Below are positions 1 to 64,000 of a stretch of DNA of 64,000 bases, in pieces (position 1 is the stretch's first letter; each line of letters begins with the position of its first letter). The DNA lies in NCBI GenBank assembly GCA_045587165.1, contig JAZNBT010000055.1, positions 7,017-71,016 of the forward strand, in the 5' to 3' direction. The translations under genes and the position numbers were made by a program. The DNA is from Alphaproteobacteria bacterium (lineage in GTDB: Bacteria > Pseudomonadota > Alphaproteobacteria > CAAGCB01 > CAG-977). The notes below the pieces were generated by a model that was given only the letters and a program-made list of their open reading frames with translations, was not told where the DNA came from and searched no databases.

Positions 1-245
1 AAAAAAATTTTTCATCCGTTTCATCGACAACGGCATATTGTGCTTTTTTCTGTTTAAAAGCTGTTGATAAAATTGCGTCAGACTTATCAACAGGCAATAA
101 TATATTACAACATCTTATTATAATATATTTATTGAAGGGGAACTTTTTTTTCGTCTTGACCGATTGTGCCAAAAAATATAAAACAAAACTCTCTTCTTCG
201 GGCGATCAGCCCGTTTTCCGATCATAACATATTTACAGAGTTTCC

Positions 246-1499
246 ATGCACTTAAAAGATTTGAAAAAGAAATCTCCGTCCGAGCTGTTAAGCATGGCGG
301 AAGAATTAGGCGTTGAAAATGCTTCGACGTTGCGCACACAGGATTTGACTTTTGCCATTTTAAAACAATTGTCCAAAAACGACGAAGTGTTGATTGACGA
401 AGGCGTTATTGAAGTTTTACAGGACGGATTCGGATTTTTGCGTTCTCCGCAATCCAATTATCTGCCCGGTCCGGACGATATTTATGTTTCTCCCAGTCAA
501 GTGCGTAAATTCGGATTAAGAACCGGCGATACGGTCGAAGGTGAATTGCGTGCGCCTAAAGACGGTGAAAAATATTTCGCTTTATCCAAAGTTCTTAAAA
601 TCAACTTTACCGATCCCGAAAACGTGCGTTACCGGATTAATTTTGACAATCTGACGCCGTTGCATCCGACGGAAAAGATTAAGATGGAAAACGATCTGGA
701 CAATAAAAACATGACGTCCAGAATTATCGATTTGATTTGTCCGCAGGGAAAAGGTCAACGCGGAATGATCGTTGCGCCGCCCAGAACGGGTAAAACGGTA
801 ATGTTGCAGAATATCGCTCATGCAATTACGCAAAACAATCCGGAAATTTATTTGATTGTTTTGTTGATTGACGAACGCCCCGAAGAAGTTACGGAAATGA
901 GCCGTACGATCAAAGGCGAAGTCGTCAGTTCCACCTTTGACGAACCGGCGGCGCGTCACGTTCAGGTTGCCGAAATGGTCATTGAAAAGGCTAAACGTCT
1001 GGTCGAACATAAACGCGACGTTGTTATTTTGTTGGATTCCATTACGCGTTTGGCGCGCGCTTATAATACGGTTGTTCCCAGTTCGGGCAAAGTATTGACA
1101 GGCGGCGTCGATGCAAATGCATTGCAAAAACCGAAACGCTTTTTCGGTGCGGCCAGAAATATCGAAGAAGGCGGTTCTTTGACGATTATTTCAACGGCTC
1201 TGATTGATACGGGATCGCGTATGGATGAAGTCATTTTCGAAGAATTCAAAGGAACAGGAAACTCTGAGATCATTTTGGATCGCAAAGTATCCGATAAACG
1301 CATTTTCCCGGCAATCGACATTACAAAATCCGGTACGCGTAAGGAAGAGTTGCTGGTCGGCAAAGATATGCTGTCGAAAATGTGGGTTTTACGCCGCGTT
1401 TTAATGCCGATGGGACCGGCCGACGCGATGGAATTTTTAATGGAAAAATTGAAACAGTCGAAAAACAATCACGACTTTTTCGATGCAATGAATTCGTAA
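246..1499 (+). CDS. rho: Transcription termination factor Rho
   Basis: 417 aa. N-terminal RNA-binding (cold-shock-like) domain followed by RecA-type ATPase with Walker A GKT motif; strong similarity to Rho throughout. Confidence 0.95.
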
Positions 1500-1518
1500 G
1501 TAACATTAAGGGGTATAT

Positions 1519-2601
1519 ATGAAACGTTCGTATGTGGCTTTGCCGGATTATATGATTGGCGAAGATGTTTATTTTAAGGCTGCCGATTTATTGAAAAAGT
1601 ACGGTAAAACAGCTGTCATTGTCGGCGGTAAAACGGCAATGAGCGTCGCCGCGGACGAAATCACGAACGCTTTGGCCGAAGGCGGTGTTTCCGTTTTGGG
1701 ACAGATCTGGTTCGGCGGGGATTCAAACTACGAAAACGTTGAAATGCTGAAACGGGATGAAACGGTTCTACGGGCAGATATCGTTTTGGCCGTCGGCGGC
1801 GGAAAATGTTGCGATACATGCAAAGTTTTGGCCGAGCAGCTGCAAAAACCGTTGTTTACGTTTCCGACGATTTCTTCAAACTGTGCCCCCTGCACGGCTT
1901 TGGCGATCATGTATAACGCGGATGGAAGCTTTAAAAATAATTTTTACAGCACTCAGCCGCCTTTGTGCGTATTTATTAACGATAAAATCATTGCCAAATC
2001 TCCCGTCGAATATCTGCAGGCCGGTATCGGTGACGCTTTAAGCAAAGATCCGGAAGTATCGCTGGCTTTGCGTCATGTCGAATTGGATCAAAATCTGTTG
2101 GTCGGCAAAGCGTTGTGCGCCGCTTGTACGGAACCGCTTTTGAAGTACGGCGAACAGGCGCTGAACGATTGCAAGGCCGGAAAAACGTCGCAGGCTTTGC
2201 AGGAAGTCATTCTGGATATAGTCATTTCAACCGGATTGGTCAGCAATATGACCGTTTGTCCTGAGTTTTATTACAATACCAATTTGGCGCATTGCTTTTA
2301 TTACGGGGCGACGATTTTCCCCGTTTATCATCAGTTTTTGCACGGATTTTGGGTTGCTTTCGGCGTGTTGGTATTATTGCAATACGACGGTCAGACGCAG
2401 CTGCGCGATCGCGTAATGGACTTTTACCGCAAAACGGGATTGCCCGTTACGTTGGAGCAAGTCGGATTGAAACGTGAAGATTTGCCGGCTTTGGTTGACA
2501 AAGCGACAAAGGTTCCCGGTTGGCATGTCGACGGTTACGATTTATCGGCCGAACGTTTTATGCAAGCCGTTATCGATATTGATGATTTGGGAAACAAGTA
2601 A
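1519..2601 (+). CDS. Iron-containing alcohol dehydrogenase family protein (glycerol dehydrogenase-like)
   Basis: 360 aa. GGGK nucleotide-binding loop (VGGGKCCDTCK) and overall Fe-ADH/GldA-like architecture. RBS AAGGGG upstream. Confidence 0.65.
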   Translation: MKRSYVALPDYMIGEDVYFKAADLLKKYGKTAVIVGGKTAMSVAADEITNALAEGGVSVLGQIWFGGDSNYENVEMLKRDETVLRADIVLAVGGGKCCDTCKVLAEQLQKPLFTFPTISSNCAPCTALAIMYNADGSFKNNFYSTQPPLCVFINDKIIAKSPVEYLQAGIGDALSKDPEVSLALRHVELDQNLLVGKALCAACTEPLLKYGEQALNDCKAGKTSQALQEVILDIVISTGLVSNMTVCPEFYYNTNLAHCFYYGATIFPVYHQFLHGFWVAFGVLVLLQYDGQTQLRDRVMDFYRKTGLPVTLEQVGLKREDLPALVDKATKVPGWHVDGYDLSAERFMQAVIDIDDLGNK

Positions 2602-2603
2602 AT

Positions 2604-2632
2604 AAAAAAGGCTCCGGAAGGAGCCTTTTTTA
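2604..2632. terminator. Bidirectional rho-independent terminator between the convergent ADH-like and flavodoxin-like genes
   Basis: Hairpin GGCTCCGGAAGGAGCC flanked by A-run and T-run. Confidence 0.7.
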
Positions 2633-3241
2633 TAAACCGTTTATCCATTCGGCGATTTTGGCTTTAACCGCCTGATCGTATTCTTTACCCATGTTATTAA
2701 AGGATGCGTGCAGCAGAATGTTTGCGTTTTTGGCGGCGGTGGCGAAATCTTCGAAAAACGTTCCGATATTGCTTCCCTGTGTGGAAAAAGGAACAACCTT
2801 TTTTCCTTGAAAATCAATTTGATTTAAAAAGGATAAAACAGGCGTTGCCACGGTGTACCACCAAACCGGCGCGCCGACAAAAACGGTATCGTAGGCCGAT
2901 AAATCGGGTAAAGCTTTCAATGCGGGATATTCTTTTGTTTTGATTTGATTTTTTATTGCCAAATGCAAATTAACACCGCTTGGCAAAGCTTCGGCCGTAT
3001 TTAATTCAAACAAGTCGCCTTTCAGATTTTCGGCAATAATTTCTGCGATCGCTTTTGTCCGGCCGGTCAGAGAATAATAAACGATCAGCGTTTTACCCAA
3101 ATCTTTGTCAACTTCGATCGTTTTTCCGGCATATTGTGCCATTTCCTTTTTGTTTTTAACCGAAACGCGATACAGGTGGATTAAACCGCAAATACCGACG
3201 ACAACAAGAGCTATAACAACAAAAGAAAGAACGTGTTTCAT
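2630..3241 (-). CDS. Flavodoxin-like fold protein with N-terminal membrane anchor
   Basis: 203 aa. N-terminal hydrophobic helix, then flavodoxin-type motif LIVYYSLTGRTK and FMN-binding-like segments. Confidence 0.55.
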   Translation of the reverse strand: MKHVLSFVVIALVVVGICGLIHLYRVSVKNKKEMAQYAGKTIEVDKDLGKTLIVYYSLTGRTKAIAEIIAENLKGDLFELNTAEALPSGVNLHLAIKNQIKTKEYPALKALPDLSAYDTVFVGAPVWWYTVATPVLSFLNQIDFQGKKVVPFSTQGSNIGTFFEDFATAAKNANILLHASFNNMGKEYDQAVKAKIAEWINGL

Positions 3242-3828
3242 TATAAGGCTCCCTTTGTGCTGGGCAGAATTCCTTCGGCACGCGGATCGGATTCGCAGGC
3301 GTGACGTAATGCGCGGGCAAAAGCTTTGAAACAGGATTCGGCCATATGATGCGCATTATCGCCGTACAAATTTTCAATATGGACGGCAGCTTTCAAATTG
3401 TTTGTAACGGCCGCGAAAAATTCTTTGAAAACTTCGGTATCGACATCGCCTACTTTTTCGGACGCAAATTTAACATGCCAGACAAATGCCGGACGTCCGC
3501 TTAAATCAATTACGCAGCGGGTCAACGTTTCATCCATGGGAATACAGGCCGAACCGTAACGGTTGATGCCTTTTTTATCGCCCAAGGCTTGTGATAAAGC
3601 CGTTCCGATGACAATCCCCGCATCTTCTGCCAAATGGTGTGCGTCGACGTTTAAATCGCCCGTAGCGTCGATATTTAAATCGATCAATCCGTGACGGGAC
3701 AGCTGTGCCAACATATGATCTAAAAATCCGCATCCGGTATGAATGTCGTAAGTACCCGTTCCGTCCAAATCGAGTTTGACTTTAATTTGAGTTTCTTCGG
3801 TATTTCGTTTTAATTCGGCGGAACGCAT
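3241..3828 (-). CDS. hisB: Imidazoleglycerol-phosphate dehydratase
   Basis: 195 aa. Conserved IGPD histidine-rich metal-binding motifs (DxHH, HHxxE). Confidence 0.9.
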   Translation of the reverse strand: MRSAELKRNTEETQIKVKLDLDGTGTYDIHTGCGFLDHMLAQLSRHGLIDLNIDATGDLNVDAHHLAEDAGIVIGTALSQALGDKKGINRYGSACIPMDETLTRCVIDLSGRPAFVWHVKFASEKVGDVDTEVFKEFFAAVTNNLKAAVHIENLYGDNAHHMAESCFKAFARALRHACESDPRAEGILPSTKGAL

Positions 3829-3899
3829 TGTTTTTTTCCTTTCTTTTGATAAAAATCTGATTTAAACCACTTTAACGCAGATTTATTAAAGGAGGCTTT

Positions 3900-4442
3900 A
3901 TGGAAAATCAAACGCCGTCTTTACGGGGAACGACAATTTTATGCGTGCGCAAAAACGGATCGGTCGTTATTGCGGGCGACGGACAAGTGACCTTTGGAAA
4001 CACCGTTTTGAAAAGCAATGCCAAAAAAGTCCGCAGATTGGGCAACGGTTCGATTATTGCCGGTTTTGCGGGTGCTACGGCGGATGCTTTTACGTTGTTT
4101 GAACGGTTGGAAGAAAAAATAGAAAAATATTCGGCTCAGTTGACGCGAGCCTGCGTAGAATTGGCCAAAGATTGGCGCACCGACCGTTATTTAAGAAAGC
4201 TTGAAGCGATGATGATTGTCGCGGACAAAGACGTCACCCTTGTTTTAACGGGGAACGGCGACGTCTTGGAACCGCAGCACGGTTTGATCGGCATCGGATC
4301 CGGCGGTTCTTACGCTCAAGCGGCGGCATTGGCCTTGATTGATACGGATTTGTCTGCGGAAGAAATTGTTGCAAAAGCGATGAACATAGCCGCTGATATT
4401 TGCATTTACACCAACCACAACATTATAACGGAAAAATTATGA
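3900..4442 (+). CDS. hslV: ATP-dependent protease subunit HslV
   Basis: 180 aa. N-terminal Thr-protease motif (GTTIL) and strong HslV similarity. RBS AGGAGG upstream. Confidence 0.95.
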
Positions 4443-5749
4443 GTATGTTTTTTTCTCCGCGTGAAATCGTTTCCGAATTGGACAGACACATTATAGGCCA
4501 GAATGAAGCAAAACGCGCCGTAGCGGTTGCTTTGCGCAATCGTTGGCGCAGACAACAGTTGCCGACGGCTTTAAGGGAAGAAGTTGTTCCCAAAAATATT
4601 TTAATGATCGGCCCGACTGGCGTCGGTAAAACGGAAATAGCCCGTCGTTTGGCAAAGCTGGCTCAGGCCCCTTTTATTAAAACCGAAGCGACAAAGTTCA
4701 CCGAAATCGGTTATGTCGGTCGCGATGTCGAAAGCATTATCCGCGATTTGGTGGAAATATCGATTACCATGACGCGCAAAAACATGCGTAAGTCCGTTCA
4801 TGTTAAAGCCGAAGAAGCGGCCGAAAAGCGTGTCATCAACGCTTTGGTCGGTGATAACGCCTCTGATGAAACGCGCCAAAAGTTTCGCAAAATGTTGCGC
4901 GAAGGCGTTCTTGATGAAAAAGAAATCGAAATCGAAGTGCAGGATACGCCGAATAATTCCATGCCGACATTTGATATTCCGGGGATGCCCGGTGCGCAGA
5001 TGGGTATGATTTCCTTGGGGGATTTGCTGGGCGGAAAAGGTACGATTTACCGCAAGAAAAAAATGACGGTCAAAGATTCCTATGATGTCTTGGTAACCGA
5101 AGAAAGCGACAACCTGATCGATCAGGAAAAAGTTGTTAAAGAAGCGATAGCTAACGTTGAAAACAACGGTATTGTCTTTATTGATGAATTTGACAAGATT
5201 TGCGGTCGCAGCGAAGGTAAAAATCCCGATGTGTCTCGCGAAGGCGTGCAACGTGATTTATTGCCTTTGATCGAAGGTTCCACTATCCCGACAAAGCACG
5301 GTTTGGTTAAAACGGATCATATTTTATTTATCGCTTCGGGGGCTTTTCATGTATCGAAACCGTCCGATTTATTGCCTGAATTACAAGGAAGACTGCCGAT
5401 TCGCGTTGAATTAAAGCCTTTAACTCAGGATGATTTTTATAAAATTTTGTGCGAACCGGAAGCAAATCTGATTCTGCAATATAAGGAATTATTGAAAACG
5501 GAAAACTTTACGCTGGAATTTGAAGACGACGCCATTCGTGAAATTGCCGCGGTAGCCGCCGAAGTTAATGAAAATGTAGAAAATATTGGTGCGCGCCGTT
5601 TACATACGATTTTAGAAAAATTGTTGGAAGAAATTTCTTTTACCGCTGCCGAACGTCAAGGGGAAACAGAAATCATTACAAAGGAAAAAGTTTCTGAAAT
5701 GGTCGGTTCTTTGGCAAAACGTTCCGATTTGTCAAAATTCATACTGTAG
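4439..5749 (+). CDS. hslU: ATP-dependent protease ATPase subunit HslU
   Basis: AAA+ Walker [16 protein letters not shown]. Start chosen at the ATG overlapping the hslV stop (ATGA); the track ORF begins 39 nt further upstream. Confidence 0.93.
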
Positions 5750-5773
5750 ATTTGTTCTGATAATATCGAAAAA

Positions 5774-5806
5774 GGGAGAAATTTTCGAAATTTCTCCCTT
5801 TTCTTT
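5774..5806 (+). terminator. Rho-independent terminator after hslU
   Basis: GGGAGAAATTT/AAATTTCTCCC hairpin followed by T-run. Confidence 0.75.
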
Positions 5807-5880
5807 TATATTTGGCTGTTTTTAAAGTATTATTTCGAAATCGAAACAAAAAGCAATCTAAAGGCGTTTTTGTTTGTTTG

Positions 5881-5896
5881 TGTTTCACGTGAAACA
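5881..5896. promoter_or_regulatory. parS: parS centromere-like site, copy 1 (TGTTTCACGTGAAACA)
   Basis: Exact 16-bp palindrome matching the consensus ParB-binding parS site. Confidence 0.85.
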
Positions 5897-5983
5897 TTTT
5901 GAAAAAAATATTTTTTAAAATAAAATATTTTCCGCTTGTTTTTTTGAGCTGACAATGACTATTTTATAAAAAAACACTAAAAA

Positions 5984-5999
5984 TGTTTCACGTGAAACA
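5984..5999. promoter_or_regulatory. parS: parS centromere-like site, copy 2, 13 bp upstream of the rsmG start
   Basis: Exact TGTTTCACGTGAAACA. Its position suggests the parS site doubles as an operator for the rsmG-parAB operon. Confidence 0.85.
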
Positions 6000-6011
6000 A
6001 GGGGCGGAAAA

Positions 6012-6635
6012 GTGATTGCGACGGATCGTGATTTGGTTCTTAGAAATCTCCGTTTATCAGGGCGGGTGATTGACAGGCTTGATAAGTATGTTGAGTTGTT
6101 GGAACGGGAACAATCTAAAATGAATTTGGTTGGTTCGTCTACTTTGCCTATTGTTTGGACGCGTCATATTTGGGATTCCGCACAATTGTATGCTCATCTG
6201 TTGCCGACAGATAAAATTATTTTGGATTTTGGCAGTGGTGCGGGGTTTCCGGCTTTGGTCTTAGCCGCAATGGATATTGACGCTAAATATGCTTTTCATT
6301 TAATTGAAAGTGACGGCAAAAAATGCGCTTTTTTAAATAAGATTATCGAAGCTTGCGATTTGCAAGCGACGGTTCATAACGAACGTATTGAACAAATTGA
6401 AAAATTCGGTGCGGACGTTATTACTGCCAGAGCATTGGCGCCATTGGAAAAGTTGTTGAAATATGCATGTCCTTTTTTGAAAACAAAAACGCGTTGTTTG
6501 TTTATGAAGGGGGCTAAAGCGGATGAGGAATTGGAGCCGGCCTTTAAAAAATATAATTTCCATCTGGAAAAAATTCAAAGCGTTACAAGTCCGGAAGGGA
6601 CAATTCTTTTACTGTCAGAGGTAAAAAAGAAATGA
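6012..6635 (+). CDS. rsmG: 16S rRNA (guanine527-N7)-methyltransferase RsmG (GidB)
   Basis: 207 aa. GTG start; SAM-binding motif DFGSGAGFP; classic position immediately upstream of parAB. Confidence 0.9.
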   Translation: MIATDRDLVLRNLRLSGRVIDRLDKYVELLEREQSKMNLVGSSTLPIVWTRHIWDSAQLYAHLLPTDKIILDFGSGAGFPALVLAAMDIDAKYAFHLIESDGKKCAFLNKIIEACDLQATVHNERIEQIEKFGADVITARALAPLEKLLKYACPFLKTKTRCLFMKGAKADEELEPAFKKYNFHLEKIQSVTSPEGTILLLSEVKKK

Positions 6636-7420
6636 ATAATTTGTATGATAAACCGCGTATTATTGCTGTTTCCAATCAAAAAGGGGGAGTCGGCAAAACG
6701 ACGACGGCCGTTAATTTGGCTACGGCTTTAGCTGCCGTAAATAAAAAAGTATTGGTTTTGGATTTGGATCCGCAAGGGAATGCAACGGTCAGTTTTGGCA
6801 TTGATCGGAAAAAAGCTCCGAAAAATATGTATCAGGTTTTAATGGGGGAATCCAAAATTTCGTCAACGATTGTTTGGACGAAGATACCTAATCTGTCGGT
6901 TGTTGTTTCTTCAAAGGATTTGGCCGGTGCGGATTTTGAATTGTCGCATCAAAAATCACCTCAGTTTTTTTTGAAAAAAGCTTTAGAGGTCGAAGCCTTA
7001 TCATATGATTATATTTTTATTGATTGTCCGCCGACAGTCGGTATGTTGACTGTAAATGCTTTGGTTGCCGCCGATTCGGTAATTGTTCCCGTTCAATGTG
7101 AATATTTGGCATTGGAAGGTGTGGCCGATTTAATGAAGACGATTGACCGGGTAAAGCGTAATTTTAATCCCAATTTGGAATTGCAAGGTATCGTCTTGAC
7201 AATGTTTGACGGACGAACCGGATTGTCCGAAGTTGTCGCTCAGGATGTACGCAATTATTTCGGCAACAAAGTTTATAAAGCGGTTATTCCTCGTAACGTT
7301 CGTGTTTCCGAAGCCCCATCACACGGAAAACCGATTTTACTTTATGATTTTAAAAGCAAAGGAGCGCAGGCCTATATCAGTCTGGCCGGAGAAATATTGA
7401 AACAGGAGGCAAAAAAATGA
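6632..7420 (+). CDS. parA: Chromosome partitioning ATPase ParA
   Basis: Deviant Walker A KGGVGKTT; overlaps the rsmG stop. Confidence 0.93.
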   Translation: MNNLYDKPRIIAVSNQKGGVGKTTTAVNLATALAAVNKKVLVLDLDPQGNATVSFGIDRKKAPKNMYQVLMGESKISSTIVWTKIPNLSVVVSSKDLAGADFELSHQKSPQFFLKKALEVEALSYDYIFIDCPPTVGMLTVNALVAADSVIVPVQCEYLALEGVADLMKTIDRVKRNFNPNLELQGIVLTMFDGRTGLSEVVAQDVRNYFGNKVYKAVIPRNVRVSEAPSHGKPILLYDFKSKGAQAYISLAGEILKQEAKK

Positions 7421-8439
7421 GTGCAAAGAATTTAGGTCGCGGTTTAAATGCTCTTTTGGGAGACAGTGAACCGGAAGAACAAGATCAAGGCATAAAAACC
7501 GTTTTACTGTCGGATTTAACACCCAGTCCTTTCCAACCGCGTCGTGTTTTTGATGAAGATGCCATTAACGATTTGGTTGAATCCATCCGTACCAAAGGTG
7601 TTTTGCAGCCGTTAATCGTTCGTTCCAAAAATGACGAAAACGATAAATATGAAATTGTCGGCGGAGAACGTCGTTGGCGTGCTTCTCAATTGGCCGGTTT
7701 GACGGAAATTCCTGTTTTGATCAAGGATTTTACGGACAAAGAAGCTTTGGAAGTCGCTTTGATTGAAAATTTGCAACGTCAGGATTTAAATGTGTTGGAA
7801 GAAGCCGAAGGCTATCGCCGTTTAATGGATGAATTTTCAAATACGCAGGAAGAATTGGCTAAGGCTGTCGGAAAAAGCCGCAGTCATGTCGCTAACACGA
7901 TGCGTTTACTTGCTTTACCCGAAAAGGTAAAAAAATATTTGGAAAACGGTAAATTGACATCCGGTCATGCCCGTGCCTTGTTGACGGCTAAAGAGCCTGA
8001 AATTTTAGCTGAAGCAGTTATTTCCAAAGGATTAAATGTTCGTCAAACGGAAAAATTGGCTCAAGAAGGATTGGAAAAGAAAAAGAAATCAACCGTTTCG
8101 AAAAAATCCGATAAACAAGAAGAATGTGATGCTTTGGCCGTTGATTTATCGCGTATTTTAGGCATTACGGTTGCAATCCGTCCGAAATCCGTCGGTGGCG
8201 AATTGATTTTATCTTACGAAACTTTGGAACAGCTTGATACGTTGATTCGCAGATTAAGTGCTCGTCCTCAGCAGGAAATGAAAAAGATGACTAAACAAGA
8301 ATCCGTTTCGATTGATACCGTTCCCGATGAAGATATCATTCAAATGGAAGATGAAGAAATCGGAGAAGTTATATTTGATGATTCTTTTTCGGATACATTG
8401 GAAGATGATGTTATCAGTCTGGATAAATTAGAAGATTAA
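7417..8439 (+). CDS. parB: Chromosome partitioning protein ParB
   Basis: ParB N-terminal box (GERRWRA) and HTH region; overlaps the parA stop. Confidence 0.93.
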   Translation: MSAKNLGRGLNALLGDSEPEEQDQGIKTVLLSDLTPSPFQPRRVFDEDAINDLVESIRTKGVLQPLIVRSKNDENDKYEIVGGERRWRASQLAGLTEIPVLIKDFTDKEALEVALIENLQRQDLNVLEEAEGYRRLMDEFSNTQEELAKAVGKSRSHVANTMRLLALPEKVKKYLENGKLTSGHARALLTAKEPEILAEAVISKGLNVRQTEKLAQEGLEKKKKSTVSKKSDKQEECDALAVDLSRILGITVAIRPKSVGGELILSYETLEQLDTLIRRLSARPQQEMKKMTKQESVSIDTVPDEDIIQMEDEEIGEVIFDDSFSDTLEDDVISLDKLED

Positions 8440-8460
8440 TTTGTATCGTGTTCTTATTTA

Positions 8461-8488
8461 AATCCCCTGTTGCAGCAGGGGATTTTTT
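8461..8488 (+). terminator. Rho-independent terminator after parB
   Basis: AATCCCCTG-TTGCAGCAGGGGATT hairpin followed by T6. Confidence 0.75.
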
Positions 8489-8506
8489 GATTCGGACGGA
8501 TGCTGC

Positions 8507-8893
8507 TTAAAAACACATAAAGGCATTCTCGATATGTTCGGGCAGATGTTTCGGGGAAATCAAAATAACATCGAATCGCATTTCTTTGTTTGTCAGTTCG
8601 GGACGGGTCATTAAAAAATATTCGGCTCCCTTGATACGTCGGGCTTGAACACGGGTATTTACAGATTCTGCTGCCGTATTGATATCAGCGCGGAATTTGA
8701 CTTCGATAAAAGCGATAACACCTTTTTTCTCGGCGATAATATCGATTTCACCGGCTCCGATTCCGCGCGGCGGTTTAAAATTTCGTTCTAGAATACGGTA
8801 TCCCTTTAATCGTAAAAACAATACGGCCATATTTTCTGCACGATAGCCGTCATTGTGCGCTTTTTTTCCGGTTTGCTGTTTATTTTGAAGCAT
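8507..8893 (-). CDS. yraN: YraN family (UPF0102) endonuclease-like protein
   Basis: 128 aa. Conserved GE-D-EVK restriction-endonuclease-like core; sits next to rsmI as in E. coli. Confidence 0.8.
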   Translation of the reverse strand: MLQNKQQTGKKAHNDGYRAENMAVLFLRLKGYRILERNFKPPRGIGAGEIDIIAEKKGVIAFIEVKFRADINTAAESVNTRVQARRIKGAEYFLMTRPELTNKEMRFDVILISPKHLPEHIENAFMCF

Positions 8894-9737
8894 TTTTTAA
8901 CTTTAGTGCCTTTTGATAAAGTGATTTTTTTGCTTCCCCTGTTTGGTCGGATACAAAAGCGGCAGCATCTTTGACGCTCATGGTTTTAAGGGCGTCTGTT
9001 AACGTTTCCAGAATGTCGTTTTCCGATATCTGCTTTTTTTCCGCCGGAGCCACGACGATAACGATTTCTCCTTTCGGAAAACCGTTTTCATGATAACGAT
9101 TCAATAATTCCGAAAAAGTTCCTCTGACACTTTGTTCGAATTTTTTTGTGATCTCGCGAACAACGGCGGCTTGTCTGTTTCCCAAAACCTTTTGCATATC
9201 TGTCAGAGTTTCCTCCAATCTTTGCGGAGCTTCATAAAAAATCAAAGTCGCCGGAATATCTGCCAGCAAAGATAATTCTTTTTGTCTGGCAGATGTCTTC
9301 GGAGGCAAAAAACCTTCGAATAAAAATCGGTGACAGGGTAAACCGGACAGCTGTAAGGCCGTCAATACTGCCGAAGCACCCGGAATGGATGTAACATAGA
9401 TGTTCTGTTCAAAACAATCCTGAACAAGACGGTATCCGGGATCGCTGATTAAAGGAGTTCCGGCATCTGAAACCAAGGCTATCATTTCACCGTTTCGTAA
9501 TCGTTTCAAAATTTCAGGACGCGCTTTATCGGCGTTGAAATTATGATAAGCGGTCAGTTTTTTTCCGGAAATTCCTAAAAGGGTCAATAGCTTTTGAGTA
9601 TTTCTTGTATCTTCGCACGCGATCAAATCGGCATGAGCCAAAACATCTGTTGCACGGATGGAAATATCACCTAAATTGCCGATAGGTGTTGCCACAAGGT
9701 ATAATCCTTTGATAAAAGAAGTTTCAGACATTTGCAC
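8880..9737 (-). CDS. rsmI: 16S rRNA (cytidine1402-2'-O)-methyltransferase RsmI
   Basis: 285 aa. Tetrapyrrole-methylase fold; N-terminal LYLVATPIGNLGD motif. Confidence 0.9.
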   Translation of the reverse strand: MQMSETSFIKGLYLVATPIGNLGDISIRATDVLAHADLIACEDTRNTQKLLTLLGISGKKLTAYHNFNADKARPEILKRLRNGEMIALVSDAGTPLISDPGYRLVQDCFEQNIYVTSIPGASAVLTALQLSGLPCHRFLFEGFLPPKTSARQKELSLLADIPATLIFYEAPQRLEETLTDMQKVLGNRQAAVVREITKKFEQSVRGTFSELLNRYHENGFPKGEIVIVVAPAEKKQISENDILETLTDALKTMSVKDAAAFVSDQTGEAKKSLYQKALKLKNASK

Positions 9738-9794
9738 TCCTTTGCAAAAACAGTTAAGATCATCTAATCACGTTTTAGATTCGGGAGCAATTCT

Positions 9795-11345
9795 TTGCGT
9801 CAAATTATTCGTCAATCAATCGTTTTTTTTGTTGCGGTATTTTTGTTAACCTCTTGTACGGGAGGGATACCGTTGTTGTCCAAACGTGTTGATCAAAGCG
9901 CCTTTCATGTCGCGGATGCTAATATTGTCGAAAAAGGCGAAGGAGCCGCGCCGGCAATTGTTCCCACGGAAATGGTTCGTGTGGGTTTACTGGTACCGTT
10001 AACGGGCAGTTCGGAAAAATTGGGCGAAGTATTGCGTAACGCAGCAATGATGTCTTTGTTTGATATTTCCAGTCAGCGTTTGATTTTGCAGTTTTATGAT
10101 ACTCAGGGAACGGCGGAAGGTGCGCGTAAAGCCGCCGAACAGGCTATCAGCCAAGGGGTCGAGCTGATTATCGGTCCAGTTTTTTCGAAATCCGTTCGGG
10201 CCATTCGTCCGGCGACTCATTCGGCGGATGTCGGCGTAATTACGTTTTCTTCCGATCCGTCTAACTTAGGGGACGGTATTTATACGATCAGTACTTTGAC
10301 GTCGCAACAGGTTGAACATATTGTTCGTTTTGCGTGTGATAAGGGATATAAGCGTTTGGCGGTTATTTCTCAGAACAACGCGACGGGGGATATTATTTCC
10401 ATGGCTGCAAAGGGGGCCGTCGACGCTTGCGGCGGTATGATTACCAAAGCGGCGTTTTACGATCCGTTAGGGGCTGATTTGCAGTCCGCCGTTCAGCAGA
10501 TAATGCCCAGAACGATGGAAGATTTGGAAGAAGAGCGCGAAGAAGAAATAAAACGGTTGGAAAAATCGAAAGAACAGGTTGCCGAAGGTAAGCCTGTTTT
10601 AATGAAAAACGAAGAAACCGGTCAAATGGAAGAAGTCAATATGTCTTTGGAACAATTGCAAGCGACCATTGACGTTTTAAAAGAACAGGAACTGGTTCGT
10701 GATCCGTTTGAATTTGATGCCGTTTTGATTTCCGAAGAAGGCAGTCGTCTGCGTTCTTTAGGGGCTTTATTTTCTTATTATGAAGTTCCTCCCGAAATTC
10801 GTATTTTGGGGACTTCCCAGTGGGCGGATTCCCGTCCGGCGCGGGAATCGGCTTTGATCGGTGGTTGGTTTTCACATCTGCCTTCCGAAGGATTTACGGC
10901 TTTTTCCAAGCGTTATAAAGCAATTTACGGTGAAAAACCGCCTCGTATCGCCTCTCAGGCTTATGATGCCGTTGCTTTGGCGGCGATATTGGCTGAAACG
11001 GGCAGTTTTTCTTATGAGAATTTAACGACGGTATCCGGCTTTAAAGGTGTTGACGGGTTATTTCGTTTGTTGCCGAACGGTTTGTCCGAACGCGGTTTAC
11101 AGGTTTTAGGTGTGGAAAAGAAAGGCTTTGTTACGTTATCTCCGGCATTAGAGGTGTTTGAAACCGTTCCGGTTTTTGTTCCCGATGTGTATATCAAGGA
11201 TTTTCGTCATTCTCCCGATTTGGTAACCGTTCCTTTGGAATTGGAAGAAAACGCCGTACAAGACAGTACCGGTAATTTGGAAACAAGTAACGTTCAAACA
11301 GAATCAATTCAGCAGGGTTCTGCACAAAGCATCCAGAATCATTAA
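9795..11345 (+). CDS. lpoA: LpoA-like lipoprotein (penicillin-binding protein activator; periplasmic-binding-protein type I fold)
   Basis: 516 aa. Lipobox LLTSC; type-I periplasmic-binding-protein-like domain; divergent from rsmI-yraN as in E. coli lpoA(yraM). Contains an acidic coiled-coil insert (EDLEEEREEEIKRLEKSKEQ...). Confidence 0.6.
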   Translation: MRQIIRQSIVFFVAVFLLTSCTGGIPLLSKRVDQSAFHVADANIVEKGEGAAPAIVPTEMVRVGLLVPLTGSSEKLGEVLRNAAMMSLFDISSQRLILQFYDTQGTAEGARKAAEQAISQGVELIIGPVFSKSVRAIRPATHSADVGVITFSSDPSNLGDGIYTISTLTSQQVEHIVRFACDKGYKRLAVISQNNATGDIISMAAKGAVDACGGMITKAAFYDPLGADLQSAVQQIMPRTMEDLEEEREEEIKRLEKSKEQVAEGKPVLMKNEETGQMEEVNMSLEQLQATIDVLKEQELVRDPFEFDAVLISEEGSRLRSLGALFSYYEVPPEIRILGTSQWADSRPARESALIGGWFSHLPSEGFTAFSKRYKAIYGEKPPRIASQAYDAVALAAILAETGSFSYENLTTVSGFKGVDGLFRLLPNGLSERGLQVLGVEKKGFVTLSPALEVFETVPVFVPDVYIKDFRHSPDLVTVPLELEENAVQDSTGNLETSNVQTESIQQGSAQSIQNH

Positions 11346-12428
11346 TCCTTTGGCTGTTGTTCTGATGCCTTTTCGGTCGCAAACCAGAAAACCGTCTGTT
11401 TGATAGTCTTGTAGGGTACCATCGTTCATAAAGACTTCCGGTTCTGTGCCTATAATGTTTTTAAAGGTGATTCTATCGATGCCTTCGCGCGTACGAAATG
11501 CCATTAAAATCAGTTCTTCTGCCTTTTCTTTCGATGTCAAAACGAATTCGTCGGCGCTTTGATCCGTTAGCCATTTTTGTATGGATTCCGACTGTGTCGT
11601 TGCATAAAACCGATCATTTTGAGTAAATCTTCCGTGAGCGGCAGGGCCTGTGCCGATCCATTCTCCGCCCTGCCAGTATAATAAATTATGACGACATTCT
11701 TCTCCCTTGGTTGCATGATTGGATACTTCATAACGTTCCAATCCGGCTTGGTATGTCAGTCGATCGGTCAGTTCAAACAGGTCTGCGGCCAGTTCGTCTT
11801 CCGGCGGTTGTATGCCTTTTTTATAAAAGAAAGTCCCTTCTTCTATTGTTAATTGGTATAAAGATAAATGCTTCAACCCCAATTCAAGAATTTCAGACAG
11901 TTCTTTTTGCCAGTCTTGTAATGTTTGATTCGGACGTCCGTAAATAAAGTCGGCGGAAAGATGCGGAAAAATTTGTTTGGCATCTTTCAGGACATTTAAT
12001 GCCTGTTCGACAGAATGCAAACGTCCCAGAATTTTTAAATCCCGATCGTTTAAAGCTTGCACGCCGACAGACAAACGATTGATCCCCGCTTTTTGCCAAT
12101 CAATCATCTTCGAACGGTTTGTCGAACAGGGATTTGCTTCCAGAGAAACTTCGACATCATCGGAAACAGGCCAAAGTTTTCGGATTGTTTCGATAACGAA
12201 AGAAACGTTATCAACACTCATTAGTGAGGGGGTTCCGCCGCCGAAAAAAATGGAAGATACCGTCTTATCCGCAGTTCTTCCGGCATAGATTTTTAAACTT
12301 TGAATATAGGCGTTTGCCCACGCCGAAAAATCAAAAATCTTTGTCGGCGTGCTGACAAAATCGCAGTAAGGACATTTTGATTTGCAAAACGGCCAGTGAA
12401 TGTAAATACCGAATCCGGTCACAGACAT
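11304..12428 (-). CDS. hemW: Radical SAM heme chaperone HemW (coproporphyrinogen III oxidase-like)
   Basis: 374 aa. CxxxCxYC radical-SAM motif (CKSKCPYCDF) and HemN C-terminal domain. Confidence 0.85.
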   Translation of the reverse strand: MSVTGFGIYIHWPFCKSKCPYCDFVSTPTKIFDFSAWANAYIQSLKIYAGRTADKTVSSIFFGGGTPSLMSVDNVSFVIETIRKLWPVSDDVEVSLEANPCSTNRSKMIDWQKAGINRLSVGVQALNDRDLKILGRLHSVEQALNVLKDAKQIFPHLSADFIYGRPNQTLQDWQKELSEILELGLKHLSLYQLTIEEGTFFYKKGIQPPEDELAADLFELTDRLTYQAGLERYEVSNHATKGEECRHNLLYWQGGEWIGTGPAAHGRFTQNDRFYATTQSESIQKWLTDQSADEFVLTSKEKAEELILMAFRTREGIDRITFKNIIGTEPEVFMNDGTLQDYQTDGFLVCDRKGIRTTAKGLMILDALCRTLLN

Positions 12429-13012
12429 GCATCCGTAAATTGTTTTAATGCCCGCGCCCGATGACTGATTTGATTTTTAACTTCGGCGGATAATTCGGCA
12501 AAAGATTGCGTATAACCGTCGGGAACGAACATCGGATCGTATCCGAATCCGTTTTCTCCTTTGACGGGCCAGCGTAAAATACCGTCGACACGTCCTTCGA
12601 ATTCTTCCGTACTGCCGTCGGGCCAGGCAATGACAATAGCACAAGAAAAATGAGCCGAACGGTCCGAGGTATCTCCCATTTCCGCATTTAATCGTTCCAT
12701 TGCATACATAAAACCGTTTTTTTTCGGTTCGTTGTAACGGGCGGAATAAATGCCGGGGCGGTTGCCTAAAGCATGCACACATAATCCCGAATCATCGCCT
12801 AAAGCGGGGATTCCTGCTTCTTTGGCGGCACAGACAGCTTTGATTCGTGCGTTTTCAATAAACGTTTTTCCGTTTTCTTCGGGTTCTGACAGGGTTAAAT
12901 CATCTGCGGAAACGACTTCTATTCCGAACGGATCCAGAATTTTCTGCATTTCTTTGACTTTTCCAATGTTATGAGTCGCCAAAACGATTTTTTTTTCGGT
13001 TAATTTACGCAT
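12419..13012 (-). CDS. rdgB: Non-canonical purine NTP pyrophosphatase RdgB (ITPase)
   Basis: 197 aa. Ham1 family motifs (ATHNxGK, GFGYDP). Confidence 0.9.
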   Translation of the reverse strand: MRKLTEKKIVLATHNIGKVKEMQKILDPFGIEVVSADDLTLSEPEENGKTFIENARIKAVCAAKEAGIPALGDDSGLCVHALGNRPGIYSARYNEPKKNGFMYAMERLNAEMGDTSDRSAHFSCAIVIAWPDGSTEEFEGRVDGILRWPVKGENGFGYDPMFVPDGYTQSFAELSAEVKNQISHRARALKQFTDACL

Positions 13013-13013
13013 T

Positions 13014-13760
13014 TTATTCCCCTAAAACATCGTGTTGAATTTTTCTTAATTCATTGGTTCCTTTGCAGGCCAGTTCGTATAACGTTTTGAATTCGTCCGG
13101 CGTGAAGGGGGCACGCTCTGCCGTTCCTTGAATTTCAACGATGCCGCCTTTGCCCGTGATGACAAAGTTTGAATCGGTTTGTGCGCTGGAATCTTCGGCA
13201 TAGTCCAAGTCCAAAACGGGAGTGCCGTCATAAATGCCGCAAGAAATGGCGGAAACCGTGTCAAATAAAGGCAAAGAAGAAAATCTGCGTTGATCGCGCA
13301 GTCTTTGCAACGCCAAATGTAAAGCGACATATCCGCCTGTAATCGACGCCGTTCGTGTGCCTCCGTCCGCTTGAATAACATCGCAGTCGACCTTGATGCA
13401 AATTTCGCCCAAAGCTTTCATATCGACGACGGAACGCAAGGCGCGTCCGATCAATCGTTGAATTTCCTGCGTACGACCGGATTGTCCTTTTTTGGCTTCA
13501 CGGTCCGTGCGTGTTCCGGTCGCGCGGGGAATCATGCCGTATTCTGCCGTTACCCAACCTTTACCGGTATTGCGCATCCACATCGGGACTTTGTCTTCAA
13601 CAGTAGCGGTGCAGATAACATGCGTATCGCCGCATTTGATTAAACACGAACCTTCGGCATGTTTGTTAACGTTCGGTTCGATTGTAACTTTACGTAATTC
13701 GTCGGGTTGTCTTTTGGAAGGTCTTTGCATTTTTTTGTCCTTAATCTGTTGGTAAATCAT
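13014..13760 (-). CDS. rph: Ribonuclease PH
   Basis: 248 aa. RNase PH signature; conserved rph-rdgB-hemW synteny. Confidence 0.95.
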
Positions 13761-13805
13761 TTGTTCTGTTGACGTTTGATACCATGATTACTACATTTAT
13801 CAACT

Positions 13806-14855
13806 ATGAATAAGCAAATATTGACTTTATCCGAACTAAATAACAGATCCCGCGATATTTTTAAATCGCTGGTTGATGCTTATTTGGAAACCGGTGAGCC
13901 CGTCGGATCTAAGACTTTATCCCGTCTATTAGACTTTTCACTGTCTTCGGCGACGATTCGCAACGTTATGTCCGATTTGGAAGCCGCCGGATTGTTGTCG
14001 TCGCCGCATACGTCGGCGGGACGGGTGCCGACGGAACGCGGATTAAAGTTGTTTGTAGACGGTTTTTTGGAAATCGGCGCTTTGGAAAAAGACGAACGTC
14101 ACGCGATTGAGGCGCATTGCCGTTGTGCCGGCATAAACATGGAAACGATTTTAACTCAAGCCTCGACAATGTTGTCCGGCCTGTCAAAATGTGCCGGAGT
14201 CGTTATTGCTCCGAAAACGGAATCTCCTCTGAAACATATTGAGTTTGTTCATTTGGGGGCGGATCGTGCTTTAGTGGTTATGGTTACGGCGGACGGTGCC
14301 GTGGAAAATCGGTTGATCGATATTCCGCCGGGAACTTTGCCCGTTGCTTTGACGGAAGCGACAAATTACTTAAACGCGCGTTTGCAGGGGCGGACGTTGG
14401 AAGAGGCTCGTGAAGAAATTTTAAAAGAGACAGAACAACATCAAGCGCAATTAGATGAAGTATCGTCCCGTTTGGTTGCCGCGGGTTTGGCCGCTTGGGG
14501 CGGTGATAAAAAGGGTGTTTTAATCGTCAAAGGGCAAGCCAATTTGTTGGAAAATATCCAAGCGATAGAAGACCTTGAACGCGTTCGCAATCTTTTTTCC
14601 GTTCTGGAAGCGCAAGAAAGTATGACAAAACTGTTGGATTTAACGGAAGCGGCCGACGGGATACAAATATATATCGGATCGGAAAACAAATTGTTTGATT
14701 TATCGGGTTGTTCTATGATTACGGCGCCGTATCGCAACAGTCAGGAAAAGATTATCGGTGCCGTCGGGATTATCGGTCCGACAAGAATGAATTACGCCAG
14801 AATAATTCCTCTGGTAGATTATACGTCACAGGTTGTCAGCAAATTGATAGGATAG
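13806..14855 (+). CDS. hrcA: Heat-inducible transcription repressor HrcA
   Basis: 349 aa. N-terminal winged HTH; followed by grpE as in other alphaproteobacteria. Confidence 0.9.
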   Translation: MNKQILTLSELNNRSRDIFKSLVDAYLETGEPVGSKTLSRLLDFSLSSATIRNVMSDLEAAGLLSSPHTSAGRVPTERGLKLFVDGFLEIGALEKDERHAIEAHCRCAGINMETILTQASTMLSGLSKCAGVVIAPKTESPLKHIEFVHLGADRALVVMVTADGAVENRLIDIPPGTLPVALTEATNYLNARLQGRTLEEAREEILKETEQHQAQLDEVSSRLVAAGLAAWGGDKKGVLIVKGQANLLENIQAIEDLERVRNLFSVLEAQESMTKLLDLTEAADGIQIYIGSENKLFDLSGCSMITAPYRNSQEKIIGAVGIIGPTRMNYARIIPLVDYTSQVVSKLIG

Positions 14856-14861
14856 GAAAAG

Positions 14862-15503
14862 ATGACAAAACATCAGAAAAGCAATGAAGAACCGAATGAA
14901 GTAAATCAGGAACAGGATGAAACCTTGCAACAAACCGATGCTTCCGTCAATGCGGAACAAGAGGTCGAATCCGACGATCAGTCCGTAAAAATCGCTGAAA
15001 TGCAGGCGGAAATTGATAAATTAAAAGATTTATATCTGCGTTCTCAGGCCGAAATGGAAAACTTGCGTCGTCGAACTCAATTGGAGTTGGAAAAGCGTTC
15101 GAAATTTGCAATTTCTTCTTTTGCGCAGGATTTGCTGCCGGTTAATGACAATTTAACCCGCGCAATGAGCAGTATTCCGGAATCCGAGCGTGAAAATCAA
15201 AATGAGTTGGTTAAAAATCTGCTTGTCGGTCTGGAGTTGACGCAAAAAGATTTGAATACGGCTTTGGAAAAAAACAAAATTACAGCGATCGACAGTATCG
15301 GATTGGTGTTTGATCCGAACTTGCACAAAGTCGTTCAAGAAATTGATGATCCGAGCAAACCGGCCGGTACGATTGTTCAGGAATGGCAAAAAGGCTATTT
15401 AATCGGCGGCGATCGCGTATTGCGCGAAGCCGTTGTCGTCGTAACCCGCGGCGGTCCTCAACCCGGTCAGGAACAGACCGAACACGTTGATACGACGGTT
15501 TAA
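14862..15503 (+). CDS. grpE: Nucleotide exchange factor GrpE
   Basis: 213 aa. Coiled-coil N-terminus and GrpE C-terminal beta domain. Confidence 0.9.
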   Translation: MTKHQKSNEEPNEVNQEQDETLQQTDASVNAEQEVESDDQSVKIAEMQAEIDKLKDLYLRSQAEMENLRRRTQLELEKRSKFAISSFAQDLLPVNDNLTRAMSSIPESERENQNELVKNLLVGLELTQKDLNTALEKNKITAIDSIGLVFDPNLHKVVQEIDDPSKPAGTIVQEWQKGYLIGGDRVLREAVVVVTRGGPQPGQEQTEHVDTTV

Positions 15504-15505
15504 TT

Positions 15506-15532
15506 AAAAAGCCCGATTAAATCGGGCTTTTT
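15506..15532. terminator. Bidirectional terminator between grpE and the convergent MATE gene
   Basis: GCCCGATTTAATCGGGC hairpin flanked by A-run and T-run. Confidence 0.75.
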
Positions 15533-16903
15533 TCATAACCATTTAATGCCTTTTCTGCGCCAACGTCCCGACCAAAGGTAGATAAAGGCAAATATATTGG
15601 AAACAAATGAAGCCAAAGGTGACGCAAAGCCGACGGCATATAACGAAGCGTTTGCCATTGTGCTGAAATAATACGCCATCGGGATTCTGAAGGCAAAAGT
15701 GCATAAAACATTGTTCAGCATTGAAAAAAACGATCGGCCGCAACCGTTGAAAAAACCGTTTGTGCAGAAAACGATCGGCACTAAAACATATTCAAAACAA
15801 AAGCTTTTGGCGTATTCGGCTCCGGCCTGAACGGTTTCTTGCGCACCGGCGGAATTTTTATCGATAAAAAAGCCGACGATTTGTTCGGGAACGCTTAAAA
15901 ACAAAGTAAGGGCCACGATACCGAACATCATGGTTCCCGCGATTCCCAATTTTAACGTATGTAAGGCTCTGACAGGTTTGTTTGCTCCGATATTTTGGGC
16001 GGTAATGGCCGCGATTGCTCCCATTGCCGATATGGCCGGTAACATGGCGAAGGCATTGATGCGCCCGACAATGCCGACACCCGCCGCCGCGGCCGTTCCC
16101 ATCGAGTTGATGATGGATGTGATAAACATGAATGATACATCAATCAAACAGCCTGTTATGGAAATCGGCAGTCCTATCCGGAACAGATCGCGTATGATAT
16201 CGCGATCGGGGATGAAATTTTTTAACTTAAATTCGAAATCGACGGTTTTACGCATAAAGAAATAAGCAAAAATCATGCTTAATCCTTGACTGGATATTGT
16301 GGCGATGGCGGCACCGTCCGCTCCCATGTGAAATCCTGCGATCAGGATCAGATCGCAAATAATATTGACGACACAGGCGATCGCGACAAACACCAGCGGA
16401 GCCATAGAATTTCCAAGTCCGCGGAAAATCGCCGAAAAAGCGTTATATCCGGTAATAAAAAAAATCCCCGTGACGCAAATATCCGTATAAGCTTTTGTTT
16501 CCGCAAAGGCGTTTTCGGGCACATGCATCAACCGCAAAACGATCGGAGTTATAATCAGCATGACCGCGGTCAACGTTGCGGCGCATAAGGTGAATAAAAT
16601 CAGTCCCGTTCCGATGCATCGATTTAGTTTTTCACGATTGTTTGCGCCGACATACTGGCCGATAAGAACGGTTGAACCGGTGGTCAAGCCTGAAATCAAG
16701 TTTAAAATCAGCATCATGATGCAGGTGCCGTTGGCGACGGCCGCCACCGAAACGCTGCCGTTGCCGAATCGTCCTACGACGAACATATCAACGGTGTTGT
16801 ATAAAGCTTGCAACAAATAGGCGAGCAGAAAGGGAAACGAGAAAAACCATAGATTTTTTAAAGCGTTTCCTCGTGTTAAATCCTGCCGGACGGATAGTTT
16901 CAT
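15533..16903 (-). CDS. MATE family multidrug efflux transporter
   Basis: 456 aa with 12 predicted TM helices; MatE/NorM-like N-terminus. Confidence 0.85.
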   Translation of the reverse strand: MKLSVRQDLTRGNALKNLWFFSFPFLLAYLLQALYNTVDMFVVGRFGNGSVSVAAVANGTCIMMLILNLISGLTTGSTVLIGQYVGANNREKLNRCIGTGLILFTLCAATLTAVMLIITPIVLRLMHVPENAFAETKAYTDICVTGIFFITGYNAFSAIFRGLGNSMAPLVFVAIACVVNIICDLILIAGFHMGADGAAIATISSQGLSMIFAYFFMRKTVDFEFKLKNFIPDRDIIRDLFRIGLPISITGCLIDVSFMFITSIINSMGTAAAAGVGIVGRINAFAMLPAISAMGAIAAITAQNIGANKPVRALHTLKLGIAGTMMFGIVALTLFLSVPEQIVGFFIDKNSAGAQETVQAGAEYAKSFCFEYVLVPIVFCTNGFFNGCGRSFFSMLNNVLCTFAFRIPMAYYFSTMANASLYAVGFASPLASFVSNIFAFIYLWSGRWRRKGIKWL

Positions 16904-16904
16904 T

Positions 16905-17726
16905 CTAAACCTTTGACAGTTCTTCAGAACGTTTTTCCGCGGCTTTGACGGCTGTTTTTAATAACGGTTCGAAACCTGTTTCGGGATTCATCAGGATTTC
17001 CAACGCCGCTGCCGTCGTACCGTTCGGCGTCGTGACGTTTTGGCGTAATTTTTCAGGTGTTTCCGGGCTTTCATTCATCAAATGCGCCGAACCGGTAACG
17101 GTGCTTTTTGCCAGTTGTTTAGCGATGTCGTCCGGCAATCCCAGCGATACGGCCGCTTTTGTCAACGCTTCGGTTAAATAGAAGACATAAGCGGGGCCGC
17201 TGCCCGAAACGGCCGTAACGGCATCGATTTGCTTTTCGTTTTCCAGCCATACGACTTTTCCGCAGGCGTGTAAAATCAGGTCTGCGATTTGTCTTTGCCG
17301 TTCATCGTATCCCGTTGAAGCGGTTACCCCCGTAATGCCTTCGCCTATTGCGGCCGGCGTATTGGGCATTGCGCGGAAAATAACGCTGTTTGATCCGAGC
17401 TTTTCTTTGAACCATTCGATTTTTCTGCCGGCGATGATTGATAAAACGGCGGCGCCTTTATCGGTGAAAGGCTTGACATCGTCAATAATCTGTTCAATCA
17501 GGAAAGGCTTGACCGCCAAAAAGACGATATCCGGCGTGAAATCATCGAACTCTGTGGCGGAAGTGCGGCTTTCAATACCTTTTTGATCTAAAATGCGGCG
17601 AGTTTCTTCGCTTGGTTCGGCGACGCGAATGTTTTTTGCCTCAAAGCCGTTTTTTAACAAGCCGTTTAAAACGGCTCCGCCCATTTTGCCGCAGCCGATC
17701 AGTAAAATTGATTTTTGACGATCCAT
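16905..17726 (-). CDS. proC: Pyrroline-5-carboxylate reductase
   Basis: Rossmann motif GCGKMGGA. Start moved to the internal ATG (MDRQKS...) preceded by a GGGGGAAA RBS; the track ORF has a 23-aa N-terminal extension. Confidence 0.85.
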   Translation of the reverse strand: MDRQKSILLIGCGKMGGAVLNGLLKNGFEAKNIRVAEPSEETRRILDQKGIESRTSATEFDDFTPDIVFLAVKPFLIEQIIDDVKPFTDKGAAVLSIIAGRKIEWFKEKLGSNSVIFRAMPNTPAAIGEGITGVTASTGYDERQRQIADLILHACGKVVWLENEKQIDAVTAVSGSGPAYVFYLTEALTKAAVSLGLPDDIAKQLAKSTVTGSAHLMNESPETPEKLRQNVTTPNGTTAAALEILMNPETGFEPLLKTAVKAAEKRSEELSKV

Positions 17727-17854
17727 TGTTTCCCCCTGATGTTTGATGAATTTTTTTAAAATAGGACGATATCCTTCTTTTTTAAAGAAAAACATTTGGG
17801 AAACGGCTCATTTTGGCATATAAAAGAAAAAGCAGAAAAAAAAACGAGGTTACC

Positions 17855-18841
17855 ATGTACGTTATCACAGGCGGCGCAGGCTTTTTGGGGTCCAACCTTG
17901 CGGCCGGTATCGAAGAACGGGAATTGGGCGAAATTGCCGTTGTCGATCGTTTTCAGTCGGACGATCGTTGGCGCAATATTGCAAAACGGTCTTTGCGCGA
18001 TATTATTTTTCCTGACAAGATTTTCGAATATTTGGATAAGCACGCCGGACGGATAGATGCCGTTTTGCATATCAATTATACCGGATTTTCTCAGGAAAGT
18101 GATGTTGATGCGTTGATTGACGAACGTATTCATTTGACATGGCGGTTATGGTCGTGGTGCGCACATCATCAGGTGCCGTTTATTTACGATTCGACGGCCG
18201 GTGTTTACGGAGACGGTTCTTTGGGGTTTAAAGATGACGACTCCGCCGAAGCATTGGCTAAGTTAAAACCGTTGTCCGCCGCCGCATGGACCAAACTGTT
18301 TTTGGATCGCAAAATCGTTGATACAATCAATCGAGGCGAGAATGCTCCGCCGCAGTGGATAGGATTGCGTTGTTTTAATCTGTACGGGCCGAACGAATAT
18401 CATAATACAACACATCAAAGCGTCATTCCCCGTATTTATCATGCGGCTAAAAACGGCAAATTATTTCCTTTGTTCAGATCTGAAAATCCGGATTATGAAG
18501 ACGGCGAACAAATGCGCGACTTTATGTGGGTTGAAGATACCGTTGATGTTATTTTATGGTTGCTGCAACATCCCGAAATCAGCGGATTGTTCAATATCGG
18601 TACCGGACAAGCCAGAACGTATGCGGATGTTTTGCGCGCCGTTTATGCGGCGTTGGATGAAAAACCGGAAATGGACTTTATGGATTTGCCGGCCGAAATC
18701 AAAAGACAATATCAGTACTTTACGCAGGCGGATATTCAAAAACTGCGTTCGGTCGGATATACAAAGCCGTTTACTTCATTGGAAGATGGTGTTTTCAAAT
18801 ATGTTCGATCTTATTTGGAAACGTCTGATCCGTATAAATAG
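17855..18841 (+). CDS. hldD: ADP-L-glycero-D-manno-heptose-6-epimerase
   Basis: SDR-type NAD-binding motif TGGAGFLGS. Start chosen at the ATG after an ACGAGG RBS; the track ORF starts 42 nt upstream. Confidence 0.8.
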   Translation: MYVITGGAGFLGSNLAAGIEERELGEIAVVDRFQSDDRWRNIAKRSLRDIIFPDKIFEYLDKHAGRIDAVLHINYTGFSQESDVDALIDERIHLTWRLWSWCAHHQVPFIYDSTAGVYGDGSLGFKDDDSAEALAKLKPLSAAAWTKLFLDRKIVDTINRGENAPPQWIGLRCFNLYGPNEYHNTTHQSVIPRIYHAAKNGKLFPLFRSENPDYEDGEQMRDFMWVEDTVDVILWLLQHPEISGLFNIGTGQARTYADVLRAVYAALDEKPEMDFMDLPAEIKRQYQYFTQADIQKLRSVGYTKPFTSLEDGVFKYVRSYLETSDPYK

Positions 18842-18849
18842 GACATGGC

Positions 18850-19653
18850 ATGACTTATCAGGGTATTCCTTTTCCCAATATTGATCCCGTTGCTTTGCAT
18901 ATAGGCAGTTTCGGTTTGCGTTGGTATTCGTTGGCGTATTTGGCCGGAATTGCTTTGGCGTGGTTTTTGGCACGGAAAATGGTTCGCCGTTATCCGAATC
19001 CGGTAACGGAAATAATGGTGGATGACGTTATTTTTTGGGCAACCGTCGGACTGATCGTCGGCGGACGATTGGGGTATGTATTATTTTATAATTTTACATA
19101 TTATACTGAAGATCCGTTGCAAATTTTTGCTTTATGGAAAGGCGGCATGTCATTCCACGGCGGTTTGATCGGCGTGATTATAGCGGTATATCTGTACGCC
19201 CGAAGCGTTAAAGTCGGTTTTTTTCAGTTTACGGATATTTTGGCCTGTGTCGTTCCGATCGGTTTATTTTTCGGGCGTTTGGCAAATTTCGCCAATTCGG
19301 AATTGTTCGGGCGTGTGACCGTTTCTGTCCCTTGGGCAGTTATTTTTCCGAATGGCGGACCGTTGCCGCGTCACCCCAGCCAGTTGTACGAAGCCGGATT
19401 TGAAGGAATTTTTCTGTTTTGCATTTTATATTCTTTATGGGCATGCAGCGTCTGGGTTCGAATCCGTCCGGGCTTTCTTTCCGGATTGTTTTTGTTCGGT
19501 TATGCCGTTGCGCGCGGTGTCGTCGAAAATTTCAGAGAACCGGATGCTCAAATCGGTTTTTTGTTCGCGCGCGTCACGATGGGGCAAATGTTGACCGTAC
19601 CGATGCTGATTTGCGGAATCTGGATAATGATATGGGCGGCGAAAAAAGTTTAG
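18850..19653 (+). CDS. lgt: Phosphatidylglycerol--prolipoprotein diacylglyceryl transferase
   Basis: 267 aa. Lgt signature and polytopic membrane profile. Confidence 0.9.
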   Translation: MTYQGIPFPNIDPVALHIGSFGLRWYSLAYLAGIALAWFLARKMVRRYPNPVTEIMVDDVIFWATVGLIVGGRLGYVLFYNFTYYTEDPLQIFALWKGGMSFHGGLIGVIIAVYLYARSVKVGFFQFTDILACVVPIGLFFGRLANFANSELFGRVTVSVPWAVIFPNGGPLPRHPSQLYEAGFEGIFLFCILYSLWACSVWVRIRPGFLSGLFLFGYAVARGVVENFREPDAQIGFLFARVTMGQMLTVPMLICGIWIMIWAAKKV

Positions 19654-19708
19654 ACATAAATCGTTTTCTCTGCTATTTCATAAAGACGGATCTTAAAGAC
19701 TCAAGGCT

Positions 19709-20470
19709 TTGAAAAATATGACAATTCATTTCAAAAGACGGGGTTTTTTTAAAACAATGACTTTACTTATTTATGTAAAGCTTATTGTTCCGATGCTGCG
19801 ATCAAAAAATTCGCCTGAAATAACGGCTCGCGGGGCGATGATCGGTATGGGCTGGGCCATGACGCCGTTGGTCGGGATTCAGATGTATCTGGTTTTTATG
19901 ACATGGCTTTTTACCAGAAAAGTTTTTAAATGGAATTTCAATTTGCCGGTCGGTTTGGCGTGGACATGGGTGACAAATGTTTTTACCGTACCGATGTTTT
20001 ACTATGCGTTTTATGTTACCGGCAAAGTGATGATGGGCGAATTTGCCGAAAGAACGACTTATGCCAAATTTTATGGTTTAATTAAAACGATTTTAAATGA
20101 AAACGGTATAGTTGAAGCTTTGAAAGCAACGGCCGCCGTTTTAATTAAAGACTGGGGCGTCGCCATGATGATCGGATCGATTCCTTGGATTATTTTCGGA
20201 GCCTGGGGGGCTTACGCATGGACGCTGTGGTATGTTCGCCGGCGTAAAGCGACTTTGGAACGCCGTTTGGAAAACCGTCAGAAAAAGCTTGAAAAGAAAA
20301 TCGAAACGACGCAAAAAAGATTCGAACGTAAAATCGAAAAAGCCGAACAGAAAATGGAAGTTAATCAGCTGAAGTTTGAAAATAAACAAAAAAAACTGGA
20401 AACAAAGCTGGAAAAAACGATCGCGGCTCAAGAAGAAGCCAGACTCGATAAATTCAGGGATGAAAATTAA
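19709..20470 (+). CDS. DUF2062-like polytopic membrane protein with C-terminal Lys/Glu-rich coiled-coil repeat extension
   Basis: 253 aa. N-terminal 170 aa hydrophobic; C-terminal 75 aa is a repetitive KKLEKKIE / KIEKAEQK-type heptad-like segment. Confidence 0.45.
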   Translation: MKNMTIHFKRRGFFKTMTLLIYVKLIVPMLRSKNSPEITARGAMIGMGWAMTPLVGIQMYLVFMTWLFTRKVFKWNFNLPVGLAWTWVTNVFTVPMFYYAFYVTGKVMMGEFAERTTYAKFYGLIKTILNENGIVEALKATAAVLIKDWGVAMMIGSIPWIIFGAWGAYAWTLWYVRRRKATLERRLENRQKKLEKKIETTQKRFERKIEKAEQKMEVNQLKFENKQKKLETKLEKTIAAQEEARLDKFRDEN

Positions 20471-21240
20471 TGAAAAAAACGACGCTCTGTTTTTCGGAAA
20501 ATGTTCGCTCTCGTTTTTTTTCGCGTAAAAACGGCGTTTCGACAGGTGATTTTGCTTCTTTGAATTGCTCCGTAAAGGTAGGCGATGATCCGGCTAAAGT
20601 TCGTGAAAATATGCGCCGGGTATCGGGCAATTTAGGTTGTACCGTGGAAAAGTTGTTTGTGTTGCACCAAACGCATTCATCAATCGTTGTGCCGGTTGTA
20701 TCGCGTGAACCGTTTGAAAAAACACCGTATGGCGATGCGTTGGTGACGGATCAATCCAATATCTTTTTAGGAATTAAAACGGCGGACTGCGCTCCCGTTT
20801 TATTGGCGGATGCTCAAAACGGAGTTGTCGCCGCTGCTCATGCCGGATGGCGCGGGGCGGTCGGCGGCATTTTGGAAAATACGGTGCAAACGATGGTCGA
20901 AATGGGAGCCGAAATAAATAATATTTCAGCTTTGATCGGGCCGTGCATCGCGCCGCAATCTTATGAAGTCGGTGAAGATATGAAGGAAGCTTTTTTGCAG
21001 GCGGATGCGAAGGCTTCTTTGTTTTTTGTTCCCGCCGGAGCGGGAAAATACAGATTCGATTTGCCGGGGTACGTTCTGGCCAGATTGGAACGTCAGGGAA
21101 TCGGAGCGGCCGAATGGGTCGGCGAAGATACGTATGCTTTGGAAAAAGAATACTTTTCACACCGCCGTTCGACACAAAAAGGCGAAAATAGCGGACGACA
21201 GATTTCCGTAATAGGACTGTTGGACAGCTCTTTGTTTTAA
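20470..21240 (+). CDS. pgeF: YfiH/PgeF family laccase-domain protein (purine nucleoside phosphorylase / peptidoglycan editing factor)
   Basis: 256 aa. DUF152 conserved His/Cys motifs (HAGWRG, CIAPQSYEVG). Confidence 0.85.
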   Translation: MKKTTLCFSENVRSRFFSRKNGVSTGDFASLNCSVKVGDDPAKVRENMRRVSGNLGCTVEKLFVLHQTHSSIVVPVVSREPFEKTPYGDALVTDQSNIFLGIKTADCAPVLLADAQNGVVAAAHAGWRGAVGGILENTVQTMVEMGAEINNISALIGPCIAPQSYEVGEDMKEAFLQADAKASLFFVPAGAGKYRFDLPGYVLARLERQGIGAAEWVGEDTYALEKEYFSHRRSTQKGENSGRQISVIGLLDSSLF

Positions 21241-21260
21241 TCACAGATAAGGGATAGAAA

Positions 21261-22193
21261 ATGAAAATTTTTTCAGGAAACAGCAATATTCCGTTCGCAC
21301 AAGCGGTCGCAGGTTATATGGACACATCGTTGTCTAAGTGTTCCGTTCGCCGCTTTGCAGATAACGAGGTTTTCGTTGAAGTGCAGGAAACCGTTCGCGG
21401 ACAGGATGTTTTTATCATTCAGCCGACCAGTTCGCCGGTCAACGACCACTTAATGGAATTGTTGATTATGTTGGATACGTTTAAACGTTCTTCGGCTCGC
21501 AGAATTACGGCGGTTGTCCCTTATTTCGGTTACGCCCGTCAGGATCGCCGTTCAGCACCTCGTACTCCGATTTCGGCTAAATTGGTTGCCGATTTGATTA
21601 CTTCCGCCGGTGCCAACCGTGTGGTGACGATGGATTTGCACGCCGGACAAATTCAAGGTTTTTTCAATATTCCGGTCGATAATCTGATGGCCGCACCGGT
21701 TATGGTTAAAGACATCATGTATCATTTTCGCGATAAAACGCCGATGATTGTTTCGCCCGACGTCGGCGGTGTGGTTCGTGCGCGCGGAATCGCTAAACGC
21801 TTGCATGCCGATCTGGCGATTATCGATAAGCGTCGTGAACGTGCCGGCGTATCCGAAGTGATGAATATCATCGGTGACGTTGAAGGTCAGGATTGCATTT
21901 TGGTTGACGATATCGTCGATTCCGCGGGAACATTATGTAATGCGGCGGTCGCGTTGAAGAACGCGGGGGCAAGTTCCGTTCATGCTTATGTCACGCATGG
22001 CGTACTATCCGGCGAAGCGGTTAAACGCGTAACGGATTCCCCTTTGGAATCTTTGGTGATTACGGATACGATCGAACCGACGCAAGCGGTTAAAGAAGCC
22101 CGTAACATCCGCGTTGTTTCCGTTGCCGAGTTGGTTGGCGAATCGATCTTGCGCATTAGTGAAGAACGCTCCGTCACCAGTTTGTTTTATTAA
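21261..22193 (+). CDS. prs: Ribose-phosphate pyrophosphokinase
   Basis: 310 aa. PRPP synthetase signature ([11 protein letters not shown]) and PRPP-binding motif. Confidence 0.95.
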
Positions 22194-22206
22194 AATAAAA
22201 TTTTTC

Positions 22207-22237
22207 GAAAAGCCCTTTGTTTCGGCAGAGGGCTTTT
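22207..22237 (+). terminator. Rho-independent terminator after prs
   Basis: GCCCTTTGTTTCGGCAGAGGGC hairpin followed by T5. Confidence 0.7.
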
Positions 22238-22380
22238 TCATTTGGAAAAAGCTTTAATTCTGTTGATTTTGTTTCAAAAACGGTGTAAACAGACGAGAGC
22301 TTTTCGCGCAGTGCGAAAAACAGCGGTTCAGGCACCCCTGGAGGCGGAACCGTTTTTACTTTAAATTAAGGATAAAAGTT

Positions 22381-22998
22381 ATGGCTAAAACTACTTCCAT
22401 TCGCGTTAATGAACGCAAAACGGCAGGTAAGGGGGCGGCTCGTGCAGAACGTCGCGCCGGTTTGATTCCCGGTGTGATTTACGGTGAAAAGAAAGAACCC
22501 GTAATGTTCTCTATCTCCGCCTTGGATTTGGACGCTCAGATGCGTCAGAAAGGTTTCTGGACACGTCAGTTCGAAATCGAAGTCGGCAAAAACAAATATC
22601 ACGCCATTTGTCAGGATATTCAGGTGCATCCGTTGACGGATCGCCCGATTCATATCGATTTCTTGCGTGTTTCCGAAAATGCGGAATTGGAAATCGAAGT
22701 TCCTGTTATTTACGAAAACGAAGCTGCTTGCCCGGGCTTGAAGTTGGGCGGTACTTTGAACGCTATTTATCGTGAAATCGAAATTTCCTGTAAGCCGAAA
22801 GACATTCCGGAACAGTTGGTTGTCGATTTGTCCGGCTTGAACATCGGCGATGTCGTTAAAATGGGCGATGTCAAATTCCCCGCCGGCGTTAAACCGGTCG
22901 AAGACATGGATACGACGATTGCCGCGATTGCCGCTCCGTCTTCTATGGAAGAAGCGGTTCCGGCGGCTGATGCTGCGGCTCCTGCGGCTGAAGCGTAA
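22381..22998 (+). CDS. rplY: 50S ribosomal protein L25 / general stress protein Ctc
   Basis: 205 aa. L25 N-terminal domain and Ctc-type C-terminal extension with Ala/Pro-rich tail; prs-ctc-pth synteny. Confidence 0.9.
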   Translation: MAKTTSIRVNERKTAGKGAARAERRAGLIPGVIYGEKKEPVMFSISALDLDAQMRQKGFWTRQFEIEVGKNKYHAICQDIQVHPLTDRPIHIDFLRVSENAELEIEVPVIYENEAACPGLKLGGTLNAIYREIEISCKPKDIPEQLVVDLSGLNIGDVVKMGDVKFPAGVKPVEDMDTTIAAIAAPSSMEEAVPAADAAAPAAEA

Positions 22999-23015
22999 TA
23001 TAAAGGATCGGCCGG

Positions 23016-23594
23016 ATGTTTTTGGTTGTTGGTCTTGGGAATCCGGGATCGGAATATAAAAACAACCGGCATAACGTAGGATTTATGGCGGCGGACGAAT
23101 TGTTCCGCCGCTATAATTTTTCGTCATGGCGTAAACGATTTCAAGGCGAAACGGCCGAAGGAACGATAGACGGCAATAAAGTTTTATTGCTTAAACCGCA
23201 AACGTACATGAATAATTCCGGAGAATCCGTCCTAGCGGCAATGTCTTTTTATAAAATTCCGGTTCAAAACATTATTGTCATTCATGATGACATGGATTGT
23301 TCCGTCGGAAGATTGAAAGGAAAAACCGGAGGCGGTTCCGGCGGCCATAACGGCCTGAAAAGCATAGATAAACATTGTTCCGTCAACTATATGCGCATTC
23401 GCTTGGGAATCGGCCGTCCTTTGCGTCCGGAGCAGGTGATAAATTGGGTAATTTCCGATTTTTCCAAGAAAGATCGGGAAAAAATAAATAATTTGTTGGA
23501 AGATATGGCGGAATCTTTTCCGCATGTTTTAACCGGCGGAACGGCGGAATTTACTTCCAGACTGGCGGTATATCAGCAGAAAAAAGGAAAATGA
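23016..23594 (+). CDS. pth: Peptidyl-tRNA hydrolase
   Basis: 192 aa. Motifs GLGNPG and HNGLKS. Confidence 0.92.
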   Translation: MFLVVGLGNPGSEYKNNRHNVGFMAADELFRRYNFSSWRKRFQGETAEGTIDGNKVLLLKPQTYMNNSGESVLAAMSFYKIPVQNIIVIHDDMDCSVGRLKGKTGGGSGGHNGLKSIDKHCSVNYMRIRLGIGRPLRPEQVINWVISDFSKKDREKINNLLEDMAESFPHVLTGGTAEFTSRLAVYQQKKGK

Positions 23595-23595
23595 A

Positions 23596-24699
23596 ATGGG
23601 ATTTAATTGCGGAATAGTAGGCTTGCCGAATGTGGGCAAATCGACTTTATTTAACGCTTTAACGTCGACGATGGCCGCTCAGGCGGCGAATTATCCGTTT
23701 TTTACGATTGAACCGAACGTCGGTCGCGTAGCTGTTCCCGATCCGCGATTGCAGATTTTATCGGATTTGGCCGTTTCAAAGCAGACCATTTATACGCAGT
23801 TGGAATTTGTCGATATTGCCGGATTGGTTAAAGGGGCGTCCAAAGGCGAAGGTCTTGGCAACCAGTTTTTGGCATCCATTCGCGAAGTCGATGCCATCGT
23901 GCATGTTTTAAGATGTTTTGAAAACGGCGATATTACCCATGTTGAAGGGTCGATTGATCCGGTTCGTGATGCGGAAACGATTGAAACGGAATTGATGTTG
24001 GCCGATTTGGACAGTTTGGAACGCCGGATTGTTCCGTTTGAAAAGAAAGCCCGAGCCGGTGAAAAAGAAGGCAAGGAAATGGTTGCCGTCATGCAGCCGG
24101 TATTGGATGCCTTACGGGACGGAAAGCCCGCCAGAACGGTTCGTTTCGAAGACGAAGAAAAGCAAAAACTTTATAAGCAGCTGTATTTGCTGACTTCCAA
24201 GCCTGTTTTATATGTTTGCAATGTGGACGAAGCATCTGCAGCGACCGGCAACGAATTTTCCGCTCGCGTTTTTGAAATGGCTGAAAAGCAAGGCAACCAA
24301 GCCGTCGTTATTTCTGCCGCGATTGAATCCGAAGTCGCTTTATTGGAAGACGCCGCCGAACAAAAAGAGTTTTTGGAAACGCTCGGATTGGAAGAAACCG
24401 GATTGAATCGTGTTATCGCAGCGGGATACAAGTTATTAAATTTGAAGACGTTTTTTACGGTCGGTCCCAAGGAATCCAAAGCTTGGACGATTAAGGACGG
24501 TATGACGGCTCCGCAAGCGGCAGGAGTCATACATTCCGACTTTGAAAAAGGGTTTATTCGAGCGGAAGTTATTTCTTATGAAGATTTTATCGCGTGTAAA
24601 AGCGAAGCGAAAGCGCGCGAAATGGGAAAACTCCGTTCCGAAGGCAAAACGTATGTTATGCAGGACGGGGACATTTGTCATTTTCTGTTTAATGTTTAA
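23596..24699 (+). CDS. ychF: Ribosome-binding ATPase YchF (Obg-like)
   Basis: 367 aa. G1 motif GLPNVGKST and TGS domain; pth-ychF synteny. Confidence 0.95.
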
Positions 24700-24710
24700 G
24701 GTCGATTAAA

Positions 24711-25166
24711 ATGCGCTTGGCTCTTTTTGAACCGGATATTCCTCAAAATACGGGAACGTTGTTGCGTTTGGCGGCGTGCTTTGATTTGCCGGTGGATATT
24801 ATCGAACCGTGCGGATTTGTTTTTAACGATCAAAAAATGCGTCGTGCCGGCATGGATTATCTGGATATTGTTGACTGCACCCGTCATAATTCATGGCAGG
24901 ATTTTTACGAACAGCGTCAGGGACGGATTGTGTTGTTGACGACAAAAGGGGCGCAGACGCATACGTCGTTTTCTTTTCAAGCCGATGACATTTTGTTATT
25001 AGGTCGGGAAAGCGCAGGAGTTCCCGATTATGTACACAATGCGGCGGATGCGCGTTTGCGTATTCCCATGCGCGCTGAAACGCGTTCGATTAATGTTGCG
25101 ATATCGGGCGCGATTGTTTTAGGGGAAGCTCTGAGACAAACGGGCGGTTTTGAAAAATTGGTATAA
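24711..25166 (+). CDS. trmL: tRNA (cytidine/uridine-2'-O-)-methyltransferase TrmL (SpoU family)
   Basis: 151 aa. SPOUT fold with conserved C-terminal knot motifs. Confidence 0.8.
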   Translation: MRLALFEPDIPQNTGTLLRLAACFDLPVDIIEPCGFVFNDQKMRRAGMDYLDIVDCTRHNSWQDFYEQRQGRIVLLTTKGAQTHTSFSFQADDILLLGRESAGVPDYVHNAADARLRIPMRAETRSINVAISGAIVLGEALRQTGGFEKLV

Positions 25167-25199
25167 AAAAACCTCGCCATCAGCGAGGTTTTTGTTTTT
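25165..25199. terminator. Bidirectional terminator between trmL and the convergent yggS
   Basis: CCTCGCCATCAGCGAGG hairpin flanked by A-run and T-run. Confidence 0.7.
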
Positions 25200-25860
25200 A
25201 GTATTTTCTTTCTCCGAATAAAGCGGTTCCGACGCGAACGTAAGTAGCGCCTTGTTGAACGGCGATGTCGTAATCATCGCTCATTCCCATGGATAATTCG
25301 CTTAATCCCGCTTCTTTCGCCAACTTTTTCAAGAAAGCGAAGTGCGGAGACGGTTCGTCGTCAACCGGAGGAATGCACATTAATCCGACGACATTCAATC
25401 CCAAGTCGCGGCATTTTTCTACAAGAGTAATTGTTTCACGTGAAACACAACCGCCTTTTTGCGGTTCGTTTCCGGTGTTGACCTGAATGAAACAAGGCAG
25501 GTTTTTGCCCTGCTTTTTCATTTCCGCTGCTAGCTTTTCCGCTAATTCGATTCTGTCAACCGTTTCAATGACGTCAAACAAAGATATGGCTTCTTTGACT
25601 TTATTGGTTTGAAGCGAACCGATTAAATGCAATTTTAAATCGGGAAATTGTTCTTTTAACGCCGGATACTTATTTTGCGCTTCCTGTACGCGATTTTCAC
25701 CGAAGACGCGATGTCCCGACTGCAATAAAGGCAGAATTTCTTCTGCCTCGTGCATTTTGGAAACGGCCACTAAAGTGACGTCTTCCTTTTTTCGCCCGCA
25801 GGCGGCGGCCGCTTGTTCGATTTTAGCGGTTACCGTCTGCAGATTTGATAAAGCGTTCAT
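25198..25860 (-). CDS. yggS: PLP homeostasis protein YggS
   Basis: 220 aa. Alanine-racemase-N-like TIM barrel with conserved PLP lysine region; contains the third parS copy within its coding sequence. Confidence 0.85.
   Translation of the reverse strand: MNALSNLQTVTAKIEQAAAACGRKKEDVTLVAVSKMHEAEEILPLLQSGHRVFGENRVQEAQNKYPALKEQFPDLKLHLIGSLQTNKVKEAISLFDVIETVDRIELAEKLAAEMKKQGKNLPCFIQVNTGNEPQKGGCVSRETITLVEKCRDLGLNVVGLMCIPPVDDEPSPHFAFLKKLAKEAGLSELSMGMSDDYDIAVQQGATYVRVGTALFGERKY
25432..25447. promoter_or_regulatory. parS: parS centromere-like site, copy 3 (intragenic, within yggS)
   Basis: Exact TGTTTCACGTGAAACA, about 19.4 kb from copies 1 and 2. Confidence 0.8.
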
Positions 25861-25870
25861 GTCGACCTGC

Positions 25871-27088
25871 TTAGAATGTTAAGTTGACGCCGACCGCGAC
25901 AGCCGGGCCTTTGTTGCTTAAACTGCGATCGTCGGATGCGGAATCAAAATCGACATAAGCCACGTCCATAAAGGCGTTTACACCTGCCAGAATTTTGTAT
26001 TGACCGGACAGCTGATAAATGCTGTAAACGTCTTTTTTGTCTGCGACCGTCAGACTGTTTGCTCTTGACTGCAATACGTTTGCGCTGACGGCATAGGGGC
26101 CTGCGCTGAACTTAACGCCGAAATCCCAGCTTTCGCCTTTTGCCATATTCTCAAAATCATTTAAGAACACTGCCGTTTCACGAGACATATTTGTATAGTG
26201 ATAGGAACCGCCGACGGTCCAGTTGCCGATTCCGATATTTAAACCCGCGCCGTATTCATTGATATTCTTTTCTTGATCAGGAATGCCGTTTGCGCGCAAA
26301 TTCGGTTTGTAAACCGTATACGCGGCACTGGCTTCAACATTGAATTTGCCGAAATCGCCCTGATACAAGGCTATCGTATCCGCGCCGTATTTAAACAGTT
26401 TTCTGCCGCCTTTTGAATTTAACATATTGTCACTGTCTTTACCTTTGGTTTTATTCCCCGGAATTAAACTGACGCCGAATGTAAATCCGGAATATGTCGG
26501 GGTAATGTAGGACAACTTTGTGGAAATGTTATCCAAGAGAGCGTAAGTCGCTTTGTTATAAGAAAAACCCGTAGGCGGCACGATAATACGTCTGAAATCC
26601 GTTTCCTGCAATCCAAGTGTGCTGACGGTCGGTGAAGTAACGGCCATTTGATTGGAAACGTTTTTGACATTACCGAGGATAATACGACCAATAGTCGAAT
26701 CTACGGTCATATATGTTTCATCAATCGTTTGGTCTGATGTATCGCTGTCTGTTCCGGCTTCTAACTGAACCATGGCGCCGATTTTTACGCCGTTTTGCAA
26801 AGTCGTTGAGCCCGAAAAGTAAATTTCGGCGTCGCCCAGTAAATCGACGTTGTTGTACTCTCCGATTTCCAAGGGTGCGCTGATTGTTCCTACATTTGTC
26901 GTACGTCTTTGGTTGGAATATGTTCCGTACCAGGTCATGTAACCGCCCAACTGCAGTTCAATCGGTTGATCGAAGGCTTCAACGGTCGTTGATTGATCTG
27001 ACTGTGTTTTTGACGTTGTCTGAGCCAGAACCGCCGATGCAAAAAAAGCGGTCGTCAAAAAAACAGTGGAAAATAGTTTCTTTTTCAT
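25871..27088 (-). CDS. Outer-membrane beta-barrel porin (alphaproteobacterial porin-like)
   Basis: 405 aa. Signal peptide (...ASAVLA/QT), alternating amphipathic beta-strands, C-terminal Phe (VNLTF). Confidence 0.6.
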   Translation of the reverse strand: MKKKLFSTVFLTTAFFASAVLAQTTSKTQSDQSTTVEAFDQPIELQLGGYMTWYGTYSNQRRTTNVGTISAPLEIGEYNNVDLLGDAEIYFSGSTTLQNGVKIGAMVQLEAGTDSDTSDQTIDETYMTVDSTIGRIILGNVKNVSNQMAVTSPTVSTLGLQETDFRRIIVPPTGFSYNKATYALLDNISTKLSYITPTYSGFTFGVSLIPGNKTKGKDSDNMLNSKGGRKLFKYGADTIALYQGDFGKFNVEASAAYTVYKPNLRANGIPDQEKNINEYGAGLNIGIGNWTVGGSYHYTNMSRETAVFLNDFENMAKGESWDFGVKFSAGPYAVSANVLQSRANSLTVADKKDVYSIYQLSGQYKILAGVNAFMDVAYVDFDSASDDRSLSNKGPAVAVGVNLTF

Positions 27089-27264
27089 TTGAAGAATCCC
27101 TGCTTAAAAGTTGTAAAATAAAAATACGAATAAAATATATTCTAATAAATTTGTAAATAAACTGTTAGCTGTTAAAAAGGTGATATTTGTTAAAAAACAA
27201 TACTTATTTTTATTATTCGGGATTTGATAAATATGCTATTGTGAAAAAAACGAAAGGGTAAAAA

Positions 27265-27786
27265 ATGAATAAAAAATATGCGGCAATGGCTTTATGCGGT
27301 TTGTTGGCGGCCTGTCAATCGGATCAAGTTGAATATAAATATCCGAAAAAAGTTTACGGACGCTATGAAATGCCGTCCGAAAAAATCGAACAAGATACGG
27401 TTTTTGATAAAAAATATCTGACGTTTAGTATCGGCGGACAAAAAGAAGATAAAAACCCTGTTCGAACAGAAGGAGCGGCGGAAAAATCGGCAGAGATCAA
27501 TGCTCGTCGGAAAACGGATCTCTGGCCGTTTGTTTTGCCTGTTTTATCACAATATCCGATTGCTTTGATGCAGCGGGGAGAATTCGCGTCGACGGAATGG
27601 TTCACCGATCCCGAAAATGCGTCGCGTCAATTAAAAATCAATGCCGCAAAAGTCGGAACGGATGTCAAAATAACCGTTCTTTGCCGACAAAAAGACGAAA
27701 ACGGCGAATGGATCAATCAAAAAAATGATGCAACGCTTGCAGATAAAATAAAAAATGATATTGTGAAACAATCGTTTAACAACTAA
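27265..27786 (+). CDS. Hypothetical lipoprotein
   Basis: 173 aa. Lipobox LLAAC; no recognised domain. Confidence 0.4.
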   Translation: MNKKYAAMALCGLLAACQSDQVEYKYPKKVYGRYEMPSEKIEQDTVFDKKYLTFSIGGQKEDKNPVRTEGAAEKSAEINARRKTDLWPFVLPVLSQYPIALMQRGEFASTEWFTDPENASRQLKINAAKVGTDVKITVLCRQKDENGEWINQKNDATLADKIKNDIVKQSFNN

Positions 27787-27810
27787 TTTTGGGCGCTGAA
27801 AGTTTCTATT

Positions 27811-30396
27811 ATGACCGAAGAAAGATATAATTTTCGTACAACCGAAGAAAAGTGGCAGAAAGCTTGGGAAAAAGCCGAAGTTTTCAAGGCGAAGGATTCC
27901 TCTGACAAGCCGAAGTATTACGCTTTGGAAATGTTTCCGTATCCGTCCGGTAAAATTCATATGGGGCATGTGCGAAATTATGCTCAAGGTGATGTGATCG
28001 CCCGTTTCAAGCTGGCTCAAGGATATGACGTGTTGCATCCGATGGGCTGGGATTCTTTCGGCTTGCCCGCGGAAAACGCCGCGATTAAACATGGCGTTCA
28101 TCCTGCGAAATGGACGCGTGAAAATATCGCCAATATGCGCGAAGAAATGAAAAAAATGGGGCTTTCCATCGATTGGAGCCGCGAAGTTTCGACGTGCGAG
28201 GTTGAATACTATAAACATGAACAGAAAATGTTTCTGGACTTTTTAAAGAAAGGTTTGGCGTATCGTAAGGATTCTTGGGTGAACTGGGATCCGGTGGATC
28301 AAACGGTCCTGGCCAATGAACAGGTTGTTGACGGCAAAGGATGGCGAACGGGGGCTCCGGTCGAACGGCGCAAGTTGTCCCAGTGGTTTTTGAAAATCAC
28401 GGATTATGCCGACGAATTGTTGGAAAATCTGAAAACAATGGACGGTTGGCCCGAAAAAGTCCGCATCATGCAGGAAAACTGGATCGGCAAGTCTTATGGC
28501 GCTTATATGTATTTTCCCGTTATCGGTACGGATAAAACGTTGGAAGTTTTTACAACACGGGCCGATACGTTGTTCGGTGCTTCTTTCTGTGCTATTTCGG
28601 CTGGTCATCCGATTGCGCAGGAATTGGCTAAAACCAACCCCGAACTGGCAAAGTTCATCAAAGAATGCGAGGCTTTGGGAACGTCCGTCGCTACAATTGA
28701 AACGGCGGAGAAGAAAGGCTTTGACACCGGTTTGAAGGTCATGCATCCGTTTGCCGAAGAATTTAAAAAGTTGGGCGGGAATTCCGAATTGCCGCTGTTC
28801 GTAGCCAATTTCGTATTGATGGAATACGGCACGGGCGCTATTTTTGCCTGTCCGGCACACGATCAGCGCGATTTGGATTTCGCCCGCAAATACGGTTTAC
28901 CCGTTCGCGTCGTCGTCGCACATAAAACTGAAGGCACTCCGGCTGTTGAAAATGAAGCGTTTGCTGATATTGCGGACGGTATAGCCGTTAATTCCGCATT
29001 TTTGGACGGTATGCCGACCAAAGACGCCATTCCCGAAATGATTAAGCGATTGGAAACGATCGGTAAAGGAAAAGCTACCATTCAGTATCGTTTGCGCGAC
29101 TGGGGAATTTCCCGTCAGCGTTACTGGGGTTGCCCCATTCCCGTGATTCATTGCGAACATTGCGGTATCGTTCCCGTTCCCGAAAAGGATTTGCCGGTAA
29201 TCTTGCCCGAAGACGTGACATTCGAAGCTTCCGGCGGAAATCCGCTGGAACGTCATCCGACTTGGAAGCATACGGTTTGTCCGGTATGCGGCAAGCCCGC
29301 TTTGCGCGAAACGGATACGTTTGACACCTTCTTTGAATCTTCGTGGTATTTCGCGCGTTATGCCTCGCCGCATGAAACGGATTGCGGTTTTAAAAAGGAT
29401 GCTGCGAACCATTGGTTGCCGGTCGATCAGTATATCGGCGGTATCGAACACGCGGTTATGCATTTGTTGTATGCCCGTTTCTTTACGAAAGCGTTGCGTG
29501 ATTGCGGCTATTTGGATATTGACGAACCTTTCAAAGGTTTGTTCACTCAAGGAATGGTCTGCCATGAAACGTACAAAGACGTTGACGGAAACTGGCTGTT
29601 CCCGACGGATGTCGAAAAGAAGTCGGACGGTACGGCGGTAAAGATCAAAGACGGTACGCCCGTTACGGTCGGTCGTTCCGAAAAAATGAGTAAATCGAAA
29701 TACAATTTGGTTGATCCTGAAACGATTTTATCGACTTACGGGGCTGATGCCGCGCGTGTTTTCATGTTATCGGATACCCCGCCGGAACGTGATCTGGAAT
29801 GGACGGAAGCGGGCATAGACGGCGCCTGGCGTTATATTAACCGTTTGTGGCGTATGGCGTTGGCTTGTCCGGAACGGACGGTAAAGCCCGAAATGTTGTC
29901 CGATAAAGCCGATAAATTAATACGTATGACGCATAAAGCGATTGTTTCTGTGACGGAAGATCTGGAAAAGCTGCGTTTTAACGTTGCCGTTGCGCGTTTG
30001 CGTGAAATGAGCAACGCCATCGGTGAATTAAAGTTGAACGATGACGGCGATAAATATGCGTATCGTTTTGCTTTTGAAACGCTGGTTCGTTTAATGTCGC
30101 CGATTGCCCCTCATATTACCGAAGAGATGTGGCATTTTATCGGAAATGAAACGTTGTTGGCTTCGGAAAAATGGCCTGTTGCCGACGCAGCTTTGGTTGC
30201 AGACGATAAAATCACCATGGCCGTTCAGGTTATGGGGAAAATGCGTGGTACGATCGAAGTTGCTAAAGACAGCGATGATGAAGCCGTCAAAGAAGCGGCA
30301 TTGGCTTTACCGACGGTTCAAGCGCAAATCAAAGGCAAAACCATTCGTAAAATCATTGTTGTAAAGAATAAAATCGTCAATGTCGTTGCTGCGTAA
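27811..30396 (+). CDS. leuS: Leucine--tRNA ligase
   Basis: 861 aa. HMGH and KMSKS class I motifs plus CP1 editing domain. Confidence 0.97.
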   Translation: MTEERYNFRTTEEKWQKAWEKAEVFKAKDSSDKPKYYALEMFPYPSGKIHMGHVRNYAQGDVIARFKLAQGYDVLHPMGWDSFGLPAENAAIKHGVHPAKWTRENIANMREEMKKMGLSIDWSREVSTCEVEYYKHEQKMFLDFLKKGLAYRKDSWVNWDPVDQTVLANEQVVDGKGWRTGAPVERRKLSQWFLKITDYADELLENLKTMDGWPEKVRIMQENWIGKSYGAYMYFPVIGTDKTLEVFTTRADTLFGASFCAISAGHPIAQELAKTNPELAKFIKECEALGTSVATIETAEKKGFDTGLKVMHPFAEEFKKLGGNSELPLFVANFVLMEYGTGAIFACPAHDQRDLDFARKYGLPVRVVVAHKTEGTPAVENEAFADIADGIAVNSAFLDGMPTKDAIPEMIKRLETIGKGKATIQYRLRDWGISRQRYWGCPIPVIHCEHCGIVPVPEKDLPVILPEDVTFEASGGNPLERHPTWKHTVCPVCGKPALRETDTFDTFFESSWYFARYASPHETDCGFKKDAANHWLPVDQYIGGIEHAVMHLLYARFFTKALRDCGYLDIDEPFKGLFTQGMVCHETYKDVDGNWLFPTDVEKKSDGTAVKIKDGTPVTVGRSEKMSKSKYNLVDPETILSTYGADAARVFMLSDTPPERDLEWTEAGIDGAWRYINRLWRMALACPERTVKPEMLSDKADKLIRMTHKAIVSVTEDLEKLRFNVAVARLREMSNAIGELKLNDDGDKYAYRFAFETLVRLMSPIAPHITEEMWHFIGNETLLASEKWPVADAALVADDKITMAVQVMGKMRGTIEVAKDSDDEAVKEAALALPTVQAQIKGKTIRKIIVVKNKIVNVVAA

Positions 30397-30922
30397 GATT
30401 TTTGTTTCGTTTGTTTTGATTTGCCTGACCGCTTGCGGTTTTCGTCCGTTGTATGTCGGGAAGGGGACGGATGATTCAATCTCCGGCAAACAACTTACAG
30501 AAGAAATGTCGGCTGTTTTTATTGATGAAATTCCTGACAGGACGGGACAGATTTTGCATCGTTTTCTGATTGACGGAATAACGCCGCACGGGGAATCGAA
30601 AAATCCCCGTTATCGGCTGTCCGTTCGTTTGTCACGGCCGGTTATTTCTCAGCAAGCGGTCAGACAGGATAATCTGGCTACACGTTATGTGATGTCGTTT
30701 ACTGCGCACTATACGCTTTATTCTTATCCGGAAAATCGGAAATTGTTAAGCGACAGCGCTGTCGGTCGCAGCGGTTATGACGTTCAGTTGTCGCCGTATG
30801 CGACGGATGTCGCCGCAGAAACTGCTAAAAAACGTATTATGAAAATTTTAGGGGAAGATATTACCTTGCGTTTGGCGGCGTGTTTAAAAACGCATGATGT
30901 CTCAGAAAAATTAAAACAATGA
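30380..30922 (+). CDS. lptE: LPS-assembly lipoprotein LptE
   Basis: 180 aa. Lipobox LTAC; conserved leuS-lptE-holA synteny. Confidence 0.7.
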   Translation: MSLLRKIFVSFVLICLTACGFRPLYVGKGTDDSISGKQLTEEMSAVFIDEIPDRTGQILHRFLIDGITPHGESKNPRYRLSVRLSRPVISQQAVRQDNLATRYVMSFTAHYTLYSYPENRKLLSDSAVGRSGYDVQLSPYATDVAAETAKKRIMKILGEDITLRLAACLKTHDVSEKLKQ

Positions 30923-31935
30923 CGAAACTGACGCAATCCGCTCTTGAAAACCTGTTTAAAACGGGTGCACCCGCTTTAAAAGCCGTTTTATTTTATGGTC
31001 AGGATGAAGGTTTAATAGAAGAATGCCGGGAAAAACTGACAAAAGCGGTTGTCGCGGATAAAGATCCGTTTCGTCTGGTTGAATTGACTCAATCTCAAAT
31101 CAAGGACGATCCGGCGTTGTTGTCGGCAGAGGCGAACGCTCTTTCTTTGATGGGAGGGCGTCGGGTAGTCGTCGTTCGCGGGGCGGATAATCACTTTACG
31201 GCTGTTCTAAAGGATTTCTTGCCGGCATATAAGGGCGATTCTTTGATAATCGTGACAGCCGGCGGATTAAAGACAAAGGATTCTTTACCTTTGTTATTTT
31301 CGGAATCGCCTGATTTGGCTGTTTTCCCGTGTTATGCGGATGAAGGAGAGGCTTTAAAACGTTTTGTTTTTCAGTTTTTGTCGGATCAGGGGTTTCAAAT
31401 GACGCCGCAAAGCGTGGCCTTTATCGCCGATAATCTGGGGGCGGACAGGCTTCAATCGCGTTCCGAATTGGCAAAGCTGATCGCATATATGGGACATGAA
31501 AAAACAATTACGATGGATGACGCGGTTGCTTGCATCGGTGATGCCGCGGCGTTGTCGATTGATCAGATGTTATATGCTTTGTCCGGCGGTCGGCAAAAAG
31601 AATTGCATGAGACATTGGATCGTTTGTTGGCTGAAGGACAAAGTCCGATCGGTTTATTGCGTTCGGCGGTCGGACACTTTAAAAAATTTCATATAACGTT
31701 GGCAAAGATCAAGGACGGAATTCCATCTGAAACGGCAGTTGCCGCTTTACGTCTGCATTTTAAACGAACGGATGAATTTAAACGCCAGTTAAGACAATGG
31801 AATCTGGCTAAAATCGGGCGAGCTTTGGATTTGCTGGTTCAGGCGGAAAGGGAATGTAAATTTTCTTCCCGACCGCAAAAACTGATTTGTTCACGCGTTT
31901 TTTTACAAATAGCCGCCCAGATCGGCCGAAAATAA
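30919..31935 (+). CDS. holA: DNA polymerase III delta subunit
   Basis: 338 aa. HolA-like architecture and synteny position. Confidence 0.8.
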   Translation: MTKLTQSALENLFKTGAPALKAVLFYGQDEGLIEECREKLTKAVVADKDPFRLVELTQSQIKDDPALLSAEANALSLMGGRRVVVVRGADNHFTAVLKDFLPAYKGDSLIIVTAGGLKTKDSLPLLFSESPDLAVFPCYADEGEALKRFVFQFLSDQGFQMTPQSVAFIADNLGADRLQSRSELAKLIAYMGHEKTITMDDAVACIGDAAALSIDQMLYALSGGRQKELHETLDRLLAEGQSPIGLLRSAVGHFKKFHITLAKIKDGIPSETAVAALRLHFKRTDEFKRQLRQWNLAKIGRALDLLVQAERECKFSSRPQKLICSRVFLQIAAQIGRK

Positions 31936-31965
31936 AAAAGCTCGGATTTTTCCGAGCTTTTTTTC
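31935..31965. terminator. Bidirectional terminator between holA and the convergent purB
   Basis: GCTCGGATTTTTCCGAGC hairpin flanked by A-run and T-run. Confidence 0.7.
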
Positions 31966-33257
31966 TATTTAAAAACCTTTTTAAAAATGAAATCTATTTG
32001 TTGTGTGTAAAACGATAAGTCAAACAATGCTTCCAGCTGTTCTTTGGAAAGAGTTTGCATGACTTCTTCATCGGCTTCCAACAGATCTTTAAACGAACCT
32101 TCGCCGGCCCATACTTTCATGGCGTTGCGTTGTGTCAGTCGGTAGGCGTCTTCGCGTTTCATACCCGTGTCAACCATGGCCAGCATTATGCGTTGGGAAA
32201 AGATCAGTCCCTTTAACCGATTTAAGTTCGCCATCATGTTTTCAGGGTAAATCAGCAGCTTTTCAATTACTCCGGCCAAGCGATTCAAACAGAAATCCAG
32301 TCCGATCATGGCGTCGGGAGCGATAATGCGTTCGTTTGAAGAATGCGAAATGTCGCGTTCGTGCCACAAGGCAACGTTTTCCATTGCCGGAATGACATAA
32401 GATCTTAACAAACGCGCCAAGCCGGTCAGATTTTCGGATAAAACGGGGTTGCGTTTATGCGGCATGGCCGACGACCCTTTTTGCCCTGCGGAAAAGAACT
32501 CTTCGGCTTCGCGGACTTCGGTGCGCTGCAGGTGACGGATTTCAATCGCCAGACGCTCGATTGACGAAGCGATGATACCGATCGTTGAAAACAAAACGGC
32601 GTATCGATCCCGCGGAATGACCTGCGTTGAAACGGGCTCCGGTGTCAATCCCAGTTTTTCCGCCACATATTGTTCCACGCACGGATCAATCGTTGCAAAC
32701 GTGCCGACCGCTCCGGAAATGGCGCAGGTCGCCACTTCTTTGCGAGCCTGTTCCAATCTTTCTTTATTACGGGCGAATTCCGTATAAAATCCCAGCATTT
32801 TTAATCCGAACGTCGTCGGTTCGGCATGAATACCGTGGCTGCGACCGATGCAAGGCGTGTATTTATGTTCTTCGGCGCGGTTTTTCAAAGCGGTTAATAA
32901 GCGATCCATATCCTTTAACAAAATATCGACCGATTGCGTCAGACGCATATTAAACGACGTGTCCAAAACATCTGAAGACGTCATTCCCTGATGCATAAAA
33001 CGTGCGCTTTCACCTACGTTTTCGCCGACGTTGGTTAAGAAGGCAATGACGTCGTGTTTGACTTCTGCTTCGATTTCGTCAATGCGTTTCGGGTCGAATT
33101 TTCCTTTGGTACGGATATCTTCAACGGCGGACTGCGGTATTTTTCCCAGATGAGCCAAAGCTTCGCAGGCGCAGGCTTCTATTTCAAACCATGTGCGAAA
33201 TTTATTTTCATCGGACCAAACGGCACTCATTTCGGGGCGGCTGTAACGCGGTATCAT
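31965..33257 (-). CDS. purB: Adenylosuccinate lyase
   Basis: Fumarate-lyase signature (GSSAMPHKRNP). Start moved to the internal ATG (MIPRYSRPEM...); the track ORF has a 27-aa extension. Confidence 0.9.
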   Translation of the reverse strand: MIPRYSRPEMSAVWSDENKFRTWFEIEACACEALAHLGKIPQSAVEDIRTKGKFDPKRIDEIEAEVKHDVIAFLTNVGENVGESARFMHQGMTSSDVLDTSFNMRLTQSVDILLKDMDRLLTALKNRAEEHKYTPCIGRSHGIHAEPTTFGLKMLGFYTEFARNKERLEQARKEVATCAISGAVGTFATIDPCVEQYVAEKLGLTPEPVSTQVIPRDRYAVLFSTIGIIASSIERLAIEIRHLQRTEVREAEEFFSAGQKGSSAMPHKRNPVLSENLTGLARLLRSYVIPAMENVALWHERDISHSSNERIIAPDAMIGLDFCLNRLAGVIEKLLIYPENMMANLNRLKGLIFSQRIMLAMVDTGMKREDAYRLTQRNAMKVWAGEGSFKDLLEADEEVMQTLSKEQLEALFDLSFYTQQIDFIFKKVFK

Positions 33258-33328
33258 GTTCTTTTCCTTTATTGCAGAAAAATAATAAATATGTTTACAT
33301 ATCAGTAATATGAACAAAGGAGAAAAAA

Positions 33329-33646
33329 ATGCAAACACAAACCGTCATTCGCGCACAGGATTATTTACCCGAAAAGCCCGAATTGGCCGAAGGGGCTACA
33401 GATGAACTGGTTTCCGAAACAGACGGCTTGACCGTTCGTTTGTTCGGGACGGCACCGGATTATACTCAAAAGGAATTTGAGGATTTATGGCAACTGGTTT
33501 TTGATGCGGATGAAAAGGAAATGATCGATTATTGCCGTGAAAAAGGCATTGACGTAATCGGTGACGACGGTTTTCCCGTATCCGGTTGGCGCGATGTCGC
33601 CGTTATGCTCAAGGCTATTGATGCCGGTTTGGTTTCTTTGGCGTAA
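33329..33646 (+). CDS. Hypothetical acidic protein
   Basis: 105 aa ORF with an AGGAGA RBS; no recognised domain. Confidence 0.35.
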   Translation: MQTQTVIRAQDYLPEKPELAEGATDELVSETDGLTVRLFGTAPDYTQKEFEDLWQLVFDADEKEMIDYCREKGIDVIGDDGFPVSGWRDVAVMLKAIDAGLVSLA

Positions 33647-33649
33647 ACG

Positions 33650-34564
33650 ATGAAAAGACTTCTGCCGTTTGTCCTTTTCTTTATTGCTGGCTGTCAGTTG
33701 CCGATCGAAGAAAAGATTCCCATGTCGGTCGATTCTTATTTGACGCGCGTTCCGGTTATTAAAACGGCAGTCATTCATTTGACAAACGAAGACGTAACAA
33801 AGGACGATATCGAATATCAGCAGCTGTTTCAGAAATTAAAACCCGTTTTGGAATCGAAGGGGTATCGCCTGACAACACCGTCCGCCGTTATTTTAAGATT
33901 GAATTTCGGTGTTAAAAAGGATTCGATCGTCAGTATTAAAAGCACGATTTTTACGACGGAGGCCGACCGACTGATCAATGATCGGGATTTACAGGCGGCA
34001 TCGCAATATGATCGAAAAGTCGTTTATGAAAAATTCATTTCATTAACGGCGGTTCAAGCCGGAAAAGAAGGTCATCCGTTTTGGAAAGTAACCGTTTCCA
34101 AAAAGGATTTCGCTCCTGATTTCAGATCGGCGCAGGACAAACTGTTATACCTGTTGTCCCATTTTATAGAAAAGGATTCGGGGCGGTTGGTTTCCGCCGA
34201 TTTGTCGGATACGGAATTTTATCAGCGTTATGTTTTGAAATATTCCGCTGCGGAGGCTTCCTCTTTGTTTGTAACGGAACCCGAAATGCGCCGGCAATAT
34301 ATTAAACGATTGCAGATCAAGGTAAACGCTCATGCCGGAGATTTTAAAAAGTGCGGCTTAACGGAAAAGCGTGAAGTGTCTTTTATGATTTCTCCGTTCG
34401 GAACATTGCCGGCTTTCGATTTTAAGGAAACGTTCAACATCTTGGGAATGCCCGTTGCGGAAAAGGTGCGTTCCTGTATTGCCAAATACTTTGAACCGCT
34501 TTTGGAACCGCCGCACGATATTGATACAACTCAGCCATTGACGGTTAAAATTCCGATCAGATAA
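33650..34564 (+). CDS. Hypothetical lipoprotein
   Basis: 304 aa. Lipobox FIAGC; no recognised domain. Confidence 0.4.
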   Translation: MKRLLPFVLFFIAGCQLPIEEKIPMSVDSYLTRVPVIKTAVIHLTNEDVTKDDIEYQQLFQKLKPVLESKGYRLTTPSAVILRLNFGVKKDSIVSIKSTIFTTEADRLINDRDLQAASQYDRKVVYEKFISLTAVQAGKEGHPFWKVTVSKKDFAPDFRSAQDKLLYLLSHFIEKDSGRLVSADLSDTEFYQRYVLKYSAAEASSLFVTEPEMRRQYIKRLQIKVNAHAGDFKKCGLTEKREVSFMISPFGTLPAFDFKETFNILGMPVAEKVRSCIAKYFEPLLEPPHDIDTTQPLTVKIPIR

Positions 34565-34566
34565 TT

Positions 34567-34595
34567 AAAAAGCGGAGAAAAACCTCCGCTTTTTT
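34567..34595. terminator. Bidirectional terminator between the lipoprotein gene and the convergent DUF1015 gene
   Basis: GCGGAGAAAAACCTCCGC hairpin followed by T6. Confidence 0.7.
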
Positions 34596-34600
34596 ATTTA

Positions 34601-35845
34601 TTAAATGGGATTGGAAATCAGACCGTCCGCCAATTTCGGTTCAAACCACGTCGATTTCGGCGGCATGACTTCACCGCTGTCGGCAACGGCTGTCAATTCC
34701 GTCATTTGTGTCGGATACATTGCGAAAGCCGCAACGAATTCACCGCTGTCGACACGATTTTCCAATTCTTTTAATCCGCGCATACCGCCGACAAAATCAA
34801 TACGCTTGTCTTTGCGCAAATCCCGAATGCCAAGAACGGGATCCAAAACCAAATCGGACAACAGGCTGACATCCAGTCGCTTTACGGCGCTCAAGTCGGC
34901 GGGAAGGTCTTTTAAAGCCAACGAATACCATTGCTTGTTCAGATACAATCCGAAAGTTTCCTTTTTTTGCGGTTTGGCAATGCCGTCAACCGCCGTAACG
35001 GTAAAGTTTTTTTCAAGCGTTTTTAAAAATTCTTCGGCGGATAAACCGTTTAAGTCTTTAACGATGCGGTTGTAATCCAGAATTTTCATTTCTTCGATGG
35101 GGAAGGCAACGGCTAAAAACGAATTATAATCTTCCTTTCCGGTATGATTCGGATTGTGTTCCGCACGTTTTTTGGCAACACGGGAGGCCGCCGCGGATCG
35201 GTGATGTCCGTCCGCGATATAAACAACGTCCTGTTTGTCAAAAGCGGTCGTGATCGTTTGAATGTCGTTATCGTCGTTGACGACCCAGACGGCGTGACGG
35301 ATATCGTTATCGGCGGTTACTTTGTAGTCGGGTTCGTTTTTAACCGTTTTTCGAATGACGGCGTCAACGGCCGGAATTTGATGATAAGCCAGCAGTACGG
35401 GGCCTGTTTGCGCGTTTAAAGCGTCGATTTGACATACGCGGTCGTCTTCTTTGTCTATACGGGTGAATTCGTGCCGGCGAATCCTGTTTTTATCATATTC
35501 GGCAACGCTGGCGGCGACGGCCAAACCGGTTTGAACATGATTTCCCATAATGGCGCGATAAATGTAATAGCAGGGCTTTTCGTCCTGTTTCAGAATGCCT
35601 TTATTCAGTAAAGCCGCGTAATTTTGCGCCGATTTGGCATAAACGGACGGATCGTAAGGATTCGTATTTTCCGGCAAATCGATTTCCGCTTTGGAAATAT
35701 GCAAAAAAGAATACGGTTTTCCGCTTGCTTTTTCCCGTGCTTCTTTTGTATCAAGGACATCATAAGGCGGCGCGACAACGCTTGCGGCGAATTCGGGTGT
35801 CGGACGAACGGCTTTAAAAGGACGAAATAAAGGAATGGTACTCAC
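34601..35845 (-). CDS. DUF1015 family protein
   Basis: Conserved DUF1015 N-terminal motif (FRPFKAVRP) and HH motif. Start placed at a GTG preceded by an AGGAG RBS; the track ORF extends 68 aa further. Confidence 0.65.
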   Translation of the reverse strand: MSTIPLFRPFKAVRPTPEFAASVVAPPYDVLDTKEAREKASGKPYSFLHISKAEIDLPENTNPYDPSVYAKSAQNYAALLNKGILKQDEKPCYYIYRAIMGNHVQTGLAVAASVAEYDKNRIRRHEFTRIDKEDDRVCQIDALNAQTGPVLLAYHQIPAVDAVIRKTVKNEPDYKVTADNDIRHAVWVVNDDNDIQTITTAFDKQDVVYIADGHHRSAAASRVAKKRAEHNPNHTGKEDYNSFLAVAFPIEEMKILDYNRIVKDLNGLSAEEFLKTLEKNFTVTAVDGIAKPQKKETFGLYLNKQWYSLALKDLPADLSAVKRLDVSLLSDLVLDPVLGIRDLRKDKRIDFVGGMRGLKELENRVDSGEFVAAFAMYPTQMTELTAVADSGEVMPPKSTWFEPKLADGLISNPI

Positions 35846-36800
35846 GTCAAGCTCCTGTAAAAACAAAGATGATTTACTTTGTAGCGCAAATTCCTCAAAA
35901 AACAAAGTGATAGTTGTCGCAGGGCCGACGGCTTCCGGAAAATCGGGGTTGGCGCTGGATATGGCAAGTCGGGCGAACGGCGTCGTTATCAATGCCGACA
36001 GCATGCAGGTGTACCGTGACGTACCGACTTTGACGGCCAGACCGAGCATCGAAGACGAACAAAAAGCTCCGCATCGTTTATACGGTTTTTTGGAACCGTC
36101 GGATGCTTTTTCCGTTTATAAATGGGTCAAGCTTGCCGCGCGTGAAATCCGGACGGCTCGGGCGGAAAACAAAGTGCCCGTCGTTGTCGGGGGAACGGGG
36201 TTTTATTTGCAGACGTTGATTCAAGGTTTATCGCCCGTTCCGCAAGCCGAAGAAGCTGTCAGACTCTCTGTTCGCCAAGAATTTGAACGTGTCGGTGCCG
36301 ACGAATTTATCAAAGCGTTTCAAAAAAAGGATCCTTCTTTTGCTTTCACCGATCCGCAAAGGGTTTTGCGTGCCGCCGAAGTTTTGGAACAAACAGGCAG
36401 ATCGGTCACATATTGGCAATCTTTGCCGTATCAAAAGGAAATTGACGCGGATTTTTTTTGTATTCTGCTTGATCCCGAACGTCAAACGCTTTACGACCGG
36501 TGTAATCGACGATTTGCCGAAATGATGAAATTCGGAGCGGTTGAAGAAGTAAAAACGTTGTTTGCAAAAAATCCGCCATCGGACAGTTTGGTGCTGAAAG
36601 CCGTCGGCGTTTTGGAGATAAAAGCTTTTCTTGACGGTACGATGACAAAAGAACAAGCCATCGAACACGCCTGTCAAATGACCAGAAATTATGCCAAAAG
36701 GCAAGTGACATGGTTTAAACATCGTTTTTTGCCCGATATTGTCGTTTCTTCGATAAAAAGTAGCGGTGCATTAACCAAGGCTTTACACTTCTTGGAGTAG
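35835..36800 (+). CDS. miaA: tRNA dimethylallyltransferase MiaA
   Basis: P-loop GPTASGKS. The true start may be the GTG near 35907; the ATG at 35835 would overlap the divergent DUF1015 start. Confidence 0.85.
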   Translation: MVLTSSSCKNKDDLLCSANSSKNKVIVVAGPTASGKSGLALDMASRANGVVINADSMQVYRDVPTLTARPSIEDEQKAPHRLYGFLEPSDAFSVYKWVKLAAREIRTARAENKVPVVVGGTGFYLQTLIQGLSPVPQAEEAVRLSVRQEFERVGADEFIKAFQKKDPSFAFTDPQRVLRAAEVLEQTGRSVTYWQSLPYQKEIDADFFCILLDPERQTLYDRCNRRFAEMMKFGAVEEVKTLFAKNPPSDSLVLKAVGVLEIKAFLDGTMTKEQAIEHACQMTRNYAKRQVTWFKHRFLPDIVVSSIKSSGALTKALHFLE

Positions 36801-36885
36801 ATTAAACTGAAATCCGCCTTTTCTTCGGCTTGCTCTTTAGCTACGGGAAGGCATATCAGGTTATGTATGAATTGTAATTTTTTAA

Positions 36886-37935
<1,050 letters not shown>

Positions 37936-37967
37936 GCCAAATCCCTTTTAAGGGAGGATAAAACTTT

Positions 37968-38837
37968 ATGGGCAAGCAGCATTCCGGTAATCCGGCCTCT
38001 TTGAATCAGATTAAATTCAAATTGCGGCGTTTTGCCGTGTTGGCTTTGGTGATGGCCGCTTTCGGATTGATGTTGTTGGGCAAAGCCGATACGATTTTGG
38101 TGGAAAAGGCGCAGATCCTTTTTAACGATATTGTTACGCCGGTTTTATCGCTTTTATCCAAACCTGCCGAGATGGCATCAAAGTTTATGCAAAATATGCA
38201 TGAATTGGTTTCCATTCGTCAAGAAAACGCTCGTTTACGTCGTGAAAATCAGGAATTGACGCTGATTAAACTGGATACGGAGCAACTGCGTAAAGAAAAC
38301 GCTTATTTAGCCGGATTATTGAATTATGTAGTGCCGCCTCATGCCGTTTCCATTTCTTCGCGCGTAATTGCCGATACGGGGAACGCATTCGCCCAGTCTT
38401 TGATCGCTTTTGTCGGGCACGGACAGAAAATCAAAAAAGGAAACGTCGTTTTAACAGGCGACGGTTTGGTCGGTCGAATTTCCTCTGTCGGAATTAATGC
38501 GGCCAGAATTTTATTGATTACGGATATCAACTCGCGCGTTCCGGTCAAAATCGAACCGTTTGACACGCCGGCGATTTTATCGGGCGATAATACGGAATAT
38601 CCGCAATTGATTTCGTTGTCCAATAACGCCAAAGTATCTGTCGGCGACAAAATTGTTACGTCCGGTATGGCAGGCGTTTATCCTGCGGGATTGCCTGTCG
38701 GCGTGATTGTTTCCATAGATGACGGATTGATCAAAGTCCGTCCGTTTTTTAACCGCAGCCGTTTGGAAGTGGTGCGTATTGTTGACTACGGCCTTTCGGG
38801 TTTGTTACCGGATACAGTATGCGAGACTACACCTTAA
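37968..38837 (+). CDS. mreC: Rod shape-determining protein MreC
   Basis: 289 aa. N-terminal TM and coiled coil, C-terminal beta domain; mreBCD synteny. Confidence 0.85.
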   Translation: MGKQHSGNPASLNQIKFKLRRFAVLALVMAAFGLMLLGKADTILVEKAQILFNDIVTPVLSLLSKPAEMASKFMQNMHELVSIRQENARLRRENQELTLIKLDTEQLRKENAYLAGLLNYVVPPHAVSISSRVIADTGNAFAQSLIAFVGHGQKIKKGNVVLTGDGLVGRISSVGINAARILLITDINSRVPVKIEPFDTPAILSGDNTEYPQLISLSNNAKVSVGDKIVTSGMAGVYPAGLPVGVIVSIDDGLIKVRPFFNRSRLEVVRIVDYGLSGLLPDTVCETTP

Positions 38838-39355
38838 CCCATTTATCGTTTCGTGACAGATGCGTATTGAAGTTTCGGGAATATTCACCGAAACTTTTAA
38901 CGCTTTTGATTTTGCTTTTTTCCGTAGCGCCGACATATTTGCCCGGATATTCTTCGGTTCGTCCGTCGTTGACATTGATACCGATTTTTTATTGGGCGAT
39001 TTACAGATCATATGATTTTTCCGTTGTCAGTGCGTTTATGATCGGTTTGTTTTTGGATTTTTTAGACGGGACGCCTTTGGGGATCAACACGCTGATATTT
39101 ACGTTATTTTATTTGGTCAGCCGGACACAGCGTCGTTATCTGGTTGGTAAATCATTTGTTTTTGTTTGGTTCGGATTTGCTCTTTTGGCGTTTGGGGCTT
39201 GTTTTTTCAAATGGCTGTTTGTGTCTATTAACTATGCGGTTTTTACGCCGCCTTTAATCGCTTTTATCAGTTATTTGTTGTTATTGTTGTGCTATCCGTT
39301 TATTTCATGGCCATGTGCCAGATTGCACGTTTATTTATCGGATAAAGAGAAATGA
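38819..39355 (+). CDS. mreD: Rod shape-determining protein MreD
   Basis: 178 aa polytopic membrane protein; position between mreC and mrdA. Confidence 0.7.
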   Translation: MRDYTLTHLSFRDRCVLKFREYSPKLLTLLILLFSVAPTYLPGYSSVRPSLTLIPIFYWAIYRSYDFSVVSAFMIGLFLDFLDGTPLGINTLIFTLFYLVSRTQRRYLVGKSFVFVWFGFALLAFGACFFKWLFVSINYAVFTPPLIAFISYLLLLLCYPFISWPCARLHVYLSDKEK

Positions 39356-41226
39356 TTACCAGAAACGGGGATAAAGGTAAAATGCTGACCCGCCGCGCAG
39401 CCATGCTGGCGGGGGGCGAAGTTTTTTTATCTTCGATTTTATTGGGACGCATGTATTATTTGCAGGTTTTGGAATCCGACAGATATAAAACACTGGCCGA
39501 AGAAAACCGGATCAGCACGCGGTTGCTGGCTCCGCCGCGGGGATTGATATTTGATCGTTTCGGGGAACCGATGGCACAAAACAATCAAAATTTCCGTGTA
39601 TTGGTGATTTCCGAACAGACGGAAGGCAACTTAAACGCGACATTGGATGCTTTGAATAAGATATTGCCTTTGACGGACGGTGAAATTCAAAGAATACGCA
39701 AAGATGTCCGCCGTTCGCGCGACTTTACGCCGGTGACGATACGAGAAAACCTGACATGGGAACAAATGGCCGCGATTCAATTGAATGCTCCTGATTTGCC
39801 GGGGATTTTAATTGACGAGGGGTTGAGCCGTTATTATCCGCCGGCGGAAGCCGCCGCTCATTTGACCGGATTTGTCGGGGCTGTTTCGGCGGAAGAATTG
39901 GCTTCGGGCAAGCCGTTGTTGAAATTACCGGGTTTTCGTGTCGGTAAATCCGGAATTGAATTGCAGTACAACACGGATTTGTGCGGTAAAGAAGGAGCCC
40001 AACGCGTTGAAGTCAACGCCGTCGGTCGTATTATTCGTGAAATCGAGCGTGATGAAGGAATTCCGGGGACGACGTTGCCGTTAACGATCGATATGCGGAT
40101 TCAAAAAATCGCTTATGATCGGATGAAGAATGAATCCGGCGCGGCCGTTTTATTGGATATTTACACCGGTGAAATATTGGCTTTGGTTTCAACGCCAAGT
40201 TATGATCCGAACAAATTCAATCGCGGCTTGACGGCCGATGAATGGCACAAAATTGTCAAAAACGAACGAAATCCGTTATTGAACAAAGCTTTAGGCGGCT
40301 TATATTCTCCCGGTTCCACATTTAAGATGGTCGTGGCTTTGGCTGCTTTGGAAGCAGGCGTCATTCGTCCGGATACAAAGATTTTTTGCGGCGGCCATAC
40401 GATGATGGGGACGCATCGTTTCCATTGTTGGAAGTCGGACGGTCACGGTAATGTCGATTTAAAAGAAGCTTTGATGCATTCCTGCGACATTTATTTTTAC
40501 GAAGTTGCCCGACGCACCGGAATTGATAAGATTTCGGCAATGGCGAAAAGGTTCGGGTTCGGTATGCCGACGGGGATTAACCTGCCGGGGGAAAAATCGG
40601 GATTGATGCCGACACGCCGTTGGAAAGAAGTTGTTTTAGGCGAACAATGGCTGCAAGGTGATACGTATAATACCGGAATCGGGCAAGGGTATGTATTGGC
40701 GACTCCGTTGCAGTTGGCGGTAATGACGGCTGTATTGGCGAATGACGGTTATAAGGTCAAACCGACGATTTTAGTTCCTGAAAACAGAAATTCTTCACAG
40801 TGTATGGGGGAAAATCTGAATATTTCCAAAACGTATTTGCAGCTGATGCGGGAAGGTATGTTCGATGTCGTCAATGCGTCCAAAGGGACGGCCAGAGCGG
40901 CGCGTGTCAATGTTGACGGCAAATTGATCGCCGGTAAAACGGGTACGACACAAGTCAAACGTATTTCGATGAAAGAACGTGAAGAAGGTTTGCGCAGTCA
41001 GGAAGAATTGCCTTGGGAAGACAGAAACCATGCTTTGTTTGTTACGTTCGGTCCCACGGATAATCCGCGTTATGCGTTATCCGTAATTATCGAGCACGGC
41101 GGCGGCGGGGCAACGACGGCGGCACCGATAGCGAAAGCGATTATGGAATCCGTTTTGAAACTGGATCCGGCGACAAAGCCCCCCAAACAGTATAAAAAAG
41201 TTTCAACGGGAGGGAACAAACCATGA
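39352..41226 (+). CDS. mrdA: Peptidoglycan D,D-transpeptidase PBP2
   Basis: 624 aa. Transpeptidase motifs STFK, SCD (HSCD) and KTG. Confidence 0.92.
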   Translation: MITRNGDKGKMLTRRAAMLAGGEVFLSSILLGRMYYLQVLESDRYKTLAEENRISTRLLAPPRGLIFDRFGEPMAQNNQNFRVLVISEQTEGNLNATLDALNKILPLTDGEIQRIRKDVRRSRDFTPVTIRENLTWEQMAAIQLNAPDLPGILIDEGLSRYYPPAEAAAHLTGFVGAVSAEELASGKPLLKLPGFRVGKSGIELQYNTDLCGKEGAQRVEVNAVGRIIREIERDEGIPGTTLPLTIDMRIQKIAYDRMKNESGAAVLLDIYTGEILALVSTPSYDPNKFNRGLTADEWHKIVKNERNPLLNKALGGLYSPGSTFKMVVALAALEAGVIRPDTKIFCGGHTMMGTHRFHCWKSDGHGNVDLKEALMHSCDIYFYEVARRTGIDKISAMAKRFGFGMPTGINLPGEKSGLMPTRRWKEVVLGEQWLQGDTYNTGIGQGYVLATPLQLAVMTAVLANDGYKVKPTILVPENRNSSQCMGENLNISKTYLQLMREGMFDVVNASKGTARAARVNVDGKLIAGKTGTTQVKRISMKEREEGLRSQEELPWEDRNHALFVTFGPTDNPRYALSVIIEHGGGGATTAAPIAKAIMESVLKLDPATKPPKQYKKVSTGGNKP

Positions 41227-42380
41227 TGAAGGATTTATCCCCTTTCAGATTACGTAATGAAAATATGACGTTGAAAGAACGTTTCTGGCATCTCAGTTGG
41301 TGTTATATTTTCCTGATTTTTATGGTGGCTGCAACGGGCTGTGTCGTTTTGTATGCCGCGGCGAACGGAAATTGGGATCCGTGGGCCGGCCGTCAATTTT
41401 CCCGTTTCTGTTTGGGGTGCGCGGTCATGTTTGTCGTTGCCATGATCGATTTGCGCTTTTGGTTGAAATACGCGTATGTTTTTTATATCGGCGCGGTGAT
41501 TTTGCTGTTTATCGTGGAATTTTTCGGCCACGATGCCATGGGTGCGCAACGATGGTTGAATTTGGGGATTGTTAAAGTTCAGCCTTCGGAATTGATGAAA
41601 ATAGCGTTGATTTTGGCGTTGTCGCGTTATTTTCACGGCAGTTCTTTGCAGGAAATGACGACATTTTCCGCTTTGGTCATTCCGTCATTTATGGTTTTGC
41701 TGCCGGTGGCATTGGTTTTGAAACAACCGGATTTGGGAACGGCGGTTTTGATGGCGGCGGGGTCTTTGTCACTGTTCTTTTTAGTCGGCGTTCAGATATG
41801 GAAATTTATTGCTTTGGGGATAGCCGGATTGATTTCCATACCGATAGGTTGGCGTTTTTTACACGATTATCAAAAAGAACGCGTTTTTACCTTTTTAGAT
41901 CCGGAACGCGATCCGTTGGGAAAAGGATATCATATTTTACAATCCAAAATTACGTTGGGATCGGGCGGTATTTTCGGTAAAGGTTTTTTGCAGGGCACTC
42001 AAAGCCGGTTGAATTTTTTGCCTGAAAAGCAGACGGATTTTATTTTTACCGTTTTGGCCGAAGAATTCGGATTGGTCGGATCGGTTTCTTTATTGCTGTT
42101 ATATTTGTCGTTAATTCTTTACGGTTATGTCATAGCGTTCAGATCCGCCAGTTTTTTCGGGCGTTTATTGGCGTTGGGTTTAACGACAAACCTGTTTTTG
42201 TACGTTTTTATTAATATTGCCATGGTTATGGGGCTGTTGCCGGTGGTCGGCGTTCCTTTGCCGATGATTTCCTACGGCGGAACGGTTATGCTGACATTGA
42301 TGTTTTCATTCGGATTGGTCGAATGTGTGAACGTTAATCGGGATGTTCAAATCAGTCGCCGCGGCGCTTATGACGATTAA
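41223..42380 (+). CDS. mrdB: Peptidoglycan glycosyltransferase RodA (SEDS family)
   Basis: 385 aa. SEDS topology and motifs; overlaps the mrdA stop. Confidence 0.92.
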   Translation: MMKDLSPFRLRNENMTLKERFWHLSWCYIFLIFMVAATGCVVLYAAANGNWDPWAGRQFSRFCLGCAVMFVVAMIDLRFWLKYAYVFYIGAVILLFIVEFFGHDAMGAQRWLNLGIVKVQPSELMKIALILALSRYFHGSSLQEMTTFSALVIPSFMVLLPVALVLKQPDLGTAVLMAAGSLSLFFLVGVQIWKFIALGIAGLISIPIGWRFLHDYQKERVFTFLDPERDPLGKGYHILQSKITLGSGGIFGKGFLQGTQSRLNFLPEKQTDFIFTVLAEEFGLVGSVSLLLLYLSLILYGYVIAFRSASFFGRLLALGLTTNLFLYVFINIAMVMGLLPVVGVPLPMISYGGTVMLTLMFSFGLVECVNVNRDVQISRRGAYDD

Positions 42381-42393
42381 AAATTATGTCGAT

Positions 42394-42424
42394 AAAAAAA
42401 GCCCCCGAGAACGGGGGCTTTTTC
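42394..42424. terminator. Bidirectional rho-independent terminator (after rodA on plus, after the Cys-rich protein gene on minus)
   Basis: GCCCCCGAGAACGGGGGC hairpin flanked by A7 and T5. Confidence 0.8.
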
Positions 42425-42441
42425 ATGTATCTGTTCAATTT

Positions 42442-43596
42442 TTACTTAACTGTTAACAGATTGTATGACGGAGATACCAGTAATGTATCTTTCTGAACGG
42501 TCAATGTGCTGTTTGCAGGAAGATTTACAGCTTCAAGCGCAACAGCATCCGACCGGAGAGATACCGCCGTATCAAGCGTGATCGAAGGAGTGTTGGGAAG
42601 CTCTGTATAGGTTGTCTCAATCAATTTGCTGACAGTCTTATCCGATCCCGTTAAGGTGCCGTCCAACTCGACGGCTCTGACAAAGCCCGTATATAAATAC
42701 GGTTTTCTTAACAGCGGTTTTTTAAAGTCGTCCATAACGACATCAACCGCTTCGAACTTCGGCAGGCAAAGATTTAATTTCCTGTTCCAGACCAAGGGTT
42801 TTGCCGTTATGTTTGTATTCAGCTTTGTATACAATGTATTCAATCTGGGCGTACTGGCAACAAGAGTTGGCAGACAGTCACCGCAGCAGGCTTTTCCGGT
42901 GCCGGATCCTACTGTGCATTGTTTTCCGAGCGGACATGTCACGCCGTCACACGGGCTTTTGCAACCGCCGTTTCCGTCGGCGACTTGTACGTTGCTGCAC
43001 TGCGGATCGTTTGTGGATCCCAACGGATACGGTATGCAACGACCGATGCTGCAATAATGTCCCGTACCGCATGTTTTGTTGGTGCACAGAGGGCGCTTGA
43101 TCAAACAGTAGCCTAATGTCGTACATATACCGTTGCTGCCGCAATCACTGTTTTGCGTGCATTGTACGCATTTTCCATTACCGACGCATTTTAAGCCTTT
43201 ATCGGTGCATATCTTTGCCACTTCTGCTCTTTCACAGGGTGTTTTACATGTTCCCTTGTGATTTTCAGCGATACATTGAGAGCCGCTTATGGATGAGCAA
43301 TCAACGTTTTTGCAAGCGGAAACGCACTCGCCGCCGGAGGCACATTTTTCCGTCAGTTCGCAATCGCTGTCGGAAAGACAAACGTCTACAGACGCCGTAC
43401 CGCCTCCACTGCCGAAACCGCCGGTTTCTTTTGACGCAGTGTATGCCGGAGCAGAAATAACAGTCGCGTTTCTACCGATTTTTACCGCTTTTGCGATCAT
43501 AAACGTATCATTTGAAAAAATGCCGGAAGTTTCCGTTGCCTGAACAGGGCTGGCGGCAAACCAGACGGCTGTAAAAAACAAAAACAGTTTTTTCAT
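42442..43596 (-). CDS. Secreted cysteine-rich repeat protein (EGF-like / granulin-like Cys spacing), paralog A
   Basis: 384 aa. Signal peptide (...ASPVQA/TE) and a Gly-rich linker. About 190 aa hold over 40 Cys in repeating C-x4-5-C-x5-C-x4-5-C units ending in CCGDC. The C-terminal Cys-free roughly 140 aa share motifs with the neighbouring paralog. Confidence 0.5.
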   Translation of the reverse strand: MKKLFLFFTAVWFAASPVQATETSGIFSNDTFMIAKAVKIGRNATVISAPAYTASKETGGFGSGGGTASVDVCLSDSDCELTEKCASGGECVSACKNVDCSSISGSQCIAENHKGTCKTPCERAEVAKICTDKGLKCVGNGKCVQCTQNSDCGSNGICTTLGYCLIKRPLCTNKTCGTGHYCSIGRCIPYPLGSTNDPQCSNVQVADGNGGCKSPCDGVTCPLGKQCTVGSGTGKACCGDCLPTLVASTPRLNTLYTKLNTNITAKPLVWNRKLNLCLPKFEAVDVVMDDFKKPLLRKPYLYTGFVRAVELDGTLTGSDKTVSKLIETTYTELPNTPSITLDTAVSLRSDAVALEAVNLPANSTLTVQKDTLLVSPSYNLLTVK

Positions 43597-43629
43597 AAGT
43601 TTTCTCCTTTAATATCTAGGTTTGCCGAT

Positions 43630-44697
43630 TTATTTGGCAACTTTTAACGCTTGCCATTTCGCCTGAGCGGCGACGGTTGCTTCTTCCATCAACACTTTTT
43701 TATTCAGAATTTCTTCCGCAACTACGGGATCGTCTAGAACCAATTTGGCCGTTTCGTCCTTCAAGGCGGCGTCTGTGGCGACCAATTCGAAATTTTCGAT
43801 TTTATATCTGTCAAGCAACACGGGTTTTAACGTGATGCCGGCGTCCGTCGCATCTTTTTGATATTCGCAACAACCGTCGTTACATTCCTGTCCTTCGCCG
43901 CATTTCACGCCGATACATTTCAGGTCGAAATCGATGGGAATGATTTCTGGCTTGCGGCATAGTTTCAACCTGCGGAATTTCTTGTTTGTGATGAATTTGC
44001 TGACCAAAGTTGTATCCAATACGCATTTGCTAGGATATTTGGCACAGTATCCGGCTCTGTTTTTCAACGGGTTGATGGTTTCGACTTCGGGATCCCATTC
44101 CGCGATTTTATACAACTGCGGATGTTTGACCGGCGTAATAAACGGTTTGAATTCATCTACCGTAAGATCGACGGTTTTAAAGCCGTTGTCGTCGACTTCG
44201 AAATCCGTTTTGAATTCTGCCACGTCGACAACATCGCTGTCGAATGTAACGCAGGGAATCGTGTCTATTTGAATGGCCGTATTCGGTAAAGTGGCAACGA
44301 TATCGTCAGAAACCAAATCAACGTCAGTTCTTGTACTGTCGTTTATTTGATCTTCCAAAACAATCCAACGATCGCTCGCTGTAAGAGTTAACAAGTCGGC
44401 TTTTTTAAATTGTGTCGTCGCTACTCCATTAATTGTTCTGACGGTAGTTCCTGTCGTAGTCGTTGTTGTCCCTGTTGTCGGTGTTGTGGTGGTGGGTGTA
44501 TATGTCGAAGTTCCACCGCTGCTGCCGCCGCTGACTCGATCGTCAACAGCCACGGCATATGACGCCTGTTGTTTTGCTACAGTTCCGACAGACGTGCCAT
44601 CCAAATCGGTTGCCACGGCATTCGCCGTTGTTGGCAGGATTGAAACGGCTGCGGGCAGAATCCCTATCGCCGCTGCGTAAAGGAAAAATTTCTTCAT
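43630..44697 (-). CDS. Secreted protein with mucin-like poly-Thr tract and C-terminal Cys-rich module, paralog B
   Basis: 355 aa. Signal peptide (...TTANA/VA) and low-complexity SGGSSGGTSTYTPTTTTPTTGTTTTTTGTT. Shares the LPNT..I..DT and VD..DFK..L.KP.LY motifs with paralog A, and its C-terminus ends in a CGEGQECNDGCC cluster. Confidence 0.5.
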   Translation of the reverse strand: MKKFFLYAAAIGILPAAVSILPTTANAVATDLDGTSVGTVAKQQASYAVAVDDRVSGGSSGGTSTYTPTTTTPTTGTTTTTTGTTVRTINGVATTQFKKADLLTLTASDRWIVLEDQINDSTRTDVDLVSDDIVATLPNTAIQIDTIPCVTFDSDVVDVAEFKTDFEVDDNGFKTVDLTVDEFKPFITPVKHPQLYKIAEWDPEVETINPLKNRAGYCAKYPSKCVLDTTLVSKFITNKKFRRLKLCRKPEIIPIDFDLKCIGVKCGEGQECNDGCCEYQKDATDAGITLKPVLLDRYKIENFELVATDAALKDETAKLVLDDPVVAEEILNKKVLMEEATVAAQAKWQALKVAK

Positions 44698-44749
44698 TAT
44701 ATGAGCCTCCTCTAATGTCTATAAATTTTTCTATATAATGGTAACATTT

Positions 44750-44767
44750 AATTGTGGCAAAATTATG
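44750..44767. repeat. 18-bp direct repeat AATTGTGGCAAAATTATG, copy 1, flanking the G-tract
   Basis: Perfect copy of the 18-mer that recurs at 44836-44853. Confidence 0.8.
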
Positions 44768-44781
44768 TAAATAATATGTTC

Positions 44782-44794
44782 GGGGGGGGGGGGG
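44782..44794. repeat. Homopolymeric G13 tract (C13 on the coding strand), candidate slipped-strand phase-variation switch, about 85-97 bp upstream of the paralog B start
   Basis: 13 consecutive G in an otherwise AT-rich intergenic region; no other homopolymer longer than 9 was noticed in the window. Confidence 0.8.
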
Positions 44795-44835
44795 TAACTT
44801 ATTGATTTTAAAAGATATTGTTTTATTTTTATTGC

Positions 44836-44853
44836 AATTGTGGCAAAATTATG
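44836..44853. repeat. 18-bp direct repeat AATTGTGGCAAAATTATG, copy 2
   Basis: Perfect copy of the 18-mer at 44750-44767. Confidence 0.8.
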
Positions 44854-44956
44854 GCAAAAAATGACAAATTTGTCCGCCATTCTTTTGTTTATGAATTTTT
44901 GATCTTTCGGGCATATTTGAAAATTCCGCCCGTTATTGCAACATGACGCAAAGCAA

Positions 44957-45910
44957 TCAAGGGTGCTTTAATAAATCTTTCAACGATTTCCAATGGTTAA
45001 ACTGAAAATGCGCTTTAATTCTGTCATAGACGGCTTTGTATTTATATCTGCGCAATCCTGAAGAATTCCAGTAATGAAGATATATTTTGTAAGGTTTGAA
45101 AATTGCCGCCGATCCGAACGAATTCCACGGTTTTTCATAGGCGATATAATGAAAAATTCCTGTGTTGTTCATATCTGCGGAATGGAGTGTCCTGAAAATC
45201 TGATTGTTCCATTTCGGATGCAGCGTTACGATGTCATTATTAAATAAACAGTTTAACAAGTCTTGTTCGCCGTATCCTTTATATTTTTTCGGATTTTTTT
45301 CAAAACTGGAAATTATTTTTTCAAACAGATTGTTTTTTTTCCATTTATCCGTATTTATTAAAATAACTCCGGCGTTGTAATAAATATCCGTTGAGCATAT
45401 TCTTCTTAAATCCGGTGAAACATCTTCCACCATTGCGAAAAAATGATTTTTTAAATCCGTTTGGAATATTTCTTTTAAATCTTGCATTACCAACGTGTCC
45501 GCGTCCATATACAAAACTTTGCTTACTTCGTCCGGTAAAAGCGAAGGAATGAACAGCCGCATGAAAGAAATAAAGGATACATGCTTATATTGGGAAGAGT
45601 ACATATGTTTTATTAATGGAAAATATGTCTGATATAACGAAGATTGATGCGGGGAGATAAAATTTATTTTTTGATTTCTTTTTTCAACATACTTTTTCAT
45701 CAGTTTTTTATTTTTTTCGGAAACGTTGTTTTCCAAAATCCAAAAAGTATATTCTGAACCGGATTTGTTGTTTTTTAGAATGGAATTGATGGAAAGAAGT
45801 GTATAAACAGCATAGCTGTCACTGATATTATAGGCAACGTGGACGGCATCATTCGCGATTGTTTTGAATGAAATTAAAATAAATAAAAAAGCTAAAACAA
45901 ACCGTTTCAT
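44957..45910 (-). CDS. Glycosyltransferase family 8 protein (LgtC/glycogenin-like) with N-terminal signal anchor
   Basis: 317 aa. GT8 motifs including DXD (LYMDADTLV) and the C-terminal H-x-x-G-x-x-KPW motif (HYIAYEKPW). N-terminal hydrophobic segment MKRFVLAFLFILISF. Very AT-rich (about 30% GC). Confidence 0.7.
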   Translation of the reverse strand: MKRFVLAFLFILISFKTIANDAVHVAYNISDSYAVYTLLSINSILKNNKSGSEYTFWILENNVSEKNKKLMKKYVEKRNQKINFISPHQSSLYQTYFPLIKHMYSSQYKHVSFISFMRLFIPSLLPDEVSKVLYMDADTLVMQDLKEIFQTDLKNHFFAMVEDVSPDLRRICSTDIYYNAGVILINTDKWKKNNLFEKIISSFEKNPKKYKGYGEQDLLNCLFNNDIVTLHPKWNNQIFRTLHSADMNNTGIFHYIAYEKPWNSFGSAAIFKPYKIYLHYWNSSGLRRYKYKAVYDRIKAHFQFNHWKSLKDLLKHP

Positions 45911-45923
45911 CTGTTTCTCCGGA

Positions 45924-46403
45924 TTAAAAAATAAAATAATATCTCATCAAAAAACTTGTCAAAAGAATGAACGACGAGCCGATGTATTTTATATCTTTGT
46001 TCTTTAAAGACAGCAGTGAAACGGAAAAAATAAGAAAAACAACCGCCTTGTTATATTCCGTTTTTTCAAATTGAATTGCATTTATAAAACCTGTAAATCC
46101 TATGCAAAAAAGGATGAAAGATATAAATAAAACAGTATGATACTTGTAGTAATCTTTTTTATAGATGGATATGATAAATATGGATACAATAAATAAACCT
46201 AAAAACGGGAATAAAAGTGTAAGAATATATACTATGAAATCAAAACAAGACAGCAAGAATAAATCTGCCATGAAAAAAAGATTATATTTTGTAAAAAGAA
46301 TTATTATGCTGTAGAGAATTGTAAAAATAAGTAATTTCATTTTAAACTCCGGATACGGAAAAGATATTTCAGAAAAATCATACTGTCCACAACATTTTTT
46401 CAA
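45924..46403 (-). CDS. Small polytopic membrane protein (4 predicted TM helices), hypothetical
   Basis: 159 aa and very AT-rich; lies 13 bp upstream of the GT8 gene on the same strand. The true start is possibly the internal MKLLIF. Confidence 0.4.
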   Translation of the reverse strand: MKKCCGQYDFSEISFPYPEFKMKLLIFTILYSIIILFTKYNLFFMADLFLLSCFDFIVYILTLLFPFLGLFIVSIFIISIYKKDYYKYHTVLFISFILFCIGFTGFINAIQFEKTEYNKAVVFLIFSVSLLSLKNKDIKYIGSSFILLTSFLMRYYFIF

Positions 46404-46482
46404 TATGGAGCAAGTGTTTCAAATATCGGATGAGCTGTCGGCTTTTGCCGGCAGCCTGTGCCGTTATATACAGATTTCAATA

Positions 46483-46511
46483 AAAAAGCCCTCGTTTCAG
46501 AGGGCTTTTTT
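46483..46511 (-). terminator. Hairpin plus T-run immediately downstream of tRNA-Arg (minus strand)
   Basis: GCCCTCGTTTCAGAGGGC hairpin flanked by A/T runs. Confidence 0.6.
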
Positions 46512-46513
46512 AT

Positions 46514-46590
46514 TGGTGATCTCGCCGCGATTCGAACGCGGGACCCACAGCTTAGAAGGCTGTTGCTCTATCCAGCTGAGCTACGAGACC
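46514..46590 (-). tRNA. tRNA-Arg (anticodon TCT), CCA encoded
   Basis: Manual cloverleaf: acceptor GGTCTCG/CGAGATC, D-arm GCTCAGCTGGATAGAGC, anticodon loop CTTCTAA, T-arm GGGTCCCGCGTTCGAATCGCGGC, discriminator A plus CCA. Confidence 0.9.
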
Positions 46591-46727
46591 ACACACAAAT
46601 TTTTTTAACCCGTTTGGGGTCTTATATCAAGCTTTTTTTCTGTTCCGCGATAGTTATGTTTTGTTCTTGCGTCTTGATTTCTTTTCGATATAATCTTTTT
46701 TATAATAATTCTAAACAGAAAGGAAAC

Positions 46728-47228
46728 ATGTTCATGTCTAAGTCTTTAGAAAATTTAATGGCAGCTTTTGCCGGTGAATCTCAGGCGTTTCAGAAATATT
46801 CCGCTTTTGCCGTTCAAGCCGATAAGGAAGGGTTTGCTCAGGTGGCGAAATTGTTCCGCGCCGCTGCCGCCGCTGAAAAAGTTCACGCCGGAAATCATTT
46901 ACGTGCCGCCGGAAAAATTTTAACGACAAAAGATAATCTGCAAGAAGCCATTGACGGCGAAACATACGAATTCGAACAGATGTATCCGCCGATGATCGCC
47001 GATGCTCAGGCCGAAGGAAACAAAGCCGCCGAACGTACGTTTACCATGGCAAACGAAGTCGAAAAAACGCACGCCCGCCTGTATAAAGAGGCTCTGGACA
47101 ATCTGGGGAACAATCAGGCAGCGGATATTTATGTTTGTCCGGTTTGCGGTGAAACGGTTGTCGGATCTTTGCCCGATAATTGTCCCGTATGCAAAGCCGC
47201 CGGAAAAATGTTTGTGAAGATCGATTGA
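46728..47228 (+). CDS. rbr: Rubrerythrin (ferritin-like diiron domain plus C-terminal rubredoxin-like CxxC-x12-CxxC)
   Basis: E-x-x-H diiron motifs and C-terminal CPVCG...CPVCK. True start at the ATG after an AAGGAAA RBS; the track ORF is artificially extended across the tRNA. Confidence 0.85.
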   Translation: MFMSKSLENLMAAFAGESQAFQKYSAFAVQADKEGFAQVAKLFRAAAAAEKVHAGNHLRAAGKILTTKDNLQEAIDGETYEFEQMYPPMIADAQAEGNKAAERTFTMANEVEKTHARLYKEALDNLGNNQAADIYVCPVCGETVVGSLPDNCPVCKAAGKMFVKID

Positions 47229-47247
47229 TTTTTTTTGATAAAGACGG

Positions 47248-47278
47248 GCGGACACTTGATAAAAGTGTCCGCTTTTTT
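47248..47278 (+). terminator. Rho-independent terminator after rubrerythrin
   Basis: GCGGACACTTGATAAAAGTGTCCGC hairpin followed by T6. Confidence 0.75.
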
Positions 47279-47340
47279 AATGATTTATTATATTTTTTGC
47301 GGTTATCCTGTCTTGAAAAAATCTTTCTAAAGACAAGAAT

Positions 47341-50300
47341 ATGATGAAAAATCGATTTTTTATAATTTTATGTTTTTTTACATTTTCGGCGTTTCCTGCA
47401 TTTGCCGAAGAGTTAAACTACAATGATTCCGAGACATTTCCGGAATTTTTCAAAAACGTAGATGCTTTGATCGCGATCGGTGCGGATAAAGCCTATACCG
47501 GAGCGGACGGTACGGCATATTCCGGATTTTCAGGGGCGGGAGTGACCGTTGCCGTCATTGATAACGGGACAATGGCGAATCATCCGGATCTCGTGCAGTC
47601 ACACAGCACTCTGCAAAAACCGCAATTTAATATTTCCGCAGAAAAACACGGTACGCACGTCGCCGGTATCATTGCCGCGGAAAAAAACGGTTCCGGAATG
47701 CACGGGGTGGCATATAATTCCGATTTGTTGCTTTTTTCCACTTCACTGGAAGGCGGCTGCGGCGGCATGGAGGGCTGTTTGAGCCCGATGGCGGCTTTAG
47801 AGGCATTGTTGGACAGTGAATACGATGACGTTAAAATTATTAACAACAGTTGGGGGCTTTTTGAAGAGGATATCAACGAAAATGTATTGGCCAATATTCA
47901 TCGGTTGATGGATGCCATCGTCGCCAAAGATAAACTGATCGTTGCTTCCGCCGGAAATGATATGGAGTTGAATCCCAATACTTTTCCCGCCGGTGTCGGG
48001 CTGTTGGATAATTCCTTTAAAAATAATGTAATTAATGTTGTCGCTTATGATTCGTTCAAAAATCATTCCGCTAACGATTTTATCGCGTCTTTTTCCAATT
48101 TGGCAGGTGACGCAAAGGAATGGACTCTGGCCGCCCCCGGAAAAAATATTTATTCTTCGATTTTATATGATGAAACGGCAGACCCTCCCGCGGAAAAATT
48201 CGCTGAGATGAACGGTACATCCATGGCGGCGCCGCTTGTTTCCGGCGCGGCCGCTTTGGTTCAGGAAGCTTTCCCTTATTTAGGCGGCAAACAAATCGCC
48301 GATATTTTGTTTTCTACGGCAAAAAAGAAAAAGGATTTGGATGAAACAGGTTCGGGGCTGAGCCCGTATATGATTCAAAATTATTCGGGACAAACGCGTG
48401 TTTTATTCTTTAAAGATAATAAAGAGGGCACTACGTTTGAAGAAGCCAAAGCTGCCGCCGCTTCGCTCGGATACTCTTGCGGCGGATCCGTTTCCTGTCA
48501 CGAAGTCACGTTTGAAGATGTCTTCGGTCAGGGATTGTTGGATGTCGGGACGGCTGTCAAAGGCATTAAATATTTCGATGCGTCCAGATTGACGGCCGAA
48601 GATTTCGACATAGGAAAAAACCAGTTTTATTACAGTGTTGATACTTTGGGTATGGACAGCGTATGGAGCAACGATATCGGTCAGCTCCGATCAAGCGACG
48701 AATTGTATAAAACGGCGAATGTCGGTTTAAGAAAACGGGGTGAAGGCGTTTTAACCTTGGCCGGAGCAAATACGTTTTTAGGTACTTCGGTCGTTGACGG
48801 CGGTGAATTGAATTTGACGGGCAGCATGGAAGGCGATGTTGTTGTCAATACGGGAACGTTTTCCTTGTCGGATACCGGTTTGATGAACGGCAAAATAACG
48901 ACGAATGCCGACGGATTGTTGCGGATAGAAGATTCCGGAACGCTTTTAAATCTTGAAAATAACGGAAAGACTTTGGCCTCGGGCGGAAAATCAACGGGGA
49001 ATGTTGTTAATAACGGAACGTTTTCCGTCGCCGGAGGAGGTTTTATATCAAGCAGAACATTTACAAATAAAAACAATTTTCAGTTTGAAACCGACGGACG
49101 TTTTTCAGGCGTTTTAGATAACGAAGGGCTTGTTTCCGTTATAGGTAACAGCGAAATAGAAGGAAATCTTAACAACAAATCGTCCGGAATCGTTTTTGTG
49201 AACGCCACGATAGGAAATTCGTCGGCTATAGAGAATTATGGTCTTTTATCCGGTGAAGGCGACATAACGGGATCTGTTGTCAATCATGAATCGGGTACCG
49301 TCGCGACAACATTGAAGATTCATGATTTAAATTCTACCGGAAATATTCAGTTGTCCGAAAATCCGGACGGATTGGCCACTTTGAAGGTCAATACACTGAA
49401 TATTACAGGGGGGGCTTTGACGATCGCAAGCGGTAATATCAGCTATGAAAACGGGCAAACCTATTCGGTGATTGAATTTGATAATCTGACGAGTTTTGAA
49501 AATTTCGAACCGCAATCGAAACTGTCCGATTTTATTGTGGCGACGCCTCATGTAAACGGCAACCGTATTGAAGCCAGAATCGATTATTTGCGTATGGGCG
49601 AATCCGCTGCGACGGAAACATTTCTACCGGAAGAAAAAGTCGTCGCCGGTATTATGGATAAAATGTATTTTGACGACAGTAATAAGGATTTAAAAGGGTA
49701 TTTTTATCTGTCCGGCAAAGAACTGCAAAAGGAAATCAATACGATCCGTTCCAAAGCAAAGCCGATTCAAAAAGAACATTTACCGTTGGCGGGAACAATG
49801 TCTTCACAGGTTTCCAATCATTTATTCAAGGTAAATATGAATCGTGACGCGGCGACGTTTCATCGTCAATACAGACCGATGCAGCAATACAGGGGCCGAT
49901 ATTACAACCGCGGTTCCGTCGGCAGGTATTATCGCGGCAGATCCGGCGGCAGCGCTCCGAAAACGGGAAACAAGATCTGGGGGCAAATTCTGGGCGGCAG
50001 AGTTGTTGAGGAGGACAATGTTTCGGACAGGGGGAATGTCAAAACCAGAACGGTCGGCGGTATGATCGGATACGATCATGAAATTTCATCGCGATCTTTA
50101 ATCGGTATTACGGCCGGTTATGCTTCGGGGCGTTTGACGCAATCTTCGGATGAAATTAACGTTAATGATTATCGCGCGGGGATTTACACGGGATCCAGAT
50201 TCGGCAAACTGACGTTTAACACGATGTTGTTGGGCGGTTTTCAACAATATAAAAGCGAACGGTATACGGAAGCCGCCGGTTTAAATGCTTTGCATCGGGC

Positions 50301-50799
50301 TGATTTTAACGGATATTCCGCGGAATTGGATGTAAATCTGGGCTATGATTTCATGCGTTTGCCGTATCGGGATTATTCTTTTTATCTGCGATCCTATCTG
50401 GCGGCGAACGTCAATTATATTTCTCAGGATTCATATGAAGAAAAAGGGGAATCGCCAATGCTGTTAGGCGTTGACAGCATTAATAACACTTCTGTCAGTA
50501 TTCAGCCGGGGATTACGATCGGTTATACCTTTTCTCAGGCCGTTTTGACGGCTGATTTCGGTTATCAGCGGATTTTAAGCGGTGATTCCGTTCAATCTTC
50601 GGCTTATTTCCTTGCGGATACGGCAAGAACACCGTTTGAATCTTTATCGGCGGAATCGGATAAAGATTATATTAATGCCGGCGTCGGTCTGAAAACAAAC
50701 CTGACCCGTAACGTTGAATTGAATTTGTATGCCGGTATGCGGAAATCCGATAATACCGAGGCGATTAATTTCGCCGCATCGCTGTCGTATGCTTTTTAA
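47341..50799 (+). CDS. Subtilisin-like (peptidase S8) autotransporter, paralog 1
   Basis: 1152 aa. Signal peptide; S8 catalytic triad motifs (VAVIDNGT, HGTHVAGIIAA, GTSMAAPLVSGAAAL); Gly/Asn-rich beta-helix passenger repeats; Tyr/Arg-rich linker; about 280-aa C-terminal beta-barrel ending in SYAF. Confidence 0.85.
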   Translation: MMKNRFFIILCFFTFSAFPAFAEELNYNDSETFPEFFKNVDALIAIGADKAYTGADGTAYSGFSGAGVTVAVIDNGTMANHPDLVQSHSTLQKPQFNISAEKHGTHVAGIIAAEKNGSGMHGVAYNSDLLLFSTSLEGGCGGMEGCLSPMAALEALLDSEYDDVKIINNSWGLFEEDINENVLANIHRLMDAIVAKDKLIVASAGNDMELNPNTFPAGVGLLDNSFKNNVINVVAYDSFKNHSANDFIASFSNLAGDAKEWTLAAPGKNIYSSILYDETADPPAEKFAEMNGTSMAAPLVSGAAALVQEAFPYLGGKQIADILFSTAKKKKDLDETGSGLSPYMIQNYSGQTRVLFFKDNKEGTTFEEAKAAAASLGYSCGGSVSCHEVTFEDVFGQGLLDVGTAVKGIKYFDASRLTAEDFDIGKNQFYYSVDTLGMDSVWSNDIGQLRSSDELYKTANVGLRKRGEGVLTLAGANTFLGTSVVDGGELNLTGSMEGDVVVNTGTFSLSDTGLMNGKITTNADGLLRIEDSGTLLNLENNGKTLASGGKSTGNVVNNGTFSVAGGGFISSRTFTNKNNFQFETDGRFSGVLDNEGLVSVIGNSEIEGNLNNKSSGIVFVNATIGNSSAIENYGLLSGEGDITGSVVNHESGTVATTLKIHDLNSTGNIQLSENPDGLATLKVNTLNITGGALTIASGNISYENGQTYSVIEFDNLTSFENFEPQSKLSDFIVATPHVNGNRIEARIDYLRMGESAATETFLPEEKVVAGIMDKMYFDDSNKDLKGYFYLSGKELQKEINTIRSKAKPIQKEHLPLAGTMSSQVSNHLFKVNMNRDAATFHRQYRPMQQYRGRYYNRGSVGRYYRGRSGGSAPKTGNKIWGQILGGRVVEEDNVSDRGNVKTRTVGGMIGYDHEISSRSLIGITAGYASGRLTQSSDEINVNDYRAGIYTGSRFGKLTFNTMLLGGFQQYKSERYTEAAGLNALHRADFNGYSAELDVNLGYDFMRLPYRDYSFYLRSYLAANVNYISQDSYEEKGESPMLLGVDSINNTSVSIQPGITIGYTFSQAVLTADFGYQRILSGDSVQSSAYFLADTARTPFESLSAESDKDYINAGVGLKTNLTRNVELNLYAGMRKSDNTEAINFAASLSYAF

Positions 50800-50820
50800 T
50801 AAAACAAAGAGGGAAATGCG

Positions 50821-53800
50821 GTGTTGAAATATAACCTTTTTCCTCTTTTCTTTGCTCTGCCGTTTTCCGCAGCCTTTGCGGCGGATACGGAATATTCCGT
50901 CAATCAAAAAGCTTATGACGCTTTAGGGGCGTCGCAGGCGTATGCGTTGGGCTTTACGGGGGCGGGCGTTACGGTCGCCGTTGTCGACAACGGAACGCTT
51001 GCCACGCATCAGGAATTGAAAGACAAATTCAGCGAACTGCAAAAGGACGAATACAATCATTATCAGGATATTGCGGATCACGGTACGCCGGTTTCCAGTA
51101 TAATTGCCGGAAAAAAGGACGGAACGGGCATGCACGGTATCGCATATGATTCGCAAATCGTCGCTTTCGCCGTAGAGTTGGACGACGGTGTGGATTGTCC
51201 GTCATGCTATCAAGGTTATGCGGAAGCTTGGAATATTCTGGCGACGGATGAATTTGACAGCGTTAAGATTATCAATAACAGTATCGGAAGTTATGATCAT
51301 TTACCTGATTCCACTCCTTCTTCCGATAGAAGAAGCGCGGCGGCGGCTCTGGTCGCAAAGGATAAATTGATTGTTGCGGGTGCGGGAAACGATACTTCTT
51401 TGTCTCCCGCCGACAGTCCGGCCGGGCTGCCTTATTATGATTCCAGTCTGAAGTATAATTTCATCAGCGCGATCGCGTATAATGCATATTATACCTCATC
51501 CAGTCCGTATTTTTTGGAAAGTTATACCAATTTGGCTCAATATGCGCAGGAATGGTCGTTAGCGGCACCGGTCGGATCTTTGAGGGCGGCATCGCATGAA
51601 GGGGATTCTTCCTATACGAATTTTGCCGGAACGTCTGCGGCGACACCGGTTATTTCAGGCGCTGCTGCCGTCGTATCCAGCGCTTTTCCTTATATGGGCG
51701 GGAAACAACTGGCTGACGTTTTGTTTTCCACTGCCGATAAAAATTATGCCGGTTTCAGTGATTATATGATTCAAAAAGATAACGGCAAATTGCAATTTTT
51801 GTTTTTCGGGTCGGCCGACGGATACGGCAAAGATTGGTCGGACGATGAAAAAAAAGCGATCGTTCAAGCGGAAATGGGCGGCGCGTATACGTGTTCGACT
51901 GAAGGCGTTTTTTGTGTCGACGTCAGTTATGCCGACGTTTTCGGCCAAGGGGTGTTAAATTTGGCCAATGCCGTCAAAGGCCCCGGCTATTTGGATGCCA
52001 ATCGTCTGAAGCTTTCCGATTTTACGGGAACGCAGTATGTTTATACGGTCGACGTGCAAGAATATGACAGCACGTGGAGCAATAATATCGGTCAGGTTAA
52101 ATCAAAAACCGAAAATATTGATGCGGACGTCGGCCTGAAAAAACAGGGGGCGGGAACTTTGACCCTTTCCGGACAGAATACGTATTTAGGGACGACGACG
52201 ATTGAAAGCGGTGCATTACGCTTGACAGGAACATTGGCCGGGGATGTGTCCGTCGCTTCGGGAACATTTTATTTAAACGGCGGAACCGTTTTCGGAAAAA
52301 CGGTTTCTTTGGCCGGCGGGGAAGTTAATGTTGACGGCGGAACGTTATTTTCGCTCAGCGGAGCCGGAACGGTTAACTTTTCGGCGGGATCTGTTCGAGA
52401 GGTGAAAAATCAGGGGAATTTTTACCTGACGGGAAGCGGGCTTATTGCCGATTCGGTCGAAAATACCGGACAATTTTATTTTAACGGCGGTTCGATAAAA
52501 GGTTCCGTTTCAAACGAAGGGAATTTTTATTTAAACAATCCGTCGTTTTCTCAAAAAATCCAAAATACGGGAACGGTTCAAAACAATACGTTATTGAAAG
52601 AAGGGTTGGTTATCGGCGGAACGTTGGTTAATCAGGCAGGAGGTCTTCTTTATTTGACTTCGACACCGGATACGTTGATCAATTACGGCGGAATAGTTTT
52701 ATCTCCTTCGTCGACAGATGCCTCCGTTTTACAGCAAATGACGGTTTCTCATTTAACGTTGGCCGGCGGAGGATTTGTGCTGGATACGAATAATTTGCCG
52801 GAATTCGGGGAAGGAATGTCCTATCAGATTTTAAAGGCTGAAAATTCTTTAAGTATCGGTGATGATTTTAAGCTTTCCGATCAGATCGGCCAATTTATTG
52901 TCGCCCGAACGAATGTAGACAACACGGAAAGAACGATTTCTTTATCATTGGAGTTTTTGCCTTTATCTTCAACGTCTTATGCTCCGAATTTAACGGAAAT
53001 GGAACGTCAAACGGCGACGGTGATCGATCGTTTGTTTAAAAACGAACATTTCAATGATTTCTCGGGATTTTATTTCTTGGATGAAAAAGGTTTGAAAGAT
53101 CGGATAAATAAAATAAAAGATCAGGTAAAACCGGTTCATTTTGCTTCTTTGCCGTTGTCAAACAGGTTGGGACGGACGATCCAAACACATCTTTTTGAAC
53201 GTCAAACCGGTAAAGATCCGTATCGGTATAACGGCGGACGGCGGTATTATGAACCGTTATCCCCCGGTCGCCATTCGCCGCGAGGGGACGTATACCGCAA
53301 TTATCGTCCCGGTAATACGCCTCAGGAAAATTATCGTCATGCCGTTCCGCGGACGAATGATGTGTACCGCAATTATCGTCCGGGTAATGCGCCTCAAGAA
53401 AATTATCGTTATTATGTGCCGCGCAAACGCGACGTTTACCGTAATTTCAGACCGAACGGTCGTTCCGGCGGACAATCGTTCGGTATGCGGACAAACGTTT
53501 GGGGGCAAATGTTGTATGCCAAAAGCACGTATGATGCCGATGAGCTTTCCGGCGGGACCGAAGCCGAGGGCACCGGCATAGGGCTGATGTTCGGATGGGA
53601 TTTCGTTTATTCGAAAGACTTTTTGTGGGGGGTGACGGCCGGATATGCACAGTCGTCCGTTGAACAAGACGACGACAATACCGATGTGACCGATTTGCGT
53701 TTCGGCGCCTATTTCAGTCGACAAAAGGATTTTTTGTCCGTTGACGGCGTATTGATGATCGGATTGCAAAGTTATGATAAAAAACGCGTTACGGATTTGC

Positions 53801-54345
53801 CGATGAAGACGTTTGAACATTCGGCGTCTTTTAACGGAACCAGTGTTGAGGCCGCTTTGAATGTAGGATATGACCTGCATCAGATTCCCATGCAGGCGGG
53901 CGATTGGTCTTTCAGGCCTTATATCGGTGCGACGGTTATACAGATGACGCAAGACGCCTACAGTGAAACAGGTTCATCTGATCTGAATTTATCCGTACAG
54001 GAAGCCAAAGACACTTCCGTTATTTTATCCCCCGGTTTAATTGCCGGATTTGTCGCCGCAGATACGAGTCTTTTCTTGATCAAGCCGGAATACGTCTTTT
54101 TTGATTTGCGTTATGATCAATATTTATCGGGGGGGAATGCCTCGACAAAAGCTTATTTCAGTGCGGATACGCTGCAGACGATGTTTGAATCTCCGGACAG
54201 TGAAGAAAAATCCGCGTTTACGTTCGGGGTAGGCGTTAACGGCCGTATATCTAAAAATACGCGTTTGAACTTGCTGTTCAGCAACAGAGCCGGTTCTAAA
54301 TCGTCTTCGCAGTCGATTTCGGCGACACTGATTCATTCGTTCTGA
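50821..54345 (+). CDS. Subtilisin-like (peptidase S8) autotransporter, paralog 2
   Basis: 1174 aa with GTG start after an AGAGGG RBS. S8 motifs (VAVVDNGT, HGTPVSSIIAG, GTSAATPVISGAAAV); beta-helix passenger; internal 72-bp tandem repeats; C-terminal barrel ending in IHSF. Confidence 0.85.
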   Translation: MLKYNLFPLFFALPFSAAFAADTEYSVNQKAYDALGASQAYALGFTGAGVTVAVVDNGTLATHQELKDKFSELQKDEYNHYQDIADHGTPVSSIIAGKKDGTGMHGIAYDSQIVAFAVELDDGVDCPSCYQGYAEAWNILATDEFDSVKIINNSIGSYDHLPDSTPSSDRRSAAAALVAKDKLIVAGAGNDTSLSPADSPAGLPYYDSSLKYNFISAIAYNAYYTSSSPYFLESYTNLAQYAQEWSLAAPVGSLRAASHEGDSSYTNFAGTSAATPVISGAAAVVSSAFPYMGGKQLADVLFSTADKNYAGFSDYMIQKDNGKLQFLFFGSADGYGKDWSDDEKKAIVQAEMGGAYTCSTEGVFCVDVSYADVFGQGVLNLANAVKGPGYLDANRLKLSDFTGTQYVYTVDVQEYDSTWSNNIGQVKSKTENIDADVGLKKQGAGTLTLSGQNTYLGTTTIESGALRLTGTLAGDVSVASGTFYLNGGTVFGKTVSLAGGEVNVDGGTLFSLSGAGTVNFSAGSVREVKNQGNFYLTGSGLIADSVENTGQFYFNGGSIKGSVSNEGNFYLNNPSFSQKIQNTGTVQNNTLLKEGLVIGGTLVNQAGGLLYLTSTPDTLINYGGIVLSPSSTDASVLQQMTVSHLTLAGGGFVLDTNNLPEFGEGMSYQILKAENSLSIGDDFKLSDQIGQFIVARTNVDNTERTISLSLEFLPLSSTSYAPNLTEMERQTATVIDRLFKNEHFNDFSGFYFLDEKGLKDRINKIKDQVKPVHFASLPLSNRLGRTIQTHLFERQTGKDPYRYNGGRRYYEPLSPGRHSPRGDVYRNYRPGNTPQENYRHAVPRTNDVYRNYRPGNAPQENYRYYVPRKRDVYRNFRPNGRSGGQSFGMRTNVWGQMLYAKSTYDADELSGGTEAEGTGIGLMFGWDFVYSKDFLWGVTAGYAQSSVEQDDDNTDVTDLRFGAYFSRQKDFLSVDGVLMIGLQSYDKKRVTDLPMKTFEHSASFNGTSVEAALNVGYDLHQIPMQAGDWSFRPYIGATVIQMTQDAYSETGSSDLNLSVQEAKDTSVILSPGLIAGFVAADTSLFLIKPEYVFFDLRYDQYLSGGNASTKAYFSADTLQTMFESPDSEEKSAFTFGVGVNGRISKNTRLNLLFSNRAGSKSSSQSISATLIHSF
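53287..53460 (+). repeat. About 2.4 tandem copies of a 72-bp coding repeat (DVYRNYRPGN(T/A)PQENYR) in the autotransporter 2 linker
   Basis: Units at 53287-53337 and 53359-53409 are near-identical (3 mismatches), and a degenerate third unit follows. Confidence 0.8.
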
Positions 54346-54347
54346 GA

Positions 54348-55121
54348 TTAGCTTGAAAAGCTTTTGACCAAACTGCCGACAAGCATATACCAGCCGTCGA
54401 CAACGACAAAAAAGATCAGTTTAAAGGGCATGGACAACATTGAAGGCGGCAACATCATCATCCCCATGCTCATTAATACCGAAGCGACAACCATGTCGAT
54501 AATTAAAAACGGCACAAAGATTAAAAAGCCGATTTCGAACGCGCGGCGCAGTTCACTGATCATAAATGCCGGAACCAAAGCGGTCAGAGGAGTATCCTCT
54601 TCTTTTTCGACTTGAGGTGTTTTGGAAAAGTCCATAAAAAGCTGTAAATCTTTGGCGCGGACGTTTTTTAACATAAATTCTTTAAACGGTTGAACGGTAC
54701 GTTCGACGGCGACTTTCGTTTCTATTTTTTCTTCAATCAGCGGATGTATCCCTTTATCCCACGCTTTTTCAAAAGTGGGTGTCATGATAAATCCCGTCAT
54801 GAACAAAGCCAATGCGACCAAAATCATATTGGACGGTGTCTGAGATGTTCCCAACGCCTGCCGTGTAATGGAAAAAACAATGGCGATACGGGTAAACGAA
54901 GTCACCATGATTAAAATGCTGGGGGCGACGGATAAAACGGTCAGCAATAAAACCAGTTGGACAATTCTGGCCGTCGAAGATCCGCCCGTGTCGCCTAAAT
55001 CGATATTGACGCTTTGCGCGACGGCCGGAGCGGCCGTAAAGCATAAAAATAATAAAGCGGACAGAACTTTTTTAAACATCTGCATTGCTGACCTCTTGAA
55101 TGTTATTTTCCGCAACGTCAA
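54348..55121 (-). CDS. fliP: Flagellar biosynthetic protein FliP
   Basis: 257 aa. Signal peptide plus conserved FliP core (QSVNIDLG..., GFLIFVPFLIIDMVV). Confidence 0.92.
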   Translation of the reverse strand: MTLRKITFKRSAMQMFKKVLSALLFLCFTAAPAVAQSVNIDLGDTGGSSTARIVQLVLLLTVLSVAPSILIMVTSFTRIAIVFSITRQALGTSQTPSNMILVALALFMTGFIMTPTFEKAWDKGIHPLIEEKIETKVAVERTVQPFKEFMLKNVRAKDLQLFMDFSKTPQVEKEEDTPLTALVPAFMISELRRAFEIGFLIFVPFLIIDMVVASVLMSMGMMMLPPSMLSMPFKLIFFVVVDGWYMLVGSLVKSFSS

Positions 55122-55377
55122 AAGAATCGATGACCGTATTGCTTTCTCCTGTCAATATAAGGTATTCCTTGTTTTTGCAACGAATTAAAACCAGTCTGTT
55201 TTTAGGATCGACGGCTTTGGCTTCCAATAAAACGATGCTGTTGCTTTTACCTGTTTTTGTCGTGGCGGTGATTAACGACGGACCGAAACGTTTAAACAGA
55301 TACGTAATTAAAAAAATAATTCCCAGAACAAACGCCAGTCCCAGAAATGCGGATAAAAAAGAAGCTTCATGTTCCAT
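55072..55377 (-). CDS. fliO: FliO-like flagellar protein (single TM)
   Basis: 101 aa. N-terminal TM helix then an LVLIRCKNKEYLILTG-type FliO motif; immediately upstream of fliP. Confidence 0.55.
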   Translation of the reverse strand: MEHEASFLSAFLGLAFVLGIIFLITYLFKRFGPSLITATTKTGKSNSIVLLEAKAVDPKNRLVLIRCKNKEYLILTGESNTVIDSFDVAENNIQEVSNADV

Positions 55378-55388
55378 ATTTTACTCTT

Positions 55389-55658
55389 TCAGCCGTTTTG
55401 ATCGGTTAATAAAAATCCGTATTGCCGTTCCATTGCCGAACGAAACAAATCAATTTGTCCGTTTAACTGGATCAACAGCGGTTTTAAAGAAACGCAGTGC
55501 GCATATCCTTCTTCTTCGGTCAGTCGGCAGATGGTGTCGATCATTCCGTTTAATGAAGCGATACTGACCAACCGTCCGTTATTGATCAGATCTGTCGCCG
55601 TTGACAGTAAAGCCGAAGCTTTTTCCATTTCTGTTTGAATACGCTGTGTTTGTGTCAT
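55389..55658 (-). CDS. Hypothetical small protein, possibly flagellar-associated
   Basis: 89 aa, translationally coupled between the FlhB-C-like and fliO genes; no recognised motif. Confidence 0.3.
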   Translation of the reverse strand: MTQTQRIQTEMEKASALLSTATDLINNGRLVSIASLNGMIDTICRLTEEEGYAHCVSLKPLLIQLNGQIDLFRSAMERQYGFLLTDQNG

Positions 55659-55942
55659 GACAATGCGTTTTTCCCTTCGACGGAAGCGTTTAACTCATAG
55701 ATATAAGAAAGAATTTCGGCAACGGCGGCAAAAGCTTCGGGCGGTATTTCGCTGTCCAGATCGATGGCGGCTAAAATTTCAGCCAAATCGGCGTCTTGAC
55801 GAACTTTGATTCCGGCGGCAAAAGCCAAATCCAAAATTTTTTCGGCGATGTATCCGTATCCGCTGGCGGTAACAGTCGGTGTTTTTCCCGTTTCGGGATC
55901 GTACTGCAAAGCAGCGGCGACGGTTCTTTTGTTTTGCCTCAT
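55655..55942 (-). CDS. FlhB C-terminal-domain-like protein (EscU/YscU/HrcU family fragment)
   Basis: 95 aa. Matches the FlhB C-terminal domain region following the autocleavage site (...YDPETGKTPTVTASGYGYIAEKILDLAFAAGIKV...). Confidence 0.7.
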   Translation of the reverse strand: MRQNKRTVAAALQYDPETGKTPTVTASGYGYIAEKILDLAFAAGIKVRQDADLAEILAAIDLDSEIPPEAFAAVAEILSYIYELNASVEGKNALS

Positions 55943-56057
55943 GCAGACTCCGTTATTCTTTTTCGCTTTAGTCTGACTCGACGGACTTAAAAAAAATTTA
56001 ACGTTGCGAATTTTCCGTGCTTATGGCAAAATTAGACAAAATTCGAAAGGATAAATC

Positions 56058-57161
56058 ATGGATTCTTTTTCACGTCAAAATTTAACCCGTCTTTTGAAAA
56101 AGGCCGGACAGAAGCCGGTAACCGTGTTTACGGATCTGGACAAAACGTCGTGTTTAGAAGGCAACGTTGCTTATGCCGCTGAAAACAAAACCGAAACCGG
56201 TAAAGACGGTTGCTATATGCAGCCTGATATTCGTCGTGCGTTAACGGCGTTGCCCGAATCGGGCAGTTCGTTTTTCATCGTTACCGGCAGACATTGGGCG
56301 GACGTGCGTTTAAACGATGTAACGGGTGAAAAACTGCCGGACGGCGCTTTTCATGATTTGTTGGGCGGAGTAAAAGATTTTGAAAAGGCTTCCGCCGTCG
56401 CCGGACACGGTCGTTTATTGGTGGAAAACGGCAAAACGACGGTGTTGCGTCGTGCCGCTTCGGCCGAAGACGCTTTAAAAGAACAAAAGTTCGAACGTTA
56501 TGTCGGCGAAAACGTTTTGGCTTTAAAAGAGGAAATTTTCGAACGTTGGCCGGAGTCGCGCGGGAAAATTCTGGCCGAATACAAAAAGCATCTGAGCTAT
56601 TTGAATTTGGCGGAGTTTGTTCAAGAATCTCCGCAAGCCGGCAAAGAGATGTTTGATTTCGTCGATACGCGCATGAAATATGTTATGAACAGTCAAAATC
56701 CCGACGGTACGAAGAATGAAAATGCGCCTGAAAATCCGAACGGCGCCTTGTTCTATACGGTGGAACCGACCGGATCGATGGAAATCCGCTCAAAAAATCA
56801 AAGCAAGCGCAACGGGGTTGAAAAGTCAGGATTTTTGGAACGCGCTTTTGAAAAAGGCGGTCCCGTACTGGTTATGGGGGACAGTCTGGCTAAAAACGGT
56901 ACGGATCGCGATATGGTCGAAGCCGTGCGGGATTTCTTTGAAAAGAAAGGCGCTTTGGATCGCGTGTTTGTCATTCATGTCATGAACGGTGATAACAACC
57001 GAATTACGGATAAAGCGGATAAATGTTTTCCGACGATTTCGGTTAAGGATCCAGATGAATTGGGACAAGTCATGAAAATGGTCGCCGGACATTCCCGTTC
57101 TCGTAATGAAAAACAGGCGAGTTTGGCGCAAACGGTTTTAAAAGGACGAGCCGGCCGCTGA
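56058..57161 (+). CDS. HAD-IIB-like hydrolase family protein (divergent sugar-phosphatase-like)
   Basis: 367 aa. Motif I FTDLDKT (DxDxT), motif II IVTGR, motif III/IV K...MGDSLAKNGTDRDM resembling GDSGND. Confidence 0.4.
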   Translation: MDSFSRQNLTRLLKKAGQKPVTVFTDLDKTSCLEGNVAYAAENKTETGKDGCYMQPDIRRALTALPESGSSFFIVTGRHWADVRLNDVTGEKLPDGAFHDLLGGVKDFEKASAVAGHGRLLVENGKTTVLRRAASAEDALKEQKFERYVGENVLALKEEIFERWPESRGKILAEYKKHLSYLNLAEFVQESPQAGKEMFDFVDTRMKYVMNSQNPDGTKNENAPENPNGALFYTVEPTGSMEIRSKNQSKRNGVEKSGFLERAFEKGGPVLVMGDSLAKNGTDRDMVEAVRDFFEKKGALDRVFVIHVMNGDNNRITDKADKCFPTISVKDPDELGQVMKMVAGHSRSRNEKQASLAQTVLKGRAGR

Positions 57162-57174
57162 AGTTAAATAAATA

Positions 57175-57205
57175 AAAACCCCCGATAACGGGGGTTTCTT
57201 TTTAT
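57175..57205. terminator. Bidirectional terminator between the convergent HAD-like and 420-aa genes
   Basis: CCCCCGATAACGGGGG hairpin flanked by A-run and T-run. Confidence 0.7.
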
Positions 57206-58464
57206 CTTTGAAAATCTTTTTTTAATTTGAGGGCAAGAACGTTTGATGAAGCGGCGTTTTGACGATGAGCCGTCTTAACGGCATTTAAGCGTTCTACGGT
57301 TCTTTCTTTATTAAACCGTTTTACGGCACTGATGACCGTCGCGTTTGTTTGCGGTAAAACGGGCAAGGTCGCTTTCGTATCGAATACGCGCGGATCGTTT
57401 AAATCAAAAACGTATTTGTCTTTGACGGAATTCAGCAATCTGTCGCAGTCCGGACGTTTTTCAGGATCAATGAACATATCGCCGTAAACGGCGGTCTTTA
57501 TACCTAAAGCCGCTGTGTCCGATGTATAAGAAAAGCTGTCTTTCGTTCCGACGACGATATCGGAAACGGAAAGAATCGCCGGATAGATGTTGCCGATTTT
57601 TTCTTGTTGTTCGGCGAATTCTTTTTTGTATTTGCCCGTATACTGACGGAAATCGGTTGTTTCGGCTTCGGCTATTTTCTTGGCATTGTAAAAGGAAATG
57701 CCGTTTTCTTTTGCTTTTTCAAACAAAAAGTCCGTAACGTCCGTCGGAGTGCGCGGACTGTTGCCGATGGCGACGTTAAAGCCGTTTTTTTGAAATTCTT
57801 CAGCTTTTTCCCAAATATTTCGGGCATCTTTCATCGTGAACTGTATTTCCGGACCTTCAACCCGTCCGCCCAAAGAAAAGAATACCGTCGGTTTGCCGTT
57901 TTTATACGGAGCCAGTTCTTCGGCGAATTTAGAGGAATTTCCTTCCTGTTGGATTCTCAGGCGCGTCAGATTTCCCGCTACACCCAGAGTCGGGACGATT
58001 TTCTTTTGCAATTCCGGTTCGTTTTTTAAACGTTCGTTTTGTTCTTCATTCATCAAATGGTACGGTACGTTTGCCAGATCGACGTGGCGATAATCATGAA
58101 AAGCGCCCGTCAACAGCAAAGTCGTAACGGTTCCCAGATTTTTTTCGGCATAATAGTTTTTGACCGTTTCGGCCAAAGCGTCGGCGTCTTTCGGGGCGTT
58201 TTGCATATCGCCGTGATTAAAAGGCAAAACAAAAACATCAGGTTTGGGAGCGTTTTTTAAGTAAACGTCCAAAGCGGCGAAAACATCCTTTTTAAAAGAA
58301 GCGTCGTCGGGGTATCGTGATCTGTCCAATGGCTGTCCGTCGGCGGATTTTAATAATTTATCGCGAGTAACCGGCACCTTTTGAGGTGCTTCCGCTTCTA
58401 AAATCAAACCGCGGGTTTGGTTGTCGGAACCTAATCGACCGCTGAAAAAACCGCAATATTCCAT
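57202..58464 (-). CDS. Hypothetical 420-aa protein (possible glycosyltransferase/ELM1-like fold; unverified)
   Basis: Long ORF with even codon usage; no confident motif. Confidence 0.35.
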   Translation of the reverse strand: MEYCGFFSGRLGSDNQTRGLILEAEAPQKVPVTRDKLLKSADGQPLDRSRYPDDASFKKDVFAALDVYLKNAPKPDVFVLPFNHGDMQNAPKDADALAETVKNYYAEKNLGTVTTLLLTGAFHDYRHVDLANVPYHLMNEEQNERLKNEPELQKKIVPTLGVAGNLTRLRIQQEGNSSKFAEELAPYKNGKPTVFFSLGGRVEGPEIQFTMKDARNIWEKAEEFQKNGFNVAIGNSPRTPTDVTDFLFEKAKENGISFYNAKKIAEAETTDFRQYTGKYKKEFAEQQEKIGNIYPAILSVSDIVVGTKDSFSYTSDTAALGIKTAVYGDMFIDPEKRPDCDRLLNSVKDKYVFDLNDPRVFDTKATLPVLPQTNATVISAVKRFNKERTVERLNAVKTAHRQNAASSNVLALKLKKDFQR

Positions 58465-58588
58465 TTTGTCATCCTTTTTTGTTTTTTTAGTCTATCAAAT
58501 CGCGTAATTGAAAACAAGACGGCAGAACAGTTGTTGTTTTTCCTTGTTTTTTCAATACCGGGCGTGTAGGTAAAGACAAAGGATACTT

Positions 58589-60331
58589 ATGCGGAAAAGT
58601 AAAGAAATGTTCAGCCTTATCCCCTTTTTAAAAGAATATAAAAAAGAATGCCTGATCGGCCCGTTGTTTAAACTTCTGGAAGCCTGCTTTGAATTGATCG
58701 TTCCTCTGATTATGGCCGGAATTATTGATGTCGGGATTAAAAACGCCGATACGGCATATATTTATAAAATGGGCGGAATAATGGTGTTTTTGGGGTTATT
58801 GGGATTGATTTGTTCTTTAACGGCTCAGTATTTCGCGGCCAAGGCGTCCATGGGATTCGGAACGTCTTTGCGCAGTGCGCTGTTTCGTCATATTTCGGCA
58901 TTGTCTTCCGGCGAGCTTGATGAAATCGGCACGCCGTCTTTGATTACGCGGCTGACCGGCGATATTAATCAGGCGCAGTCCGGCGTTAATCTGGTGTTGA
59001 GGCTGTTTTTGCGTTCGCCCTTCATTGTTGTCGGAGCGATTATCATGGCCTTTTTCGTTGACGTGAAATTGGCTGTCATCTTCTTAGTCGCCACCCCTTT
59101 GATCGGGGCTGTTATTTATTTTGTAATGTTCGGATCCATTCCGTACTATAAAAAAATTCAATCGGTTATGGATCGGATTTCTTTGCTGACGCGGGAAAAT
59201 CTGACGGGTGTTCGTATCATTCGCGCTTTTTCAAAACAGCATGAAGAAATAAAAAATTTTAAAACCACTTGCGAAACGTTGATGGACGAACAAATTTTGG
59301 CAGGCAAAATCGCGGCGCTGTTAAATCCGGCGACGTATGTCGTCGTGAACGCGGCCGTAATCGCGATCATATGGGGAGGAGGATTTCAGGTTGATGCCGG
59401 TGATTTAACTCAAGGTGAAGTGATCGCTTTGGTTAATTATATGTCGCAGATTTTATTGGCTTTGGTCGCTTTGGCTAATTTAATCGTTGTTTTTACAAAG
59501 GCTTCCGCTTCAGCCGTTCGTATTAAAGAAGTCTTTGAAATTCTGCCGACCGTTGTCGAAAAGGATCATGCGGTCGAATTTCCTTCCGCCGTTTTTCGCG
59601 TGATATTTGATAACGTTTCTTTTGCTTATAAAGGGTCGGAGGTAGAAGCTTTAAGCAATATTTCTTTTGCCGTTCCCGTCGGTTCAACCGTCGGCGTGAT
59701 CGGCGGAACGGGATCGGGAAAAACGACGCTGATTAATTTATTGGCGCGTTTTTATGATGTCACGAAAGGTCGTGTTTTAATCGACGGCATTGATGTCAAA
59801 GAATGTTCCTTTGCCGATTTACGTAAAAAAATCGGTATCGTGCCTCAAAAATCCGTTTTGTTTAAGGGTACGATACGTGAAAATATGCGTTGGGGAAAGA
59901 ATGACGCTTCTGACGCCGAAATCAAACAAGCGTTAAAAATTGCGCAAGGATGGGATTTCGTTCAATCAAAGCCTGACGGACTGGATACAAAAGTTACGCA
60001 GGGCGGTAAGAATTTGTCCGGCGGACAAAGACAGCGTTTGACGATTGCGCGCGCTTTAACCGCCCGCCCCGAAATTCTGATTTTGGATGACAGCGCTTCG
60101 GCTTTGGATTTTGCGACGGATGCCAAATTGCGCAAAGCGATTAAAAACGAAACGAAAGGCATGACGGTATTTCTGGTTTCTCAACGTGTATCAACTTTAA
60201 GAAACGCCGACTTCATTATCGTTTTAGACGACGGTAAAGCCGTCGGCATAGGCAAACATGACGATTTGTTTGAAAATTGTCCCGTTTATCGTGAAATTTG
60301 CCTTTCCCAACAGGAAAAGGAGGAAGCGTAA
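58589..60331 (+). CDS. ABC transporter permease/ATP-binding protein (type I exporter half-transporter), subunit 1
   Basis: 580 aa. Six-TM domain followed by an NBD with Walker A GGTGSGKTT, signature LSGGQRQR and Walker B ILILDD. Confidence 0.88.
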   Translation: MRKSKEMFSLIPFLKEYKKECLIGPLFKLLEACFELIVPLIMAGIIDVGIKNADTAYIYKMGGIMVFLGLLGLICSLTAQYFAAKASMGFGTSLRSALFRHISALSSGELDEIGTPSLITRLTGDINQAQSGVNLVLRLFLRSPFIVVGAIIMAFFVDVKLAVIFLVATPLIGAVIYFVMFGSIPYYKKIQSVMDRISLLTRENLTGVRIIRAFSKQHEEIKNFKTTCETLMDEQILAGKIAALLNPATYVVVNAAVIAIIWGGGFQVDAGDLTQGEVIALVNYMSQILLALVALANLIVVFTKASASAVRIKEVFEILPTVVEKDHAVEFPSAVFRVIFDNVSFAYKGSEVEALSNISFAVPVGSTVGVIGGTGSGKTTLINLLARFYDVTKGRVLIDGIDVKECSFADLRKKIGIVPQKSVLFKGTIRENMRWGKNDASDAEIKQALKIAQGWDFVQSKPDGLDTKVTQGGKNLSGGQRQRLTIARALTARPEILILDDSASALDFATDAKLRKAIKNETKGMTVFLVSQRVSTLRNADFIIVLDDGKAVGIGKHDDLFENCPVYREICLSQQEKEEA

Positions 60332-62067
60332 TGCAAAAACAGAATTTGTTAAAGCGGCTTCTTTCTTTTACCCGTCCTTATCTGCTTTATTTGATTCTGG
60401 CATTGATTTTGGCTGTTTTCAGCGTATCTTTGGCACTCTATGCGCCTGTGCTGACCGGTCGGGCTATTGATTTGGTCGTCGGTCGGGGGCAAGTGAATTT
60501 TGAAGCTTTAAAATCTGTTTTATTTACGCTTGGAACGGTTGTTGCCGCAACGTCGTTCAGTCAATGGCTGATGGGATTGTTTACCAATAAAATCACATAC
60601 CTGAGTGTGCGTGATATTCGTGTCAAAGCTTTTGAACGTTTGCAAAAAGTGCCGTTGCGATTTGTTGATTCGAATGCGCACGGCGATATTCTCAGCCGCG
60701 TTATCGTTGATGCGGAACAGGTGGCCGATGGTTTGTTGATGGGATTTACGCAGTTGTTTACCGGAATCGTGACGATTTTCGGAACGATCGGGTTTATGCT
60801 GGCGATTAATGTCAAAATTACGCTGTTGGTTGTTTTTGTGACCCCGCTTTCTTTGTTTGTTGCTCATTTTATTGCCAAACGGACGTTCAATCTGTTTAAA
60901 CTGCAATCCGAAACGCGCGGCGAAATGACGGCAATGATTGAAGAAAACGTCGGAAACATGAAATTGGTCAAAGCGTTCGGACGGGAATCGGCGTCAATCG
61001 CAAAGTTTGAAGAAATCAACGGTCGTCTGCGCATCTGCGGGATAAAGGCTTTATTCTTTTCTTCTATCACGAATCCGTGTACGCGGTTTGTCAACGGAGT
61101 CGTATATACGTTGGTCGGTATTGTCGGGGCATTGTCGGCAGTGGCCGGTGCGTTAAGCGTCGGACAGTTATCCTGCTTTTTAAGCTATGCAAATCAATAT
61201 ACGAAGCCGTTTAACGAAATTTCGGGCGTTATTGCCGAATTGCAAAGCGCTTTGGCTTCCGCGAAAAGGCTGTTTGAAATTATCGATACCGAGCCTGAGG
61301 CGCCGGATTCGAAAGACGCTTCCGTATTAACAAGGGCGGACGGATCGGTTTTTTTGGAAAAAGTTTCGTTTTCTTATGTGCCGGAAATTAAATTAATCGA
61401 GGATTTAAATCTGTCCGTGCAATCCGGTCAAAAAATAGCGATTGTCGGAAGGACGGGCTGCGGAAAAACGACTTTGATCAATTTATTAATGCGTTTTTAT
61501 GACGTTAATGCCGGTCGTATTGTCGTCAGCGGCAAAGAAATCAAAGAATTGACACGCGACAGTTTGCGTGCGTCATTCGGTATGGTATTGCAGGATACAT
61601 GGCTGAAATCGGGTACAATCCGAGAAAATATCGCGTACGGCCGGCCGAATGCGTCCGATTATGAAATTGTCAGCGCGGCCGTTGCGGCGCATGCCGACGG
61701 TTTTATCAAACGTTTGCCGAACGGGTATGATACGCCGATAGCCGAAGACGGCGGCAATCTTTCTCAAGGACAAAAACAGTTGTTGTGCATCGCGCGCGCG
61801 ATGCTTTCCCTGCCGCCCATGCTGATTTTGGATGAAGCGACCAGCTCGATAGACACGCGTACGGAAATTCATGTTCAAAAAGCATTTGATGAAATGATGC
61901 GGGGGCGGACAAGTTTTGTCGTTGCGCACCGGTTGTCGACAATCAGACGGGCGGATCAGATTTTGGTAATGGATGCCGGACGGATCATAGAGCAGGGAAA
62001 CCATTTGGAACTGCTTGCAAAAAAAGGATTTTACGCCGAACTGTACAACAGTCAGTTCGCCGTTTGA
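60331..62067 (+). CDS. ABC transporter permease/ATP-binding protein (type I exporter half-transporter), subunit 2
   Basis: Walker A GRTGCGKTT, signature LSQGQKQL, Walker B LILDEA. Start at the ATG overlapping the upstream stop; the track ORF starts 33 nt earlier. Confidence 0.88.
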   Translation: MQKQNLLKRLLSFTRPYLLYLILALILAVFSVSLALYAPVLTGRAIDLVVGRGQVNFEALKSVLFTLGTVVAATSFSQWLMGLFTNKITYLSVRDIRVKAFERLQKVPLRFVDSNAHGDILSRVIVDAEQVADGLLMGFTQLFTGIVTIFGTIGFMLAINVKITLLVVFVTPLSLFVAHFIAKRTFNLFKLQSETRGEMTAMIEENVGNMKLVKAFGRESASIAKFEEINGRLRICGIKALFFSSITNPCTRFVNGVVYTLVGIVGALSAVAGALSVGQLSCFLSYANQYTKPFNEISGVIAELQSALASAKRLFEIIDTEPEAPDSKDASVLTRADGSVFLEKVSFSYVPEIKLIEDLNLSVQSGQKIAIVGRTGCGKTTLINLLMRFYDVNAGRIVVSGKEIKELTRDSLRASFGMVLQDTWLKSGTIRENIAYGRPNASDYEIVSAAVAAHADGFIKRLPNGYDTPIAEDGGNLSQGQKQLLCIARAMLSLPPMLILDEATSSIDTRTEIHVQKAFDEMMRGRTSFVVAHRLSTIRRADQILVMDAGRIIEQGNHLELLAKKGFYAELYNSQFAV

Positions 62068-62087
62068 AAACGCTCGGATATTTTGGA

Positions 62088-62846
62088 TTAAAGACCTCGT
62101 TGTCCGTTTTGAAATAATTTTGTTTGAACGTTACGGAGTGCCGTTTGTTCTTTGTTAATATCGGTTAAAGCCTGATGCAGGGATTTTCCTTTTGTCTCCG
62201 TTTTATCGTCGGCGACAAAGGAAAGCGCTTTTTTCCCGACGGTCAAAAAATCGTTTCCGAGATCTTTAAGCGCTTGTTTGGCGGTTTTTCTTCCGTCAAT
62301 AACGTCTTTGAACGTTTCTTTTAACGCATTCATTTCGGGGATGGCGACCAAAGCCGTTGCCGCGGCTCGCGTGACGAAACCTCCGTTTATCATTCCGGAC
62401 AATCCGAAAATGAATGCACCGGTTCCTAAAGCCGTATCGGTCAAGGCTTTTTTTGTTTCTTGCGGGTGTTTTTTCATATATCCGAATAATCCCGAAACCT
62501 TTCCTTTTTTGCGTTCTTCTTCTGCGTTTTTTAACAAAGGTTTCATAGCTTGAGCAGTGTGCACGGCTCCTAAAGTCGCCATTCCCAAACTGCCGAACTG
62601 TCCGGCGACATAAAGTTTGCCTAATCCGAGAGAAATATCGCGAACCTTTGTGTATTTTTTGCCCAGTTTGCTTGTCATGGACAAATCAAATGCCGTTATC
62701 TTTTCTGTCATTTTTTTTAAAAGAGGAGAGGATTCGATAACATCGTTTCTTTTCTGTTTCATTCTGCGGTGAAACTTCATCGCCTGCTGTGTTGCCTCAG
62801 CGGCAAAATTTTCTAAATTTTCAAGTTTTAAAGGAAATAAAGTCAT
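62088..62846 (-). CDS. Hypothetical glycine-zipper protein, tandem paralog 1
   Basis: About 45% identity to the neighbouring paralog. GxxxG-rich amphipathic segment LGTGAFIFGLSGMINGG. Start uncertain (62846 or 62897). Confidence 0.4.
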   Translation of the reverse strand: MTLFPLKLENLENFAAEATQQAMKFHRRMKQKRNDVIESSPLLKKMTEKITAFDLSMTSKLGKKYTKVRDISLGLGKLYVAGQFGSLGMATLGAVHTAQAMKPLLKNAEEERKKGKVSGLFGYMKKHPQETKKALTDTALGTGAFIFGLSGMINGGFVTRAAATALVAIPEMNALKETFKDVIDGRKTAKQALKDLGNDFLTVGKKALSFVADDKTETKGKSLHQALTDINKEQTALRNVQTKLFQNGQRGL

Positions 62847-63004
62847 TTTTTTCTTTGCCTCGGCGCTTTGATAAGCAAAACAATCGATTTGAAACAAATC
62901 AATTATAAATACTATAAGAATTTCGGAAAAGAAGCATCAAAAAATATTTGTCGAGCATTTTTTGAACAAAGAAACGAGTTATTCAATAAACGGATTGTCG
63001 TTTT

Positions 63005-63874
63005 TTATTGTGTTGCTTCGTTTTTCTTTAAAACGGCCAACGTGATTTTGTTTTTTTGCGCTTTTTGTGCCGCCGCTTTATCCAAAGAGGCTTTGTCCAG
63101 TATTACATGTTGCAGACTTTTGGCCGGTATGTGTTTCGGTGCCGCGATACAAGGAGAGGGCGGACATCTGTCCGCCTTTGCGACGGGAACGGCGACATCC
63201 GCACTGGCGGTTCCGCCGAGGTCGGCATGCTCATAATCCCAATCGCTGCCGGCGACAAACGCTCCGGCGCTTAAACCGACGGTTGCAATATCATTGATGA
63301 TATTTTTAAAAGGCGCTTCCCCTTTTATCCATTGTTTGGTTGTTTCTTTCAGAGATTTTACTTCGGGGATGATGACTAAAGCGGCGACACCTGCACGAGA
63401 ACATAGTTTTGCCCCTGTCGCGTGCGCCAGTCCGCAACCGATCACTGCCGCTCCCAAAGAGGCGGAAAGCATTGTTTTTGCACAGTTTTTAGGGTTCTTT
63501 TTTATAAAATCCAAAATGCCGGATACTTGCCCCGCTTCCCGCTGTTCTTTTGCGGCTTTTATCATTGGTTTAATGGCTTTTACGGTATTAATTGTTCCTA
63601 ATGCAATCAACCCCGGCGCCCCTAATTGACCGGCCAGATAAAATTTCCCGACACCAACGGCGATATTACGTATTTTTGTATAATTTTTCCCAAATCGTTC
63701 GGTCATTTTCTGATCAAATTCGGTGATTTTTTCTTTTGTTTTTTTCAGTAAAGGAACGGATTCGATAACGCCGTTTTTCTTTTGAGTTAAACGGCGGTGA
63801 ATCATCATTGCTTTTTGCGTGGAATTTGCCGCAAAAGATTCTACTGTCGATTGTGAGATTGATAGTTTAACCAT
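63005..63874 (-). CDS. Hypothetical glycine-zipper protein, tandem paralog 2 (with Pro/Ala-rich C-terminal extension)
   Basis: 289 aa. Shared motifs HRR, VIES.PLLKK..EKIT.FD, NYTK.R.I..G.GK.Y.AGQ.G, and glycine zipper LGAAVIGCGLAHATG. Confidence 0.4.
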   Translation of the reverse strand: MVKLSISQSTVESFAANSTQKAMMIHRRLTQKKNGVIESVPLLKKTKEKITEFDQKMTERFGKNYTKIRNIAVGVGKFYLAGQLGAPGLIALGTINTVKAIKPMIKAAKEQREAGQVSGILDFIKKNPKNCAKTMLSASLGAAVIGCGLAHATGAKLCSRAGVAALVIIPEVKSLKETTKQWIKGEAPFKNIINDIATVGLSAGAFVAGSDWDYEHADLGGTASADVAVPVAKADRCPPSPCIAAPKHIPAKSLQHVILDKASLDKAAAQKAQKNKITLAVLKKNEATQ

Positions 63875-63883
63875 CTTTTTTAT

Positions 63884-64000
63884 CCTTGTAACACGGCGCT
63901 TAACAGTTTTTCATATTCCGCATGCAGTTGTTCTTTTGTTTTTTCTGTCGGCAATGTTTCTGTAAAAGCTTTGTCGGCAACAAACATTAATACCAGATTG
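63884..64000 (-). CDS. Partial CDS (C-terminal 38 aa only; runs off the window end)
   Basis: Minus-strand frame reads ...LVLMFVADKAFTETLPTEKTKEQLHAEYEKLLSAVLQG* with no stops up to the window edge. Confidence 0.25.

Follow-up and report, generated by a model that had tools for sequence, protein, structure and literature searches.

The window, the whole 64-kb stretch of DNA analyzed here, carries two adjacent genes for S8 subtilase autotransporters, all features of which lie on the plus strand. Gene A (47341..50799) starts with ATG and encodes 1152 aa, while gene B (50821..54345) starts with GTG and encodes 1174 aa. The ORF coordinates are exact and the two products share 34% identity over their full length (BLASTP, 570 bits), which bears out the original prediction of a tandem of co-oriented paralogs of about 1150 aa. 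The ORF lengths and E-values of A and B are not a matter of chance. A-type proteins are recognized by the motifs HGTHV and GTSMAAP and the terminal sequence SLSYAF, and B-type proteins by HGTPV, GTSAA(A/T)P and the end LIHSF, the N-terminus of B orthologs being MLKY or MLRY.

The two genes are separated by 21 nt (50800..50820), which contain a purine-rich ribosome-binding site (AAAGAGGGAAA) and in which no terminator was found. In the related loci L001, L003 and L006, the A-B spacers are likewise 15-21 nt long and carry purine-rich sites. A and B are probably co-transcribed as a two-gene operon. The rubrerythrin gene upstream of A (46734-47228) had been considered relevant to the pair; however, it has a strong intrinsic terminator of its own (47246..47284; 12-bp stem with 6 GC pairs, 5-nt loop and T-run), which sets the 5' limit of the A-B transcription unit, and in L001, L003 and L005 the pair has no rubrerythrin gene ahead of it.

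Direct reading of the N-termini revealed signal peptides of the signal peptidase I type, comprising aa 1-22 in A (47341..47406; MMKNRFFIILCFFTFSAFPAFA, followed by EE) and aa 1-20 in B (50821..50880; MLKYNLFPLFFALPFSAAFA, followed by AD). Both have a basic n-region, a hydrophobic core and an AFA cleavage motif, and both coincide with low pLDDT in the AlphaFold2 models (aa 1-26 in A; aa 1-20 in B, <50). A regular expression for the lipobox, [LVI][ASTVI][GAS]C, found no match in either signal peptide: Cys11 of A lies in the context IILC, and the signal peptide of B has no Cys. A lipoprotein anchor was thus ruled out for both window proteins. P0013 is the only ortholog with a lipobox-like sequence (LISC).

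The Pfam thresholds for both Peptidase_S8 and Autotransporter are passed by each protein. The Peptidase_S8 domain (PF00082, cut-off 21.8 bits) was detected at aa 65-332 of A (E 3.2e-47, 161.7 bits) and aa 47-311 of B (E 3.4e-36, 125.5 bits). The subtilase head of A (47521..48705) consists of an S8 core (aa 61-335) and a conserved extension (aa 336-455) containing the Cys pair C380/C386. That of B (50947..52113) comprises the core (aa 43-313) and an extension (aa 314-431), with Cys pairs 126/129 and 358/365. No I9 propeptide was found in A or B. The AlphaFold2 heads matched many subtilisin structures, with TM-scores on target of 0.75-0.85.

Careful alignment showed that the S8 triad predicted for both paralogs is intact, together with the oxyanion Asn. 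The catalytic residues of A are D74 (47560-47562, in VAVIDNGT), H103 (47647-47649, in HGTHVAG) and S294 (48220-48222, in GTSMAAP), with N206 (47956-47958) as the oxyanion residue. The corresponding residues of B are D56 (50986-50988, in VAVVDNGT), H87 (51079-51081, in HGTPVSS), S272 (51634-51636, in GTSAATP) and N190 (51388-51390); all codons were checked. These residues align with D32/H64/S221 and N155 of BPN', a register that agrees with the alignments of both heads to PDB subtilisins and to Ssp. The four residues are invariant in 22/22 A-type and 39/39 B-type homologs. A loss of the catalytic His in B, as HGTPV might suggest, was ruled out, the first His of the motif being the catalytic one and being retained. 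The non-canonical S8A motifs of B, HGTP and GTSAA, differ at non-catalytic positions, and these departures could make B less active or change what it does. Kexin and furin have Arg at position 67, and subtilisin with the M222A exchange is still active; on that basis, the changes in B would be compatible with catalysis.

Both AlphaFold2 models (pLDDT 90 for A and 87 for B) continue from the head into a beta-helix stalk and a helical junction, after which a disordered linker leads to the 12 C-terminal strands. The stalk spans aa 456-750 in A (48706..49590), with regular short strands and pLDDT >90, and aa 432-715 in B (52114..52965). Its composition (G 13.9% and N 11.9% in A; G 14.8% and N 8.1% in B) agrees with the Gly/Asn-rich beta-helix passenger originally proposed. 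A PATR repeat lies at the start of each stalk, scoring just under the Pfam cut-off of 27 in A (aa 463-492, 26.6 bits) and over it in B (aa 439-468, 36.1 bits); TIGR02601 exceeded its cut-off of 19.85 bits in both (A 24.0, B 33.6). No Pfam autochaperone domain was detected in A or B at E <= 0.01.

The junction and linker of A (aa 751-839 and 840-876; 49591..49968) include helices at aa 763-839 and a segment with pLDDT <50 at aa 837-871. The linker is disordered and Arg/Tyr/Gly-rich, containing YRGRYYNRG...YYRGRSGG, the YRGRSGG part of which is kept in the family consensus. In B, the junction (aa 716-796, helices at 726-803; 52966..53208) leads into a disordered linker rich in Arg, Tyr, Pro and Asn (aa 797-890, pLDDT <50; 53209..53490). 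With regard to an alpha-helical linker inside the barrel pore, the models place a helix (aa 819-839 in A, 782-796 in B) ahead of the low-confidence linker, which leads to the first barrel strand.

The translocators occupy aa 877-1152 of A (49969..50796) and aa 891-1174 of B (53491..54342). The autotransporter beta-domain (PF03797, cut-off 26 bits) was found at aa 879-1130 of A (E 8.9e-36, 124.4 bits) and aa 893-1151 of B (E 5.8e-34, 118.4 bits). DSSP counted 12 barrel strands in each model, as predicted, and the barrels superposed on those of NalP (1uyn; Foldseek on predicted structures, TM-score on target 0.79-0.81, with B at 0.81) and EstA (3kvn; rmsd 2.1-2.5 Å over 283-292 columns, B reaching 2.1 Å over 292). 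Both proteins end in Phe, and a terminal F or W recurs throughout the family. The predicted aromatic-x-F ending holds for A (Y-A-F) and only loosely for B (H-S-F).

The linker of B contains about three copies of a 24-aa unit, DVYRNYRPGN(T/A)PQENYR(H/Y)(A/Y)VPR(T/K)(N/R), encoded by a DNA repeat with a 72-nt period (53287-53446; TRF). The repeat is kept in all B-type orthologs and absent in A-type proteins, and a search among 1.84 billion representatives confined it to B-type proteins. The one unrelated match, P0122, is apparently an artifact of translating repetitive DNA. The dN/dS of the B linker is 0.09-0.17. The repeat, maintained by purifying selection, is a lineage-restricted oddity of a gut/rumen alphaproteobacterial clade. 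It could conceivably represent a new functional autotransporter module, either a long, flexible surface tether binding LPS or peptidoglycan or a regulated release site, which would make A and B one released and one tethered protease; we regard this as doubtful.

A neighbor-joining tree separated the A and B clades deeply, and the two are ancient diverged paralogs kept apart, not recent copies. Overall dN/dS was 0.14-0.17 (A) and 0.12-0.14 (B), and no domain for which a value could be defined exceeded 0.21. Comparisons with the window proteins are near saturation (dS 1-1.6, with a few segments undefined); the less diverged L006/L007/L008 pairs gave the same outcome. All these domains are thus under purifying selection, and the domain-wise estimates along the passenger showed neither positive selection nor relaxed constraint. 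Within B, constraint is strongest on the S8 domain (dN/dS ~0.10-0.15), which also shows higher conservation than its counterpart in A. Several substitutions from A to B are type-specific and conserved within each type, namely H67 to P, G70 to S and M222 to A (BPN' numbering), while position 126, in the 125-127 cleft wall, is Trp in A and Leu, Ile or Phe in B. The original prediction that divergence reflects substrate specialization therefore stands in part: type-specific residues flank the catalytic ones under purifying selection, but the difference in the His motif, on which it was based, spares the catalytic His. Residues of this kind beside the active site would fit differing specificities without showing them, and specialization is plausible.

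In MAGs of gut and rumen Alphaproteobacteria, the A-B pair is flanked by tRNA-Arg(TCT) and fliP. The gene order and a purine-rich spacer of 15-21 nt are conserved between these two landmarks in at least seven related MAG loci, the relatives being MAGs labelled Alphaproteobacteria or Rhodospirillaceae. Among incomplete MAGs, L005 and L012 have only A at this locus, and L015 and L016 have only B, the motifs and repeats of the lone B being intact; a second copy may lie elsewhere in these genomes. On the opposite strand, at a distance of 3-5 kb upstream of the pair, are two Cys-rich ORFs for secreted proteins, separated from it by a GT8 gene, a membrane-protein ORF, tRNA-Arg and the terminated rubrerythrin gene. 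Such genes are near the pair only in the closest relatives, L006 and L007. In L001, L003, L005, L013 and L016 there are none beside it; their position is taken by AhpC, a relaxase/MobC element or other genes, with the autotransporter locus left in place. The Cys-rich region is a variable island across the tRNA gene from the pair.

Taken together, these data make it likely that each of the two genes, which probably share one operon, encodes a classical type Va autotransporter, with a catalytically competent S8A-like serine protease passenger on a beta-helix stalk. For the secretion route, activity, release and substrates of A and B we infer the following pathway, modeled on type Va secretion as it is generally understood and on Serratia Ssp. 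Sec would carry each pre-protein over the inner membrane, where signal peptidase I would cut off the 20-22-aa signal peptide. The C-terminal 12-stranded barrel would then enter the outer membrane, and the linker and passenger would be threaded outward. Folding of the beta-helix would start at its C-terminal end, and the subtilase head would fold at the tip without an I9 propeptide. Since neither protein is lipidated, A and B would be retained by barrel and linker only, or be released through linker cleavage. Their heads (D74/H103/S294 with N206 in A; D56/H87/S272 with N190 in B) would cut extracellular or surface proteins, the likely targets being host, dietary or other bacterial surface proteins of the gut or rumen. 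The two most likely have different substrate preferences, as they are ancient paralogs kept apart with type-specific residues adjoining the active site.

Instead of acting on such targets, A and/or B might stay surface-bound and process other proteins that the bacterium itself secretes, such as the Cys-rich neighbors. NalP, SphB1, AasP, EprS and Pfa1 do process other extracytoplasmic proteins (PMC9289746), and the two Cys-rich ORFs are indeed close by in the window, L006 and L007. However, the strand, the intervening genes and the lack of conserved synteny described above do not support the protease-substrate link that had been suggested, and we found no sequence evidence for the Cys-rich proteins as substrates. 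The 64-kb window contains no TPS or other autotransporter gene. In addition, A and B have no lipobox, the surface-retention device of NalP and SphB1 (PMC9289746), which weakens the analogy to these maturation proteases. Hence, we consider a maturation role unlikely.

An intact triad is no guarantee of a protease role, since PrtA and PrtB of Pseudomonas have not been shown to be proteolytic and roles in adhesion or biofilm formation were proposed for them (PMC7298200). B could by analogy be a pseudo-protease acting as an adhesin or aggregation factor, a reading compatible with the extra repeat module in its linker and with its departures from the S8A consensus beside two catalytic residues. Nevertheless, all 39 B-type sequences keep the triad and the oxyanion Asn, and the S8 domain is where B is most constrained, making this quite improbable. 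Very unlikely in our view is that A and B constitute an obligate functional pair, for example with one cutting the linker of the other for release or activation. Conserved adjacency, probable co-transcription and the disordered Arg-rich linkers in both proteins would fit such a pair, as would the cleavage of their own junction region by Ssp-type enzymes (PMC9977779), but the A-only and B-only loci, although from incomplete MAGs, argue against it. We thus favor two secreted, catalytically competent subtilases.

As a group, subtilisin-like autotransporters are established but poorly understood. Their roles include surface maturation as well as host-directed ones (PMC9289746, PMC9977779), and most characterized members are from beta- and gamma-proteobacterial pathogens (PMC9289746). 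A and B belong to this well-known protein type, and the pair is old and conserved; it opens no new mechanism, and the tempting link to the Cys-rich proteins is removed as unsupported. It extends the group to uncultured gut/rumen Alphaproteobacteria, a little-known commensal lineage in which the pair is a conserved, constrained and probably abundant surface feature and therefore a candidate for host- or dietary-protein degradation.

By architecture, the best NCBIfam model matches were EprS of Pseudomonas aeruginosa (NF051851; A 136 and B 97 bits vs. a cut-off of 1700) and fusolisin of Fusobacterium nucleatum (NF033865; A 47 and B 61 bits vs. 999), the fusolisin structure 8axg also being among the fold matches of A. 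These scores are far under the equivalog cut-offs, and thus the function of A and B cannot be transferred from a specific ortholog. NalP of Neisseria meningitidis and SphB1 of Bordetella pertussis share the S8 passenger and 12-stranded translocator, but are N-terminally lipidated (PMC9289746, PMC9977779), whereas A and B have signal peptides of the signal peptidase I type. The arrangement of two adjacent co-oriented genes for Ssp-like autotransporters recalls PrtA/PrtB (PspA/PspB) of the Pseudomonas aprX-lipA2 operon, where related genomes differ in having lost either gene or both (PMC7298200), comparable to our A-only and B-only loci. This likeness is drawn from the description of a distant relative; PrtA/PrtB belong to an operon that also encodes protease, lipase and type I secretion functions, whereas A-B stands alone between tRNA-Arg and fliP. 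By both sequence and fold, the best solved relative of the two passengers is Ssp of Serratia marcescens (PDB 8e7f; PMC9977779). Its identity to A and B is only ~19% in the structural alignment, and its self-cleavage sites and cytotoxic function are not transferable to them. Unlike Ssp, A and B have an Arg/Tyr-rich disordered linker, are ~100-130 aa longer, and have a modeled stalk of ~285-295 aa vs. the 248-residue helix reported for Ssp. The overall plan is nonetheless the same in all three: a signal peptide, a subtilase head with the D/H/S triad and without an I9 propeptide, a short beta-helix with a PATR-like start, a junction and a barrel.

Genes A (47341-50799, + strand, ATG start, 1152 aa) and B (50821-54345, + strand, GTG start, 1174 aa) form the tandem, co-oriented pair at exactly the predicted coordinates, and their products share 34% identity over their entire length (570 bits). 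In Pfam searches, the E-values for A and B were 3.2e-47 and 3.4e-36 against Peptidase_S8, and 8.9e-36 and 5.8e-34 against the Autotransporter beta-domain, confirming that the core interpretation of the pair as S8 autotransporters was correct. TIGR02601 scored above its cut-off in A and B, and the Pfam PATR profile exceeded its gathering score of 27 in B (36.1 bits) and fell marginally under it in A (26.6 bits).

We have built AlphaFold2 models of the two proteins from a 71-sequence alignment (mean pLDDT 90.2 for A and 86.9 for B). Each model comprised a subtilase head with a conserved extension (to ~455 aa in A and ~431 aa in B), a beta-helix stalk (~456-750 and ~432-715 aa), a helical junction (~751-839 and ~716-796 aa), a disordered Arg/Tyr-rich linker (~840-876 and ~797-890 aa) and 12 C-terminal strands (877-1152 and 891-1174 aa), so that the anticipated 12-strand barrel was predicted in both. 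In Foldseek searches of the PDB, the top match to the two models was Ssp, the Serratia marcescens subtilase autotransporter. The barrels matched the 12-stranded autotransporter barrels of full-length EstA (3kvn; rmsd of 2.1-2.5 Å over 283-292 columns) and, with on-target TM-scores of 0.79-0.81, of the NalP translocator (1uyn). Each head contained two closely spaced cysteine pairs, with no cysteine elsewhere in the mature passenger. Closely spaced cysteines are typically the only ones tolerated in autotransporter passengers.

The nearest solved relative of A and B was the Ssp passenger (8e7f), followed by classical subtilisins. Residues were numbered after subtilisin BPN', in an alignment whose register agreed with the Ssp and subtilisin alignments. 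The catalytic triad was intact in both copies, with D32, H64 and S221 corresponding to D74, H103 and S294 in A and to D56, H87 and S272 in B, and the oxyanion residue N155 to N206 and N190, respectively (alignment, with codons checked). These four residues were invariant in 22/22 A-type and 39/39 B-type homologues, the types being distinguished by the motifs HGTHV and GTSMAAP (A) or HGTPV and GTSAA(A/T)P (B). The difference noted in the original prediction between HGTHVAG and HGTPVSS was real, but it lies at position 67 and leaves the catalytic residue, the first His of the motif, unaffected. Position 67, beside the catalytic His, is H in A-type and P in B-type proteins (elsewhere S, A or G); G70 is consistently replaced by S in the B-type, and M222, beside the catalytic Ser, by A. 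At position 126, in the cleft wall, all A-type proteins carry Trp and B-type proteins Leu, Ile or Phe. Both enzymes are thus probably proteolytically active, each preferring different substrates, and the targets would probably be host, dietary or bacterial surface proteins.

Among scored candidates, 1470 homologous proteins were found at E ≤ 1e-10. The full-length relatives were encoded by MAGs of human gut, rumen and comparable origin that carry the label Alphaproteobacteria or uncultured Rhodospirillaceae, and remoter S8 autotransporters by Enterobacterales plant pathogens, Desulfovibrio and Negativicutes. In a neighbour-joining tree without bootstrap, the A-type and B-type formed separate deep clades, and a third type of ~1100 aa grouped beside the A clade (P0026, P0030, P0031, P0033 and P0071, with HGT[S/G/H]V and ending in QYAF, QYSF or SYSF). 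This third type was present in related Alphaproteobacteria and absent from the window.

The gene order tRNA-Arg(TCT), A, B and, on the opposite strand, fliP was complete in the window and in the related MAG loci L001/L010, L003/L009, L006, L007, L008, L011 and L013; L005/L012 had A alone, and L015 and L016 B alone, with motifs and repeats intact. In L011 (2831-6302), the A-type orthologue was broken into two frames near 3889/3903 by a frameshift, which would mean that the gene is a pseudogene or that the contig was misassembled. Adjoining fliO/fliP, a 95-aa ORF (55655-55942, - strand) kept in syntenic loci matched the FlhB/YscU family only at C-terminal profile positions 260-335, and is predicted to be a stand-alone FlhB C-terminal-domain-like protein. 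The A-B spacer measured 15-21 nt, contained a purine-rich ribosome-binding site and had no detectable terminator, and for these reasons the two genes are likely co-transcribed. Between these genomes, identity was 87-97% for the flanking RodA and FliP, 50-68% for A and 56-80% for B, marking both as comparatively fast-evolving surface proteins, A more than B. Gene A had an overall Nei-Gojobori dN/dS of 0.14-0.17 and gene B one of 0.12-0.14; by domain it was ≤0.21 wherever the estimate was defined, highest in the beta-helix and lowest in the barrel and S8 core. Such values point to purifying selection on both genes, neither of which resembles a decaying copy.

We have then considered the proposal that the pair processes the products of the nearby Cys-rich module. 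The two Cys-rich secreted ORFs (42442-43596 and 43630-44697), which had no Pfam match, lie on the - strand; between them and the A-B pair come a GT8 glycosyltransferase gene (44957-45910), an ORF for a membrane protein of 159 aa and tRNA-Arg. They belong to a variable island (42442-46590) between rodA and tRNA-Arg(TCT); GC falls to 0.37 at 44-46 kb. The same slot held AhpC in L001, a relaxase/MobC/ArdC/methylase element in L003, a spermine-synthase-like gene in L005 and a Cys-rich pair with a resolvase in L006, resolvase and CDGSH genes being also among the slot contents of relatives, while the autotransporter locus remained unchanged. Because relatives carry different genes there, the tRNA-Arg gene looks like an integration hotspot, and the Cys-rich adjacency is, by this comparative synteny, the edge of a variable island at a tRNA gene, not a conserved linkage. 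The protease-substrate relationship thus found no support. Nor did the relevance attributed to rubrerythrin, whose gene (46734-47228, 164 aa, start ~46734) has its own strong intrinsic terminator (47246-47284) and is confined to closer relatives. The ORF listed for it (46458-47228) was rejected, as it runs through the tRNA-Arg gene of the opposite strand. Elsewhere in the window, the "tRNA-???" with a 4-base anticodon called by ARAGORN at 61348-61437, within an ABC-transporter ORF (60298-62067), is very probably a false positive.

The B linker contained ~3 copies of a 24-aa Tyr/Arg/Pro-rich repeat, DVYRNYRPGNxPQENYRYYVPRxx, encoded by tandem DNA of 72-nt period (53287-53446, B aa ~823-875). 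Two to four copies were present in every B-type orthologue examined, and the repeat was absent from A-type proteins, which have only a short YRGRYYRGRSGG stretch. It was predicted to be disordered by AlphaFold2, and its dN/dS of 0.09-0.17 shows purifying selection. Among 1.84 billion representative proteins searched, it occurred in the B-type only, one further match being spurious. Flexible tether or release site would be our guesses for its role. This repeat is the only unusual, lineage-specific element of the pair.

Both proteins start with a short signal peptide of the signal peptidase I type (…PAFA|EE in A and …AAFA|AD in B), in which no lipobox was found. From their architecture, established type Va secretion and Ssp (PMC9977779), we infer that A and B would be exported by Sec and cleaved by signal peptidase I; the barrel would then insert and the passenger be translocated, its beta-helix folding C-to-N, and the active subtilase head would be displayed, or released once the linker is cut.

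The originally suggested likeness to the maturation proteases NalP and SphB1 lacks a defining feature: the lipidation thought to retain both at the surface (PMC9289746, PMC9977779) has no counterpart in A or B. Neither are A and B equivalogs of EprS or fusolisin, the NCBIfam scores being far under the cut-offs. In NCBI, related MAG proteins already bear the name "autotransporter domain-containing protein" or "S8 family serine peptidase." There is also a precedent for Ssp-like autotransporter genes in tandem, one of which is variably lost, in prtA/prtB of the Pseudomonas aprX-lipA2 operon (PMC7298200). Subtilisin-like autotransporters are an established group (Group 15, PMC9289746), of which A and B are ordinary members, with Ssp as the closest known system.
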